Shown piece by piece: positions 1-64,000 of a DNA stretch of 64,000 nt. The stretch spans positions 1 to 64,000 of the forward strand of contig JABIHA010000074.1 in NCBI GenBank assembly GCA_018649885.1. The letters are read 5' to 3'. The translations under genes were made by a program, and so were the position numbers. The DNA is from Bacteriovoracaceae bacterium. Lineage in GTDB: Bacteria; Bdellovibrionota; Bacteriovoracia; Bacteriovoracales; Bacteriovoracaceae. The notes below the pieces were generated by a model, which was not told the origin of the DNA, searched no databases, and saw only the letters and a program-made list of their open reading frames with translations. Every line of letters begins with the position of its first letter. Positions within the stretch are counted from its first letter, which is position 1.

Positions 1-1
1 A

Positions 2-154
2 CCAGCTGCAATGTTTTTTAGATCATCAAATGACATATTAAAATATTGGCAGAAAAGTTACGCTTGGCCAAATAATATGAATGACATAGAGCCGCACCGG
101 CGAAAAAGCCTGGTGGGTTCAACAATTTATTGGGCAGTTACCCTTTTGCGGTAG
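2..154 (+). CDS. Possible 3' end of a gene entering from the left edge (partial, unknown product)
   Basis: Frame 2 is open from base 2 to TAG at 152-154 (PAAMFFRSSNDILKYWQKSYAWP...IYWAVTLLR*); no family recognised. Confidence 0.35.
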   Translation, partial: PAAMFFRSSNDILKYWQKSYAWPNNMNDIEPHRRKSLVGSTIYWAVTLLR

Positions 155-343
155 AACGTGCTAGCAGCACGTTCTAGTGCTATGAGGTATGTAAAGGAGG
201 GGGACTTCCGGCGCCCGGCCAGGGTCCCCCGTGAATCAAGCACCTTTTGCGGCAAAAATGCGAACAAGCATTTTTGAAGCTAAGAGGTATGTGAAAAAGG
301 TGGACTTCCGGCGCCCGGCCAGGGTCCACCGTGAATCAAGCAC
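142..343. repeat. Two tandem ~100-bp structured repeat units (REP/BIME-like or structured RNA)
   Basis: Units at 142-243 and 243-343 share CCTTTTGCGG, GAGGTATGT, GGACTTCCGGCGCCCGGCCAGGGTCC and CCGTGAATCAAGCAC; each forms two hairpins. Confidence 0.9.
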
Positions 344-476
344 TCCCCCCCCAACCGTCAAATTTTTCAACAACCTAAAAAATATACACCTCCCCCTTCT
401 CCCAAATCCCACTCATTGATACCATTCATTCAACTTAAAATTTTGGTGGGCAACTTAAACAAACCGGGGAATACAA

Positions 477-1057
477 ATGAAAAAGATCATCATCCCTCTT
501 GCGGGTGCAATCGTCGCCATGTCAGCAAGCGCTCAATCAACAGAACAAGAAATTTCAACAGCGAAGGTTGAATCAAAAACTAGTAGCAGCTTTGAAAGTA
601 AATCAATTGAGTTATCAGCTGCATATGTTAACTCACAGCTCACCTATGCAAATGGCGAAGAAGACAAAATAGGTGGTAACGGCATAAATCTACAAACAGG
701 CTACCTTTTTCATCTATCTCCAAGTTTAACAACAACAAGTGGTCTAAGAGGAAATTACTTAATCCTAGAAGAAAAAGATTGGAAGATGGAGCACACAAAA
801 ATTAGGTCCTACGACGTTGGTGTTGCTCAACGATTTTCCTATAATATAAACCTCTCCGGTGTCATAATTCGGCCTTTCATTGAAGGCGGTTTCTCTAGAG
901 GTAGAATTCATTTTAGTGAAGACTATTCTGGCACAGCTTTTACAGGTGATTTCAAAATGACTGTTGATTATAACAAATATGGAGGTGCGGCTGGACTTCA
1001 GTTTGTGGTATCATGGACTCAAGAGTCATCTCTGCCGGAATCGGATTTTTATTCTAA
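477..1057 (+). pseudogene. Outer-membrane beta-barrel (OmpA/porin-like) protein, apparently frameshifted or deleted near 1006
   Basis: Signal peptide and about six amphipathic beta-strands; the ORF-track C-terminus is not barrel-like, while the -1 frame at 1007-1057 reads GIMDSRVISAGIGFLF*, a typical last strand ending in Phe. Confidence 0.65.
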
Positions 1058-1067
1058 ATTGATATAA

Positions 1068-1094
1068 TGGGGAGCTTGCGTCTCCCCTATTTTT
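1068..1094 (+). terminator. Probable intrinsic terminator between convergent genes
   Basis: GGGGAG-CTTGCGT-CTCCCC followed by TATTTTT. Confidence 0.5.
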
Positions 1095-1998
1095 GGACTT
1101 TGCTCAGCTGCTTTTTAATATAAAGAATATCACTTTTTTTGATCTTCCTTTTTCTCGCCAAACTCAAACTCTTTTTATAAGCATCAATACTTTTTTTCTG
1201 ATAGGTTTCAGCGCCTGCAATTTCTTGAACTTTTAAATGCTGATACCAAGCAAAGTAAATATCCCCTATATTAAAGGTGGCCCACACTTCCCGGCTTTGA
1301 TCTTGGCCTTTAGTGACTTGAAACTCAGTCCAATACTTGTGTGCCAATATGGCATTTTGGATGGCCTGTTCAAACTTTTTGAGAGAACTCAAAGTTCCAG
1401 ATAAATTATTGTGAGTTATGGCGAGGCTTTTTAACTTGTTATCTTTGTCATCAATATCAGAAGCAACTTTTAAGGCCTCGTTCAACCACTTCTCTGACAG
1501 ATCCCATCTTTTTAGAAAATAGGCATCGACGTCAAGGCTAATGAGTGCATCATGTAACTCCAAGGCGGACCCATATTTTTTAAAAACCTGATACTCTTTT
1601 TGGTGTAAGAATGTGGCCCCTTGATAGTTTTTATTCCATCTTTGCAGCCATCCCAACTTTTTGAGAAATCGACCTTTGAGTCTTTGGAATTTATCGGAGC
1701 TTTTGTGGTAGATTCGGCTGTGGCCTGTCTCTATTATTTCCAGGGCCTTTGGGAAATCTTTATCGGCCATGGCAAGTAGTCCATGAAAATAATTAACCCA
1801 AGCTGCTTCATATGGTCCATCAATTTCAGTGGTATTCAAAAACTGCCTAGCTTTAGCGCTTCCCCCATTATTAATAAGAAAAATGATATCTTTGTATTTT
1901 TCTGGCGGGGCCAAAATACCAGTTGGCCTCGAACTCAAAGAAAAGCTTGAGCACCCAAAAGTAGCACTTAATATCACAATTAATAAAACAATTCTCAC
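1087..1998 (-). CDS. TPR-repeat lipoprotein, last gene of the pel operon
   Basis: Lipobox-like signal (RIVLLIVILSATFG-C) and TPR-like helices; GTG at 1998 overlaps the pelG stop (GTGA); ORF track starts at 2016. Confidence 0.7.
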   Translation of the reverse strand: MRIVLLIVILSATFGCSSFSLSSRPTGILAPPEKYKDIIFLINNGGSAKARQFLNTTEIDGPYEAAWVNYFHGLLAMADKDFPKALEIIETGHSRIYHKSSDKFQRLKGRFLKKLGWLQRWNKNYQGATFLHQKEYQVFKKYGSALELHDALISLDVDAYFLKRWDLSEKWLNEALKVASDIDDKDNKLKSLAITHNNLSGTLSSLKKFEQAIQNAILAHKYWTEFQVTKGQDQSREVWATFNIGDIYFAWYQHLKVQEIAGAETYQKKSIDAYKKSLSLARKRKIKKSDILYIKKQLSKVQK

Positions 1999-3389
1999 TT
2001 CAATCCTGAAATCCATTTCATAGAAATTGGTTGTTCCATGAAGGTATAGTAGTTCAAATTTTTTAATCTTCTATTAAGATTAAAGTAGGAAAGAAGAAGC
2101 GTCAAAAAGCAGCTAATGACATAGCCCAAACCGTGGAAACGGTAACCAAATTTAAGGCTAACAGTGGTCAACAGGGCGTTGGAGACAAAGAATAGGAAAT
2201 ATGACCAAAAGACCGAGTGTTCGTCTCGGAAATAAAGAGACAATATATTCATGACCAAAAACATCACCTGGAGGTAGGCACCAATTATGCCATAGCGCAG
2301 TGGAGATTCAATTAATGGAGATAGGTAGAACACACTCAGAATTTTAGGCATAAAATACCAACACATGATGCTGACAAAAGTCTGTATCTTTAACATCATC
2401 CCAAAGGTTTCTTGTAATTTTTCACCAATTGTTCTACTGGCCTCTTCTAGAAAAGGAAGAGATTTCTTTTGTTCAATAGATTTAAAATAAAAATTATAAT
2501 AGGTATAAAAACTTGTTTCTACTTTTACTAAAAATATAGCAAGAGACGGAATAATAGAAAGGTAGGCCAAGAACATCGCCGTATCATAATATGGGTTAGT
2601 ATAAAAAGGACCGACTATTTGAACACCAATACTTGAATACCAAAATATGAGTTTATCAACCCAGATACCCATATAGTAGAACATTCCTATTCCAATTAGA
2701 ACCTTGCCTTTAAGGAAATATCCTCCCAGCTCATGGGTTGTGTATTCCTTACCTGAGAACTCAACGTAAACGAGTATAGAAAGTGACAAGGCCAAAACCC
2801 AAATACCAAGTGCGTAACCAAAAATAAAACCTGTCAGGCCAAAGCTTTTTCCCAAAATCGTGCTGAAGACCAAACTTAAGATCCCGCCCCCAACAAAACT
2901 TGCAATAATTTTTCCATACCCTTTAGCAGCACTAAGAAAAACCATCCCAACCCAAGTAGACAGAACACTAATTAAAAAAAGCACACCACCAACTTTGGCA
3001 TAGAGATCAATCGGAACAAAATAGTAAAAAAGATATCCTAGCACGGCGCCAGAAGCGACACATATTGATATCACCGTAAAAAAAACTCTTCTGAAGGTGC
3101 TCACATCATAGTGATAAATTTTATCACTAATATACCTTGTTAGAGGCAGTTCAATCATTCCAAATAGAATGAGACTTCCTGCATAGGTATAAGAAATAAT
3201 AGATTTAAATACTAAAAGCTCTTTGCCCACTAACCACTGTCTCGCATAAAGCGAAATGATGGCAATGCTTAGTATGGAAATTAGCCATGGCCCACTCGAT
3301 AAGACAATGGAGTAAAAGGCACCCTTAACTCTAGAAACTGAGCTATCATCTGAAAAATATTTATTAAGTCTAAACCCTATTCCCGCCAT
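1995..3389 (-). CDS. pelG: PelG, Pel exopolysaccharide inner-membrane transporter
   Basis: N-terminal MAGIGF, SSGPW, WVDK and YD..MFLAYL motifs; about 12 TM segments; directly after pelF. Confidence 0.95.
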   Translation of the reverse strand: MAGIGFRLNKYFSDDSSVSRVKGAFYSIVLSSGPWLISILSIAIISLYARQWLVGKELLVFKSIISYTYAGSLILFGMIELPLTRYISDKIYHYDVSTFRRVFFTVISICVASGAVLGYLFYYFVPIDLYAKVGGVLFLISVLSTWVGMVFLSAAKGYGKIIASFVGGGILSLVFSTILGKSFGLTGFIFGYALGIWVLALSLSILVYVEFSGKEYTTHELGGYFLKGKVLIGIGMFYYMGIWVDKLIFWYSSIGVQIVGPFYTNPYYDTAMFLAYLSIIPSLAIFLVKVETSFYTYYNFYFKSIEQKKSLPFLEEASRTIGEKLQETFGMMLKIQTFVSIMCWYFMPKILSVFYLSPLIESPLRYGIIGAYLQVMFLVMNILSLYFRDEHSVFWSYFLFFVSNALLTTVSLKFGYRFHGLGYVISCFLTLLLSYFNLNRRLKNLNYYTFMEQPISMKWISGLK

Positions 3390-4873
3390 GATGCCTTTCC
3401 GCCTACAAGTGAAAATTTGTTGTATAGATTCAAATGATTACTTAGGTAATGCTCTTCTGTGTAATACCGTTTTACCCTAATTTTTCCCACCTCGCCCATC
3501 TCTTTCATCTTCACAGGATTCAACAAGATAGTGGCAATGGAGTTTCCAAGCTCTTCAGGGTGGCCAAAAGGAACAACGTCGCCTGCAGGACCTAGATCTC
3601 TATCAGCTTGCTCCATTCCAAAAATTAATTCAGAACATGAGCCTACGTCTGTTGTGACACATGGGATGCCATAGGTGAAGGCCTCTAGCAAAACGATGGG
3701 TTGACCTTCACTTATACTTGAAAGGACCATAATATCTAGCTTAGGATAATAATCCACAAGATTAACATTCCCCGTAAACTCAATACAACTGTCAAGGCCC
3801 AGAAGGGAAATTAAATCCTTACACTCTAAGTAATAGTCGGGATCTTCTTCATAAGGTCCCATTACAATGACTTTAATATTTTCCACCCTCTCAAAAACCA
3901 AAGAAATACTTTTTATAAAGGTCTTTATGTCTTTAATGGGGACAACTCTGCCAACAAGGCCTATGACAAGCTCATCTCCTCTGTCAGAATCTCTTTTGGC
4001 ATCACCAATTTTTATTCCGTTTGGAATAATCTGACATTTAGACTTTTGAGCTCCAAATTTAATCTGTTTTTCTCGATTACCATTGTAAAGAGTTGTAATA
4101 GTATCAGCGTATTCATAAGCAGTTTTGCTCATGAAGTGAAACATATTTATCCACCAATTTTTGAAAAAAGGAAGCTTCTTTTCAATTTTCAGGCCAGATT
4201 CAAAATTATAAAGCCAGTCAGCCTGGGAAATTTCAATCTCCCTCTCATGGCTATAAATTCCATGCTCTGATATGATAAAAGGAGCACCATACCTTACCTT
4301 GGCAACAGCACCTAAAAGACCTGCATATCCAGTACTGAGAGAGTGATAAATGCTGGCCCTTGGAATTTCAGTTGATAGAATTTTAAAAATTGGAAGATTC
4401 AAATACCTCCAGCTATAGAAAAAATCGATAAAAGGAGGTGCCTCACGTAAAGAGAAAAGCTTTTGGTGCATATTTAAAATGCTATCCCACCCCTGCTTTG
4501 ATTTTAAAATATCAAATAAATTGATTTTTGCGGAATTTGAATCAATAAATTGTCGATAAAATGCTTCGAGTTTAAAGGCCTCGCCACTAGATACATGCTG
4601 ATGATAATCTTCGAATGTAGATGAATCAAAATCTCTGCCTAAATCAACTGCCTCTGTCTCAATGTCCTCTTCGTATAAAAATATTTCTTTTATAAACTCT
4701 ACATTGTCAGGAATTTCATATCTCGGTTTTTTTACATCGCCACTTTTTGCGCCTATATAAACAATTCCATAGGTTATATGAGGTGTCCCCTTGATTAGTT
4801 GGTAAACACATGCTGAAACTCCCCCTCGAACATAAGGATAAGTCCCCTCAAGAAGTAAGCAAACATCAGTCAT
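3377..4873 (-). CDS. pelF: PelF, GT4 glycosyltransferase
   Basis: EGTYPYVRGGVS, STGYAG, EHGIY..ER, GRVVPIKD and SISEGQP motifs; ATG at 4873 overlaps upstream stop (ATGA). Confidence 0.96.
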   Translation of the reverse strand: MTDVCLLLEGTYPYVRGGVSACVYQLIKGTPHITYGIVYIGAKSGDVKKPRYEIPDNVEFIKEIFLYEEDIETEAVDLGRDFDSSTFEDYHQHVSSGEAFKLEAFYRQFIDSNSAKINLFDILKSKQGWDSILNMHQKLFSLREAPPFIDFFYSWRYLNLPIFKILSTEIPRASIYHSLSTGYAGLLGAVAKVRYGAPFIISEHGIYSHEREIEISQADWLYNFESGLKIEKKLPFFKNWWINMFHFMSKTAYEYADTITTLYNGNREKQIKFGAQKSKCQIIPNGIKIGDAKRDSDRGDELVIGLVGRVVPIKDIKTFIKSISLVFERVENIKVIVMGPYEEDPDYYLECKDLISLLGLDSCIEFTGNVNLVDYYPKLDIMVLSSISEGQPIVLLEAFTYGIPCVTTDVGSCSELIFGMEQADRDLGPAGDVVPFGHPEELGNSIATILLNPVKMKEMGEVGKIRVKRYYTEEHYLSNHLNLYNKFSLVGGKASWRE

Positions 4874-6777
4874 AGGCACCTCTGTAAGTAGGGATACCAA
4901 TAAATGTGTGTTTCGCCTTGGTCTGCAATGAAGTTCAAAACAAAACCGAGCTGTTCTTTTCCAAAACAATCAGTCATAAGCTGTCTTGCACTTAAACTGT
5001 CTAGATCAGATAGTTCATGCCAATTACTATTTTCAACCCAAGCGACAATTCCTTCAGGACTTATACTATCGCCTTTTAAACTTTGCCGAAATTTATTGAC
5101 CAGACAAAACCCATTTTCAATATGCCCAACAGATCTGCTTTTAGCTAGGCAAGAATATATCTTTGATGAGAGATCATCTGGTAAACTCGCTAGGTTTAAA
5201 TCAATAATTTCCAGACACAATCTCAAGGGAAGATCGAGAAGTACTAATTCTGAGTAAAACGGCACAGATTTTACCATCTGAGAATGATTCTTTATCACTT
5301 CTGGAAAAAGAGTGAAAAATCTTGCTAAAACACGGTTTGCAGTTTTACCAATTCCGAATTCTTCAGCCTGTTCAAAGATGGTGGTAATAGATTTCAAATA
5401 AAGTCTCTTGGGATTTTGGTAAAAAAGATCAATGATTTTTAGAGCTATATTTTTATCATTACCTACTATTTTAAAAATGCTGGTCAGTTTGTCATCTTCG
5501 ATGAACTCTAAATTTTGCTCAACAAAATTAAGTAGACAAATATCTTCAAAATTAGAACGGTCTTTAATTTCAATCAAATGATCTGACAGCTTGTTTACAT
5601 TTTCTTTATCAAACCCACGATGGTGAGAAAGGATTGTCCATGAAAAATACTTAAAGACACGATCATCAGACTTCAAGCAATCAAGTAATAATTCATGAGA
5701 TGCTAGTTTTGAAACCATTAATATCTCTAGAAGCAACGATTTCAAGTAAGGGTTCTTCTTTTGCACCAGTAGCGTTTGAAACGCTGGAATCTTAACATCA
5801 CAAATATTTGAAGAAACCGCAAGGAGTACCAGGGTTTCTAATTGAGGATTGATTTTTTTGTGTTTTTTCAAATAGTAACTAATTATGTCATTAACATCTA
5901 GGTTAAGTAGTAAATTAAAAAATGAAGACTGCATTTCAAACCCTGAGAAGCTACTATAAAGTTCACTCATAAATCTCATGCTTAAACTATCATTTTTAAG
6001 ACCTTCAATAATAGATAATTTCACACTATGAGATTTTTCTTCCCGGAACCACTTAAGAAAACGTCTTCGGAAAAATGCGCCTTGATAACGAGACAAAGAG
6101 ACTAGCACTTTTGTCCTAATTTTTGAGCTGTCATGGTTTCTAAAGCTTGCGAGAAGTGAAAAATCTTTGAAAAGAAGGAATGCCGATATATATGATATAT
6201 ATTCTGAGAGCTCAGAGACATCAGGGATTCCCTTTTTTAAATTGGCCCTTGCTATGACAATCCCTCGATGCTCATGAAAGCTTTTCAATACACCAAGACT
6301 AAGAACCACAAGCTCAGAATCACATCGGTGAAGATTTTCAATAACAAATGGCAAAAATTCAATCAGATTATTCTCTCCAATAAACCGAGTAAAAAAGCTT
6401 CGTCCTTTTCCCGAAAGCGAAAGCGTTGCTTTTTTGAGAGAAATTAATTTTATGGTTCTTGTAATAATCTCGTCTGCTAAATACTCTTTAAGCATTTTCT
6501 CGCTATTTATTGAAATTGAAATTGAATCACTAACACCGAGTTCGCATAAGAGAGAAATTGTAAATGAAGAAAGCTCTATCTCTGATTCTGCTAAAATTTT
6601 ACTACACAGTGTAAAAAAGTCATCTGCCTTTACGGGGCATTCAGGGAGGCCTATGACACTCGCTAGAGTTTTAAGGTCAATCTCCTCACGCATTGAAAAG
6701 AATCGATCATATGCAACACTGCGGACTTGATATGAAGGACTATTAAAATCGCTTATGATATTTTCTACCACGCTCAT
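4870..6777 (-). CDS. Large alpha-helical HEAT/ARM-like repeat protein inside the pel operon
   Basis: 635 aa, Leu-rich helical, HEAT-like segments (SPSYQVRSVA, HDSSKIRTKVL); ATGA overlaps at both ends. Confidence 0.7.
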   Translation of the reverse strand: MSVVENIISDFNSPSYQVRSVAYDRFFSMREEIDLKTLASVIGLPECPVKADDFFTLCSKILAESEIELSSFTISLLCELGVSDSISISINSEKMLKEYLADEIITRTIKLISLKKATLSLSGKGRSFFTRFIGENNLIEFLPFVIENLHRCDSELVVLSLGVLKSFHEHRGIVIARANLKKGIPDVSELSEYISYISAFLLFKDFSLLASFRNHDSSKIRTKVLVSLSRYQGAFFRRRFLKWFREEKSHSVKLSIIEGLKNDSLSMRFMSELYSSFSGFEMQSSFFNLLLNLDVNDIISYYLKKHKKINPQLETLVLLAVSSNICDVKIPAFQTLLVQKKNPYLKSLLLEILMVSKLASHELLLDCLKSDDRVFKYFSWTILSHHRGFDKENVNKLSDHLIEIKDRSNFEDICLLNFVEQNLEFIEDDKLTSIFKIVGNDKNIALKIIDLFYQNPKRLYLKSITTIFEQAEEFGIGKTANRVLARFFTLFPEVIKNHSQMVKSVPFYSELVLLDLPLRLCLEIIDLNLASLPDDLSSKIYSCLAKSRSVGHIENGFCLVNKFRQSLKGDSISPEGIVAWVENSNWHELSDLDSLSARQLMTDCFGKEQLGFVLNFIADQGETHIYWYPYLQRCL

Positions 6778-7742
6778 TTACGTCCCTCCTCATTAGTAAC
6801 CAGCTGATAATATTCTTCTTTCTGGTTTAAATAGTAGAATGCTTTCGTTTTTAAAGATAAGGCCTTTTCATATAGCATCTCTTTTTCACATAAAAGATTC
6901 TTGGCCTTTTCAAAAAAAGATAGCACTAATTGGTATTGTCCTTTTAAATAGTATATCTCAATAACACGGTAGTAACTTTCTACACTTGTAGTATTAAGTT
7001 GAATTGATGATAGAAAGTCGTATAGAGATTTTTCTAAAAACCTTTGAGATGTAAGTCCGTCAAGTAAATCATATTTGTAAAATTTCAAATAGGCAGTTGC
7101 TCTATCAAACAGTAAGTCAGAAGAGTGAGGATATAGTGAAATAGATTTGCTAATATCATGGATATGGTCAATAAATCTTTTTTCAATTTTATCTAATGCA
7201 CCATTTGCAAAGTAACTAACTTCATATGAAGGATCTTTTAGGGCCATTTTAAGAAGTGTTACACTCTCTTTACTTGTGGTCCTCGATAAACGTTCGATGG
7301 CACTCAATTTCAGTTGATTATTACCTGACATAAATATTTCGCCGTAACTGGCGAGATCAGTTGGCAGTTTCTCCCATTTCTCAACAATTTTTTGATTAAT
7401 ACTTGCAATTTTTCCGTCTATTTCCAAAGAGTAATCACGATACGACTTTTCAAAAAAGGTATCAACAATAAACCCTTCAAATTCAGAGTCCGAAACCTTC
7501 CTTGAAAAAATATAAAATACTAGTACAGACAACATTCCAATAATGGGTAAGAATAAATCTAAGAGAAAAACCAATACCATTCTACTCTTTTCAACACCAC
7601 CTTTGTAAAAAACAAGTAGTACAAAAACACTAATAAGCGGAGAAGCGATACAAAGCCATAGATTAAGCTCAAGAGCTAGAACTCTAAACAAAACGAGAGA
7701 AATGGTTTTAAATAGAAATAATGAACAGATCAGTTTTGTCAT
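6774..7742 (-). CDS. pelE: PelE-like protein (TM helices + HEAT/TPR)
   Basis: N-terminal TM helices with LFLPIIG, then LLKMALKDPSYEVSYFA HEAT motif and TPR; sits after pelD. Confidence 0.8.
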   Translation of the reverse strand: MTKLICSLFLFKTISLVLFRVLALELNLWLCIASPLISVFVLLVFYKGGVEKSRMVLVFLLDLFLPIIGMLSVLVFYIFSRKVSDSEFEGFIVDTFFEKSYRDYSLEIDGKIASINQKIVEKWEKLPTDLASYGEIFMSGNNQLKLSAIERLSRTTSKESVTLLKMALKDPSYEVSYFANGALDKIEKRFIDHIHDISKSISLYPHSSDLLFDRATAYLKFYKYDLLDGLTSQRFLEKSLYDFLSSIQLNTTSVESYYRVIEIYYLKGQYQLVLSFFEKAKNLLCEKEMLYEKALSLKTKAFYYLNQKEEYYQLVTNEEGRK

Positions 7743-8966
7743 TTAATTCAATATTGGTTGCATATTCACACCAATATCTCCTCCCATTTCACGATCAAAT
7801 TCTTTCAAATATGTTATAAATTCGTCATCACTATCACAGTCTAAGTTTATATAGATATACTCCAGCTCACTTTCACCCTTTGCCAAAAGTTCATTTTGGT
7901 GCAATTTCTTTGGCCAAAGTTTTTTAACTATATCTTCAGTTGTTTTTCTTCCATCGACTGAACTACCTCGATAGTCGATGCTAATTTTAGTTTGCCTGCT
8001 GGATTTCAATGCTTTCGACGGGTTTAACACATGAAGAGATTTCGAAGTCAGAATATTTCCCTGATCATAAAATATTTGACCGCACTCCAAGGCCAATCTC
8101 TTTTTTTGAATCTCAATAGACCTCTCAATCAGCTTAACAACTGGTTTAAGTTCATCCATCTTAACATCTACAAAATTTTCAAAAGGAATATCCTCAATCA
8201 CAATCGCCCCAGTAGTCTGATTGGAGGCCTTGAGCCGAAATGCGACCCCTCCTATAAAATCAAATGGCCAGCTCTCGTGGTTTGCTAGTATACTACTACA
8301 CTCAGGATGCTCTTCAAAACACGGTAAGACCTTTTTGGCATTTTCATCAAAGTAAGACCAAGCTGAGTCACCATCAATTGATGTAACGATACTTATATTT
8401 TCACTGCCTAAGTAACCTTTAAATAACTCCACCACTCCTTGTGCCCATGCTTCCTCACGACCACTAAATATCTTTTCAAAAGATTCTGTTAGAGATGCCT
8501 CACTTGATACACGCCCTAGAAACTTTCGCCCCAGCTCTTTAAGTTCCTCTTCAAGCTCCAAGGATTTCGTAAGCACTGTCTCGAGGTGTATTCTTTGCTC
8601 TTCATGTTTTTTAAGAATTTCCAAATTCTTTCTTCTAAATCTATTAACAGACTCAGCAATAACAACTGGTATAATTAAAATAGAAAGCCCAAGAGATAGA
8701 TAAGGCGCGGTAAAGATGGTATCAATTTTCTGAAAGTCTGCCTGAAAATTAACCGTCCAAAAATAAAAGATTGATAAGGCAATACTAAAGACACCTACCT
8801 CAGCTGCATTTAACAATATTGAAGTAAAAAGTGCCAAGACTAAAAATGGATTTGGGGAGTGTCCCGTAAAGGCAAGATTATCAGGTGATTCAACTCTTCC
8901 TAGAAGGTGAATTCCTGCAATGGCAATTATTGTAAAAATGACAAATTTGACTTTTCTATTAATCAT
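7743..8966 (-). CDS. pelD: PelD-like protein (DUF4118-type TM region, GAF, degenerate GGDEF-like tail)
   Basis: N-terminal TM helices with PNPF, coiled coil, GAF-like GAIVIEDIPF; position before pelE. Confidence 0.75.
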   Translation of the reverse strand: MINRKVKFVIFTIIAIAGIHLLGRVESPDNLAFTGHSPNPFLVLALFTSILLNAAEVGVFSIALSIFYFWTVNFQADFQKIDTIFTAPYLSLGLSILIIPVVIAESVNRFRRKNLEILKKHEEQRIHLETVLTKSLELEEELKELGRKFLGRVSSEASLTESFEKIFSGREEAWAQGVVELFKGYLGSENISIVTSIDGDSAWSYFDENAKKVLPCFEEHPECSSILANHESWPFDFIGGVAFRLKASNQTTGAIVIEDIPFENFVDVKMDELKPVVKLIERSIEIQKKRLALECGQIFYDQGNILTSKSLHVLNPSKALKSSRQTKISIDYRGSSVDGRKTTEDIVKKLWPKKLHQNELLAKGESELEYIYINLDCDSDDEFITYLKEFDREMGGDIGVNMQPILN

Positions 8967-9337
8967 TTTTGACCTCTTCCAATTGAATCGAGAACTCGCT
9001 TAACTAGATCTGAGGGCATAACAGGTTTTTGAATATAATTTAACTTCATTTTGTTTACAAGCATCAACTCACTACTATTTAGATTCTTAGTAGTGAGAAA
9101 AATAATTGGTACACCCAGGTAATCAACATTTTCGCGCACTTTTTGGGCCACTTCAAGGCCATCCATTTCATCCATAATATAATCAAGAATAATTAATGAA
9201 TATTTTTTTTCTTGTATTTTTTCGATGGCAAGAATGGGATTACTAGCTGAATCAACTTTCACATTGTGAAACTCGAGCAAGCTATTTATAATAAATAAAA
9301 ATTCCTGACTATCATCAATTACTAGTATTTCTGTCAT
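8963..9337 (-). CDS. Single-domain response regulator (REC)
   Basis: VIDDS, ILDYIMDEMDG (phospho-Asp), FLTT and QKP all canonical. Confidence 0.93.
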   Translation of the reverse strand: MTEILVIDDSQEFLFIINSLLEFHNVKVDSASNPILAIEKIQEKKYSLIILDYIMDEMDGLEVAQKVRENVDYLGVPIIFLTTKNLNSSELMLVNKMKLNYIQKPVMPSDLVKRVLDSIGRGQK

Positions 9338-9340
9338 AAT

Positions 9341-12025
9341 TCAAAAGATTAGATTTAAGGCCAATCCTCCCTTAATATTTTCATTATTTTTATCACCACT
9401 ATTTTCAAAACTATATGAAAGATCTATTCCAACACTACTATTTTTAATAAAATCATATTCAATCAATGAATTAATTTCCCTGCCAAAAACCAATCCACGT
9501 TTTTTTTGAAATCCTAAGTTGGCACGTATATTTGTTTTAAGTCCTAGAGGACCAATTTTTTTGTCAAATCCAAATACTCCACCCAATTTAAGAATATCGC
9601 TTTCATTTTCATTGTACTTTGATTCGGAAATTGCCTCTAGAAAGGGTCCCATTTCAAAAGAGTGATCCTTTGTAATTTTTCTCAAATAAGACAAACCCAC
9701 TGTGCTTTCAGTATGTTTTTTGTCTTGAACTATAGGAGACTTACTTTCAAAGTAAGTGGTAAAACGATTTTTGGTGCTGGGAGTCCACTCTAAATAACTT
9801 TCAATTGAATTTTTAATAAGAGATGCTCTATTTAATAACTCTCTCTCTTCATCAATGATTTCTGAACTCAATTTAAAACTCCAGAATATTTTTTCCATAT
9901 TCAAAACAGAGAGTTCAACGGAGATAGGCATTTTCCCAAGGTGCTCACTACTATTAAAAAGGTATCCAACTGTAATTTTTCCAAAGTTTAGGTAGTAACT
10001 AATGGCAGGGAGTACTTGTTCAAGATGATTTTTCTTTTCTGAATCACTAGAGAACCTTGAATATTCAATTGAGCTTTCAAAACTCGAAAACCTTTTAGAT
10101 ACCTTGGCAGTGCCAGAGATATAATTAAGTTGACCTTGTTTGATGGCATTAGCAGTTGTTTTAATTTTAAACTGCTTCTCAACTTGTTCCTTGTTACGGA
10201 GGTAAGTAAGATAGTTTTTTTGGGACTCAGATTCTGCATCACTGCCTAGTGTCTTTTCTTTTTCATGAATAAAAGATTCAGCGGCCTTGGTTTCCCCTGC
10301 ATCTAACGAAGCATAAATCGCTGAATTTTTTAATTCAATACTATCTGGAAATTTAACGAGTGCATTTTCTAGCGTAGCAATTGCGAGTCGTCTATTTTGT
10401 TTGTTAAAATAGCATCTTGAGACGGCCAAATACTCTTCATCCAATGTAAAAGAGGCTTTCGATATCACATGATTACAATATTCGTGATATTCGTCCAGTT
10501 TGTCTGCAAGGGCAAGGAGCTCTATTTTTTTCACAGTGTAATAAGGATCTTGTGCTAAATTCCTATACTTCATGGCCAGCTCTAGCTGATTCAAGGCCTT
10601 CACAACACTGCCTGAGCCCTGCAACTGATTGACGTAGTACAAGTTGGCCTGATGATGAGATGGTCGTTTTTGAATTAAATACAATGCCGCTTGCTCAGCA
10701 GTACTATTTTCTGAAAATCTGATTGCAAGATCAAGGATTAACTCTGCCAAATCATGGTCTCTATTTTTATTTTCCCACACAGGAGCAACAAGAGCATAGG
10801 ATTTTTTATATTCACCTTTTTCGTAATGTAAACTCGCGACCTTCAAGATGACACGATCTCTTTCAGTGATTTTCTTTATAGAAGATGGGCTTCGACCATT
10901 TTTATCTGAGCTACTTAAATACTTATAATAATAAATCAGTGCCTGGTCTTTATTGCCAATTAGCTCATAAATTTCACCTAGTTCTTTATAAATTGTAGGC
11001 ATGATATTTTTCTTAAGTATAATTCGATGATAAATCCTAAGTCCTTGTGTGTACTCTTTTATTTCTATCCACCTGAGTGCCAATTGATGAAGACCGCTGC
11101 TCGACTCTTCCATTGCACTTTCATAAATTTTGTAGATACTTTTTATTTCTTCAAGATTCCCACTCTTTTTCATTCTATCTGAATGGGCAAATGCAATAAA
11201 GTCAAGGCCTGGGTGCGCTTTAAACATCTCTGCCCAAAATTCACTCTCTCTTTTTTTGCCAAACACTAACCCCGTTAATTTGCTGACAATCCTTATATAC
11301 TCAAATTCCTCTATGAATATTTTTTCAGGCATATTTAATATATCTTCAGGATTTTTAAAACGGGGATTTAAGTAAATTAAAAAGTTTTTAAGCGCCTGTC
11401 CTGCATTTAATGAGAGTTGATAAGCTTCGGCCAAAATCTTTCTCATTTCCCTATCATTTTCTAATTTTAAATAATTCTCTAGAAAAATAGTGGTTTTTTT
11501 AACATCACCGATTGAGATATAAAATGCTGAGGCCAATCTCAAGTTATTAGGCAATTGACTGCCAAGGATTTCACTAAAAATCCTATCGGCATCTACATAC
11601 ATTTTTAAATAGCGGTAACCTTCAGCGACTTTAGTTTTTTCGAGATAGAGCTCTTCTCCCTTGAAAAATTTAAAGCTCAACTCTCTCGCTTTTAATGCAT
11701 CAACAGGTCTTCGGTCCCAATCTGAGAGTTTTTTTAGCTCGCCAATATATTCCTGATTCTTTGGTCTCAATGCGACCACTTTCTTTTGAATATCAATGGC
11801 CTTTTGTAAATCACCCTGCACTACAAAATAGTCTTTTATTTTTTTTAGTGCAAAAATATTTTTTGAATCTGCCTTATTTACTTTTACCAGATAATGAAAG
11901 GCGCTCTCAAAATCATAGCTATTAAAATAGGTCATCCCAAGCTTTAAATCACTTGGAATAGTTGCTAGCACAGCAACGACAACGCTAAAGATAAAAACAA
12001 CTACCATCCCCTTACCTATTTTCAC
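9341..12025 (-). CDS. pelB: PelB-like TPR + outer-membrane beta-barrel export protein
   Basis: N-terminal hydrophobic segment, long TPR region, C-terminal beta-strands ending in Phe; GTG start with AGGAGG; follows pelA. Confidence 0.75.
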   Translation of the reverse strand: MKIGKGMVVVFIFSVVVAVLATIPSDLKLGMTYFNSYDFESAFHYLVKVNKADSKNIFALKKIKDYFVVQGDLQKAIDIQKKVVALRPKNQEYIGELKKLSDWDRRPVDALKARELSFKFFKGEELYLEKTKVAEGYRYLKMYVDADRIFSEILGSQLPNNLRLASAFYISIGDVKKTTIFLENYLKLENDREMRKILAEAYQLSLNAGQALKNFLIYLNPRFKNPEDILNMPEKIFIEEFEYIRIVSKLTGLVFGKKRESEFWAEMFKAHPGLDFIAFAHSDRMKKSGNLEEIKSIYKIYESAMEESSSGLHQLALRWIEIKEYTQGLRIYHRIILKKNIMPTIYKELGEIYELIGNKDQALIYYYKYLSSSDKNGRSPSSIKKITERDRVILKVASLHYEKGEYKKSYALVAPVWENKNRDHDLAELILDLAIRFSENSTAEQAALYLIQKRPSHHQANLYYVNQLQGSGSVVKALNQLELAMKYRNLAQDPYYTVKKIELLALADKLDEYHEYCNHVISKASFTLDEEYLAVSRCYFNKQNRRLAIATLENALVKFPDSIELKNSAIYASLDAGETKAAESFIHEKEKTLGSDAESESQKNYLTYLRNKEQVEKQFKIKTTANAIKQGQLNYISGTAKVSKRFSSFESSIEYSRFSSDSEKKNHLEQVLPAISYYLNFGKITVGYLFNSSEHLGKMPISVELSVLNMEKIFWSFKLSSEIIDEERELLNRASLIKNSIESYLEWTPSTKNRFTTYFESKSPIVQDKKHTESTVGLSYLRKITKDHSFEMGPFLEAISESKYNENESDILKLGGVFGFDKKIGPLGLKTNIRANLGFQKKRGLVFGREINSLIEYDFIKNSSVGIDLSYSFENSGDKNNENIKGGLALNLIF

Positions 12026-14000
12026 TTCTCCCTCCTATTTCGAAAAGAAAAGCACTCTCGCGAGTTACTCCATCAGCAGTATCAATTTTTCCATTGGCCT
12101 TTTTTACTTCCTTGACCCAACCATTACATGACTTTATATATTCTTGTTTCGGCGGTTTATGAGACAAGACGATATTGGCGTGATCATCACTCCCAAGATA
12201 GAGGTACAAACTACCTTGATAAAATCCATGCCCAATAATATTCTTTGATTTATTGTAGTCAGGGTATCGCCCGTCTTGTTCAAAGCGTATTGTTTTTATA
12301 TATTTAGCATTTTCAACTCTGTAGTTACCAACATCTTGCTTATAGGTTTTTATTTCCTGATAATTGCTAATAAGCTTAATATAGTCACTTGCAAACATCA
12401 TGGTTTTATCTGTTTTGTCTAACCACCTGTATATATCGTTAAGCGCCTTTAGTGAGGCAATCTTCTCACCTGAATAAAAATGATAGTAAATATTTATTGG
12501 TTTAATTCTTACCGGGCTTTCTGTTCGCTCAAATGTTTCAATCACATCTTTAAAACCACTATAAGGACCTTCCCAGGTATTGGTATAAATATTTTCGTTG
12601 GCATTGGAAGCATAGACTTGTGTATACTCCTCAACTGTTCTGTACAAAGATGATAGGTTTGAGTAGCTGTTATATATACGATCGAAGCGACTATCCCCGC
12701 CATTCATATTGAGAATTCCACTCAATGCACTTTGCCTTAGCGCTTCCTTCGGAGGTCTGCATGAGCCTGACCACAACAACACATTTGTTTTTTTTCCCTC
12801 TGACACCAAATTTTTATTGATGTACTCCAAGGAGCTTACTACTTCAGTTTGATAATTGAGATCATATCCTGGGATGTCATAAGCCAGGATCGTCCCTTTG
12901 TGAGAGAGGTGATCATCGCCTAGATACGAGACGACCTCTTCGCTAGATGGGTTTTTCTCCCAACTTAAAGGATGAGAATATGTGTGACTTGCAGCTTCGA
13001 CATAGGGAAGTGAGAATAATTTTTTAGTCTCACTCACCGCCACTTCATTCCCTTTGAGATTTGGGTCAATTTCGGCAACTACTACTGAGGCCGTCGTGGG
13101 AAATTTATATTTTTGAACAATTTTTTCACTTACAATCTTCCCGCTATTACTCTTTCTATCAATATCACTGATATTTATAAAACCATCTCCATCAATATGG
13201 ATATATGAGATCCTATTTCCACACAATGTAGTTGTGTCAGGAATAGGTATATCGACAACTCCATACACCTTCTCTATTAGTTTAAAAGGATTAACTCTCC
13301 ACTGAGTTCGATGGTTGTAAGGATCAGAAAATATATCAAATCCTTCCTGTACATACCCAAATCTGGTAGAAAAGGTAATTACATCTGCAGGGATTTTCTG
13401 TCCCCTCACCTCAATTTGTAACCAATTTTCTGCTCGAGGTTTCTTATTCTGGACTAATCTAACATAATTGATTTCCCCAACGAGGGTTCTTTCAAACTCA
13501 ACAAGATCTTTATTAAAATTATCCTTAGTTTTAAAAAGTAATGAATTTTCAAAGAAAAGATCGTAAAACGTTAAACCAACACTACGTAGCCTTCTATTTA
13601 CGATATTCGTCCTGACAACTTTCCCATTTTGATCTTTAAATGCTCCCAGCTCTCCCATAACTAAAGTAGGGATTTTTAATTCTAATACTTGCTCAAGCCA
13701 AGCAAGGTAACTTTTTGGAGATTTTTGCTTTTGATCTAAAAGCCAAGAGACAATCCCAGCATACTGCTGCTTCAATTTAATTGGTGAGATTCTTGGAACT
13801 CCATTATTTAGATCATGATATTCCAGTATATAACCGTAGTGATTGAAGACCACTTCAAAGTGCTTGTGGAGATAAGTTTGTTCATACTCAGAGGTTGAGT
13901 ATTCGGTACTGTCCCACAATGCTAGAATTCTACGTTTTATTGGGGCTGCATTAACGTTGACTGCGATTAGTAAAAGTAGGATAGCAAGTGACTTGATCAT
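12012..14000 (-). CDS. pelA: PelA-like polysaccharide deacetylase lacking the N-terminal glycoside hydrolase domain
   Basis: Signal peptide; PIPDTTT, HIDGDGF, ASHTYSHP, NENIYTN.W and YYHFYS motifs; ATG 14000 with RBS overlaps kinase stop. Confidence 0.9.
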   Translation of the reverse strand: MIKSLAILLLLIAVNVNAAPIKRRILALWDSTEYSTSEYEQTYLHKHFEVVFNHYGYILEYHDLNNGVPRISPIKLKQQYAGIVSWLLDQKQKSPKSYLAWLEQVLELKIPTLVMGELGAFKDQNGKVVRTNIVNRRLRSVGLTFYDLFFENSLLFKTKDNFNKDLVEFERTLVGEINYVRLVQNKKPRAENWLQIEVRGQKIPADVITFSTRFGYVQEGFDIFSDPYNHRTQWRVNPFKLIEKVYGVVDIPIPDTTTLCGNRISYIHIDGDGFINISDIDRKSNSGKIVSEKIVQKYKFPTTASVVVAEIDPNLKGNEVAVSETKKLFSLPYVEAASHTYSHPLSWEKNPSSEEVVSYLGDDHLSHKGTILAYDIPGYDLNYQTEVVSSLEYINKNLVSEGKKTNVLLWSGSCRPPKEALRQSALSGILNMNGGDSRFDRIYNSYSNLSSLYRTVEEYTQVYASNANENIYTNTWEGPYSGFKDVIETFERTESPVRIKPINIYYHFYSGEKIASLKALNDIYRWLDKTDKTMMFASDYIKLISNYQEIKTYKQDVGNYRVENAKYIKTIRFEQDGRYPDYNKSKNIIGHGFYQGSLYLYLGSDDHANIVLSHKPPKQEYIKSCNGWVKEVKKANGKIDTADGVTRESAFLFEIGGRSENR

Positions 14001-15934
14001 CTTCCCTCCCACGTTTTCATAGAAGAGCCAAACTCAGCTATAGTTTTTTTCCAAATATTAACAAGATAGTTCTTTTCATATACAATATTTTCTATTTCCT
14101 GGTTTTCAATTAAATCAATCATTCTCTTGCAATGTGTCTCTAGCCTTTTTGCACCAATACCATGTGAGGTATTACGCAACGTATGGACGATCTTGTATAA
14201 TCCTTTTTGATCAATACCGCTTTCCAGTGATGTAATGGATTTATTAGACTCAGCTTCAAAAATACTATACATCTCAAATAAAAATTGTTCATTATTTGAT
14301 AGCTTTTGTAATTCACTAAGCCTGCCATCATCAATATACATATTGTTTTCAAAAGGAAGTGCTGACCACTGTTTAACGCAATTAATTAATTCTTCTCTTC
14401 CATACGGTTTTTGTAGAATATCACTGACAGTTCCATTTTTTTTGAGTTCATAAACCTTTTCAGATGTTTCGGCGGTCAGTAATACCACAGTGGGTCGACG
14501 TTCTAATGGGATCTTTTTCTTGAGCTCACCAATCAGTTCATCTCCGCTCGTTCCATTAATATTGAAATCAATGAAAATAAGATCAAATATACTCGATTCT
14601 AATACTTGGTCCACATCTTGAGCACTATTAAACGTTTCAATACTTCCCGGAATATCCTTCAAATATAGACCAAATATTTTATTATGAATTAAATCATCAT
14701 CTACAAGTAAGATATTGCATTCCCGACTTCCCCCTTCTTTGACATCAACCTTGGGAGTGCCCTTAAGGGTGGGGAGATTTAAATAAAAAGAAAAAGTACT
14801 TCCTTCACCACTTTTACTTTTTATCTCGAGCCTTGAATCCATGGCCTTTAAAATATTTTGGCAAATTGCAAGACCTAGACCTGTACCTCCATATTTTTGG
14901 AAGATAGATGAATCCTCTTGCCTGTGAGATCTCAGGATACTGCTTGTATATTCTTTTTTAATACCCTTTCCTGAATCGATTACTTTAAATGAGAGTGTCG
15001 CCATCTTCGAGCTTTGTTGTATTAATTTACAGCTAAAGATTACTGAGCCTGCATCTGTAAATTTAATGGCATTATCTATTAAATTCTGTAGTACTTGCTT
15101 TATCCTAGTGGCATCACCGCAATAGCTGAAGTTATCGGCCTTTTCAATTTGAAAACTTAGATTTATATTCTTTGCTTCGGCCTTAAATTTTGAAATGGTG
15201 AAAATTTCGCCAAAGATCTGAGAGATGTCTATTTTTTCATCTCTAAGTGAAAAGGTTCCCGACTTTAGTCTAGTCATTTCGAGCAGATCATCAACGATTC
15301 TTTGGAGCGAATGCCCAGATTGTATAATCTCTTTTACTGTATTTTTCTCATCTTCACTCCGAAGACGTTTTAACAATTCATTGCTCAGTCCCATTACACC
15401 GCTAATTGGTCCTTTTAATTCGTGACCTATTGTGGCCACAAACTCTTCTTTGTGGGAAACAAGCCCTTCTAATTTCTTTTTACTTGCGCTTAGTGTTTCA
15501 ATTGCATCTAAACTATTTTCTCTTTCTTTTTTTACTCTTAATGAAAGAAAGATTCTATTAAATAGTAAAGGAAAAGAGATAGGGATTGTTACGAATTGAT
15601 TTATATCCAAATTCAAAACAGAGTAGTCTTCATTTTTAATATGATCTCTATAGAGCCATATAATGGGCAGGTTACACGAGTCATGAACCTCTCGAATTAA
15701 TTTAACAACTGCAATCCCATCGGGATATTCTATTCCCTCATCTATGATTAAAATATCGTAATCTTTTTCACTTAATTTCTTTAGTATTTCAAATCCTGAA
15801 TTGGTTGTGTCGACACTAATGCCGCGCGAATCGAGGCGTTTTGCAATGACTTTACGATAAATAGCATCTTGAGAGGCGACCAATGCCTTCCCTGAAATCA
15901 TATCAATGCCTCTAGTCTCGTTGTTCAAATTCAT
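13997..15934 (-). CDS. Cytoplasmic hybrid histidine kinase (REC-HisKA-HATPase-REC-Hpt)
   Basis: GHELKGP H-box, NLIDNAIKFT, DSGKGI, GGTGLGL, two REC domains, HTLRNTS Hpt; no TM segment. Confidence 0.92.
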   Translation of the reverse strand: MNLNNETRGIDMISGKALVASQDAIYRKVIAKRLDSRGISVDTTNSGFEILKKLSEKDYDILIIDEGIEYPDGIAVVKLIREVHDSCNLPIIWLYRDHIKNEDYSVLNLDINQFVTIPISFPLLFNRIFLSLRVKKERENSLDAIETLSASKKKLEGLVSHKEEFVATIGHELKGPISGVMGLSNELLKRLRSEDEKNTVKEIIQSGHSLQRIVDDLLEMTRLKSGTFSLRDEKIDISQIFGEIFTISKFKAEAKNINLSFQIEKADNFSYCGDATRIKQVLQNLIDNAIKFTDAGSVIFSCKLIQQSSKMATLSFKVIDSGKGIKKEYTSSILRSHRQEDSSIFQKYGGTGLGLAICQNILKAMDSRLEIKSKSGEGSTFSFYLNLPTLKGTPKVDVKEGGSRECNILLVDDDLIHNKIFGLYLKDIPGSIETFNSAQDVDQVLESSIFDLIFIDFNINGTSGDELIGELKKKIPLERRPTVVLLTAETSEKVYELKKNGTVSDILQKPYGREELINCVKQWSALPFENNMYIDDGRLSELQKLSNNEQFLFEMYSIFEAESNKSITSLESGIDQKGLYKIVHTLRNTSHGIGAKRLETHCKRMIDLIENQEIENIVYEKNYLVNIWKKTIAEFGSSMKTWEGR

Positions 15935-17217
15935 ACTACCTGTAGTAATAAATCAAATGCCCATAGCATTTGGGAGTTTCTATATTTGTTTTCTAATTCT
16001 GATAAAATTAACTCTTCATCGAGGTGATGGTACTTAACTTTTTTTAGTTTTGTTAAATATTCTTTTGCAACTAAGAATATCATCAAGGTTCTATCCATTA
16101 CCTCTTCATCAATCCCGTATGGGTATCCAGATCCATCCCAACTCTCATGATGTTTGAGGATCATATTCTCGACTTTTGTTTCCGAAAACATTGAATTTCT
16201 CAAAAGCTGTGAGGCAAGAATCGGATGATTTAATATTTGTTCTTTTTCTATTGGGTCTAGTAGATCTAGATTAGATTTGCTTCCCTCTGATTTTGAATTC
16301 ATTTCTTGACCATCAATTCCAACATCGTGAAGTAGCGATGCCAAGCAAATCCCTTTTAAATCATCTAGTGTACTTTCTTCTGCAGCAGCAATCATTTTGC
16401 TACACAAAATGCTAAGCATTAGCCCATGCTCAGATATAAAAAGGTACTCTTCTTTCATAATGAAGTACTTTAAAACCTGTGCCAATTTTTCAATGCTTTC
16501 ACACTGCTCTAAAATCGCCTTCGTTATGTAGGCAAGTAGGTATAAGACCGTTTTATTAAGTCCTATCTTTTTGGCCAGCTCAATTGAGAGGTAATGGAAT
16601 TTGAATAGGAAAGGTGCTATCTGCGATAAATTGGATTCATCAACCTCTTTTAACTGTGAAAAAAGTCTATTGGCAACAAGTGAAATGACTTCTACGTAGT
16701 CTTCACTTTTGACGTAGAGGTATTCAACTTTATTTAAATTTTCAATTGTTGAAAATGCAGGCAATAGTTTGCCATCCCCAATGGGCAATAGAATATATTT
16801 TTCGTCACTAACTTTAACATATAGTTCTATTTTAATTTCCTCAATACTTTCAAGGAGATTAATTCTAACTCTCTCAAACTCACCTAAGCCTTTTTTGGGA
16901 TTTCCATCTTTACAAATGGCCTCATCAACAATTTTCAATAATTGATCTAAGTCTAAAGGGTCAATAACTTGCCTTAAATTGTCGTCACAGTTTTTTAGTC
17001 CTGCCGGAAAACGATATGAAAATACCTTTCGACCTTTGACTTCTGGCCAGGGGAAAAATTGTTCATTGGCAATAATGATACAAGGGGACTCATCAAAAGT
17101 AGTTCCCTTTTGATCAAATTTTGAAAAGGTCACGACATCGTGACCTAGTTCAAATTTAATGGAACTGGAAATTAATTCTCTTAAAGAATCAATTTCTTCA
17201 GCTACGTACACGAGCAT
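15931..17217 (-). CDS. HD-GYP family protein with degenerate N-terminal REC
   Basis: LLHDVG, NHP and HHESWDGSGYP; ATG 17217 preceded by GGGGAG; ORF track starts at 17262. Confidence 0.85.
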   Translation of the reverse strand: MLVYVAEEIDSLRELISSSIKFELGHDVVTFSKFDQKGTTFDESPCIIIANEQFFPWPEVKGRKVFSYRFPAGLKNCDDNLRQVIDPLDLDQLLKIVDEAICKDGNPKKGLGEFERVRINLLESIEEIKIELYVKVSDEKYILLPIGDGKLLPAFSTIENLNKVEYLYVKSEDYVEVISLVANRLFSQLKEVDESNLSQIAPFLFKFHYLSIELAKKIGLNKTVLYLLAYITKAILEQCESIEKLAQVLKYFIMKEEYLFISEHGLMLSILCSKMIAAAEESTLDDLKGICLASLLHDVGIDGQEMNSKSEGSKSNLDLLDPIEKEQILNHPILASQLLRNSMFSETKVENMILKHHESWDGSGYPYGIDEEVMDRTLMIFLVAKEYLTKLKKVKYHHLDEELILSELENKYRNSQMLWAFDLLLQVV

Positions 17218-18199
17218 CAAGCTCCCCCAACTTCTTTTCCCAATTAAGTGCAGTTTCCACAATGATCTTTAAACTTTGGTACTTTGGCTCCCAACCCAGT
17301 ACTTCTTTTATCTTTCCACATTTTGACATAACAACGCTGGCATCTCCTGGTCGTCTGGGTGCTAGCTCGACACGGAAATCAACTCCCGATATTTCTTTAA
17401 CAATATTCAATACTTCATTGACACTAAAACCTGTGCCGTACCCGCAATTCAAAATGTGAGATTTTTTATTCACAAGTAGATACTTCAGCGCATTTACATG
17501 TGCCATTGCTAAATCTTGGACATGGATATAATCCCTGATGCAAGTACCATCGGCCGTCTCATAGTCAGTCCCAAATACCTTCATCCCTTCTCTTTTCCCA
17601 AGTGCTGTTTCACAAGCAACTTTGATAAGATGTGTGGCGCCTGGAAAACATTGTCCTATTTGGCCAGATGGATCGGCTCCCGACACATTAAAGTATCTAA
17701 GTGCAATATAATTGAACTGCTCATGGGCAAAAGAAGTGTCTTTTAGCATTTGTTCAGTCATCAACTTTGAATGACCATAAGGATTAATGGGAGAGGTCTT
17801 TGCTTGTTCGTCCGCAACGCCATCTTCTAGCATCCCATATACTGCTGCCGTAGAAGAAAAAATAAAATTTGGTACACCATATTTCTTACAAAGATTAATG
17901 ACTCTAAATGAATTAACGGTATTGTTACTATAATAACTAAGAGGATCTGAAACTGAATCAGGAACAACGATGCTTCCAGCAAAATGCAAAACACCAACGA
18001 ATTGATTGTCTTTAAATAGCTGCTCGATGGAATCTTGATCTTCTAGATGACCTTCAACAAACTCCCCAAATAAAACATTTTCACGTCTTCCAGTGGAAAG
18101 GTTGTCGTATACAACGATCTCGAAACCTTCTTCTCCTAAACATTTGACTACATGTGAGCCGATATATCCGGCGCCACCAGTAACTAAAATTTTCCCCAT
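17198..18199 (-). CDS. galE: UDP-glucose/UDP-GlcNAc 4-epimerase (PelX role)
   Basis: GGAGYIG, SSTAAVYG, YGHSK, LRYFNV and RDYIHV motifs. Confidence 0.95.
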   Translation of the reverse strand: MGKILVTGGAGYIGSHVVKCLGEEGFEIVVYDNLSTGRRENVLFGEFVEGHLEDQDSIEQLFKDNQFVGVLHFAGSIVVPDSVSDPLSYYSNNTVNSFRVINLCKKYGVPNFIFSSTAAVYGMLEDGVADEQAKTSPINPYGHSKLMTEQMLKDTSFAHEQFNYIALRYFNVSGADPSGQIGQCFPGATHLIKVACETALGKREGMKVFGTDYETADGTCIRDYIHVQDLAMAHVNALKYLLVNKKSHILNCGYGTGFSVNEVLNIVKEISGVDFRVELAPRRPGDASVVMSKCGKIKEVLGWEPKYQSLKIIVETALNWEKKLGELDARVRS

Positions 18200-18552
18200 G
18201 GTTACTCCCCTACTATTTCAAAGTCTTATGGATGAATTATTAACTGAGTTGAAGCACCCTGTGAAGCGGTGCGGAAATTTTTCTATAGTGAGTGCCGCGT
18301 TATTTAAGTACCTAACCTCTTGATTTTATAGAAGGCAAATATTCTAACTATATTATTTTTCAATTGGTACCTAACTATAAGAAAAGACGTAATTTTCTTC
18401 AGATTACAACTTAATATTTATAGATATTATTCAATATCTTCTCTCTCCTATTTTCAAGTAGTTATGGAAATTCTTGAATTTGCTAGGCAGATAGTGACCC
18501 TCTGCATGTATTTAATATTATTTGGGATAATGAACTAAATCATAGGATTCTC

Positions 18553-19182
18553 GTGGGAATAGCAAAAAAAATGAAACTTTTATCCAGTCTGTCCGTATTA
18601 TCCTCAAAGACAGATGAAGAGCTGATGAGGCTAGTTAGAGATAAGTCTGATCAGGAGGCATTTGCCATTCTCTTCAATAAGTTTAAAGGACCTATCGTGG
18701 GTTTTGTTTACGGGATGGTTAAAAACAGAAATCTAGCAGAAGACCTTACCCAAGAAGTCTTCATGAAAGTTTTCCGTTTTAGAGAGTCCTACGCTGGTGA
18801 CGGAAAATTTACCACATGGCTGTGGTCAATCGCTAGAAACACTACCATCGATTACTTTAGGAAGAAAAAGGATTTTCTACTCGATGATTTACTCTCCCCT
18901 GACAGTGGCGAAGGGGCCACGATAGAGAGTATTTCAGATGGCAAAGTAGAAGGACCAGAGGCAGAGCTAATAGAGAAAAGCGATGCCCTAATGATAAGAG
19001 AGTGTATGGATAAACTTCCGCCAAAACAAAAGGAGGCCCTCACTCTTAGAGTATTTAGTGAATTAAGCTATGATGAAATAGCATCTGCGATGAATATTTC
19101 TAAGGCCAATGTCAAATCTTTGATTTTTAGGGCCAAGGAAAAATTGATTAAATTAGTTGAGGACGGAAATGAAAACGACTAG
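18553..19182 (+). CDS. ECF sigma-70 factor
   Basis: AEDLTQEVF, FTTWLWSIARN and region-4 LSYDEIA...VKSLIFRA. Confidence 0.93.
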   Translation: MGIAKKMKLLSSLSVLSSKTDEELMRLVRDKSDQEAFAILFNKFKGPIVGFVYGMVKNRNLAEDLTQEVFMKVFRFRESYAGDGKFTTWLWSIARNTTIDYFRKKKDFLLDDLLSPDSGEGATIESISDGKVEGPEAELIEKSDALMIRECMDKLPPKQKEALTLRVFSELSYDEIASAMNISKANVKSLIFRAKEKLIKLVEDGNEND

Positions 19183-19546
19183 ATTTGAAAATGCTCTTAA
19201 AAATAAACTTGAGGTAGGCCTCAGTGGTGATTTTGATAGCGCTTTCTGGACCAAATTTAATTCAGAGTTTGAAGAGAAAATTTCAACCTCTAAAAGTAGC
19301 GTAAAAGCGAAAAGACCATGGTTTCTATCAAAAGCATTTATGGCAGGGATATCATTTGCTGCTTTTCTTGTAATAAGTGTGACTGTTTTTAAGCCTTTTG
19401 AGGAATTATCACCTCAGTCACAAATGGAAGTGGCAATGATCCTGGAAATGGAGCCTGCACTTGATAACTTAGATCTATTTTCGCAAGTTGATAACCTAGA
19501 ATTAACAGAAGACGAGTGGAATGTACTTGTTGGAGATATAATATAA
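19169..19546 (+). CDS. Putative single-TM anti-sigma factor
   Basis: Overlaps ECF gene end; one TM helix; acidic C-terminus; ATG 19169. Confidence 0.65.
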   Translation: MKTTRFENALKNKLEVGLSGDFDSAFWTKFNSEFEEKISTSKSSVKAKRPWFLSKAFMAGISFAAFLVISVTVFKPFEELSPQSQMEVAMILEMEPALDNLDLFSQVDNLELTEDEWNVLVGDII

Positions 19547-19753
19547 ATGATTAAATTATTTATGGTCATGTTGGTATCACTAACAATGGCAAATGAAATA
19601 AAGCTAAGTGATGAAGACAAGGATATCATTGAAAACCTTGAGTTTTACATGATGCTTGAGCACTTAGATGAAGAGGGTGCTTACTTAGACGAAAGCGATT
19701 CTAAAAAAGAAAAACCAAATAGTGAATTAGACAAGGGAAAGGGCATATCATGA
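19547..19753 (+). CDS. Small acidic exported protein
   Basis: Signal-peptide-like N-terminus; abuts upstream stop and has ATGA overlap downstream. Confidence 0.65.
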   Translation: MIKLFMVMLVSLTMANEIKLSDEDKDIIENLEFYMMLEHLDEEGAYLDESDSKKEKPNSELDKGKGIS

Positions 19754-20361
19754 AGTATTTAATTCTATTATTTTTACTTATAGGATTCTCTCCCCTTTCT
19801 ACTACAAATGTATGGGGGCAAGAAGAAGCTTCTACTACAACTCAAGAGCTTCCAAGCACAAAGCAAGCAAAAATAGACTTTTGGAATTCACTTTCAAAAG
19901 AAGAAAAGCAAAAGCTTAGAGGAAAAAGAAAGAAATGGAAGGCCATGCCTACCAAAAAGCGCGAGCTACTTAGAAGAAGGTATTCAAAGTTTAGAAAACT
20001 TCCAAAAGCTAGAAGAGTAAAAACAATAAAAAATCTAAAATATTACCAATCTTTAACACCAAAGAAAAAAAGAGATATACAATCAAGACTTGAAAAATTT
20101 AATAACCTCTCTCCTGAAGAGAAGGCCAAAAGAATTGAAAGACTAAAAGAGCTGAAAAGAAGAAAAATGGCCCTCAAACGAAAAAGGGCAAAAGCAAAAA
20201 GAAAGGCACTTCAGCAGCAAAATAGTGTTGAGGGAAGTAGAAAGAAACAAAAAATAAAAAAGAGAATGCAAAGACGGAAAAAGAGAACCCGAAGGCAACG
20301 CAGAAGACGAAGAAGAAGACAAAGAGCAAATGCTCAAGCTCCTGGAAATACCGGGGGCTAA
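19750..20361 (+). CDS. DUF3106-like exported protein with very basic tail
   Basis: Signal peptide; repeated W/F..L.PE/K..K helices (WNSLSKEEK, FNNLSPEEK); Arg/Lys-rich C-terminus. Confidence 0.75.
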   Translation: MKYLILLFLLIGFSPLSTTNVWGQEEASTTTQELPSTKQAKIDFWNSLSKEEKQKLRGKRKKWKAMPTKKRELLRRRYSKFRKLPKARRVKTIKNLKYYQSLTPKKKRDIQSRLEKFNNLSPEEKAKRIERLKELKRRKMALKRKRAKAKRKALQQQNSVEGSRKKQKIKKRMQRRKKRTRRQRRRRRRRQRANAQAPGNTGG

Positions 20362-20367
20362 TGCCAG

Positions 20368-20844
20368 CTACCCCCCAGACTCTTCAAAATTCTCTATAAT
20401 TTTCCAAGTATGATCAGATAATAATTTTACATGTGCTAAACACTTCTTATACCCTTTTGAATTTCCCCATTCATTTGGAGCAACAAGAGATAAAACATTT
20501 TTCCCAGTCTTCCTTTCATAGAGAAAATACTCTTGGCCAATATCTGGCTGAAAATTCATATCGGCTTCATAAACAAGATGAGATACTTCCACTCTACTTT
20601 GAATTCCTTTGGCCTGCTTAGCAAGCAGCCTCATTTGTTCCAGTACAATATCTAGCTGATCCTGTGTTTGCTCTCTCATGGCAGACATCGCCTTACCTTT
20701 GATAACACCTCTTTTTGTGGGAGTTATAGCAAATCCTCCTACGGTATGGGCATATTCAATGAGGCCTGGTAAGTCCACGCATTTCTCTTTCATTTTTGCT
20801 AAGTCAATTTTACTTATATCAATTGGTATTCTCTTAGAATTCAC
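20368..20844 (-). CDS. DUF2452-like protein
   Basis: F.P.IGQ.Y.LY, LSLVAP.EW and LLSDHTW pattern. Confidence 0.7.
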   Translation of the reverse strand: MNSKRIPIDISKIDLAKMKEKCVDLPGLIEYAHTVGGFAITPTKRGVIKGKAMSAMREQTQDQLDIVLEQMRLLAKQAKGIQSRVEVSHLVYEADMNFQPDIGQEYFLYERKTGKNVLSLVAPNEWGNSKGYKKCLAHVKLLSDHTWKIIENFEESGG

Positions 20845-21099
20845 AACTTACTCCCATTAAAAGTATTGGAAAATCCAAGCTGAGTTCAAAAATAGGAATC
20901 AAAGCTTTGGATTAAAATTTTAATTTTCAATGAAGTTATTTTAATTAAGAAAAAATAGAGGAGAGCACTACTCCTGAGTAGAATTCAAAAAAGTGCACAA
21001 ATCTCGAAACGAGATCATCCATCAGCACAGCCTAACAAAATTGTCTGTTTTTGCCTATTATTACTTATAGGCCAATCTACAGTAAGCAATTTCTTACAA

Positions 21100-21561
21100 C
21101 TAGAGTATCTGTTGAAATTCTTGAATACAATTTACCATTTCATTTCTCAGTGTCAGCTCTTTTGCTTTAAGAAGTGAAAATGCCTCCTTCAAAAGTTGGG
21201 ACTGGGTGGCCTCGTGAACATCTTCATAGAGAGTAATAACGTGCTTGTTCCACTCAATATTGGCATCAATAATTTGGTCGCTATCAAAGAAGCTTTTAAT
21301 AGGAGGAAGGTAATCATCAAAGCTTTTGTATAGACACTCTGGGCGAAATTGAATCCAAGTTTCGAGAAGCTGTCCATCAAGTCGTTTACCAAACTCTTCT
21401 ACTTCTTCCACAGATTTTTTGTGCCAATTTAAAGAGTATGTAAGAAGCATTCTAGAGCGAACCGAAGTTTCTAAATTAAGGCGGGTCTGCAAAAATTCAC
21501 AAATGTCATTTTTAAACTCGGTAATGTGGTCAAAAACGTTCTTAGTTTGTATAAAGCTCAT
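21100..21561 (-). CDS. Hypothetical helical protein (possibly ferritin-like fold)
   Basis: 153-aa ORF with GGGAG RBS; helical pattern. Confidence 0.6.
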   Translation of the reverse strand: MSFIQTKNVFDHITEFKNDICEFLQTRLNLETSVRSRMLLTYSLNWHKKSVEEVEEFGKRLDGQLLETWIQFRPECLYKSFDDYLPPIKSFFDSDQIIDANIEWNKHVITLYEDVHEATQSQLLKEAFSLLKAKELTLRNEMVNCIQEFQQIL

Positions 21562-21700
21562 CTCCCATCATCCTTGTCTAGGGGCCACTTGGCGTCATCG
21601 TCATTAACAAGTTTACACCAAAATGGTGCGAAGCCAACATCGATCGTCAGGTAATGATTACACTTTCCGAGAAATTTACTCGGTTAATGGAACGTGATTT

Positions 21701-22552
21701 CTAAGCCTTGTTATACTTGATTACTTCAACAGGACAAGCGTCAGAGGCCTCAAGGATTTTGAGCCCGTCATCCAAAGGAGCACCGGCCCTAATAATGCAG
21801 GAATCTTGTGTTACTTCAAAAACTTCAGGATAAATATCTTCACAGGCATTGCATACAATGCACCCATCTTCGATCCAAACTTTTGAAACAGAAAATTGCT
21901 CTGCTTCAGCTGCCCCATCAGCAGAACCTCCTGAACCTCCACCAGGATTAAATAAGTGGATAAACTCTGGATTAGTCGGCAGTACAAGGTGTTTTTCTTT
22001 CCCAGGCACTGATTCAGCAATCATACTATGTTGATTTTGGTGGTAAAAAGCTGCTGATGAACCACTTGAGTCGGCAAAGTCATTAATGGATTTATGAGCA
22101 CCTTTTAATAACTTCAAAAACCTCTCACCCTTAAAGTCATAGGTGAAACTGAGCCCCCCATCATTAGATATCAACTCAACACTAACTGATGCTTTATCCA
22201 CGCCCTTGGCCTTAAGAAGCTCTCCAAAAGCGGCTCCCATATCAAGATCAACGCCAAATGAGCCGGACTTGGCATCGAAGGTTTTAGTTACCTCACCTTG
22301 AGTAGGACTTCCAAAAGGGTTAAAGAGCCTAACCTTGACCTTGTCAATCTTGCCTGGCTCTTTTGAGCTATTCCATGCAAGGTGAAAAGAAAATCCATTT
22401 TCGCCTCGCGAAGTACGTAAGAATGTAAATCTAGGTTTGCCGAAAAAAAACTCGCCGGTTCCAAATAAAAGGCTAAGTACCCCAAGCCCAACGACTAATC
22501 CCACTACCATAACTGTAGATATTCCCAAGGCAATTAAACTGCTTATGCTCAT
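21701..22552 (-). CDS. Membrane-anchored protein with C-terminal single-cluster Fe-S ferredoxin domain
   Basis: N-terminal TM; Gly/Ser linker; CIVCNAC...CPVEVI. Confidence 0.8.
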   Translation of the reverse strand: MSISSLIALGISTVMVVGLVVGLGVLSLLFGTGEFFFGKPRFTFLRTSRGENGFSFHLAWNSSKEPGKIDKVKVRLFNPFGSPTQGEVTKTFDAKSGSFGVDLDMGAAFGELLKAKGVDKASVSVELISNDGGLSFTYDFKGERFLKLLKGAHKSINDFADSSGSSAAFYHQNQHSMIAESVPGKEKHLVLPTNPEFIHLFNPGGGSGGSADGAAEAEQFSVSKVWIEDGCIVCNACEDIYPEVFEVTQDSCIIRAGAPLDDGLKILEASDACPVEVIKYNKA

Positions 22553-22702
22553 AATTTTTGGCCCCTTTAGGCGTTTTCAATGTCATTACAAAAGCGTTAA
22601 CATTTCAACTCTCAACAAAAGACTGGATAAAACCAGAAGTATTGATTAAACAAGTAGGATATCAACGTAAATATAGTATAACTTTCGGGAATTTATCTGT
22701 AC

Positions 22703-23515
22703 ATGGGGAAGCCAAAAATATTTAGAAGGGTTAAATTTAGGCCAAGAAAGATGATCGGCCAATTTTTTCGCTATTCGCGGCTCAGCATAAGCTTATCCTT
22801 TGTGGGGGTTTCCATGGTGATTCTACTAATTCCCCCGGCGATCTTACTCTATTCACTTGAACCACACAGAAGGATCCACTATTTTGGATATTTTTGGAAA
22901 ATCTTCACCAAGATTGTTTTAAAAGTTGGTGTCTCAGCTAAAATCACGGCCATTGATAGAAGGGCAACTTTTCACAGTATTGATGGCAGAGGGCTTGTGA
23001 TCTCCAATCATCTATCTATGGTAGATATTCCACTTATGGCCGAGCATCACATTGTTGTCCCTATAATGAAAAAAGAAGTAGCTGAAATTCCTCTTTTTGG
23101 AAAAATTATTCAAGTCGTCTCCCCCATTACGGTGGATAGAAGAGATCCGGGCTCAAGGCAGAGATCTTTTAAAGAGTGTATTCGAAGAATGAAAATGGGC
23201 TGGCCCGTACAATCTTATCCGGAGGGAACGAGGTCAAAGGACGGAATTCCTAAACCACTTGATAAAATCTACCCCAGACTGATTATGGCCGCTTATGAAT
23301 ACAAAATCCCTGTAACTCCTGTCTCTTTATATGGCACTGACCAAATTTTGACAGGCCAAGGAGAAATTCGACTTGGTAAAAAGATAGGGATCATCACCCA
23401 TGAAGAAGTTTGGCCCCAAGATTATGATGACTGCGATGAATTTGTTGCTCATGTATGGGACATCGTTTTGGGTGGATATAATGAACTCGACAAAATGTTA
23501 AAACCTACTAGTTAA
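22703..23515 (+). CDS. plsC: 1-acyl-sn-glycerol-3-phosphate acyltransferase family
   Basis: NHLSMVD (HxxxxD) and YPEGTRS. Confidence 0.85.
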   Translation: MGKPKIFRRVKFRPRKMIGQFFRYSRLSISLSFVGVSMVILLIPPAILLYSLEPHRRIHYFGYFWKIFTKIVLKVGVSAKITAIDRRATFHSIDGRGLVISNHLSMVDIPLMAEHHIVVPIMKKEVAEIPLFGKIIQVVSPITVDRRDPGSRQRSFKECIRRMKMGWPVQSYPEGTRSKDGIPKPLDKIYPRLIMAAYEYKIPVTPVSLYGTDQILTGQGEIRLGKKIGIITHEEVWPQDYDDCDEFVAHVWDIVLGGYNELDKMLKPTS

Positions 23516-24440
23516 ATACAACGACAGGCCTTAATAAAGATTCTGTAAAAGTTGCCAAACCTAAAACCTTACCGTCATACTCAGGCCATATGAGAGTGCC
23601 ATCTTTAAACTCTTTATCTATATTTAATTGAAGTCCATTTAAAAATTGCTTACCCTGAGTTTCATTTAACTTCCACCCCGGATAAGGAAGTGCTTCAAAA
23701 ACTGGAAAACCTTTTAATTGCTCCCCTGCGCAGCGATCCATAGGCCAGTCTTTTTTATGCAGACTCGATTTGGTTGAAATCGGTCCAATGGATTCACGCA
23801 CCAGTGAAACTAAAACTCCCAAAGTCCCTAACTCTTCAGCACAATCACTAAAAAGAGAACGAATATATGTTCCTGAGCTGACTTTGTAGCGAATCGATAA
23901 ATAAGGAAAAGAATATTTTACAACTTCTAAATCATAAACATGCCTCAGCACTTGTTCTTTTTTAATTATGACCCCTTCTCTGGCCCATTTGTGGAGCGGT
24001 CGACCTTCGAATTTAGCTGCAGAAAAAGTATGCGGAGATTGCAGGTATTCACCTACAAATTTCGAGCGCAGGATATTTTCAATAAACTCTTTTGAAAAAG
24101 TTGAGATTTTTTTATGAAAATATTCGCTAGTGTCCATCTTCTCTACCGGCACCGTCAAGTCCCCTGTTGAAGTCCAGTGACCTAGTTTTCCAACGGCCAG
24201 GTAGGTCTTAGGCAGATCATCATGTATATATTCATTAAAGCGCGTAGCTTGGGCCACACCAATAAGAAGAACTCCACTTGCAAATGGATCTAGGGTTCCA
24301 AAGTGCCCAATTTTTCCATAACCTATAGGCAAGTTTCTTTTAAAGTGTCTTACTACATCTACTGATGATATTCCGGCGGGTTTAAATGCATTAAAGATTA
24401 GCGGCTGGGGGTAGAGAGTTCTATCGAGGTTTGCCTTCAC
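23508..24440 (-). CDS. truB: tRNA pseudouridine(55) synthase
   Basis: GHFGTLDPFASG and SSGTYIRS; follows rbfA. Confidence 0.95.
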   Translation of the reverse strand: MKANLDRTLYPQPLIFNAFKPAGISSVDVVRHFKRNLPIGYGKIGHFGTLDPFASGVLLIGVAQATRFNEYIHDDLPKTYLAVGKLGHWTSTGDLTVPVEKMDTSEYFHKKISTFSKEFIENILRSKFVGEYLQSPHTFSAAKFEGRPLHKWAREGVIIKKEQVLRHVYDLEVVKYSFPYLSIRYKVSSGTYIRSLFSDCAEELGTLGVLVSLVRESIGPISTKSSLHKKDWPMDRCAGEQLKGFPVFEALPYPGWKLNETQGKQFLNGLQLNIDKEFKDGTLIWPEYDGKVLGLATFTESLLRPVVVFN

Positions 24441-24800
24441 TTATTTACTAGTTTTTTCTTTTTCACTATTTAGAATTTGCTCAATATTGTGGGTGGATTC
24501 AAATTGAGCGTCATAGATAAATGTGACAGAGGGGGTATATCTTAAGTTTAAAACTTTAGACAAAAGAGATCTAAATTTTCCTCTGATGCCTTCAAGAGCA
24601 ACTTTAGCGTCCCCTCTTTTTTCAACCTTAAAAGTATCCCAGTAAAACTTGCTCCAAGAGTAATCAGGTGAAAGCTCAACTCTAGTAAATGAGATGAACT
24701 GCAACCTAGGATCTGAAAATCCTTGCCTTAAAAGCAGATTGCCTTCCTCTTTAAGCCCATCTTCATACTGGGCACGTTTGTTATATTTTTCTCTGGCCAT
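24441..24800 (-). CDS. rbfA: Ribosome-binding factor A
   Basis: DPRL, VELSPD and LRYTP..F.YD; between infB and truB. Confidence 0.92.
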   Translation of the reverse strand: MAREKYNKRAQYEDGLKEEGNLLLRQGFSDPRLQFISFTRVELSPDYSWSKFYWDTFKVEKRGDAKVALEGIRGKFRSLLSKVLNLRYTPSVTFIYDAQFESTHNIEQILNSEKEKTSK

Positions 24801-24803
24801 AGT

Positions 24804-27479
24804 TTATAATGTTGCTTCAACAGCAGCTTCCAACTTTCTAGCTTTCTTCTCTATTGTGTAGGCCTCAAAAAGATCACTTTGTTTAACATCATTAAAATTC
24901 TCAAGTCCGATACCACATTCATAGCCATTGGCCACTTCTTTGACATCATCTTTGAATCTTTTAAGAGAAGACATTTTGCCATCAAATACAATTTTCCCTT
25001 CTCTTAGAAGTCTAATATTACAACCTCTTTGAATTTTGCCATCAATAACTGATGAACCGGCAATCACACCAATTTTTGGTATGCTGAAAGTTTCTCTAAC
25101 TTCTGCTCTACCAATGTAAACTTCGATTTCTTCAGGATCAAGTAGACCTTCAAGAGCTAGTTTCACATCATTTATTAACTCATAAATAATTGAGTAAGTT
25201 TTAACTTCAACACCAGTTTGCTCAGCAAGTCTTCTTGCAGAGGTAACAGGTCTCATATTAAAGCCAAAAATAAATCCACCACATGAGCCAGCAAGAGTTA
25301 CATCACTGTCAGTAATAGGACCAACTCCGCCACCAATGACTTTGACATTAACTTCTTCGTTACCGAGGCACTCCAGTGAGCTTCTGATGGCTTCATAGGA
25401 GCCTTGAACATCACTTCTTACAATAAGATTAAGAATTTTTGTTTCTTCACCAGGACCCTGTGCACTTGCAAAGAAGTCCTCAAGGCTGACTTGTTTCTCC
25501 GCAATTGGAGCATTTTCAAGGGCCTTTCTTTCATTAATTCTATTTTCTACAATTTTCTTGGCCTCTCTCTCATTTTTAACAACGTCGAGAAGATCTCCAG
25601 GAGATGGAGGATTATTAAGCCCAAGTACCTGTACAGGAGTTGATGGTCCTGCAGCTTTTAAATCTTTACCATTGTAATCCATCAAACTTCTGGAGCGACC
25701 ATAGGTTTCTCCTACCACTAAAAAGTCACCCTTTTTGAGAGTTCCTGTTTGAACTAAAATAGTGCAAATAGGGCCTCTTCCGGTTTCGATTTTTGATTCT
25801 ATCACTACGCCTTTAGCTCGTCCCTTGGGATTTGCCTCAAGCTCCAACATCTCAGACTGAAGGGAAATTGATTCAAGTAAAGTATCAACTCCATCACCCT
25901 TAAGTGCACTGATTGGGATAAATAGAGTTTGACCACCCCACTCTTCAGGAGTTAGATCAAATTCGACTAATTCTTGTTTAACTCGATCAGGGTTTGCCTC
26001 TTCTTTATCCATCTTATTCACGGCCACAATAATCGGGCAGCCTGCATTTTGAGCATATCTGATAGATTCTTTTGTTTGAGGCATTACGCCATCGTCAGCC
26101 GCCACAACCAGTACTACAAGGTCAGTGACTTGAGCCCCTCTTTGTCTCATGGCCCCAAAAGCTGCGTGGCCCGGAGTATCCAAAAAGGTCAAAGTGGAAT
26201 CATTCACTTGAACTGAGTAAGCTCCAATATGCTGGGTAATACCACCAGCTTCTCCAGAAGCCACTTTGGCCTCTCTTATATAATCTAAAAGGGTCGTCTT
26301 CCCATGATCCACATGTCCCATTATTGTAATAATAGGATTTCGACCAACCTTTTTCTTGTCTTTATCTTTGTCTTCACTTGTAGCAAGCATTTTTTCTTCA
26401 TAAAAGGCGATATCTTCAACTCTATAGTCATAGAAGGTTGCCACTTTCTCGCAAAGATCCATCCCTAAAAAGTCATTCATAGAAACAAGTAAATTGAGTT
26501 CAAGACACTTAAGTTGAAGTTCTGAAAATTTAACTTTTAATTTTAAGGCCAACTCAGAAACCTTCGCCCCTTTGTGAAGCCCAACAACCCTTTTACTATC
26601 TTTAACTCCAAGGACTCGAGTTTGCTGCTTACTGCCTGAGAAAATTTTCTTTTTACCGAACTGCCGATAAAGACTTTTACCAGGTGCTGCCGTTGAATAG
26701 TTTTTAAGTTCTTCATCAGCACGCATTTGAACCAAGTCACGAGCCTTATTAGCAACTTTAGGTTTTGCTACCATAGCAGCAAGACCACCAAGTCTCTTTT
26801 TACTATCTGCAGCTTTCGTTACTGGAGTTCCTGCAACCTTAGAATTTGGGTCTTCAGCTTCTGGCTTTTTAGGCGCTTCAGCTGTTTTTTCTTTTTTGGC
26901 TGCCACTTCTTCAGGTGGAATGAAGACAGGAGTAAATGTGTGCATTTTGTCTGGCTTTAAGTACTCCTTAGAGCTTTTTTCTTCAGCAGTGGCTTCTGCT
27001 ACAACAGGTGCCGCCTCAACTGCGGCTGGCTCTGGCATATGAACAACTCTAAGTCCTGACCCTTCTCCTTCTTCTACTGGAGCTGCTGACTCCCTAGTTG
27101 TGATAGGAGTAGGTTCTGCCGGCACATCTGATATTTCAGTTTCTTTCGCAACCTCTTCAGAAGGTGTTGCTACCAACTTCTTTTTAACTGTCTTTCGCCT
27201 TACTGTGACGACCTTCTTTTTGTTTTCTTTCTTCTCAGCTTCGTCAGAAGACTTGGCCGCAACTTTTTTCTTGGCCCTTTTCTTAACGACTTTTTTCTTT
27301 ACTTCTTTTTTTCCAGCTGGATCCGCTTCTTTCATAAGACCCATGGCCTTATCAATCTCTTCATCACTGAGAGTTGCCATGTGATTTCTCACACTAAATC
27401 CGAAGGACTTAAGTTTTTCCACTAAATCTAGTGCACCTAAGTCTAATTCCTTGGCCAGTTCAAATATTTTTTTTGGCAT
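24804..27479 (-). CDS. infB: Translation initiation factor IF-2
   Basis: GHVDHGKTT, DTPGH and NKMD. Confidence 0.99.
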   Translation of the reverse strand: MPKKIFELAKELDLGALDLVEKLKSFGFSVRNHMATLSDEEIDKAMGLMKEADPAGKKEVKKKVVKKRAKKKVAAKSSDEAEKKENKKKVVTVRRKTVKKKLVATPSEEVAKETEISDVPAEPTPITTRESAAPVEEGEGSGLRVVHMPEPAAVEAAPVVAEATAEEKSSKEYLKPDKMHTFTPVFIPPEEVAAKKEKTAEAPKKPEAEDPNSKVAGTPVTKAADSKKRLGGLAAMVAKPKVANKARDLVQMRADEELKNYSTAAPGKSLYRQFGKKKIFSGSKQQTRVLGVKDSKRVVGLHKGAKVSELALKLKVKFSELQLKCLELNLLVSMNDFLGMDLCEKVATFYDYRVEDIAFYEEKMLATSEDKDKDKKKVGRNPIITIMGHVDHGKTTLLDYIREAKVASGEAGGITQHIGAYSVQVNDSTLTFLDTPGHAAFGAMRQRGAQVTDLVVLVVAADDGVMPQTKESIRYAQNAGCPIIVAVNKMDKEEANPDRVKQELVEFDLTPEEWGGQTLFIPISALKGDGVDTLLESISLQSEMLELEANPKGRAKGVVIESKIETGRGPICTILVQTGTLKKGDFLVVGETYGRSRSLMDYNGKDLKAAGPSTPVQVLGLNNPPSPGDLLDVVKNEREAKKIVENRINERKALENAPIAEKQVSLEDFFASAQGPGEETKILNLIVRSDVQGSYEAIRSSLECLGNEEVNVKVIGGGVGPITDSDVTLAGSCGGFIFGFNMRPVTSARRLAEQTGVEVKTYSIIYELINDVKLALEGLLDPEEIEVYIGRAEVRETFSIPKIGVIAGSSVIDGKIQRGCNIRLLREGKIVFDGKMSSLKRFKDDVKEVANGYECGIGLENFNDVKQSDLFEAYTIEKKARKLEAAVEATL

Positions 27480-27506
27480 GAGGTTTATCTCCCTACTTTA
27501 CCCAAT

Positions 27507-28919
27507 TTACTTCAATTTAAATGCTGCGAGTTCTTCTCTCAGCCTTCTTTCTGCATCAGAGAATTTGTCTTCTCCGTCTTCTAATTCTTCTGATCCACGT
27601 TTGATGTAGCCTTTGTGCTCAGAAGGTACAGCAGAAGCAGAAACAATTTCTTCACCTTCTTCAGGCTCAAGCATGACAGTTCCCTCTTCAATTGCCTTGA
27701 GAGTACTGTCAATAATATCCTGACAAATAGTCGGACTTGATCCTGTAAACTTTTCTAAGTCAGCAGCAGTTGCACCACTCAAATCTCCTATAGACATAAT
27801 TCCACAGTTGACTAAAAGTTGAGCCGTTGCATCATTAACACCAGGAATTTGGACCAAATTCTCCACGGCCACTTTAACTTTTTCTTGAAGCTTAGTTTTA
27901 GAAACAATATTTATTTTGTGAGCAGTGAGCATCGCTGCCAACCTCACATTCTGTCCTCTTCTACCAATAGCAAGTGAGAGTTGATCTTCTTCAACAATGA
28001 CATCCTCAGATTTTTCTTCACCGTTAATCATAATTGAAGTGATCTCTGCAGGAGCAAGAGCGGCCCTTGTGAATGTCTCCAAATCAGGACTCCACTTCAC
28101 AATATCAATTTTCTCACCTTGTAATTCATTGACAACATTTTGAACCCTTGAGCCTTTCATACCCACACAAGCCCCAACTGGGTCAATGTCTTTATCACTT
28201 GTAGTAACTGCAATTTTGGCCCTAAATCCAGGCTCTCTTGCAGCTGCTTTTATTTCGATACTTCCATCTTGAATCTCAGGGACTTCAATTTCAAAAAGCT
28301 TAACCAAAAATAATGGAGAAGTTCTTGAAAGTCTGATCTCTGGTCCTCTATTGGTCATGACAACTTCAGTTAGATAAGCTTGAATCCTATCGCCTGTTTT
28401 AAAGTTTTCTCCAGGAATGATCTCGCGCTTTGGTAGAATAGCATCGGCCTTTCCAAGATCAACAACTACGTTGCCTCTTTCATAACGTCTTGCAATACCT
28501 GTAATCAAATCCCCTTCTCTGTGCTTAAATTCAGCAAATAGGATTTCTCTTTCAGCATCTCTCACTTTTTGAAAAATAATTTGTTTAGCTGTTTGAACAT
28601 CAACACGGCTAAAACCTGGCTCATCAATTTTCATCCCCAACTGATCACCAACTTCGCAATCGGGATCAAGTTCTTTGGCCTTTTTAAAACCAATTTCTAA
28701 AATAGGATCTCTAACCGTCTCAACAACATTTTTGTATTGATATATTTCGATGTCGCCATCTTCTTCATTATATTTTGTTTCATACTCGCCTTGGATACCA
28801 AATTTCTTTCTGGTTGTTACTAAAAAGGCCTGTTCGATTGCGCCAACAATCACATCCTTTTTAATTCCTCGGTCTTTTCCAAGTGCTTCGATGACTTTAC
28901 CAATTTCTGAAAAATCCAT
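27507..28919 (-). CDS. nusA: Transcription termination factor NusA
   Basis: S1/KH domains, GACVGMKGSR and AIGRRGQNVRLA. Confidence 0.98.
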   Translation of the reverse strand: MDFSEIGKVIEALGKDRGIKKDVIVGAIEQAFLVTTRKKFGIQGEYETKYNEEDGDIEIYQYKNVVETVRDPILEIGFKKAKELDPDCEVGDQLGMKIDEPGFSRVDVQTAKQIIFQKVRDAEREILFAEFKHREGDLITGIARRYERGNVVVDLGKADAILPKREIIPGENFKTGDRIQAYLTEVVMTNRGPEIRLSRTSPLFLVKLFEIEVPEIQDGSIEIKAAAREPGFRAKIAVTTSDKDIDPVGACVGMKGSRVQNVVNELQGEKIDIVKWSPDLETFTRAALAPAEITSIMINGEEKSEDVIVEEDQLSLAIGRRGQNVRLAAMLTAHKINIVSKTKLQEKVKVAVENLVQIPGVNDATAQLLVNCGIMSIGDLSGATAADLEKFTGSSPTICQDIIDSTLKAIEEGTVMLEPEEGEEIVSASAVPSEHKGYIKRGSEELEDGEDKFSDAERRLREELAAFKLK

Positions 28920-28938
28920 AATCCCCTCAACTATTCAT

Positions 28939-29466
28939 CTATTCATCTATTAAGTTATTCAATTCAGGATCCACATTTGCTTTTTTAATTCTTTCATATG
29001 AACAAATATGCTTAAAATCCTCGCCATCACTAAAAGTGATGGACTCTTCACCAGCGCTTTCAAGAGTTGCCAAAACTTTATTCTCTCCGGCCCAACTTTT
29101 GGGAAGCCCTGTAGTATTTGAATCAAATCTATCACTAAGTGAAATTTTTATTCTCTGCCCACAGGCCATTTCAAAATGCTTTATGGTACAAAGTTTTCTG
29201 TAGACACCAGGAGATGAAACCTCAAGGGTTAACTCGCTCGGCATCCAATCCAACTCCTCAATATGAGCAGTCATAGCTTTATCAACTTTTATACAATCCT
29301 CTATGACAGCACTTTCTGTCTGAGAGTCCATAACAAATAACCTCAGTAATTGATTTCCAGGAAAGTACTCCAGGTCATAAAGAACCAGACCGCAATCATC
29401 GACTACTGTCTGGCAAAGTTCGTTAAATTTTTTTTCAATCCCAGTGGGAATACTTTTCAAAACCAT
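28939..29466 (-). CDS. rimP: Ribosome maturation factor RimP
   Basis: LEVSSPG; upstream of nusA; ATG 29466 preferred because the ORF-track start lies in the leader hairpin. Confidence 0.92.
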   Translation of the reverse strand: MVLKSIPTGIEKKFNELCQTVVDDCGLVLYDLEYFPGNQLLRLFVMDSQTESAVIEDCIKVDKAMTAHIEELDWMPSELTLEVSSPGVYRKLCTIKHFEMACGQRIKISLSDRFDSNTTGLPKSWAGENKVLATLESAGEESITFSDGEDFKHICSYERIKKANVDPELNNLIDE

Positions 29467-29487
29467 CTTCACTTTTAAAACTTGTGC

Positions 29488-29526
29488 AAAAAAAAAGGGT
29501 GCACCATTCAATGAATGCCACCCTTT
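29488..29526 (-). terminator. rimP-leader terminator/attenuator hairpin
   Basis: Minus strand AAAGGGTGGCATTCATTGAATGGTGCACCC followed by T9, immediately upstream of rimP. Confidence 0.75.
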
Positions 29527-29557
29527 GCCAAACGCACAATAAATTTTAGAGTTGCTC

Positions 29558-30040
29558 CTATTCTTTACCAGTTAGGGCCTCAGAAAGCAAACTTTTCTCG
29601 AATATTAAAGCATCTTCACCCGCCCCATAAAAGTGCTTGCTTACATGAATTTGGACAAATTTCATATGCCGATAAAATGCAATGGCACTGTGATTTGTCT
29701 CCGAAACTTCTAAGAAAATTCTGGACGCCCCTTTCTGTCGCATCGACTCAATTGCAAAATTCAACAACTCAGTGCCTAATCTTTTTTTCCGCGCGGGCGG
29801 ATCTGTTAATATCTTTAACAGATGCCCTACCTCATCCCCTTCAATTTTCTTAAACAAGGCAACACCTAGGAGATTTCCGTGACTGCTGGCCCTGAATATC
29901 CAATATGAATCATTGCGTAAGGAGTCTCGCCAAGCATTTTCCTTCCAAGGAGTGGGAAAATGGCGTTTATCCCAAAACATAATGAGCTCCAAGGCCGACT
30001 CACTCAGCTGCGATAGTCTTGATTCAAGAATTTCTATCAT
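29558..30040 (-). CDS. rimI: RimI-like GNAT acetyltransferase
   Basis: RKKRLG, FLEVSETN..AIAFY and FYGAGEDA. Confidence 0.8.
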   Translation of the reverse strand: MIEILESRLSQLSESALELIMFWDKRHFPTPWKENAWRDSLRNDSYWIFRASSHGNLLGVALFKKIEGDEVGHLLKILTDPPARKKRLGTELLNFAIESMRQKGASRIFLEVSETNHSAIAFYRHMKFVQIHVSKHFYGAGEDALIFEKSLLSEALTGKE

Positions 30041-30636
30041 TAAAAATAGACCTGATGTGGAATTTGAGCGTTGAGGGAGCTTCTGAATGCCTTCATGGCC
30101 TCTTGCAGAGACTTTGGATCTTTCTCTGCGACGAAGCGTGATCTAATTAATACCTCTGCATGCATAAATCTTTTTAGAGACGAGACAGTGGCACGACCTA
30201 TTTTTTTGACACACCCATTTTTGATGGCCGCTTGCTTTAATAAATTTATGGTCTCAGTCTTTATTAAAACTTTTTGTCCAGAAGAGTACTTTATGAGTTT
30301 TGATAAAAATAAAAGGTCAAAAATAGTTTTTTTATTTGAAGGGCCTAAGTTATCTAAATTTTTCTTCAGCAGACTCAAATCCTGGTGTTTCACTCCTACC
30401 ATTTTAAAAATCATGGCATCTGCGTAACTACATCTAAACTCAGAAGTTTTTGCCAACAATTTGATCACATCACTCTTGAAAAAAACTTTAGTATCTACTC
30501 GGAAAAAGGCCTTTCCACTTTCAACTAATACTCTCATTGGACCCGCCACAGGAGTTTTATTTTCAGACAACTCCTGAGCAAAAAGCTGAGAAGAGCTAAT
30601 AAGGATGAAAGCAGTTGTTATTGCAATAAGCCGCAT
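30040..30636 (-). CDS. Hypothetical exported protein
   Basis: Signal peptide; TAATG overlap with rimI. Confidence 0.7.
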   Translation of the reverse strand: MRLIAITTAFILISSSQLFAQELSENKTPVAGPMRVLVESGKAFFRVDTKVFFKSDVIKLLAKTSEFRCSYADAMIFKMVGVKHQDLSLLKKNLDNLGPSNKKTIFDLLFLSKLIKYSSGQKVLIKTETINLLKQAAIKNGCVKKIGRATVSSLKRFMHAEVLIRSRFVAEKDPKSLQEAMKAFRSSLNAQIPHQVYF

Positions 30637-30704
30637 TAGATAAGCTTATCTTTAAGAAACAACAATTCCAATTAAATAAGGATATACTGGTTCCAGTATA
30701 ATTG

Positions 30705-31991
30705 TTAAACGGGTGTGCAGATCTCTGGAAATCCTTGTGCACGGTCAATATGAATTTCTTGATTTCTATTAAATCGTATTTTCACATGAGGATTGAATGT
30801 GTACCCATCCTTTCCACGCAACAAGTATTTTCTCTTATCATCTTTGGGCTCGATCAACTTACGAAGCCTACTGACACTAGTATAAATTAGCTTGTCGTGA
30901 ATTAATGGATTGTACTCATCTCTCCAAATAGATTTGGCCAAGTCGTCCTTATTAAAATAGATCCCAGGGTTTTGGGCCAATAAAAATAATATTTCAAGAA
31001 GTACAAAACGGTGCTTGAAATCAATTGTTCCCAGGCTCTTTTCCATGACGAGCCTTCTATTTCTATCGAGGTAAAGATCCACATTGGAGTCATTCACATC
31101 TTCGATTTCTAGTTTTATCAGTGTGCTAAGTCTTCTGAAGTTGCTTTGGTCAAAAAGGCTAAGACCCCATTCAAAGTAGATCAGTGCCTTATTAAATTCA
31201 CCCATATTTTTGTAGACCACACCTTCACCTAAAAGTGCATATCCATATAGATTCCAGTAAGTCTTCTTTTGAAGCGAGAAGCTGGCAAACTTAAAATGTT
31301 CAAGAGATTTGGTATACTGGCCTAGAGCATTATATATCTTACCAAGTAAGATGTGCATCGATCCCAGTAGATAATACTTCTTGAGAATTTGAAGCAACTC
31401 TCTTAGTTGCTCAAGATACCTTAGGGCCTTTGTATTCTCACCTTTTTGAAAATAGCTTTGTCCTAATGAATAGAGGCATTTAGCTAGTATTTCGGGCTCA
31501 TTTTCTTCTCTAGATTTTTGATGTGCGCTCAGAAAATACTCAATCGCTTTGTCTTGATTTTTTTTGTAGGTTTCGAGTGCCCCAAGGTAGAAGAAATATT
31601 CTGATTTAAGCTGGGGCAATATAGTGGGGGCCCTATCCATCAGGAGGGCCAGCTCATTTATTTGGGCCTGAGCATTTTCCATTTTTTGTTTTTCGGAATA
31701 AATTCTAATTGTGAAGCCATAGATTTTAACTAGGCCGAAGAAATTTTCCGGTAAGATTATGTATTTCTTAGACAACTCAAAGTATTCGAGGGCCTTTTCC
31801 ATGTCGCATTTGTCGTAGTAGAGCTTGGCAAGCTTATAAAAGCCCTCGCCCTGTTCCTTGCGGCTGGATGCGAGTTTAGCAAACTCCTCGTCCAGGCTTC
31901 CGTCAATTGGAGCATGGATAGCAGCACTGAGTGCTGTATCAATCTGGTTTAAATTACCGGTACTTTCGGTGGTTCCCTGACTCACTTCCAT
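30705..31991 (-). CDS. TPR-repeat protein with C-terminal OmpR/PhoB-type winged helix (transcription regulator)
   Basis: Several TPRs, then LAKSIW...IYTSVSRLRKLIE...GY; ATG 31991 with GGAGG. Confidence 0.85.
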   Translation of the reverse strand: MEVSQGTTESTGNLNQIDTALSAAIHAPIDGSLDEEFAKLASSRKEQGEGFYKLAKLYYDKCDMEKALEYFELSKKYIILPENFFGLVKIYGFTIRIYSEKQKMENAQAQINELALLMDRAPTILPQLKSEYFFYLGALETYKKNQDKAIEYFLSAHQKSREENEPEILAKCLYSLGQSYFQKGENTKALRYLEQLRELLQILKKYYLLGSMHILLGKIYNALGQYTKSLEHFKFASFSLQKKTYWNLYGYALLGEGVVYKNMGEFNKALIYFEWGLSLFDQSNFRRLSTLIKLEIEDVNDSNVDLYLDRNRRLVMEKSLGTIDFKHRFVLLEILFLLAQNPGIYFNKDDLAKSIWRDEYNPLIHDKLIYTSVSRLRKLIEPKDDKRKYLLRGKDGYTFNPHVKIRFNRNQEIHIDRAQGFPEICTPV

Positions 31992-32251
31992 CTTCCCTCC
32001 CAACAAAGAGATGAAACAATTTAATTCTAGTATGAGCTCCCCTACGGGCCCATCTAAACGCAGTCATCTTACACATTTATTAACGCTTTGCAAACCCATC
32101 CCCTGTATTTCTTACATTTGAGATTCCAAACTACCAATTATTGGGGCTTTTTATACTGCGATGGGGCAATCAATAGTGTTCACAAATACTTATTTTCAGA
32201 GTAAATTGCTCCTTTGTTTTTTACAAATCTTACACCTAAAAAGGAACACTC

Positions 32252-34012
32252 ATGAGTGAAAGGCCAGAATTTGACCTCGAGACCATTCGCCATTCAACCG
32301 CTCATCTGATGGCACAAGCCATTTTTAGACTATTTCCAGATGAAGATATTCAACTGGGAGTAGGCCCTACCACAGAGACAGGCTGTTATTACGATATAAA
32401 AATGGGGCATATTCTAAATGACTCAGATTTAAAAAGTATAGAAAAGACCATGAAAAAAATCATCAAGGAGAAACTTCCTGTTGAGAGAAAAGTCTTTGAT
32501 CGAAATAAGGCCTTGGAGTTTTTTAAAAAAGAAGGCCAAATATATAAAATAGAGCTCATCAGTGAACTTCCAGAAGATGAAGAGATCTCCACTTACACTC
32601 AAGGAGAATTTGTCGATCTGTGTAGAGGACCTCACGTAGAGAATACTTACAACTTGCCAATGAGCTTTAAAGTAACCAGCACTGCCGGAGCTTACTGGAG
32701 AGGAGATCAAGAAAATGATCAACTCCAAAGAGTTTATGCCATTGTCTTTGATAATAAAGAACACCTCCAGGCCCATTTGAAATTTCTGGAAGAGGCCAAG
32801 AAGAGAGATCATAGAAAACTAGGCACTGAATTGGGCCTTTTTCAATTTGAACAAGTATCTCCTGCATGCCCATTTTTTACCCCAAAAGGGACGGTCGTTT
32901 ACAACGAATTAACTGACTTTATGAGAAGGCTGTACTTCAAATTTGACTATCATGAAGTGATCACTCCACAAATACTCGATAGTGAGCTATGGCACACCTC
33001 TGGACACTATGAGAACTACAAAGAAAATATGTATTTCACCCCAATAGATGAGCGTGAATTTGCAGTAAAGCCCATGAACTGCCCCTGCCACATGCTGATG
33101 TTTAGACACCAGAAAAGAAGTTACAGGGAACTTCCCATGAGAATCGCAGATTTTGGAAGACTACACCGTTACGAAAGATCTGGAGCAATATCTGGTCTCA
33201 CAAGAGTTAGGTCATTTTGCCAGGATGACGCCCATATTTTCTTAGGACTTGAGCAAATTCAAGATGAAATAAAAAAGCTGCTCGATATGTTCTTCATTTG
33301 CTACGAACATTTTGGCTTCAATGAAATAAAAATTAATTTAAGCACTAGACCTGAAAAAAGAGTCGGTTCTGAAGAGGTATGGGATAAGGCTGAAAGTGCC
33401 CTTCGAGAAGCACTTGAAAATAGCGACCACGATTTTTCAATAAAAGAAGGTGATGGTGCATTTTACGGCCCCAAAATTGATATTGATGTAGCAGATGCAC
33501 TTAACCGCTACCATCAGCTCGGAACAATCCAACTAGATTTCAATTTGCCAGATAGATTTGATTTGAAATTTAATAACTCTGAAGGTGGACAAGAAAGACC
33601 AGTAGTCATTCACCGTGCACTTTTAGGATCACTAGAAAGATTTTTTGGTGTGTACCTAGAGCATATTGCAGGTGTTTTCCCATTTTGGTTGGCGCCTGAA
33701 CAAGCTGTCATCATACCAGTTAACAATGAAGGACATCTTGAAGCAGCTAAGGCCCTCACTGTTGAGTTAAAAAAGGCCGGCTATAGAGTCAGAGTAGACG
33801 ATCGTAATGAATCCCTTGGCAAAAAGACAAGGGAAACGCAAAAAGCAAAAATTCCCTACATGCTCGTTATGGGTGACAACGAAATTGAAAAAGGCAGTGT
33901 TTCCATTAGAAAATATGGGGAACGTGAGGCCATTGACTTAAGTAGAGATGAGCTATTTTCACAGTTCAGTGAACTTCAAGCACAAAGAGTGCCTGAACAA
34001 CTTAGAGATTAA
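32252..34012 (+). CDS. thrS: Threonine-tRNA ligase (short form without N-terminal TGS domain)
   Basis: RHSTAH, DLCRGPH, KPMNCP and AFYGPKID. Confidence 0.98.
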   Translation: MSERPEFDLETIRHSTAHLMAQAIFRLFPDEDIQLGVGPTTETGCYYDIKMGHILNDSDLKSIEKTMKKIIKEKLPVERKVFDRNKALEFFKKEGQIYKIELISELPEDEEISTYTQGEFVDLCRGPHVENTYNLPMSFKVTSTAGAYWRGDQENDQLQRVYAIVFDNKEHLQAHLKFLEEAKKRDHRKLGTELGLFQFEQVSPACPFFTPKGTVVYNELTDFMRRLYFKFDYHEVITPQILDSELWHTSGHYENYKENMYFTPIDEREFAVKPMNCPCHMLMFRHQKRSYRELPMRIADFGRLHRYERSGAISGLTRVRSFCQDDAHIFLGLEQIQDEIKKLLDMFFICYEHFGFNEIKINLSTRPEKRVGSEEVWDKAESALREALENSDHDFSIKEGDGAFYGPKIDIDVADALNRYHQLGTIQLDFNLPDRFDLKFNNSEGGQERPVVIHRALLGSLERFFGVYLEHIAGVFPFWLAPEQAVIIPVNNEGHLEAAKALTVELKKAGYRVRVDDRNESLGKKTRETQKAKIPYMLVMGDNEIEKGSVSIRKYGEREAIDLSRDELFSQFSELQAQRVPEQLRD

Positions 34013-34025
34013 TGAGGAGGGCACT

Positions 34026-35021
34026 ATGCCCAAAAATATTATAGTCTTTCACGGAGGCGGCGGAAGTGAGCACGAGATATCAAATATCTCTTCTCAATTT
34101 CTTCTTAAAAGACTTGGCCCGATTGAAAATATCAATATTCATACGGTCCTAATCAAAGCACCAGGTGTTTGGGAATGGGGCATGCACGGAGAATGCTTCC
34201 TCACTTGTGATGGAAAGTTAAAGGCCAGTAATACGGAAATCCGCGCCGACTATGCTATCCCTTGGATTCACGGAACTCCGGGTGAGACTGGTGAAATTCA
34301 GTGCCTTCTTGAAATGATGAAAGTTCCCTATTTAGGCAGCTCCTTTGAACAATCAAGCTTATGTTTTAACAAAGTTTCAACAAAGCTGTACTTGAATTCT
34401 AGAGGGATTAAAAATTCTAATTTTACTTATTTAGGTTCTATAGAAGAATTTCATAAAGCAGAAGAGTTTTTCCATAAAAGCTCTGGGATTATATTTGTTA
34501 AGGCCTCTCATCAAGGCTCCTCTGTGGGCTGCTATAAAGTTGAAAGTGAGAGTCAGCTTAAATCTTCCATTGAAAAGGCCTTTGAATTATCAAGCTATGT
34601 ATTGTGTGAAGAATTTATTAATGGAAGAGAGCTTGAAGTCGCCGTTTATGAATATGAGGGTGAACTCCACGTCACAGCTCCAGCGGAAATACATTGCCCT
34701 ACAGGTTTTTATGACTACGACCAAAAATACAATAGCTCTAGCCAAACAAAAACAAGTACTGTTGCAGAGGGACTCTCAAAAAAATGTATTGATGAAATAT
34801 CACAAATGGCCAAGCAAACCTTTGAGTTATTTAAACTTAAAGACCATGTAAGAGTTGATTTCTTTGTGACAGATAACGAGACCGTATATCTAGGTGAGCC
34901 TAATACTTATCCGGGTCTGACAGAAATTTCATTATTTCCACAAATGATAGAAAGCAGCGGTGTAGGGTTTACTCGGTGGCTTACTGATAGAATTGAAACC
35001 TCCATCGGAAGACTAGAGTAA
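34026..35021 (+). CDS. ddl: D-alanine-D-alanine ligase
   Basis: SEHEIS, HG.PGE.G, GSSVG, YDY..KY and E.NT.PG; ATG 34026 after GAGGAGG. Confidence 0.93.
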   Translation: MPKNIIVFHGGGGSEHEISNISSQFLLKRLGPIENINIHTVLIKAPGVWEWGMHGECFLTCDGKLKASNTEIRADYAIPWIHGTPGETGEIQCLLEMMKVPYLGSSFEQSSLCFNKVSTKLYLNSRGIKNSNFTYLGSIEEFHKAEEFFHKSSGIIFVKASHQGSSVGCYKVESESQLKSSIEKAFELSSYVLCEEFINGRELEVAVYEYEGELHVTAPAEIHCPTGFYDYDQKYNSSSQTKTSTVAEGLSKKCIDEISQMAKQTFELFKLKDHVRVDFFVTDNETVYLGEPNTYPGLTEISLFPQMIESSGVGFTRWLTDRIETSIGRLE

Positions 35022-35588
35022 GAGCCTAGAGTGCACTCGAACAAATTTGTTTAAAACCTGATCCCAGTAAAATACTAAGGCCACATTCTTAAAGTAGATG
35101 ACCTTAAATCCTTCACGTTTCATATAGTGATCTCCACCATTTTTAATGTCTGCAACCAAAGGAGTTGTTTGATGGCCCAAAAAAACATTTTTTAATTCAG
35201 GATTAATATCAATCATTTGGAAAAAGTGAGCAACCTTCCCACCATCATCCCAGTCGACGTAGAGAAGTTTAACTCTTTTATCACGCTTATCTATGGCAAA
35301 AAATACACAGCCATACTTTGTTGCTTGGATAAAAGCGTCACAAATATAATCATCAAAATAACGGCTTCTCGAACGGTGCTTTTCAAAAAAATCTAAGGCC
35401 TCCCCCTCCAGTGGCATATGTCCTAAAAAGGTAAAAGGATAATATTTCAAATCATCAACAATTTTATCTTTAAGCTTTTCTCTATTACCTGTGTAATCAA
35501 ATTCGGCAAGAGAACAACCCATGGTGAAAAGCATGAATCCTTTAAGGACTATCAAGCTTAACCAGCGAAATGACTGGAACATCTTCAA
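35013..35588 (-). CDS. Hypothetical, probable lipoprotein (start uncertain)
   Basis: Hydrophobic segment ending FTMG-C; overlaps upstream gene end. Confidence 0.55.
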   Translation of the reverse strand: MKMFQSFRWLSLIVLKGFMLFTMGCSLAEFDYTGNREKLKDKIVDDLKYYPFTFLGHMPLEGEALDFFEKHRSRSRYFDDYICDAFIQATKYGCVFFAIDKRDKRVKLLYVDWDDGGKVAHFFQMIDINPELKNVFLGHQTTPLVADIKNGGDHYMKREGFKVIYFKNVALVFYWDQVLNKFVRVHSRLLL

Positions 35589-37080
35589 CCTTCTCCCTCA
35601 TATTATTTTTGGAATACTCTACTATAAATCCCATCCCAACGACTTTGGCACCAGACTTCTTCACTAACTCAAAGCACGCCACAGCACTTTTTCCGGTAGA
35701 TACTATATCGTCAACGATAAAAACTCTGTCAAACTCTCCAAGTGAGCTGGCCCCAATTTCGAGAGAATTTTTTTTATCATCAGCTTTGAAGTGAGTAGTT
35801 ACTTTCTCACCAGGAAGCCTTGAGCCCTTCCTTGCCAGCACTAGACCAAATTCTAAGTATTGTGCAATTGCAGCTGCCGGGATAAATCCACTGGCATCAA
35901 TTCCTATAATCTTATTTGCACCAGTTTCAATGACGGCCATCGCCAAGTCTTTTGTGGTTAATCGAAAAGTCTGAGGATTTTCATATATTTTTGAAATATC
36001 AATAAATGCTCTTCCATGAAGAGGTGTATTGGGATGTTTAATAAATTGCGCTTTTAAAAGGTTTTGATTTACCCCTGTTTCTATTTTTCCAAACTTATCT
36101 TTGATTTTTCCAAGTCTAGTATTGAATTTATTTAATTCATTCTCTCTTTTTTCATCACGAAATTTTCCAATGATTGAAAAAATGAGACCGTCTCTCAGCC
36201 CTACAAAAGGGACTAAAATTTCATCTCCTTGTGACTGTTCGACAACCAAATTTAAAACCAAAGCAGCTGGGAAGGCAACATCAGAGCGGTCTGCTGTGAA
36301 GCCAAACTCTTTCATAATCCCAGAAGTTCCAAGCTCTTCAAACTGTACTTTCAGTTGAGCTAATTTTTTGCCACTAATAACACCTAACCCAGTGTGATTA
36401 GTGTCTCCAGTAAGTGAAGCAAAACGCTCTATATTTCCACCTGTACCCAAAATCCTTTTGATTTTCCCGGCCTTACTGGCCTTTTTCAAAAATGGTGTGA
36501 TGAGCTCTTTATATTCTTTCAAAACCTCTTTTTTCGATCTGTTTTTCAAATGCTCTAAGGTTCTTATGGTCCCCATGGGATAAGACTCTCTCATTAGGAC
36601 TTCACCTTTATCGACAAAGCTCAACTCAACACTACCGCCCCCTATATCGATCATCAGTGAACAACCTCTACTTAAATCCACTACATTAAAAACGGCAGAG
36701 CTTATAAGTTCTGCCTCTCTATCACCAGAAATAGTATTAATACAAATACCCGATTTCTCTGTGATTAAATCTACAAACTCTTTAGAATTTTCAGCTTCTC
36801 TCAGCGCTGATGTGCCAACTGCCATAATTTCAGATACATTATAAAAATCTATAATATTGGAAAATTGCACGAATGTTTCTGCCGATTTAGTAAGTGTTTC
36901 CTCAGAAATTTTACCGGTATTAAAAACATCAAGACCAAGACGTAAGGGAAAGCGTACTTTATCTAGAAGAAAATATGTCCCATCCTTTAGATATCTAACA
37001 ATCACGAGCCGGACTGCATTTGATCCTAAGTCAATGGCGGCAAATATTCTTTTTTTCTTTTTAAATGGCCAAAGTAACAT
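35542..37080 (-). CDS. Ppx/GppA phosphatase fused to a C-terminal adenine-phosphoribosyltransferase-like domain
   Basis: AAIDLGSN, GTSALR, DREA and DIGGGS.E, then ARK...LPG and VDDIVSTG in one frame. Confidence 0.9.
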   Translation of the reverse strand: MLLWPFKKKKRIFAAIDLGSNAVRLVIVRYLKDGTYFLLDKVRFPLRLGLDVFNTGKISEETLTKSAETFVQFSNIIDFYNVSEIMAVGTSALREAENSKEFVDLITEKSGICINTISGDREAELISSAVFNVVDLSRGCSLMIDIGGGSVELSFVDKGEVLMRESYPMGTIRTLEHLKNRSKKEVLKEYKELITPFLKKASKAGKIKRILGTGGNIERFASLTGDTNHTGLGVISGKKLAQLKVQFEELGTSGIMKEFGFTADRSDVAFPAALVLNLVVEQSQGDEILVPFVGLRDGLIFSIIGKFRDEKRENELNKFNTRLGKIKDKFGKIETGVNQNLLKAQFIKHPNTPLHGRAFIDISKIYENPQTFRLTTKDLAMAVIETGANKIIGIDASGFIPAAAIAQYLEFGLVLARKGSRLPGEKVTTHFKADDKKNSLEIGASSLGEFDRVFIVDDIVSTGKSAVACFELVKKSGAKVVGMGFIVEYSKNNMREKVEDVPVISLVKLDSP

Positions 37081-37093
37081 CTAGCTCTCACTT

Positions 37094-37127
37094 AAAAAAA
37101 GAGAAGACTCCAAAATAGAGCCTTCTC
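37094..37127 (-). terminator. Intrinsic terminator after the subtilase gene
   Basis: Minus strand GAGAAGGCTC-TATTTTG-GAGTCTTCTC-T7. Confidence 0.8.
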
Positions 37128-37145
37128 ATGACAATTCTAATTTTA

Positions 37146-38516
37146 TTAGAAACTAAGTGTAGAGGGAAGAGGAAAAACGAATTGAGTAGATGAATCTCTT
37201 AAACTATGGCCCTCGCCTGAAATAGTAAGTGGTACATCTTTAACTGAAATTTGTGCTTTTTTTATAGAGTCTACAATAGGCATAGTCTTACTAAGATTGG
37301 CCGCCAACTCCGCACGCTGTGAATTCACAATTCCTTCACTTTTAACTTTTTTGCTCAAAAAGATCTTTGTGTCTACAGTTTGCATGATAATTTCTTTAAT
37401 CTGAGCAGGTTTTAGGTTCTTATTTATTGATCTTAATCTTCCCGCAATCCTTGCAACATATGGAGCCGCTTGTGAGGTTCCACTCACCTCCATATATTGG
37501 TCACCAGGAATAGTCGATCTGATAATAACTCCAGGAGCTGCAACATCAACTCTGTCTTCACCGTAGTTAGAAAATTTTGCTAGAAGCTTTCTATCCATCG
37601 TAGCTGCGACACTTATAACATTATCTCTTTCGACACTGGCCGGACTTGCTGGAAACTGATCATTATCACTGCCATCATTACCAGCAGCAAAAACAAAGAG
37701 AGTGTCAGGAGCCGCATCAACAAAAGACTCTCCACCTACAACCATTGCCTCAAGAAAAAACTTACTATAAGTTTCTAGTTCAGCAGCCGTTGGCTTTCTC
37801 CACCATAGCCCCATAAAAAGTGGAGTCACAATTGCCTTGGCCTGTCCAATTCCAGTACCAAATGACCCATTGGCCACTTCTACCGAGTGATTGTTAAGGT
37901 ATTCACCCATCTCTTTAAAAAGCACCCCTTGCTGTTTTGATAACTCAGTGATTAACCCTTTAATAAGGCCATCTCTAATGCCAGCAGCAAATGCCTGCAT
38001 CCCTAAAACGCGGGCCCGGTGGATGAAGGGCTTAACTTCAGTTGGGATTAATTTTAACCCCATAATTTTATTTCCCGGAACTCCTTTAGCAGCGATACCA
38101 GCTACGTGAGTGCCATGGATAAAATTCCCAAATTTTTGAACTTCCATCAAAAACTTAGGGTTCTTTGTTTGGGCCTTTGCCCAAGAAATTTCATCTGCAG
38201 TCGCTGTTCCTTCAAAAATCTTTTTTTGAATTTCAAAAAAACGATAGGGGTCTTTACTAAACGTTCCCAAATATTTGTAGTCGATAATATCACTGTTTGA
38301 CTCAGCAAAATTCCAACCATAAAAATCATCGGGGTAACCGTTACCATCTTCATCTCGAAGATTTCCTGGAGTCTCTCCAGCATTGGTCCACATTTGAGCC
38401 GCCAAATCTGTGTGCTTATAGTCAACTCCAGAGTCAACAATGGCCACAGTAGAGGCATGTGAAAAACTAATAAATAAAAATAGAATAATAGGTAATAGAG
38501 TCGTCTGTGCTTTCAT
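37146..38516 (-). CDS. Secreted S8 (subtilisin-like) serine protease
   Basis: Signal peptide; DSG, HGTHVAG, AAGN and GTSQAAP. Confidence 0.95.
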   Translation of the reverse strand: MKAQTTLLPIILFLFISFSHASTVAIVDSGVDYKHTDLAAQMWTNAGETPGNLRDEDGNGYPDDFYGWNFAESNSDIIDYKYLGTFSKDPYRFFEIQKKIFEGTATADEISWAKAQTKNPKFLMEVQKFGNFIHGTHVAGIAAKGVPGNKIMGLKLIPTEVKPFIHRARVLGMQAFAAGIRDGLIKGLITELSKQQGVLFKEMGEYLNNHSVEVANGSFGTGIGQAKAIVTPLFMGLWWRKPTAAELETYSKFFLEAMVVGGESFVDAAPDTLFVFAAGNDGSDNDQFPASPASVERDNVISVAATMDRKLLAKFSNYGEDRVDVAAPGVIIRSTIPGDQYMEVSGTSQAAPYVARIAGRLRSINKNLKPAQIKEIIMQTVDTKIFLSKKVKSEGIVNSQRAELAANLSKTMPIVDSIKKAQISVKDVPLTISGEGHSLRDSSTQFVFPLPSTLSF

Positions 38517-38718
38517 AAAAAGCTCCTCCTTGAGACACTGTTCATCCTTGACAATAATTGAATGCTACTATCTTCAAATCCTAAGTATTCTCTGTCAACG
38601 ATTATGAGTTTGTTAAAAACTTACACCTAGAATAATCCACTTGTAATAAATTCAAGAGACCTCCCAACACTAACCGCGTTGTGTTATAAATACCCAAAAT
38701 ATTTAATGGGGGATTACA

Positions 38719-39426
38719 GTGGAAATCACGAATAAAGAGGAGTCCTGGAAAGGATTCAACCTAATAGCCAATACTTATGACCAAATTAATAGACTGACTT
38801 CACTAGGAATTGATGGTTCCTGGAGAAAAAAATTGGCATGTTATCTTCCACATAAAGAACATCTTGATATTCTTGACCTTGCCACTGGCACTGCTGAAGT
38901 CGCCATTGAGCTTAGCAACATTTACAAGCATCGCGCCAAAATCACTGGTGTAGACCCAGCTGCTCATATGGTTGAAATCGGCCAAAATAAAATAAAAGAA
39001 CAAGGCCTTGATAAACAAATCTCACTCCAAGTGGGAAATGCCATGAATTTGGATTTTGACGATAATAGCTTTGATGCCGTCACCATTGCCTTCGGAATCA
39101 GAAATGTTCCCAATATAGATACGGCACTCAAAGAAATCTTCCGAGTTTTAAGGCCCGGAGGCAGAGTCGTTATCCTTGAATTCTCACTTCCTAAAAATAT
39201 TTTCGTCAAATCGGGCTACCTGCTCTACTTTCGACACATACTCCCCACCATTGGCAGGATCATTTCAGGTCACAAAAATGCCTATAGCTACCTTAATAAG
39301 AGTGTTGAGGACTTCCCTTACGGTGACGCCTTTCTAACCCACCTTGGAAAAGCAGGGTTAATCAGGGTAAAAGATACTCCTTTAAGTCTAGGTATTGCAT
39401 CCATTTACACAGGTGATAAAATTTAG
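38719..39426 (+). CDS. ubiE: UbiE/MenG quinone C-methyltransferase
   Basis: YD..N...SLG.D..WR, LDLATGT, FGIRNV and AY.YL..SV..FP. Confidence 0.93.
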   Translation: MEITNKEESWKGFNLIANTYDQINRLTSLGIDGSWRKKLACYLPHKEHLDILDLATGTAEVAIELSNIYKHRAKITGVDPAAHMVEIGQNKIKEQGLDKQISLQVGNAMNLDFDDNSFDAVTIAFGIRNVPNIDTALKEIFRVLRPGGRVVILEFSLPKNIFVKSGYLLYFRHILPTIGRIISGHKNAYSYLNKSVEDFPYGDAFLTHLGKAGLIRVKDTPLSLGIASIYTGDKI

Positions 39427-39496
39427 AGAGAAGGTGGCCAGATTACCCGAGGCTTTGGGTTTGCTATCTTTCACATCGTTTTCAAGGGAGAAGTCG

Positions 39497-40090
39497 TTGT
39501 TCAAGGTAATTGCCATTACTTTGCTAACTTTCTACTGCTTTAGTAAGCAGGCTTCAGCGCTTGAAGCGAGGGCCTATGCTCTAATCAATCTGTCCGACCC
39601 TTCATATAAAGATGCTAATGATGAGGATATTTCAACTAGCATGAGAGGTGCACTTGGTATTGGCGCACTTGGAGCCATTGACTTGATCCCCATGTTCTTT
39701 CAAATGGAGTCAGGGCTTATTTACAATAAGAAAAAATTCGCCATAGACCCTGATGGCACTACAGAATCATGGAGCATGCTAGAAATCCCTATAGGAGTAA
39801 GATTTAAGTTAAATCCTTTTAGTGTAATGGCCGGTTTCTATTACCAGATGTATATGGGAACAGTTAAGGTTGCTGACGCTGAAAATAACTTTAACGAGTA
39901 TGAGTTTGAAAAGAAAAAATATGGCACCTCCGATTTAGGCTTCTACATGGGAGCTGGCTACAATTTTTATGGTTTTTTGTTCACCGATATAAGACTAGGC
40001 TACGGATTCAAAAATAACCACATTGGTGGAAGTAGTTTAAAATTTGTTCAATACCAAATATGGATTGGGGTCAAGTTTAGCCTTTTTTAA
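39497..40090 (+). CDS. Outer-membrane beta-barrel (porin-family) protein
   Basis: TTG 39497 after AGGGAG; signal peptide; LEIP and DIR..YG; terminal Phe. Confidence 0.75.
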   Translation: MFKVIAITLLTFYCFSKQASALEARAYALINLSDPSYKDANDEDISTSMRGALGIGALGAIDLIPMFFQMESGLIYNKKKFAIDPDGTTESWSMLEIPIGVRFKLNPFSVMAGFYYQMYMGTVKVADAENNFNEYEFEKKKYGTSDLGFYMGAGYNFYGFLFTDIRLGYGFKNNHIGGSSLKFVQYQIWIGVKFSLF

Positions 40091-40923
40091 TCCCTATTCA
40101 TCTGCCTTTTAACTTTTTCCAAAATACTTAGGACCTCATCGCATTCTTCTTCTGTGAATCCACTAAGGCCACAGCTTGGAGTTAAAACGATCGGTATTTC
40201 ATGAGGTGTCATTAACATTCGATTCAAAAAGCTAATTACTAATTTTTCATCGTATGAGTTTTTCTTATCTGTTGGATAAACTCCAATGAACACAAAATGG
40301 GATTGTTTTCGAAATTCTTTTAAAAAACTATCCAATTGTTCTAGTTCCTCACGAAATTGATAAAGATCAAAAGAAAAAAATGAGGGTGCAATTTTTTTAA
40401 TGGTGGATAGCGCAGGCCTCCCACAACAATGGAGCCCCCAATTAATATTGGGAAACTTTTTTCTAAGGCCATCAAAAAATTCAAGTAGATCATCCTCATT
40501 AACAAATTCAATTGAAGGGCAGTCAAAACAAAGTAAACAATTTGGAATCATTGCCCATAACTCGCCTGCGGTTTGCAATAAATTTGATCTGGAGTTTTGA
40601 TAGGCATGAGGATCATCATTGTATTGCATCAATAATAAATCAGGACCGGGCAAATGAATGCAAAGCCTATCCTCTGATTTTTTGTCAATGGTCATCAAGT
40701 TGATTCTATCTTGGTATAGCTCTAACCTCTTTTGGTGATCACTTATTCGCAAATTTTCCAATTGCCCAATAAGAGAATGCTTTGGATTTAGCTGGGGTAA
40801 TTCAAATAATACTGGAATATCTAACTTTCTAGAAAAGCTTAGCGCACAGTCATAGTTTTTATGGGGAAGTGAGCCAATTGCAGAGGTAATGAATTTTTGA
40901 TTAACAAGCTCTCCATTTACCAC
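40087..40923 (-). CDS. MetE/UROD-superfamily single-barrel protein (methionine-synthase-like)
   Basis: IGSLPH, GLHCCG and LTPSCGL. Confidence 0.7.
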   Translation of the reverse strand: MVNGELVNQKFITSAIGSLPHKNYDCALSFSRKLDIPVLFELPQLNPKHSLIGQLENLRISDHQKRLELYQDRINLMTIDKKSEDRLCIHLPGPDLLLMQYNDDPHAYQNSRSNLLQTAGELWAMIPNCLLCFDCPSIEFVNEDDLLEFFDGLRKKFPNINWGLHCCGRPALSTIKKIAPSFFSFDLYQFREELEQLDSFLKEFRKQSHFVFIGVYPTDKKNSYDEKLVISFLNRMLMTPHEIPIVLTPSCGLSGFTEEECDEVLSILEKVKRQMNRD

Positions 40924-41126
40924 AGTTTTTCTCCACTACTTCCAAATGCCCAAAATGAGAGGGAAGTTAAGTATTTTTAGTTGACCATTGTCTTTTTTTG
41001 ATTGTTTCAAATTACCTTCGCTTTTAGACTCAGAATATACCTTGTTGAGAGACATAGGGAGTATTCCCCTTAGATACTGAACATGATGTTCCAAAGGTCT
41101 AAGTAAGGGTCTCCCCTTTTTTTTCC

Positions 41127-42272
41127 CTAAAATTTCGCCCATACATTTTTAAAAATATCTATAATTTCTTCTACTTCACTATTTTTTATTCTGTAGTCCC
41201 AAGACAACCTAATCACTCTTTTGGCCTCGTCAGTACTCGCTCCGAGGGCCCTCGCCACATGGTTTGGAAGAGAGCTTCCAGAGCTGCAGGCAGAGCCAGC
41301 GCTAAGCTGAATTCCCGCCATATCAAAAGCTGCAATTTGTATATCTGAATTTATCCGTGGATGAGAAAGAAGAAGTGTATTGCCTCCTTGCCCGGTACAT
41401 CCATAACACTTAATTAAAGGTTCCAAAGCTTGCAGTGAGCTTTGTATTTTATGGTAAACATTGTCTAAATGAACAAAATCAATTTTTTTCTCGAGCTCTT
41501 CAAGTGCCAAATAAATAGAGTAGATCCCCTCAGTATTGGGAGTGCCTCCCCTAAGGCCTTGGTCGCCTCCTCCTTCAATTAACCCGGGGAATTCAATGGA
41601 TCTGGTGTATGTCCAGCCAACCCCTTTAAAAGCACCAAATTTGTGTCCTGAGTAGGTTGCAAAATCGATGCACTGCTCATGTTTAAATGGGAATTCTATT
41701 TTCCCAATAGACTGGGCCGCATCTACATGAATAACAAGGCCTTGGTGCTTTGCCTTTAGATCATTCAAAAGACTTTGATCCCAAATCACACCGGTCTCAT
41801 TATTGGCCCATAAATAATTTAATAAAATTGGTCTATTTTTATTGCTATCCAAAAGCTTTTCAAGCCCCTCCAGGTCAGGACTACCATCTTCATTAACTCC
41901 AAAAAATTGGCTTTTAAATGATTTTTTCTCGCCCCAATTTGATAAGGCAAAGCAAAGCTTATGATCAATTTCTGAGAATAAAAATAGCCCATTCGGGTGA
42001 GCTTCCCAGAAGCCTTTAACAATAGTGTTAATACCTTCAGTCGCTCCTGAATGAAAAAAGAGATTGGACTCACCTTGAAGGTGAGATATTTTTTTTAAAA
42101 GTAAATTCTTGGTGGTATTAATTATTTTTTGAGATTTCTGGCCCGAAGAATGCCTAGAGTTTGCATTGCCAAAAAAAAAGTCCCCTTTGGAGATCCAGTC
42201 ATTGACTGAATCTGCCACAGGAGACGTTGCATTGTGATCTAAATAATGATGTTTACTGGTTAATCTCACCAA
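41127..42272 (-). CDS. iscS: Cysteine desulfurase (IscS/NifS family)
   Basis: YLDHNATS, ANNETG, HVDAAQ, SGHK and SAGSACSS. Confidence 0.9.
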   Translation of the reverse strand: MVRLTSKHHYLDHNATSPVADSVNDWISKGDFFFGNANSRHSSGQKSQKIINTTKNLLLKKISHLQGESNLFFHSGATEGINTIVKGFWEAHPNGLFLFSEIDHKLCFALSNWGEKKSFKSQFFGVNEDGSPDLEGLEKLLDSNKNRPILLNYLWANNETGVIWDQSLLNDLKAKHQGLVIHVDAAQSIGKIEFPFKHEQCIDFATYSGHKFGAFKGVGWTYTRSIEFPGLIEGGGDQGLRGGTPNTEGIYSIYLALEELEKKIDFVHLDNVYHKIQSSLQALEPLIKCYGCTGQGGNTLLLSHPRINSDIQIAAFDMAGIQLSAGSACSSGSSLPNHVARALGASTDEAKRVIRLSWDYRIKNSEVEEIIDIFKNVWAKF

Positions 42273-42810
42273 TTGTCGGTCTTATGGCCGAAGTATATGA
42301 GTTGCTTTGTGCATTATTAGTGTCTCCACCAAACTCATTAGTAACTTCAGTTCCTCTCGCCTTTCTTGTAAGATCACCCAGCGAAGTTGTTGCAAGATAT
42401 TCTTGCATGATGACGCCTAAGTTTTCAAAATAACTCTTAGTTTGATCAAACTCAGGTGTTTGTGCCATTCCCTCACCGTGTGGTACTGGAGTGCCTTCTG
42501 CCACCATCGTAGCTACTGCTACATTGGCCTTAATGTCTTTGGCCGGATTAATGTTTTCACCAACGCAATCGAGAACATCTTTAATAGATATTTCATCCAT
42601 TGCTCTGCCTAGTACATATCCACCGCCAGGTCCTCTAACAGACTTGACTGCTCTACCGTTTCTGAGCTTTCTGAAAAGTTGCTCAAGATAGTGTAGTGAA
42701 ATGTTTTGACGAGTTGAAATTTCTTGAAGCCGAACTGGGTTCCCTTTTGAATGGGCTGTTAAGTCCAACATTGCTCTAACTGCGTAACGTCCTTTAGAAG
42801 TAAGTCTCAT
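42253..42810 (-). CDS. Rrf2 family transcriptional regulator (IscR/CymR-like)
   Basis: MRLTSKGRYAVRAM, YLEQLF and SVRGPGGGY. Confidence 0.93.
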   Translation of the reverse strand: MRLTSKGRYAVRAMLDLTAHSKGNPVRLQEISTRQNISLHYLEQLFRKLRNGRAVKSVRGPGGGYVLGRAMDEISIKDVLDCVGENINPAKDIKANVAVATMVAEGTPVPHGEGMAQTPEFDQTKSYFENLGVIMQEYLATTSLGDLTRKARGTEVTNEFGGDTNNAQSNSYTSAIRPTIGEINQ

Positions 42811-42880
42811 TGGTCATCCTCCATAATAAATTAATTTAAACTATTCCCTGTAACCCAACAAATCGTGTGAATGTTGACGC

Positions 42881-42909
42881 CATTCTGGTGAGTGCCATCC
42901 ACGCACTCA
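42881..42909 (-). promoter_or_regulatory. Possible sigma70 promoter of the Rrf2-desulfurase pair
   Basis: Minus strand TTGAGT-N17-CAGAAT, ~70 bp upstream of the ATG. Confidence 0.4.
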
Positions 42910-43187
42910 AAAAAGGTATTAGTCAAAAATCATTCTCTCGATTCCGAACTAAGCTTCCGTTAAATAGTATGATGCCATTACTCAACTTTCGTCAACCTCC
43001 AATTACAAAATTGAGGAAAAATTTTTGGTACGGTTCTAAGACCGCTGTAACCCCTGTATTTTCTTCAGGAATGCCCAAAATTCAGTGTCACTTTTGCACC
43101 GAAATTTCGCTGACTAAAAGGGAATATTTTTCCTTTTTGGTTGGTTTTTTACCCGTGGGAAGTTCTTTCATATTCAAACATTTTGAA

Positions 43188-43643
43188 TTAGAAGCCACCA
43201 ATAGAGCTGAGATTGAAATTTCTGGATGGATTGGCGGTTGAATCAGTTGGTTTATTTGTAGAAATATTGAGCTCATAAAAGACAAAATCATCGCCAAGGA
43301 GCTTGTAGAGCATGCTTGCGTGCTCAATTCCCCACTCAAAAAAGATCCATTTTTTGTTTTCAACATAAAGACCGAGTTCAAGATGAAGTACTTCTTCGGG
43401 CCCGTTTAATCTAAACAAGTCTCCGTGAAGAAAATCTGAGTACTCACTGATAATGGCATAGGTTGGAGACGTTATATCAAGCTCTGGGCAAAAGGCCTTG
43501 GTAAAAGTTGTTTTCCCAACCCCAACGTCACCAGTCAAGATAGTCACTGATGGAATCTCTAAATGCTCTCTAATTTCATCCGCAACATAAGGCAAGTCGT
43601 TCTCAAAAGCCTTTTTGAGAGTTGCAATTTCCACTCTATCCAA
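43188..43643 (-). CDS. tsaE: tRNA threonylcarbamoyladenosine biosynthesis ATPase
   Basis: GDVGVGKTT, TSPTY, H.DLFRL and EW. Confidence 0.92.
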   Translation of the reverse strand: MDRVEIATLKKAFENDLPYVADEIREHLEIPSVTILTGDVGVGKTTFTKAFCPELDITSPTYAIISEYSDFLHGDLFRLNGPEEVLHLELGLYVENKKWIFFEWGIEHASMLYKLLGDDFVFYELNISTNKPTDSTANPSRNFNLSSIGGF

Positions 43644-45237
43644 TTTTGACCTCGTCTAGTTTTTTGAAAGCATCAGAAAAATTTTCAATGACGTCACCTG
43701 CTGTCATCACTCTTCGCCCAAGCTTTTTCCCAGCAATATCGCCCGCCATAGAGTGTAGCACTAATCCTAAGCAGATGCCCTGATAATAAACTTCTTTTTC
43801 ATCCCGAGCGCTGGGAGAAATAATTTGTCTATCAATCTCAGTCGCCTTTTGGGCCAGCATACCACCTAAAACACCGGCCAAAACATCACCCGAGCCACCT
43901 GTTGCTAGCCCTTCATTGGGAAGATAATTGACATAAATATCTCCGGTGGGAAGTGCCACAAAAGAGCTAGGTCCCTTGAGCAAAATTGTCACACCCGTCT
44001 TGTCGACTACATCTTTTAAATGAGTAATGGGGTCTTCCAGAATTTTTTTAACATCTACACCAATAAATCTCGCGAACTCTCCCAAGTGTGGGGTAAGAAC
44101 CGTTAGGTCGGCCCTCTTTTGAAGTAGCTCTCTATCTTTTTCTAAGGAAAGTACATTTATGGCATCAGCATCTAATACCACTGGACCATCAAAGCATTTC
44201 ATCACCTCGACAACTGCCCTTCTTGAATACTCAGACCAACCAAGCCCAGGGCCTATGACCACACTACTAAAGTTTTCCAATTGTAAGAGCAATGCTTCTG
44301 CTTTTTCATCGTCTATAGGAATTTTACCCATCATAATCTCAGGAATAACTCTGCTGCACATCTCCTGATATGACCGCTCCCAAGTAATGGCCGTAACGAG
44401 TCCAACTCCAACTTTTAGAGCTGCTTTTGAGGCCAGTGCAAGCGCTCCTGTTAGTCCTGGACTTCCACCCACAACCAGGCAATGTCCAAAAGTGTTTTTG
44501 TGGGCAAAGCGCGAGCGTTTCTTTTTTAAAATCCCAGCTTTTTTGTAGTCTATAAGCTTTTTATTGCCGGCCATCAACAGCTCTGGTGGAAAGCCCGCAT
44601 CAAGTATATGCAGCTTTCCAATCCTCTGTGGACCTTGATCAATAAGGTGACCTATTTTGGCAGCAGCAATAGCAAGAGTAGTTGTGGCCTTTATAGCGCC
44701 ACCTTCATAAAAGCCAGTGTCTCCCATAATTCCTGAAGGGATATCGATAGAAACCATCTCATCAGCATACTCATTGGCAAGTTTGATAACATCGAGAACA
44801 AAGGCAGACAGAGGAAGCCTTACGCCGGTGCCAAAGATAGCATCTATGACAAAATACTCATCTTGATTGTTGTGGAAATAGGATAAGAGTTCATCTGGAT
44901 CTTTTATATCATTGACTTTAATGCCATAGTTTCTGGCCAACTGAAGCTGAAACTTTAACTCATCAGAGCAATCGGCCTCAGAAAAAAGCATAAAGGCCCT
45001 GACACTAATACCATGTTTTATAAGATGTCTGCCAATGGCCAAACCATCAGCTCCATTATTGCCCCTTCCGACAAGTAGTACAATTTCACCAAAATCTCTA
45101 TCTTTTAAAAAGTTACTAAATAAATAATCTGCTCCATCGCTTCCTACATTTTCAATAATAAGGGATTCAGTCATGCCAAACTTACTAAAGGTAAGCTCTT
45201 CAATTTCTTTCATTTCTGCTGTATTAACAATTCTCAT
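43636..45237 (-). CDS. nnr: Bifunctional NAD(P)HX epimerase/dehydratase
   Basis: GRGNNGADG, DAIFGTG, DADA, TPHLGEF and GGSGDVLAG. Confidence 0.95.
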   Translation of the reverse strand: MRIVNTAEMKEIEELTFSKFGMTESLIIENVGSDGADYLFSNFLKDRDFGEIVLLVGRGNNGADGLAIGRHLIKHGISVRAFMLFSEADCSDELKFQLQLARNYGIKVNDIKDPDELLSYFHNNQDEYFVIDAIFGTGVRLPLSAFVLDVIKLANEYADEMVSIDIPSGIMGDTGFYEGGAIKATTTLAIAAAKIGHLIDQGPQRIGKLHILDAGFPPELLMAGNKKLIDYKKAGILKKKRSRFAHKNTFGHCLVVGGSPGLTGALALASKAALKVGVGLVTAITWERSYQEMCSRVIPEIMMGKIPIDDEKAEALLLQLENFSSVVIGPGLGWSEYSRRAVVEVMKCFDGPVVLDADAINVLSLEKDRELLQKRADLTVLTPHLGEFARFIGVDVKKILEDPITHLKDVVDKTGVTILLKGPSSFVALPTGDIYVNYLPNEGLATGGSGDVLAGVLGGMLAQKATEIDRQIISPSARDEKEVYYQGICLGLVLHSMAGDIAGKKLGRRVMTAGDVIENFSDAFKKLDEVKIG

Positions 45238-45970
45238 CAAAAACCCCTCTCAAATCTTTCACAACCCTAGCAAGCCCCAGGAATACCGCTTCCGAAACAA
45301 CCCAGTGACCAATATTATATTCTTCAAAACCACCTGATTTTAAAAGTGGTAATACGCTCTTATTAGTAAGCCCGTGACCAGCGTGACAAGCGATATTTTT
45401 TGAATCTAAAAAAGCCTTGGCCTTTTGGAATGAACTCAAATGGCCCGAAATATCTTCACCATTTAAAAAATCCGTTGCATATTCACCCGTATGGATTTCA
45501 ACAGCATCAACGCGAAGATCGAGGGCCCTCATTAAAATTTCTTCGCGGGCCTCAAGAAAAAGAGAAATTTTAACTCCCTTAATTTTTTCTTTAAGCTGAT
45601 TACACACACCTTGAAGTTTGGAAAAAATATCATCACTTAGTAAATTGAGGCCACCTTCGGTTGTTAACTCTTCACGTTTTTCAGGAACGAGGCAGATCCA
45701 GCTAGGGGCCACTTCAATTGCAATATTCAAAATGTCCTCAGCTGCTCCCATTTCTAAATTAAGTGGTTTACCAAATTTTCTTGTCACGAGTGCAATGGCA
45801 ATAACATCTGTGTCTTGAATATGCCTTCTGTCTTCTCTTAAATGAATTGTGATCTGATCTGCGCCATTTTCCAAGGCCATTTCAGCAGCACCCACAAGAC
45901 TTGGGTATGATTCCCCTCTGGCCTGTCTAAGCGTTGCTACATGATCAATATTTATACCTAGTCGCGGCAC
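45224..45970 (-). CDS. pdxJ: Pyridoxine 5'-phosphate synthase
   Basis: NIDHVATLRQAR, HLREDRRHI and HAGHGL; GTG 45970 after GAGGAG. Confidence 0.97.
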   Translation of the reverse strand: MPRLGINIDHVATLRQARGESYPSLVGAAEMALENGADQITIHLREDRRHIQDTDVIAIALVTRKFGKPLNLEMGAAEDILNIAIEVAPSWICLVPEKREELTTEGGLNLLSDDIFSKLQGVCNQLKEKIKGVKISLFLEAREEILMRALDLRVDAVEIHTGEYATDFLNGEDISGHLSSFQKAKAFLDSKNIACHAGHGLTNKSVLPLLKSGGFEEYNIGHWVVSEAVFLGLARVVKDLRGVFDENC

Positions 45971-45992
45971 AATCAACTCCTCTTCAAATCGT

Positions 45993-47354
45993 TTAGTTTA
46001 GCGCTTTCTTCACTACTTCTGCCAATTCTTTACAAAGGGCCAGGATCTCCTTTTCAGACTCTCCTTCAATCATGACTCTGGCAAGAGCTTCTGTACCTGA
46101 ATAGCGAAGAATCACTCTACCTGAATCCCCTAGCTCTTTTTCCGTCTTTTTGAGTGCTTTAGATATGGCCTCAACCTGGTCAAATTCAGGTTTAGTGGCC
46201 ACTCGCACATTTTCCATCACTTGTGGAAAAAGAGTAATCTCACCAATTAAATCACAAAGAGGTCTTTGATAAAATTTAACTGCTTCGAGTATTTTGAGTG
46301 CTGCGAGAATTCCATCTCCAGTAGTAGAAAATTGCCTAAATATAATATGCCCTGAGGGTTCTCCTCCTAAAATAGCACCAGACTTTTTCATTCTCTCTAA
46401 AATATAGCGGTCTCCCACATCAGCTCGATGAAACTTAAGACCAATACCTTCAATAAATTTCTCAAGCCCTAGATTTGACATTGTTGTACCAACAACCTCA
46501 TCACCCGGCCCTAGCTCGCCTTTATCTAACAAAAATTTTGCACATACACCGATCAGTCTATCACCGTGAACAACTTGCGAGCGCTCATTAATCATTGTTA
46601 GGCGGTCGCCGTCTCCATCTAAGCAAATCCCAAGGTCTGCTCTGTAAGTGGAAACCATGTCAGCACAATTTTTTGGAAAAAGTGAGCCACACATAAGATT
46701 AATATTTTTCCCGTTGGGGTTATCACCCATAGAAACGACCTCCGCTCCCAATTCTTCAAAAACCATGGGAGCCACTCTATAGGCAGCTCCATTGGCCCCA
46801 TCAACAATCAGTCTGAGTCCGGCAAGAGAGCAATCACTCCCAAGAGCAGATTTAACATGAACAATATAACGGCCGTGAATCTCATCAATTCTTTTAGTTC
46901 TTCCAAGTTCACCATCAGATTTAAGAGGAAGAGACACTTCTCCCAAAGTCATCTTTTCTAATTCTAACTCCACGGCGTCTGGAAGCTTGTTTCCCTCATT
47001 ATCAAAAATTTTAATTCCATTGTCGTGAAACGGGTTATGAGAAGCTGAAATCATTACCCCTGCATCGGCCCTCATACTCTGGACAACAAAGGCCACTCCT
47101 GGTGTTGGAAGAGGTCCAGTAAGAATGGCCCTGCCCCCTTGAGAGCATACCCCTGAGGCAAAAGCTTGCTCAATCATATAGCAGCTAAGCCTGGTGTCTT
47201 TCCCGATAATAATGAGAGGCGTTCTTCCCCGTTGTAATTTTTGAAAATAGTGCGTGACGGCCCGGCCTAAGGCCATGGCGATTTCACCAGTGATCGGATA
47301 GAGATTTGCCTTGCCGCGAACCCCATCAGTTCCAAAAAGCTTTCTTTTTGTCAT
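45993..47354 (-). CDS. glmM: Phosphoglucosamine mutase
   Basis: FGTDGVRG, SASHNP, DGDGDR and RYSGTE. Confidence 0.97.
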   Translation of the reverse strand: MTKRKLFGTDGVRGKANLYPITGEIAMALGRAVTHYFQKLQRGRTPLIIIGKDTRLSCYMIEQAFASGVCSQGGRAILTGPLPTPGVAFVVQSMRADAGVMISASHNPFHDNGIKIFDNEGNKLPDAVELELEKMTLGEVSLPLKSDGELGRTKRIDEIHGRYIVHVKSALGSDCSLAGLRLIVDGANGAAYRVAPMVFEELGAEVVSMGDNPNGKNINLMCGSLFPKNCADMVSTYRADLGICLDGDGDRLTMINERSQVVHGDRLIGVCAKFLLDKGELGPGDEVVGTTMSNLGLEKFIEGIGLKFHRADVGDRYILERMKKSGAILGGEPSGHIIFRQFSTTGDGILAALKILEAVKFYQRPLCDLIGEITLFPQVMENVRVATKPEFDQVEAISKALKKTEKELGDSGRVILRYSGTEALARVMIEGESEKEILALCKELAEVVKKALN

Positions 47355-47426
47355 AATGTCTCCGTTTCTTTGAGAAGCCATATTATCAATTAATCAATGT
47401 CTTTGGAAGAAATCTTAACTGATCTG

Positions 47427-48323
47427 CTATTTGATTTTTACAGAAATCTTTTCAGGGTGAACTTTTAAGAGATGAATGTCGTCAGGCAGTAATGCCTTGA
47501 GAGCGATTTTGACTTTCCCAGAGCTGCTCTCTGGGATATCGGCAACAATTTGGACCTCACTTTTACTAATTTTTCTACCAGGCTCTTCGGCCAGTACTTC
47601 TAAAGTTGCATAACGATGTGAAGCAGAGACAATTTTTTTGGAACTTAGAAATCTTATTTTCAGCTTTTTGAGCGTTAGATTGGCAGAGGTAGGCCGAACT
47701 TGATAATGAAGTTTGATATCCCGCTCCTTGTCAATATGAACGACTCTGGAATCTTCCATTAGAGGAAACACATTGAGACTGCCTTCACCTTTAAGGGTTG
47801 AAAGATCAACCGGCTTAGTTGGTACGGAGCTAACTTCATCAACAAGAGATTTTGGTCCACCAATAGTTATGGTTTTTTTAGATAATTTTTTTGAAAGGAT
47901 CTTTTGCCCCTCAGATACTTCCCCCACTAAAGACATCTTAAGCGGAACTTTCTTTTCATAATATTTATCAATTTTAATTTCAATAAACTCAGGCCTTAGA
48001 ACCTTTGTACTCACCCCCAAAGGAACTGAAACCATGTCCCCATTAGGTTTTAGCTTATAAGACTTTTGCTTTTTCTTAAATTTATGGCGTATATCCATTA
48101 CAATTTTTTGATCACTTCTGGCCAAGTTTCGCAGGAAAGCACGGGGTCCTGTAAATTTAAAGTTAACTTCAGTTTCTGACAGAGAAAGAACTTTATAACC
48201 TTTGGGAGTAATTACCTCCACTTCTAGGGACTTTTCAATTTCCAGTGGCAATGTACTCAGAACATAAATCCAAAGTAAGAAGGAGAAGAAGAGGGAGAAA
48301 AATTTGAGTATATTTTTATTCAA
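47427..48323 (-). CDS. cdaR: YbbR/CdaR regulator of diadenylate cyclase
   Basis: N-terminal TM and YbbR-like repeats; between cdaA and glmM. Confidence 0.85.
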   Translation of the reverse strand: MNKNILKFFSLFFSFLLWIYVLSTLPLEIEKSLEVEVITPKGYKVLSLSETEVNFKFTGPRAFLRNLARSDQKIVMDIRHKFKKKQKSYKLKPNGDMVSVPLGVSTKVLRPEFIEIKIDKYYEKKVPLKMSLVGEVSEGQKILSKKLSKKTITIGGPKSLVDEVSSVPTKPVDLSTLKGEGSLNVFPLMEDSRVVHIDKERDIKLHYQVRPTSANLTLKKLKIRFLSSKKIVSASHRYATLEVLAEEPGRKISKSEVQIVADIPESSSGKVKIALKALLPDDIHLLKVHPEKISVKIK

Positions 48324-49126
48324 ACTTTGTCCCCTCTAAGGCGTCTATTATGGGTGATACCACTTTCTGCTATAAGAAGCCGGTACAGGCCATCTCTCAT
48401 TTCTTTTGGTCCGACCAGGGGGATTATTTCTGCTCTGTGAAAGAGATGAAATTTTCCAGTCTCTTCACTGACAGTAATGACAACGCAGTCGGTGAGCTCA
48501 CTTATTCCCAAGGCCGCCCGGTGCCTAGTGCCCAAATGACGATGAATTTCAACACTTTTAGACAAAGGTAAGAAGCAACCTGCAGAGTTGAGTCTATTTC
48601 CTGAGATAATAACCGCCCCATCATGAAGAGGACTTTGATGCTGAAAAAGACCATAGAGCAAATCTGCTCCCAAAAGAGAGTCTAGCTTTGTCCCTGTATT
48701 GGCGTAATTGAGAAGTCCATTTTGTTTTTCAAATACAATTAAGGCGCCTAGCTTTTCTTTACTCAAGGCCCAGCTTGCCTCTACCACTTCTTCTATTAAC
48801 CCCTCGGTCGTCTTCCCTCTCCTGCGACTCCAAAGACCCGCTCTTCCCACTGAGACTAATGCCTGCCTTATGGGATCTTGAAAGAGGATCACCATTATGA
48901 TGAAAAAATCTCTAAAAAATTGTCTTAGTATCCAATTGAGAGAATAAAGTTCATATGAGCTACTTACGATGAACAAAATCACTAAGGCCATGAGCCCAAA
49001 TAACATCTGGACACCACGAGTTCCCTGCAGAATTAACAAGAAATTATATAAAACGATCGCCACAATAAAAATATCTAGCGAGTCGGTCCAAGTAAATTGT
49101 CCTATAAATTCGCTCAAGCGATCCAT
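48320..49126 (-). CDS. cdaA: Diadenylate cyclase CdaA/DacA
   Basis: Three TM helices; catalytic PLHDGA and GTRHRAA motifs. Confidence 0.95.
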   Translation of the reverse strand: MDRLSEFIGQFTWTDSLDIFIVAIVLYNFLLILQGTRGVQMLFGLMALVILFIVSSSYELYSLNWILRQFFRDFFIIMVILFQDPIRQALVSVGRAGLWSRRRGKTTEGLIEEVVEASWALSKEKLGALIVFEKQNGLLNYANTGTKLDSLLGADLLYGLFQHQSPLHDGAVIISGNRLNSAGCFLPLSKSVEIHRHLGTRHRAALGISELTDCVVITVSEETGKFHLFHRAEIIPLVGPKEMRDGLYRLLIAESGITHNRRLRGDKV

Positions 49127-49211
49127 AGATTTACCTTTTCTAAACAATCCATATAACATAGTTTCGACTTTCCAATTTTATGATTAAATTATTTAAAAAA
49201 GGATTTATGAT

Positions 49212-49658
49212 ATGGATAATTTGGCCACCTTAGAAATTGAGACCGATGGAATGGGCCTTACTGATATAACAGACCAAATTAGGGTTTTGTTTAACCAGTA
49301 CTTTTCAAAAATCATCAGCGTCTATCCATGCGGTATTCTCCACTTTCATATTCCCCATACCAGCTGTGCCATTACAATGTCCGAGGCATTTGATCCCAGT
49401 GCAAAAAAAGATCTTGAAAGTTTTATGGATCATATAGCACCTCAAAACCTCCCTTTCATTACCCATACAGCAGAAGGTCCAGATGACTCTCCCTCTCATA
49501 TGAAATCGATTATTGTTGGTGAAAATAGATTTGTTTTTATTGATGCTGGACAACTCTTACTTGGAACTTGGCAGGGGATCTATTTATGTGAGTTCAGGTC
49601 ATCACCAAAAAAACGTAAGATCCATATGAAGTACGCTCCCGATGCTTTCAATATATAG
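49212..49658 (+). CDS. yjbQ: YjbQ/UPF0047 protein
   Basis: PHTS, H..EG.DD...H.K and LGTWQGIYLCEF. Confidence 0.92.
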   Translation: MDNLATLEIETDGMGLTDITDQIRVLFNQYFSKIISVYPCGILHFHIPHTSCAITMSEAFDPSAKKDLESFMDHIAPQNLPFITHTAEGPDDSPSHMKSIIVGENRFVFIDAGQLLLGTWQGIYLCEFRSSPKKRKIHMKYAPDAFNI

Positions 49659-49787
49659 TTAGTTTTCTGTACATGGTGCTCATATTCTTCATAGCTGGGT
49701 TTACTCAGATCTGTTCACTCCTGGGGAATTTCACCCAATTTGCAAAACTTAAAGGCCTTGAATTTTAAAGAGTTTTTAAAGGGTTTT

Positions 49788-49803
49788 TGGCACCATCTTT
49801 GCT
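49788..49803 (+). promoter_or_regulatory. Sigma54 (-24/-12) promoter
   Basis: TGGCAC-CATCT-TTGCT matches the TGGCAC-N5-TTGCW consensus exactly. Confidence 0.8.
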
Positions 49804-49813
49804 CTTATAAGAG

Positions 49814-49910
49814 CTAGGATGGCAAGTGCGTTTCTCTCCCCTACCCATAGTGCAAGCTCGCCATCACTAGAATAAGGCATCCAAGCTTCCCCCCGGCTTG
49901 GGTGCCTTTT
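49814..49910 (+). ncRNA. Candidate sigma54-dependent small RNA (~97 nt, two stem-loops with C-rich loops)
   Basis: Predicted +1 coincides with the 5' arm of stem 1 (CTAGGATGGC/GCCATC-A-CTAG); stem 2 is a 13-bp terminator-like hairpin ending TTTT. Confidence 0.7.
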
Positions 49911-49921
49911 ACTATATTTGC

Positions 49922-51901
49922 TTAGGCAGCTTCCTTATCATCAGATGATATTAAAGTATTTGGTGAAATCGGCACAACATTTTTTGTCTCAAGAGATTCT
50001 ATAATTTTATCGGCCTGCAATAATTTCTTTCGGAGGGCCTCTCTAGAAATACCCATCGCCTTTGCAGCTTTTGATTTATTGTTACCATTTCTTTTTATTT
50101 CGGCAAAAATTAACTTCCTCTCAATAAGCGCCATTCTGTCTTTTAGAGGAATACTGTAATCCGATGCAAAAGGAATATCTCCAAAAACCTGATAAGTCGA
50201 TTTGGTTTGATCGTAAAGTGGTAAGGCCTGATCGGGAAGCTTTGATATTGTATGAGATTTAGGATTATATGTAACCATTCGTGAAATACAATTTCCAAGC
50301 TCTTTAACATTACCTGGCCAATCATAATCCTTAAGCTTGCCCAAAATTTTGGGAGACATAGTCTTTTCGAGTAGTCCTTGTTTTTTGCATTCATTTTTCA
50401 AGAAGTAAGAAATCAACTCCTCAATATCTTTCCCTCTTTTTCTTAGTGAAGGCATTTCAATGGGTGTTTGAGCAAGAAACTCATAGAGATCTTTATTGAA
50501 CTCACCATTATTCACCATTCCCTCTAGATCTTTTGAGGAGGTGGTATGAAGTCTAACATCTAAGGCCACAGTCGAGCCTTCAATAGTTTTTTGAGAGAGC
50601 ACTTCAACAAGTTTTTTCTGATGAGGAATTGGGAGAAAACAAATTTCTTGTAGAACAAGTGTTCCTCCGTGAGAGTTTGCAAGTTTGCCTCCGAGATCTC
50701 CCTTACCAAAAAGTTCTTCCCAAATTGCATCTTCTTCTTTCCCACCACAAGTCACACATTCATAGCTCTTAGGACCTCTTGGACCCTCTTTATGGATAAT
50801 TCTAGAAAGCAGAGATTTTCCACTTCCATACTCTCCATTTACAAGAAGTGGGGTTTCCAAATTTTTAACTTTTATAATCGACTCTCTTACTCCCTTCATC
50901 ACCTGAGACTTTCCTATCAACACAAATTCCCGGTTGAATGGAGGAGAGAATCTTCTAATTGTCGATTTTTCTGAAATAGGATCATAGTCGTGAAAAATAG
51001 CAGAAAGTACTAAAGATAAAACTTTTAGTGTAATTTCATCTTCACTATTGAATCTTTCAAAGCTTCTCTTATTGAGAATCATAATCACACCAACGACTTT
51101 TTCTTCGCGATTGTGAAAGGGGTAACTAAGTACAGATTTAGGCTCTACACCAAAGCGGTGTTCTGGATCATCTGGCTTAATTCTTGAAGTATTTTTTCTA
51201 AAATCAATATTGAGCGGGATTCCTGTGGTAAATACAGCTCCGGGAACTCCAAGTCGGTAATCAAACTTGAGGTCTTCTTTGGGAACTCCAAAGGCCGCAA
51301 TACTTTGTAATTCATTTTCTTCAGTATTAATTAAAAATAGACTTGCCCTAGATCCATGAACATTTCTCACAACATCTTGCAGTACTCCATTGATAAAATC
51401 CTCTCTTCTTCCAAAGTTAGTCATATCTTTGAAAATAGACAACAGGAGTGAAAACATTTCCATGCCTTCATTTGAACTTGTGTATCTTTCTTTTAATGCT
51501 GATTTTGATAGACACTCTCTAAGTCTCTCATGAGAAAAACTGTGAACGAAGGCCTCTATGAATTTTTTAAGATCTCCAAAATCTTCCTCTTCAAACTCCA
51601 CTCCATATATAATCAGCTCTTCGTTATGAGAATCCGAAAACGCTCTCACAACAGTAGATTTCAAGTCTAGTGAAAATCCTTTAAAGTGAAGAGAAACTCT
51701 CAATTCATCTTCAGATGAAATTCTCTCTTTGGTTTTAAAACCAAGACCTGTCACACTCACATCAACAAGCTTGCCATCATCTATATATACAAAGTTGCCA
51801 CTATCATCTTCTTTCTCCACTAAAAATCGAATATCATCGGCCTCCTCAATAGCAATCCTATAGGATTGATAGAAGCGGTATTCTGACATACTTGATAACA
51901 T
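49922..51901 (-). CDS. PilZ-GAF-AAA+(sigma54-activator-like)-Fis HTH regulator, degenerate
   Basis: DVSVTG PilZ motif, GAF, GEYGSGKS, WPGNVKEL and NKSKAAKAMGISR; no GAFTGA. Confidence 0.88.
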   Translation of the reverse strand: MLSSMSEYRFYQSYRIAIEEADDIRFLVEKEDDSGNFVYIDDGKLVDVSVTGLGFKTKERISSEDELRVSLHFKGFSLDLKSTVVRAFSDSHNEELIIYGVEFEEEDFGDLKKFIEAFVHSFSHERLRECLSKSALKERYTSSNEGMEMFSLLLSIFKDMTNFGRREDFINGVLQDVVRNVHGSRASLFLINTEENELQSIAAFGVPKEDLKFDYRLGVPGAVFTTGIPLNIDFRKNTSRIKPDDPEHRFGVEPKSVLSYPFHNREEKVVGVIMILNKRSFERFNSEDEITLKVLSLVLSAIFHDYDPISEKSTIRRFSPPFNREFVLIGKSQVMKGVRESIIKVKNLETPLLVNGEYGSGKSLLSRIIHKEGPRGPKSYECVTCGGKEEDAIWEELFGKGDLGGKLANSHGGTLVLQEICFLPIPHQKKLVEVLSQKTIEGSTVALDVRLHTTSSKDLEGMVNNGEFNKDLYEFLAQTPIEMPSLRKRGKDIEELISYFLKNECKKQGLLEKTMSPKILGKLKDYDWPGNVKELGNCISRMVTYNPKSHTISKLPDQALPLYDQTKSTYQVFGDIPFASDYSIPLKDRMALIERKLIFAEIKRNGNNKSKAAKAMGISREALRKKLLQADKIIESLETKNVVPISPNTLISSDDKEAA

Positions 51902-52166
51902 AGATTGCCTCCCAAAAGAGATATTTCAATACATCTAGTCGGTAATCCACCCCTTTAACTTAGCTCTTTGCCATAAATAATTGCCAATTTTAAATTCACA
52001 CTTCCCTGACCTTTTAAGTCAGGTTTCAATGAGATCACTTTACCCATAACGACATCTAGGCAATTATCCCAACTCATTACAAAGGAGATTCTAGTTTATC
52101 TTAAGTTATTTTAACTTTATGAAAGCTGTACAGGGAAGTTTAATTACCCAAGTGTAAAGCTATGTT

Positions 52167-53030
52167 TTAACACAAAAGAGAAATAATCATGGATGCCACA
52201 TTTTGAGCTGAGCACTCTTCCCAGTGTTCAAAACTGGGCATTGAATTAACCTCTAAAATGAGGGGGCATGACCCATCAAAAATGAAATCAATGGCCCCAT
52301 AACTAAGCTTTGAAGTTCTCATCACTGACTCTGCTAATGACCTTAAGGACTGGTCTAACTGTCCCAAACTTATAAACTTGGCCGAAGTCTTATACTGATG
52401 GTTTTTTTTCACCTGAGTACCAGTCTTTTCAATGGCCCCCAGGATTTCTCCCCCCACGAACATTACCCGACATTCTTTCTCGGCTTTAACGAATGGCTGA
52501 ATCAAGAAGTTTTGATCTTTTTGATAAAACTGAGTTTCAAGCACACCACAAAGCTCATCAAAGTGAGATATTTTAAATACCCCTTTGCCTCCATTGCCCC
52601 AAAAAGTTTTGACCATATATGCTCCACCTTCTCCCAGAGCACTCGACATATTTCTAACCGAAGCCTCATTTATCGGCCCTCTGTGAATATAGCTTCTCAC
52701 ATGTGCAAGCTCATGAGACTTAAGCCATAGAAGCTGCGAAGCCTTGGAGCGGAACACTTCAATACAATCTGGGTCATTAATGAGCTTCGCACCCATAGCT
52801 TTCAACCCTCTCGACACAAGAAGATCATAGCTATCCCTCAAAACACCTGAGCTGCGATGAATTACATAATCTGGCACTTCTGCCACTTCTGGCCCACACT
52901 CGCTTGTTGAAAGATAAAATGGGTTTGCACACACCACACTAAGACCTGCATGCTGGGCCTCCTCAATTAACTTTCTATTGGAGTAGCTATGTGGATTCAA
53001 AGTCATTATTTCTAAATTTTTTCGCTTCAA
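52167..53030 (-). CDS. RimK-family ATP-grasp ligase
   Basis: VK...G.GG.GV, LIQPFV and LEVNS.P. Confidence 0.85.
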   Translation of the reverse strand: MKRKNLEIMTLNPHSYSNRKLIEEAQHAGLSVVCANPFYLSTSECGPEVAEVPDYVIHRSSGVLRDSYDLLVSRGLKAMGAKLINDPDCIEVFRSKASQLLWLKSHELAHVRSYIHRGPINEASVRNMSSALGEGGAYMVKTFWGNGGKGVFKISHFDELCGVLETQFYQKDQNFLIQPFVKAEKECRVMFVGGEILGAIEKTGTQVKKNHQYKTSAKFISLGQLDQSLRSLAESVMRTSKLSYGAIDFIFDGSCPLILEVNSMPSFEHWEECSAQNVASMIISLLC

Positions 53031-53116
53031 GTTATTTCCTTTTGGCCTTAGACAAACTTCTATTCATTCATTATCATGGCCTAGACCAATTTAACCCTTT
53101 AGCTTGAAAAGTCGAA

Positions 53117-54247
53117 ATGAGTTTTATCTCCATAATTATAATTATCCTTAGTTTTACACTTTCTGGATGCCAAAACAGAGGGTTTAACCGCGCCCCTGAA
53201 AAAAAATCGACCACAAGTAAAACTGTATCTAAATCAACTCCAATGCTCAAACCGGCTGAAAAAAGGCCAAGTGTGTTGAAAAAGACCAAGGCCATCACTA
53301 AGGCCCCGACAAAAGTTGTGGCACAAGAAAAAATTGTCAAAAAGAAATCGAAACCCACTTTGACAAAGAAAGTGAAAACATACTGCTCTAAAATTGATAA
53401 AAAATTTCTTCATTGGGGTTGGGGTCTTAGCCAATGTAAGAAAACCAATTGGAATCATGTGAGAGACTCGGTGTGGGGAGACCCTTTAATTTGGGCCATA
53501 TACGGAAGTGAAAAAGAGCATAAAGTTACACACAAAGATACCACCATGATATTTTGTGGAGTACACGGTGATGAAATTACTCCCATAAAATTTTGTTTTG
53601 ATATTATTAGATATTTAGAAGAAATGGACCCTGCGGAATTCGATAACAAATTGATTGTAGTTGCGCCGGTTGTTTCACCCGATAGTTTTTTTAAAAAAAG
53701 ACCTACAAGAACTAATGCAAGGGCGGTGGATATTAACCGCAACTTCCCCACCAAAGATTGGAATAAAAAAGCTATAAAAATGTGGAAGACAAGATATAGG
53801 AGCGATAAAAGAAGGTATCCAGGTAAAAGTTCTCTGTCTGAGCCCGAGACCCTATTTCAAGTCAATTTAATAAGAAGATATGGTCCAGACAAAATTATCT
53901 CTATCCACGCACCTTTGACCCTTTTAGATTATGATGGACCTGAAGATGATGTCTCCATCAAGAAAACTGGTCAAGGGATTTTGGCCTCAAAACTTCTCTC
54001 CCAAATGAGTCAAAGTGCTTCTGGCTACAAAATCAAAAATTACCCTTACTTTCCTGGCTCACTTGGCAATTGGGCAGGAAAAGAAAGAAATATTCCTGTT
54101 TACACTCTTGAGCTTCCAGACTCTGATAATCGAAAACATAAAAAATACTGGGAGCTTTTTCAGCCAGCTATTGAGGCCGCCATTAATAAAGACTTAAGGC
54201 ACCCCAAAAAAATCAAGAAAAACAAATTAGTTCAACGCAGTTTTTAA
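53117..54247 (+). CDS. mpaA: M14 zinc carboxypeptidase, MpaA-like lipoprotein
   Basis: LSG-C lipobox; Lys/Thr/Pro-rich linker; GVHGDE, DINRNFP, SEPET, IHAP and PGSLG. Confidence 0.8.
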   Translation: MSFISIIIIILSFTLSGCQNRGFNRAPEKKSTTSKTVSKSTPMLKPAEKRPSVLKKTKAITKAPTKVVAQEKIVKKKSKPTLTKKVKTYCSKIDKKFLHWGWGLSQCKKTNWNHVRDSVWGDPLIWAIYGSEKEHKVTHKDTTMIFCGVHGDEITPIKFCFDIIRYLEEMDPAEFDNKLIVVAPVVSPDSFFKKRPTRTNARAVDINRNFPTKDWNKKAIKMWKTRYRSDKRRYPGKSSLSEPETLFQVNLIRRYGPDKIISIHAPLTLLDYDGPEDDVSIKKTGQGILASKLLSQMSQSASGYKIKNYPYFPGSLGNWAGKERNIPVYTLELPDSDNRKHKKYWELFQPAIEAAINKDLRHPKKIKKNKLVQRSF

Positions 54248-56616
54248 GCTGATTCCCCTTTAGGCATTTTAGGTAATTTAAAAACCATGATAATGGGGAT
54301 AATCAGAAAAATTGCACCCACAATATAGGGGGCACCAGAACCGCCTCTCCAGTAAAGTAGGCAAGCAAGAAGAGGACCAAAAACTCTCGCCAAGGCCCCA
54401 AGGGATCTAAAAACTCCAATGGCCTCTCCTTGATATTTACCGGGAGTGTATAGACTCACAAGAGATGTCAAACAAGGGATAGTCATAGCAGAGCCAACCG
54501 CTAAGAAGAAAAGTCCTAGAAAAAGTGGAAATGTTGTATGGGCAAAGCTTATAGAAAGCAAACCGGGAATTAAACAAACAAGTCCCATTAAGGCCATCTT
54601 TTTTTCTCCTACTTGATGGGCCTTTCTTCTTACAACACCACCTTGAACAAAGGCCAAAACAAAGCCTATAAAAATAAACATCCCGGCATTATCAAGAGAT
54701 GTATATGACAGTCTTTCAACGGCCAAAAATGTCAAAGTGAATTCCATTCCAGAGAAGGCCAATAAAAAGAGAAAGTGAGCAATATTTGTTTGGTTAACAC
54801 CAGCATAAGGCAGTGGTTTAAATAAGGTCAAAGGATTAGAAGAGCGTTTACTTTTGTGAATCTCTTGGTCATTTGTAGGTCTTGTTTCCTTAAACTTTTT
54901 ATATAAAAGACTAAAGCTTGCAAGACTAAGGATAAAACTTAAAAGAGCAGGAGTTGAAAAAGGATTGACTCCATATGATGCCAATTGAGGGAAACTTTTC
55001 GTAAGATCAATCATAGAGAGTATCCCTCCCATTGCTGGTCCAATAATAAATCCAAGCGCAAAGGCAATACCAATGAAGGCCATACCTTTTGAACGATTAC
55101 TAGAACTGGTTACATCGGCAACAACAGCTGTAGCAGTTGAAATATTACCGCCCATAATCCCACCCATTATTCGGGCAATACATAACAGAGTGAATGAACC
55201 TGAAAAAAACCAAAGCAGATAACTTAAGGCCAGTCCCATCACGGAAACCAGAAGTACCGGTCTTCTACCTATACGGTCTGAAAGCCTGCCCCAAAAAGGC
55301 GCTGCTAAGAACTGTAGAAAAGAGTACATCGCCCCTAGCACTCCTCCAAAGAGAACGACAGGCTGAACTTGGCCACCACCAGATTGAATCAAAGTGGTGA
55401 TTCCTTCAAAAATCATTTTCAAAAAAGGATTTCCAGCATCAACTTCAAGGTAATATTTTGCCATTGCTGGGAACATGGGAAAAATTATTGAAAATCCCAC
55501 TAAGTCTAAAAATAAAACAAAGAAGATGAGTTTTAGAGAACTTTTTGCATTTTCACTAAGTGGTGGAGATTCTACTTTTTGCTTAGGCATGATTTTTGTC
55601 ACTTCGCTTTCTAAAGGTTGATATTCTAAGTTTTGAGGGTCCCCGTCACCTTCCAATCGTGATACAAGGTACTCCCCAAACTCTGTGCTAAATTTTTCAT
55701 CACTATTTAAACATGGAATTAAATGGATTTGAGCCCCGTCCTCTTTGACAAATTCAGCTAGCTCAAATCCTATCTCATCAATAGTTTCAAGACAGTCCAC
55801 AACAAAGCTTGGACAATAAACGTAAATATTTTTGTGCCCTGTAGCTGCCAGATCCCTGCAATACTTATCGGTGTAAGGGCCCAACCACCTCTCTGAGCCA
55901 AAACGTGACTGGAAAGTCATGTGGATGTCTTTTTCTTCAAAAATGCTGAGGAGCTCCTGCTTCATGAGATAAAACGTCTCACTACAGTGAAATAAATAGG
56001 GGTCACCCTTTTCTAAAATTCTTCTAAGCGGTATCCCATGAAAAGAAATCACTAGAACATCGCCAGGACACTTGTTCGCAGCTGCCTTTTTTATGATGCT
56101 GACACTTGCATCGATAAAGGCCTTAGTTTTATGAAAACTGGAAATAAATCGAATGTCACTAAGAGCGACTTTTTTATCTAAAATTGAGCTGATCCTGTCC
56201 CAAACACTTCCAGTTGTACTTTCTGAAAACTGGGGAAAAAGTGGAACTACAGTCAAACAATCAAACTTCTCAAGGTCTGCCAAGCTCTGCTCAACTAAAT
56301 TGTTTCCCAGCAAGTAGCCCACCCTTAACTGGATCCCATCGCGCTCCATGACCCCGGCCAAGGAGTGCCTTAAATCTTCAGTACCAGTAATAAGAGGAAA
56401 GCTTTCGCCGTCCCAAATACGAGCGTAGGCCTTAGCAGATCTTTTTGGCCTAAAGGGCAATACAAACAGCTCAAGGATGATTTTCCATAGTATTGGGTTT
56501 AAATCAACGACTTTAGGATCTGAGAGAAATTTTCGAAGAAAATCTCTAACATCTTTGATGCTTGGAGATTTGGGAGACCCCAGTTGTACTAATACAACTA
56601 GATCATTTTTTCTCAC
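54244..56616 (-). CDS. hemH: Ferrochelatase fused in frame to an MFS (TetA/DHA1-like) transporter
   Basis: LGSP, SFHGIP, FQSRFG..WL.P and DCLET..EI, then about 12 TM helices with GRLSDRIGRRP (MFS motif A). Confidence 0.9.
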   Translation of the reverse strand: MRKNDLVVLVQLGSPKSPSIKDVRDFLRKFLSDPKVVDLNPILWKIILELFVLPFRPKRSAKAYARIWDGESFPLITGTEDLRHSLAGVMERDGIQLRVGYLLGNNLVEQSLADLEKFDCLTVVPLFPQFSESTTGSVWDRISSILDKKVALSDIRFISSFHKTKAFIDASVSIIKKAAANKCPGDVLVISFHGIPLRRILEKGDPYLFHCSETFYLMKQELLSIFEEKDIHMTFQSRFGSERWLGPYTDKYCRDLAATGHKNIYVYCPSFVVDCLETIDEIGFELAEFVKEDGAQIHLIPCLNSDEKFSTEFGEYLVSRLEGDGDPQNLEYQPLESEVTKIMPKQKVESPPLSENAKSSLKLIFFVLFLDLVGFSIIFPMFPAMAKYYLEVDAGNPFLKMIFEGITTLIQSGGGQVQPVVLFGGVLGAMYSFLQFLAAPFWGRLSDRIGRRPVLLVSVMGLALSYLLWFFSGSFTLLCIARIMGGIMGGNISTATAVVADVTSSSNRSKGMAFIGIAFALGFIIGPAMGGILSMIDLTKSFPQLASYGVNPFSTPALLSFILSLASFSLLYKKFKETRPTNDQEIHKSKRSSNPLTLFKPLPYAGVNQTNIAHFLFLLAFSGMEFTLTFLAVERLSYTSLDNAGMFIFIGFVLAFVQGGVVRRKAHQVGEKKMALMGLVCLIPGLLSISFAHTTFPLFLGLFFLAVGSAMTIPCLTSLVSLYTPGKYQGEAIGVFRSLGALARVFGPLLACLLYWRGGSGAPYIVGAIFLIIPIIMVFKLPKMPKGESA

Positions 56617-56737
56617 TTTTGGGCCCCCTCACTGACTAGATGCACAACAAACTTTACTTTTACTCTTTGGCAGGGGTATATATACGCGATCTTTCAAAGC
56701 GTGTCACTTATTAGCTGATGTAAATCAGGAGCTTACA

Positions 56738-57271
56738 ATGGCCAAGTCCAATATTTCTAAGAAAAAAAAGCAAGCGGGCCTTGAGCGCATGAGCGAGTTA
56801 TCAAAATTGGGCTCAGCTTCGACACTTTATGAAACAGAGTATGACCCAGAAATATTAGAGAAATTCGAAAATAAGAACCCGACCGCACCAGGATGGGTAA
56901 GCTTTGTCTGCACAGAGTTCACTTCTCTTTGCCCAATTACAGGTCAACCTGATTTCGCCAAAATTTTTATTAATTATATTGCCGATAAAACTATGGTTGA
57001 GAGTAAGTCTTTAAAGCTCTATCTATTTAGCTTTAGAAATCATGGGGCCTTTCACGAAGATTGTGTCCACTCCATGGCCTCGGACTTATTCAAACTCATG
57101 AAGCCACACTTTATTGAAGTTATAGGTGAGTTCACTCCTAGAGGAGGAATATCTATTTTCCCCTATACTAGTTTTAGCTCAAAAAAGAAAAAATATGTGG
57201 AATTAAAGAATTTTAGAGATCTAAATTTTGCACCCGGTAAATATTCTATTGAATTAGGCCGTCCATATTAA
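56738..57271 (+). CDS. queF: NADPH-dependent preQ0 reductase (unimodular type)
   Basis: [28 protein letters not shown] and PRGGI. Confidence 0.96.
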
Positions 57272-57277
57272 AAATCA

Positions 57278-57643
57278 TTAACTTGTAAGCTCAGCTATCT
57301 TAGCTTCAATTTCATCTAGCTCAAATGGCTTGGCAATAAATCCGTAAGCTCCCATTTCTGTAAGCTCACTGCTTGTCCAATCTGGTTCTCCGGTTATAAA
57401 GAGAAATTTACATCCCCTAGAGAGCACGTCTTCTTTTATTTCCTTCAGTACATCTAATCCACTCATACCAGGCATATTAGTGTCACATAAAAATACATCG
57501 GGTTTAAATTCAGCGTAGAGCTTAACAGCACCCACCCCATCAGCACCTGATCTTACCTCGTGGCCAAGTGAGCTGATCACCTCCACAAGAATTTCTAAAA
57601 TGTCTTCTTCATCATCAACTAAAAGTATTTTTTTTGAACTCAC
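57278..57643 (-). CDS. Single-domain response regulator (REC)
   Basis: LVDDE, CDTNMPGMSG, ITG and KPF; GTG at 57643. Confidence 0.9.
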   Translation of the reverse strand: MSSKKILLVDDEEDILEILVEVISSLGHEVRSGADGVGAVKLYAEFKPDVFLCDTNMPGMSGLDVLKEIKEDVLSRGCKFLFITGEPDWTSSELTEMGAYGFIAKPFELDEIEAKIAELTS

Positions 57644-57709
57644 GGAAGTTGCCTTTGCAAAAAAACATATTGAGTAATTGTACTTAAATTTGAGAGATAA
57701 ACCAAAGGG

Positions 57710-57792
57710 AAAAAAAGAAAGGGAGCCTCCTGCTAAGCTCCCTTTTTTTCGGCATCCTGCCTGTACTCTGAGCAACATCCTGTCGCCCACAC
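57710..57792 (-). ncRNA. Candidate CsrB/RsmY/RsmZ-like small RNA (~83 nt)
   Basis: TATAAT at 57797-57802 (minus); hairpins GGGCGAC-AGGAT-GTTGCTC and GGC-AGGAT-GCC; terminator AAAGGGAGCTT-AGCAGG-AGGCTCCCTTT-C-T7. Confidence 0.72.
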
Positions 57793-57980
57793 TTCTATTA
57801 TACAAAAGATTTGACCAGATCAAAGGTAGTTTTTTTTGGGTAATCTTTGCCCCTCAGTGTTAAAATGAGACCTAGCTCTAAGTTCATTTGCAGGAGCCCC
57901 TTTGGAGAGGTAGAATGGGCTAAGCCCTTAAATATTTTACATAAAAATACTTGAATGCGCAGGCGCCCATAAGGAGAAAA

Positions 57981-58313
57981 ATGAAGCTATTTAAAAAACT
58001 CACTCCTTTCTCCGAGAAATCCCCTCGGGAATACCCGGAAAAAATTTACACTTATTTTGTACCAGCACCTCCAAGAAGAAAGCATGGATACCGGGAAAAG
58101 GCCTTTGATAAACTAGCTGCCAGCGTAATTGCGAGAGGTTTTAAAATAGTCAGTGTGCACACCGAAAGTTTAAATACAGATGGTAGCTCTGGGATATGGA
58201 TTATTTTAATTTTAATGCCCTTACATAACGAAGCTGCCCAGTTAGACTTAGATGAACTGCAACCTTATTCTTTGACTGACGATTCAGAAATTATTTATGA
58301 AGAGAATCACTAA
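57981..58313 (+). CDS. Hypothetical protein
   Basis: ATG 57981 after AAGGAG; overlaps next gene. Confidence 0.7.
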   Translation: MKLFKKLTPFSEKSPREYPEKIYTYFVPAPPRRKHGYREKAFDKLAASVIARGFKIVSVHTESLNTDGSSGIWIILILMPLHNEAAQLDLDELQPYSLTDDSEIIYEENH

Positions 58314-59595
58314 ATTTATTTTACTTATTTCAAGTATTACAATACTACCAAGTTGTTCAGTTTTTATTGAAAATATTTTCGTTGAAAAAAATGAATATCA
58401 ACTTAAAGAAATAAAGAGCACAAAATACTGCCCAAAAGAAAGCAAACATGGAGCACATCGTTTTTATTCTTCCTCAGAAAAGGTCAATAGGCTTTTCTCT
58501 GATTTTTTAGAAAACAATAAAAATCTCAATCTATATTTTAGTGAGAAAATGGTTCTTTGGGGACTCATTCAAGTTAATGCTCAGCCTTTCCTTTCCTCCC
58601 CAGCTTCAAGACTTCAGGCAATTGTTTACTATGGAGGAAAATTCAAATTTTGGGATTTTAAGAAACCAGAAAAATCGTCTTACTCTTATATTAAAGCACT
58701 AGACGACATACTCCACGACTACCCTTCTAAAAGAAGTCTGAAGAGTCTTGCAGGGCTACTCGATAAAAAATTTCAATCTACTATTACTGTTAGTAAAGAG
58801 CTAGCTGTACTTCTATCGAAAAAAAGAAACCTTCTTTTGAAAAATCCAATATTAAAAAAGACCTACTTTCGAGATAATGAGCTACTTAGAGTTAATGAAC
58901 CACTTTTCAAAGTATCCTTTTCACAACTAATCGCAAAATACCAAAAAAAGAGCACGCCTTGGATTAAAAAAAACCACACACACCAAGTTCTATTTCCTAT
59001 TGAACTAGAAAATATTGATGATAATTTCGATTTAGCCGAGTGCAATTTTGATCCCGGACTCTATAAAAACAAGGTTTTTATACTCGATAAAGAGCAAATA
59101 TTCGTCACTAGCTTTGGGATGGTAGACCATAAACAAAATAGCTTTTTGGCAATTTCAGGGCAAAACCTAGCGAGCGTAGAAGAAATAGACAACTTCAAAA
59201 TGATTAGGGGGAGGTGGCCAAAAAGGCTCGGTTCTTGGTGCATTCTTCAAAACCAAAAACCAAAGCTTTCCGTTGTCCTTACCAGCTTTAATAGTAGGGA
59301 TTCGGGGCAACTGCTCATGGGCCCGCTAGAAAAAATTGAGAGATTAAAACTAGACCAAAGTAAAATATCAACATTAATAGAGGCCGGTCGAGAAATTTTC
59401 TTTCTATCCCCGCCTCGAATTTATATCGAGTCAAGAATTTTAAAAAATCAGCATATTGAAAAAAACTTGAAGTCTCAGTTGCCTGTATACCATGCAGATA
59501 AAATTGGGAATATTCACTCTTTGCTAAGAAGTGAAGACAAAAAAATGTCACTCATAATTGATTCAAGGTTTAATGGAAACTTACTCTGCAAATAA
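58297..59595 (+). CDS. Hypothetical lipoprotein
   Basis: ILPS-C lipobox-like signal; 432 aa. Confidence 0.7.
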   Translation: MKRITKFILLISSITILPSCSVFIENIFVEKNEYQLKEIKSTKYCPKESKHGAHRFYSSSEKVNRLFSDFLENNKNLNLYFSEKMVLWGLIQVNAQPFLSSPASRLQAIVYYGGKFKFWDFKKPEKSSYSYIKALDDILHDYPSKRSLKSLAGLLDKKFQSTITVSKELAVLLSKKRNLLLKNPILKKTYFRDNELLRVNEPLFKVSFSQLIAKYQKKSTPWIKKNHTHQVLFPIELENIDDNFDLAECNFDPGLYKNKVFILDKEQIFVTSFGMVDHKQNSFLAISGQNLASVEEIDNFKMIRGRWPKRLGSWCILQNQKPKLSVVLTSFNSRDSGQLLMGPLEKIERLKLDQSKISTLIEAGREIFFLSPPRIYIESRILKNQHIEKNLKSQLPVYHADKIGNIHSLLRSEDKKMSLIIDSRFNGNLLCK

Positions 59596-59854
59596 CGTAT
59601 CAATTATTCTGGAAGGTGTTGCATCATCAAAAAAGAAGTATCTACGCCTTAAAGATAGTGATGATTTAAAATTATCGCTCTTATCCTATCTGGAATCATG
59701 TAATATCCCCATTGCTTCATCATGTAATGGGGAGGGCATTTGTAAGAAATGCATCGTAGGTGATGATCTTCTTTCTTGCCAAATAAATCTCAAAGATTTT
59801 TTGGATAGTTTTAATGAAGAAGACTCTCCAACAATCAAGGTATCCTACCTGTGA
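59573..59854 (+). CDS. 2Fe-2S ferredoxin-like protein
   Basis: SCNGEGICKKC...LSCQ. Confidence 0.8.
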   Translation: METYSANNVSIILEGVASSKKKYLRLKDSDDLKLSLLSYLESCNIPIASSCNGEGICKKCIVGDDLLSCQINLKDFLDSFNEEDSPTIKVSYL

Positions 59855-59878
59855 TTGCCAGAGGGCCTCAAACTCATT

Positions 59879-60607
59879 TTACAATAATTTAATATCACCA
59901 TTTGCTGAGAAATAGATGGTATAAGTCATATCGTGCTTTGTTACAGCAGTTCCGACTTTGACATTGAGATTAAGCATGCAGCCTATTACTGGATCACCCT
60001 CAGCACCCTCGTTTGTCACCGAAATTAACTCTGTAGAAGTACTGGCCTTAACAGTCCATCCTGCAAACACTTCCGTAGGAACCTGAACACCTTGTAGATA
60101 TTTTCCAGCTCCCTTGTAGCTTCCACCATAAGACATAGTAGGTGAGAATTTGACTTTCGCCATTTTCATTCCATATAGATTTTTAAATACAATTTCATAA
60201 CTTTTTTTCAAAGGTCTACTCCAGTTTGCCATTTCCCAAGGCCGGAGGACTAAACCTGTCGCACTTTTAGGAACAAAACTCAGATGCTTTCCTTTGACAA
60301 TAATTTCGGGTTGTCTTTTTTCTAAAAAGGTTAAAACAGACTCCACTGTTTTAAGTCCCAATATCATGGTCTCGTGAAGAGTTTTCATATCAAATTCTAG
60401 ACTCTTTTCACTGAGTAGTGATTTAAGAGGATCAACCTCATCACTTTGCCCTTTAAAAATATTTTCTTCATTTGCAATTGATTGAGAAAGAATAATCTCC
60501 CCAGTTTGCATGTCGCGGATTTCAACAGAATTAATCTCGGCAGGCCCTATAGCAAAGACAGAATTTGCGCAAAGCCAAAAACTAAAACCCAATAAAAATT
60601 TTCTCAT
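59879..60607 (-). CDS. Hypothetical secreted beta-rich protein
   Basis: Signal peptide; GGAGG RBS; KNLYG and YGGSY.G.GKY. Confidence 0.75.
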   Translation of the reverse strand: MRKFLLGFSFWLCANSVFAIGPAEINSVEIRDMQTGEIILSQSIANEENIFKGQSDEVDPLKSLLSEKSLEFDMKTLHETMILGLKTVESVLTFLEKRQPEIIVKGKHLSFVPKSATGLVLRPWEMANWSRPLKKSYEIVFKNLYGMKMAKVKFSPTMSYGGSYKGAGKYLQGVQVPTEVFAGWTVKASTSTELISVTNEGAEGDPVIGCMLNLNVKVGTAVTKHDMTYTIYFSANGDIKLL

Positions 60608-60809
60608 TTTCGTACCTCCAGAAGAATATTTTTTTTTGTGCCCGTATGCAGTAAACTAAATGTGATGGAGAGGTCAATAAAGTAAACCTAACAAAACCTC
60701 TCTGTATGCCTGAATTAACAGCTTCTGTGCACTGAACCTTGTCAATTGAAATGGTTTATAGTCCATTAGTACTACCAATGCAAACGATAAGAATAACTAA
60801 TACGGGAGA

Positions 60810-61733
60810 TTGTTTTTGAACTCTAAACTTTTGGTCACCATGTTATTTCTAGCTGCAGCAAATCATCTCTATGCTCTATCTATTTCCACATATAATATTC
60901 GAAATTTTGATTATGACTCAAGGTCTAAAACCTCTACTAACAAATCCAAATTGGCCGAAATATTAGAAAACCTTGAAAGTGATTTAGTGGCCGTCCAAGA
61001 AATTACTAAACCCAAAAAGTTTAAAGAGTTTATTAATCATTTTCTTCCTGCCTATGGAGTCGCCCTTTCAAGATGCGGAGGAGCAAATTCTCAAAGCCTT
61101 GGATTTATCTACAATAAAAATCAGCTGAGACTTGATGGCTTCTATGAAGACGATAGAACAAATGCCTACCAGGGCATGTCAAATAAAGGCTGTCCTACCC
61201 AAGGCTCAAGGCCTTTGGCAGTCGCCAAATTTACTAACCTATCCGCAAAATCTGGATTAAGAGATTTCACCGCTATTGCTGTCCATCTCAAGGCAGGCCC
61301 CTCTCCAAAGAGTGTGGGAAAAAGAAAGAAACAACTTTTAATCATTCGCGAAATTATTGATGAAATTCGAGAATTTGAAGATGTAAATATCGCCATAATG
61401 GGAGATTTTAATACAACTAGCTTTAATAAAGGTGGTATCGGCTTAAGTAATTTCGAAGATTTTGCTATAAACTCTGGACTAAATAACATCACCTACCAAG
61501 ACGTAAAATGCTCAAACTATTATTTCCCAAACTATGGTAGTCCCATCGTTAAGTCCTCGCTCTTAGACCACATTCTCATTAGTGATGAAATGAGTGAGTA
61601 CTTTGAGTATATAAAATCAAGCTCCACTCTATTTTGCAGAAACTTATCTTGCTCTGATATGGACAAAGAAAAAGTTGATGTTTTATTTGACCAAGTATCC
61701 GACCACTGCCCTATAATATCCCACCTCAAATAA
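60810..61733 (+). CDS. Secreted endonuclease/exonuclease/phosphatase (DNase I-like)
   Basis: TYNI, VQEI, HLK, GDFN, DHI and SDHCP. Confidence 0.9.
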   Translation: MFLNSKLLVTMLFLAAANHLYALSISTYNIRNFDYDSRSKTSTNKSKLAEILENLESDLVAVQEITKPKKFKEFINHFLPAYGVALSRCGGANSQSLGFIYNKNQLRLDGFYEDDRTNAYQGMSNKGCPTQGSRPLAVAKFTNLSAKSGLRDFTAIAVHLKAGPSPKSVGKRKKQLLIIREIIDEIREFEDVNIAIMGDFNTTSFNKGGIGLSNFEDFAINSGLNNITYQDVKCSNYYFPNYGSPIVKSSLLDHILISDEMSEYFEYIKSSSTLFCRNLSCSDMDKEKVDVLFDQVSDHCPIISHLK

Positions 61734-61787
61734 CTCATTTTGTGATAGGATAATTGAAATTATTCAGCTCCTCATTAAGGAAAAAAC

Positions 61788-62369
61788 GTGAAATATTTAT
61801 CCATTGATATAGAGTCAACAGGCCTAGACCAAGACTGTCACATGATAGAGTTTGCAATGGTTCCCTTCGACTCCGAAAAAGGACTAGAGGAAACGCTTGC
61901 CAGAGAATATCTAATAACTTGCCCAAGTTTTGATTCCCTCAGGCCAAAACTAAACTCATGGGTTGCTGAGAATATGAGTGAGCTTATTATGCGTGCACAT
62001 AGTTCAGGTATGCCACTTGCATCATTCAAGTCACAGTTCACCGAATACCTCGAATCAAGCGAAGTAAAATCCTACTTTGGAGATGACCCAATTGTCATTT
62101 TTGGCAAATCACTCAATGCCATAGACCTACCCTTTCTAAATAGAGATTTAGGATGGGAGTTTATGAGAAAGTATTTTTCACATAGGACATGTGACCTTTC
62201 TTGTATTGGATACGCCCTTGTGGATTTAGGAACATTGCCAATAGGTTGTGAGGGTGGATCATCGCTGATGAACTATTTTAATATGGGTGATGTGGCCCAC
62301 ACGGCTTTAGAAGATGCTAAAAATACTGCCATAATGTATCTTAAGATTCTTGAGAAATTCAGTTGCTAG
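61788..62369 (+). CDS. DEDDh 3'-5' exonuclease
   Basis: DIESTG, D..FL and H.ALEDA. Confidence 0.85.
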   Translation: MKYLSIDIESTGLDQDCHMIEFAMVPFDSEKGLEETLAREYLITCPSFDSLRPKLNSWVAENMSELIMRAHSSGMPLASFKSQFTEYLESSEVKSYFGDDPIVIFGKSLNAIDLPFLNRDLGWEFMRKYFSHRTCDLSCIGYALVDLGTLPIGCEGGSSLMNYFNMGDVAHTALEDAKNTAIMYLKILEKFSC

Positions 62370-63075
62370 CGGCCTTTTTCTTTTTAGAAAGTGCTGCCAC
62401 TTTTCTCCCTTTCAAGTGAGAGTTCAGGTAAACATAAGGATTTTGTGCCTTTTGTCCTTTGCGTATTTCAAAATGAAGGTGAGGTCCTGTTGCCCTCCCT
62501 GTCTGTCCTACTTGTGCTAAAACCTGTCCCTGGTGAACCCACTGCCCTTTTTTCACAAAGTTCTTTTTATTATGGGCATAAACTGTGTGCCAACCATTTT
62601 CATGAGAAATGACAATCATTCTGCCATAACCTCTAACCCAGCCCTGATGGAGTACTCTGCCCTTTTTTACGGCCAAAATATGGGTGCCTGTTCTAGCGGC
62701 TATATCAAGTCCATCGTGATGTCTTCCACCTCTTGGACCAAAACGTGAACTAATATTCTTTGAGCTAGGGACAGGCCAGACTAGAGGCCCTAGATCACTA
62801 GGAAGCGCTTCGCCTGAACTATAGTTTCTATTATCTATCTTTGCTAGAAGCCCACCAATGACTCCCCCATTTTCAGGTATAAATAAATAGTCACCAACAA
62901 CCAGGGTTCTATTTTGATTTAAATTTAATAGCTGAGTGGCCCCGATATGAAATCTTTTGGCCAAATGGTCATAACTGTCTCCCGACTTCACTTGATAATA
63001 GTGCCCAGATCTAAGGTGAGCGCAAGAACACAACAAAATTGTGAAAAAAACGAGAGGAAGTATTTTATTTACCAT
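62359..63075 (-). CDS. nlpD: LysM + M23 peptidase lipoprotein (NlpD-like)
   Basis: Lipobox-like LCSC, LysM, HDGLD, YAH and HLHFE; follows surE. Confidence 0.85.
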   Translation of the reverse strand: MVNKILPLVFFTILLCSCAHLRSGHYYQVKSGDSYDHLAKRFHIGATQLLNLNQNRTLVVGDYLFIPENGGVIGGLLAKIDNRNYSSGEALPSDLGPLVWPVPSSKNISSRFGPRGGRHHDGLDIAARTGTHILAVKKGRVLHQGWVRGYGRMIVISHENGWHTVYAHNKKNFVKKGQWVHQGQVLAQVGQTGRATGPHLHFEIRKGQKAQNPYVYLNSHLKGRKVAALSKKKKAASN

Positions 63076-63080
63076 TAACT

Positions 63081-63851
63081 TCAATCCCAGCTCCATAGTT
63101 CAATCATTTCATCGTAAATATCGCGGTGACCTTCTTCTCGGTTCATCACATCCAAACATGATAGTGAAACAAAATTCTCAGATACTGCTTCACAGTCAGA
63201 ACCCTCTATAATTTCATCTCCTCGATAATTGCCACCAATAAAATAATAAATATTTCCCTTGTCACATATTCGTTTTTTTAATTCGGGTATATATATTCTT
63301 TTACCTACTTCTGTAAGTTTCGCCCCAGACAACTTTTCAATTGGTAAATTAGGTACGTTTATATTTGCAAGTGTGTGATGTGCAATTTTTCTCGAACATC
63401 CAGATTCAATAAATGCTTTTATAAGTTTAGCTGCAGACAAAAAGTGTTTTTGATCTTCATCTGAATAATTTAAGGCCAAGCTGACGGCCACAGATGGAAT
63501 TCCATGAAGGGCAGCTTCTCTTGCAGCTGCAACAGTTCCCGAGTAGTAACGATCCTGACCCAGGTTAGCACCATTATTAATTCCTGATACTACTAGATCA
63601 GGAAATGAATCTTTGTAAAAAGCTTCAAGGGCAAGAAGTGTACAATCTGCGGGGTAGCCGTTCACTGCGTACCTATTTTCACCACACTCTTCTAACAGCA
63701 ATTCTTTTAGCAGTGAAATCCCGTGCCCTGTACTAGACATCTCATACCTGGGGGCCACGGTTATGATATCTCCAACAGAAGACAACTCGTCTTCTAAGGC
63801 CTTTATCCCAGGGGCATTAATTCCATCATCGTTGGTAATTAATATCCTCAT
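63081..63851 (-). CDS. surE: 5'/3'-nucleotidase SurE
   Basis: ITNDDG, G.PADC, SGIN.G.N and YSGT. Confidence 0.96.
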   Translation of the reverse strand: MRILITNDDGINAPGIKALEDELSSVGDIITVAPRYEMSSTGHGISLLKELLLEECGENRYAVNGYPADCTLLALEAFYKDSFPDLVVSGINNGANLGQDRYYSGTVAAAREAALHGIPSVAVSLALNYSDEDQKHFLSAAKLIKAFIESGCSRKIAHHTLANINVPNLPIEKLSGAKLTEVGKRIYIPELKKRICDKGNIYYFIGGNYRGDEIIEGSDCEAVSENFVSLSCLDVMNREEGHRDIYDEMIELWSWD

Positions 63852-63860
63852 GTGAAAACC

Positions 63861-63998
63861 TCAGCCTTGTTGTAAATTATTCAAATTGGATTTAAATAGA
63901 TGATACTGTTTTGTCATTCGAGTTAAGTCAACATTCCTGTAGCATTCTTCAACTTCGGGTCCAATTCCAAGAGAGATAATCCCTAGATCAAAGAATTC
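63861..63998 (-). CDS. Possible 3' end of a gene entering from the right edge (partial)
   Basis: Open minus frame EFFDLGIISLGIG...NLQQG* ending 10 bp before the surE ATG. Confidence 0.45.
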   Translation of the reverse strand, partial: EFFDLGIISLGIGPEVEECYRNVDLTRMTKQYHLFKSNLNNLQQG

Positions 63999-64000
63999 AA

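Follow-up and report, generated by a model that had tools for sequence, protein, structure and literature searches.

Pxr of Myxococcus xanthus, an RNA of about 100 nt with a predicted sigma54 promoter, an exposed C run and an activator-like gene adjacent to it, is a described small RNA whose design resembles that of the locus reported here. Pxr lies downstream of the gene for the NtrC-like response regulator PxrR/Nla19, which is its regulator (PMC5684412, PMC5568312, PMC11928866). It is conserved across its suborder and forms three stem-loops, the first of which carries UUCCCCCC, as implied by a primer given in PMC5568312; some Cystobacter paralogs have two stem-loops (PMC5568312). Processing to a short form and a part in the control of development also characterise Pxr. 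In the accounts cited, the direct targets of Pxr are called uncharacterised, with one predicted candidate (PMC5684412, PMC5568312, PMC11928866).

RepG of Helicobacter pylori, which is also conserved, uses the C/U-rich loop of its terminator to pair with G-rich leaders, its target being a poly-G repeat (PMC8295292). NfeR1/alpha-r14 is made from a sigma70 promoter, carries anti-Shine-Dalgarno motifs on three hairpins with CCUCCUCCC, and represses translation (PMC10746234). CJnc230/FlmE of Campylobacter jejuni is about 98 nt long, forms two stem-loops, is linked to RpoN and acts as a repressor by covering ribosome-binding sites; it lies downstream of flgE and has its seed between the stems (PMC11187230). 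The nearest account concerns Bdellovibrio, for which eight attack-phase RNAs are listed in PMC3627812. The literature searched (main texts, few subscription journals) yielded no paper that deals with small RNAs or with sigma54 promoters in predators of the Bacteriovorax type, nor any description of the candidate RNA itself, supplementary tables aside.

The stretch of DNA analysed here, referred to as the window, comprises 64,000 nucleotides (G000:C43:1-64000) of a Bacteriovoracaceae assembly of 5.45 Mb with 38% GC that is 92% complete, and the sequencing runs in which most of it is found come from marine or seawater metagenomes. A sequence-only reading of the window had proposed an unannotated trans-acting small RNA made from a sigma54 promoter and had likened it to Pxr. 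The likeness extends to the design alone. The Pxr model RF01812 had no match at E<=5 in 47000-52500, nor at E<=10 genome-wide, and the gene next to the candidate is unlike pxrR in that it is convergent, PilZ-led, without GAFTGA and unlinked to such a promoter in 68 relatives, so the candidate was rejected as a Pxr homologue on both model match and gene context. The candidate has two stem-loops and was found in one genome only, and its UUCCCCCC C run sits in the terminator loop instead of the first stem-loop. Its main predicted seed is loop 1 and not the terminator loop used by RepG (PMC8295292), to which the likeness implies no homology. It shares with NfeR1/alpha-r14 the placement of anti-Shine-Dalgarno motifs on hairpins, but it has two hairpins, lacks CCUCCUCCC and gave no Rfam match. 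Unlike CJnc230, it has its own promoter and loop-borne seeds (PMC11187230). As in anti-Shine-Dalgarno RNAs, an exposed pyrimidine seed complementary to start regions is predicted.

Results

The sigma54 (-24/-12) promoter lies on the + strand at 49788-49803 and is, as had been described, a perfect TGGCAC-N5-TTGCT; it is prolonged by CTT, as is typical of this genome, and by an AT-rich stretch. It is the sole perfect site in the window, where 0.06 sites were expected from shuffles and 6 of 100 window shuffles reached one. The source genome, in which rpoN was found, contains 51 TGGCAY-N5-TTGCW sites; 46 of these are non-coding and the remaining five sit in coding DNA, although non-coding DNA makes up only 14% of the genome, whereas just 2 of 36 sites with control spacers of 4, 6 or 7 nt were non-coding. 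When scored with a PWM built from the other 45 sigma54 sites of the genome, the candidate promoter reached 27.7, which places it in the top tier of a range that spans 15.9-30.2 for those 45 sites. This score and the contrast with the mis-spaced sites make it very likely that the promoter is real.

By established numbering the conserved C of a sigma54 promoter is -12, and counted in this way the predicted +1 is 49814, the first base of stem 1, as the sequence-only reading had it. Since a C occupies this position, transcription may in fact begin at a purine 1-2 nt away. An imperfect DNA palindrome of 30 bp (49793-49822; 26/30, BLAST self-match E 0.004) spans the -12 box and +1 and has the longest perfect arm (7) among 46 sigma54 sites; it might act as an operator or reflect how stem 1 came about. 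The non-coding stretch upstream of the promoter (49659-49787, +) offers room for an activator site, and none was identified there.

The element sits in a 263-nt gap between yjbQ (UPF0047; 49212-49658, +) and a convergent gene (49922-51901, -) that encodes a protein with PilZ, AAA+ (Sigma54_activat) and Fis-type HTH domains and is matched in 138 of 150 other family genomes. No gene follows on the + strand, in agreement with the earlier description, and no same-strand ORF of at least 100 aa occurs for 3.3 kb downstream of the element. An adjoining enhancer-binding protein gene had been part of the comparison with Pxr. An activator-like gene is indeed adjacent, but it is convergent, no receiver domain was reported for its product by Pfam, QE replaces the Walker B DE, and GAFTGA is absent. 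Because contact with sigma54 depends on GAFTGA (PMC10274813), the neighbour probably does not drive the promoter and was rejected as its activator. It is possibly a c-di-GMP-sensing, sigma54-independent regulator. Six activators encoded elsewhere in the genome retain GAFTGA. On the other side of yjbQ, and divergent from it, the window contains a cdaA-cdaR(ybbR)-glmM cluster, a diadenylate cyclase module (45993-49159, -).

Behind the promoter a small RNA of about 97 nt is predicted on the + strand at 49814-49911, with both ends inferred. The whole RNA region folds at -39.9 kcal/mol (z -4.16), a value equalled by none of 200 shuffles. Among 47 sigma54 starts in the source genome, the 100 nt behind the candidate promoter are the most structured (z -4.49), and two other RNA genes described below, at C62 and C25, rank second and fourth (z -4.36 and -3.18). 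Folding confirmed the two hairpins with C-rich loops, the second ending in a short U run. Stem-loop 1 (49814-49870, +) is moderately significant when folded alone (z -2.2, p 0.022). Its open, C/U-rich loop 1 (49830-49851, +), which is the predicted seed, measures 20-22 nt in the fold, holds a C/U-rich 16-mer at 49831-49846 and contains UCUCUC and CCUACC; the predicted unpaired probability of its core is about 0.7-1.0. Stem-loop 2 (49874-49911, +), a predicted terminator with a short U tail, has a stem spanning 49874-49908 with 14 bp, including two G-U pairs, and a 7-nt loop of U-C6; an earlier description of 13 bp and a 9-nt loop refers to the same hairpin. Stem 2 has an energy of -22.3 kcal/mol on the + strand versus -16.8 on the - strand, and it possibly also terminates the mRNA of the convergent gene. 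A consensus terminator scan of 49100-50100 called no terminator, and the U tail of stem 2 is short. Loops with C5 are rare in the source genome, occurring in 2 of 166 terminator-like hairpins.

An Rfam scan of 47000-52500 gave two chance matches only, and no family matched the candidate. Csr/Rsm decoy RNAs have several GGA motifs in loops; the candidate differs in that its single GGA sits in stem 1 and its loops are C/U-rich. The source genome encodes csrA, and hfq was not found in it at 92% completeness. Elsewhere in the genome, at G000:C8:38913-39060 (L308), and also at L190, a sigma54 promoter precedes a structured region that contains several GGA motifs; the region at C8 may act as a decoy for CsrA or be a leader to which CsrA binds.

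Contigs from three further studies that were not flagged as possible sources of the assembly (runs X14, X6 and X7) cover 49680-49970, 49446-49975 and 49509-49893, respectively, with 0 differences, so the DNA of the element is not an assembly artefact. Eight DNA sequencing runs compared over the element showed no variants.

The sequence-only reading had looked to conservation of the promoter and stem 1, and to a homologue or paralogue search of the Infernal type, for support. Neither provided it: promoter and stem 1 were absent in every searched relative. A sigma54 site downstream of the neighbour gene was found in 0 of 68 relatives (a synteny comparison that left out one locus, L028, with a 1-nt flank). 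In 23 of these 68 the yjbQ stop lies within 44 nt of the end of the neighbour gene and the flanking stops often abut, while in four relatives yjbQ and the convergent gene are separated by 713-1006 nt, which suggests that the site gains and loses DNA. Pattern searches of 185-236 family genomes gave no homologue. The first pattern matched 0 of 236 genomes, the second matched 6 of 236 (all six were folded and were unlike the candidate), and the third matched 12 of 185, judged by match strings and mostly without folding. A pattern that included CCUACC matched 12 of 185 genomes, and of its 13 loci, all folded, nine belong to a CCUACC-repeat family described below and none is a homologue.

Covariance models likewise found no candidate homologue in 149 family and 149 phylum genomes. 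Model R1, made from one sequence plus promoter, had its best non-self match in family genomes at E 0.003, which is the C62-type RNA described below, and its best match in the phylum at E 0.08, which is a promoter ahead of an ORF. Model R2 gave weak matches in 31 of 149 family genomes; at the 30 loci examined there was no sigma54 site, with PWM scores of at most 8.9. No paralogs were found in the source genome by BLAST or nhmmer. A DNA search of 60 relatives returned short matches only, mostly to the AT-rich upstream stretch (best E 0.003), and no related locus was confirmed by a search anchored on the convergent neighbour. In 24 of 64 parts of a metagenome collection, there was no homologue among the matches listed (at least 120 loci), and R1 run over 100 of these loci gave one weak match (E 0.024) from a different family. 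The two-loop pattern had two matches in a genome collection, neither alike, and a search of a viral collection gave nine, none of which resembled the candidate. None of the searches among relatives and across the family turned up a second genome of the source genus. As a control of the method, the same pattern approach detected the C62-type sigma54 RNA in 94 of the 150 family genomes searched and gave 0 matches to controls. Without a homologue no covariation supports stem 1, and since the method does find another sigma54 RNA the element looks recently acquired. The candidate is likely a young, lineage-specific small RNA gene, here in one genome.

The sigma54 regulon of the source and family genomes consists largely of single genes for exported proteins with short leaders; by a heuristic, 27 of 37 sigma54 genes have signal-peptide-like ends. 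Their leaders are enriched in GGAGAG/GAGAG rather than GGAGG. GGAGAG is the top-ranked hexamer (8/37 versus 152/4590), and it is also found in 7 of 45 genes of an independent set with weaker promoters (p 0.0006). However, relatives without the candidate RNA are equally enriched (14/85 versus 17/572; G000 versus relatives, p 0.33), which indicates that the enrichment predates the RNA. It was therefore rejected as proof of targeting; the RNA may exploit GGAGAG leaders, but it did not create them. The complement of CCUACC occurs in 0 of 37 sigma54 leaders.

Loop 1 as a seed was compared with random and shuffled sequences. Its complements, counted as 9-mers, occur in 37 start regions versus 6 coding windows, which ranks its start/coding ratio within the top 1-2% for random 22-mers. 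Shuffles that keep the composition of the loop do as well in 1.4% of trials with 9-mers and 4% with 8-mers, and with 7-mers loop 1 is no better than its own shuffles (p 0.18-0.42). Loop 1 is predicted to pair with ribosome-binding sites of the GGAGAG(A) type, and the terminator loop, U-C6, would serve as an additional but weaker seed, by analogy with RepG. Targets were ranked by duplexfold plus opening energy, not IntaRNA, with gene starts from a simple ORF caller. The top predicted targets, of which eight were looked up, are mixed. They include exported proteins at G000 C83:67255, C145:21827, C21:38588 and C61:1065, the last two of which have sigma54-like promoters, and an M6 peptidase (C13:5203); also among the top targets are exported proteins of unknown family, a pectate-lyase-like protein, a carboxyltransferase, a GNAT protein and a TIM-barrel protein. 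In a first ranking no sigma54 gene was among the top 100; a second ranking had two in the top 30 and five in the top 100, against a background of 58/4627. In this target prediction, which had been proposed earlier, sigma54 genes are weakly represented among the best predicted targets and their enrichment is not clear.

Two other, conserved RNAs with sigma54 promoters occur in the family. The C62-type RNA (G000:C62:26564-26690, L307, and L463-L492) is about 95 nt long and conserved; it has a GU repeat at the 5' end, a hairpin with AAGGAUU and, ahead of the terminator, GUCUCUC, which is invariant in 32 of 32 aligned copies. Its promoter-plus-GU-repeat pattern is the one present in 94 of 150 family genomes, and its motif fits the excess of GAGAG in leaders of sigma54 genes. 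It had no Rfam match at cut-off and a weak match to CsrC (E 9e-5). An HMM built from 31 relatives finds C62 (E 8e-10) and nothing on C43 at E<=5; the candidate and the C62-type RNA have only UCUCUC in common. The second is an RNA with repeats of CCUACC(UU) (G000:C25:28332-28560, L306; L200, L262, L287, L316-L330), which has long and short forms, two copies in G076, and a long closing stem around an inner hairpin. CCUACC occurs once or twice in each of its 13 members, nine of which were found by that motif, and there was no Rfam match at the curated score. HMMs from 13 and 7 members did not match the candidate at E<=20, and the architecture differs. Within G000, C25 and the candidate are the only non-coding sigma54 sites followed by CCUACC.

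In loop 1 of the candidate, UCUCUC is followed by CCUACC, one copy each. Of shuffles of the loop, 0.05-0.26% contain both motifs, and the genome has eight places where the two occur together; the coincidence was noticed post hoc.

Discussion

The data presented here suggest that a strong sigma54 promoter, followed by two C-rich hairpins and no gene, is likely to produce a small regulatory RNA. That a real transcript arises from this promoter is judged probable. That it acts as an Hfq-independent anti-Shine-Dalgarno repressor is a more cautious proposal, which we regard as slightly more likely than not. According to this model, one of the six activators with GAFTGA encoded elsewhere would fire the promoter, and sigma54 polymerase would transcribe a two-hairpin RNA of about 97 nt. 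Loop 1 would then pair, without Hfq, with ribosome-binding sites of the GGGGAGAGA/GGAGAG type, and this pairing would block translation of a set of mRNAs, many of them for exported proteins, with the U-C6 loop assisting as a weaker seed as in RepG. Since the GA-rich leaders and the RNA share a promoter type, the RNA may be a damping arm of the sigma54 regulon. The earlier claim of a trans-acting small RNA is therefore upheld by genome-internal statistics as far as the stand-alone sigma54 two-hairpin design with anti-Shine-Dalgarno-like loops is concerned, and it is not upheld by conservation. A lifecycle role, which had also been suggested, is unsupported.

A more speculative extension, and an unlikely one in our estimate, is that the candidate is a newborn RNA in whose single loop 1 the seeds UCUCUC and CCUACC, each taken from an older sigma54 RNA found family-wide, have been fused. 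It would then be the latest addition to a hidden circuit of sigma54 RNAs that works without Hfq and that marked the exported-protein genes of these predatory bacteria with GA-rich leaders.

The alternative that survives best, though it too is improbable, is that the element is made of orphaned or cis-acting parts. The promoter would remain from a lost sigma54 gene, or leaky transcription from it would read through, in antisense, into the convergent gene's 3' end; stem 2 would be a two-way terminator, and stem 1 would have no function in trans. This is consistent with the lack of conservation at a site that gains and loses DNA in relatives, with the short U tail on the + strand, and with the ability of stem 2 to fold on the - strand too, where a U-rich run follows. 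Moreover, a transcript starting slightly upstream could form the promoter palindrome and not stem 1. However, leaders behind other sigma54 promoters are purine-rich with a Shine-Dalgarno sequence, whereas the candidate stretch is C/U-rich and the most structured of the 47. The promoter is also undecayed, and C-run loops are rare in terminators of this genome.

It is less probable still that the C-rich loops serve as a decoy, titrating an RNA-binding protein or a G-rich regulatory RNA instead of pairing with ribosome-binding sites of mRNAs. Repeated short motifs are typical of protein-binding RNAs, and such a function would suit the recurrence of CCUACC in all 13 members of the family-wide sigma54 RNA (nine found by the motif), the recurrence of related C-run/UAA/C-run loops across the phylum, and the fact that the CCUACC complement is not enriched in sigma54 leaders. 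The candidate itself, however, has one copy per motif and no GGA loops, which argues against a CsrA decoy although csrA is present, and the complement of loop 1 is concentrated at start regions.

It is very unlikely that the sequence is non-functional, with a terminator that is real but a promoter match and a first hairpin that are there by chance. Stem 1 alone is only moderately significant, 5 of the 51 promoter sites are coding and no homologues were found, but a perfect promoter where 0.06 sites per window are expected, a stem at the predicted +1 and two C-rich loops all fall within 125 nt. Least probable is that an 18-residue peptide is encoded on an mRNA with almost no leader (ATG at 49820; the stop codon ends at 49876). 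The frame is open, and relatives have sigma54 genes in which the ATG follows the promoter start by 28-30 nt, but here the start codon sits within stem 1 and has no Shine-Dalgarno sequence, and the peptide is Ser/Pro-rich, without a hydrophobic segment and not conserved.

If it is expressed, the anti-Shine-Dalgarno repressor proposed here would be a compact case of a recently arisen regulator, in a place where neighbouring genes often abut and in a genome where hfq was not found. The candidate also served as a pointer. Following it brought to light a sigma54 regulon whose products are mostly exported proteins and whose leaders are GA-rich, as well as a conserved sigma54 RNA, present in 94 of 150 family genomes, whose invariant motif matches these leaders.

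Across the phylum, a C5 run shortly after a sigma54 site was found in 61 of 161 genomes, compared with 3 of 36 in the family of the candidate. One uncatalogued RNA of this kind, from another family of the phylum, f15 (L361-L368), has a sigma54 promoter, a hairpin with a C loop of about 20 nt, and a terminator with a C5-7 loop. It is conserved, with compensatory pairs at 5 of 17 positions, and had no Rfam match in the two loci scanned. Four of its eight loci lie directly behind a gene of 574-639 aa that is GGDEF-like by eye in two translations. The candidate was the top of 37 matches when the f15 model was run on the 64-kb window (13.6 bits, E 0.052), but it was not among the five matches genome-wide (150 scored of 616 candidates). 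The layouts of the f15 RNA and the candidate are alike, whereas their neighbours differ and their stems are unrelated in sequence.

Further uncatalogued sigma54 C-loop RNAs occur across the phylum (L369-L371, f14; L348, L372 and L374; L334-L357). In metagenomes, families with a sigma54 promoter and UUCUCUCCCC had no Rfam match in those scanned. They comprise a short terminated RNA (L052, L088, L133, L134, L139, L169), a two-stem RNA (L068, L081, L123, L130, L142, L154, L158, L160) and a frequent third family of about 30 or more loci (e.g. L059), besides a single RNA with two C patches (L126). In L068 and L130 the two-stem RNA lies between genes that resemble mtgA and mepA by eye.
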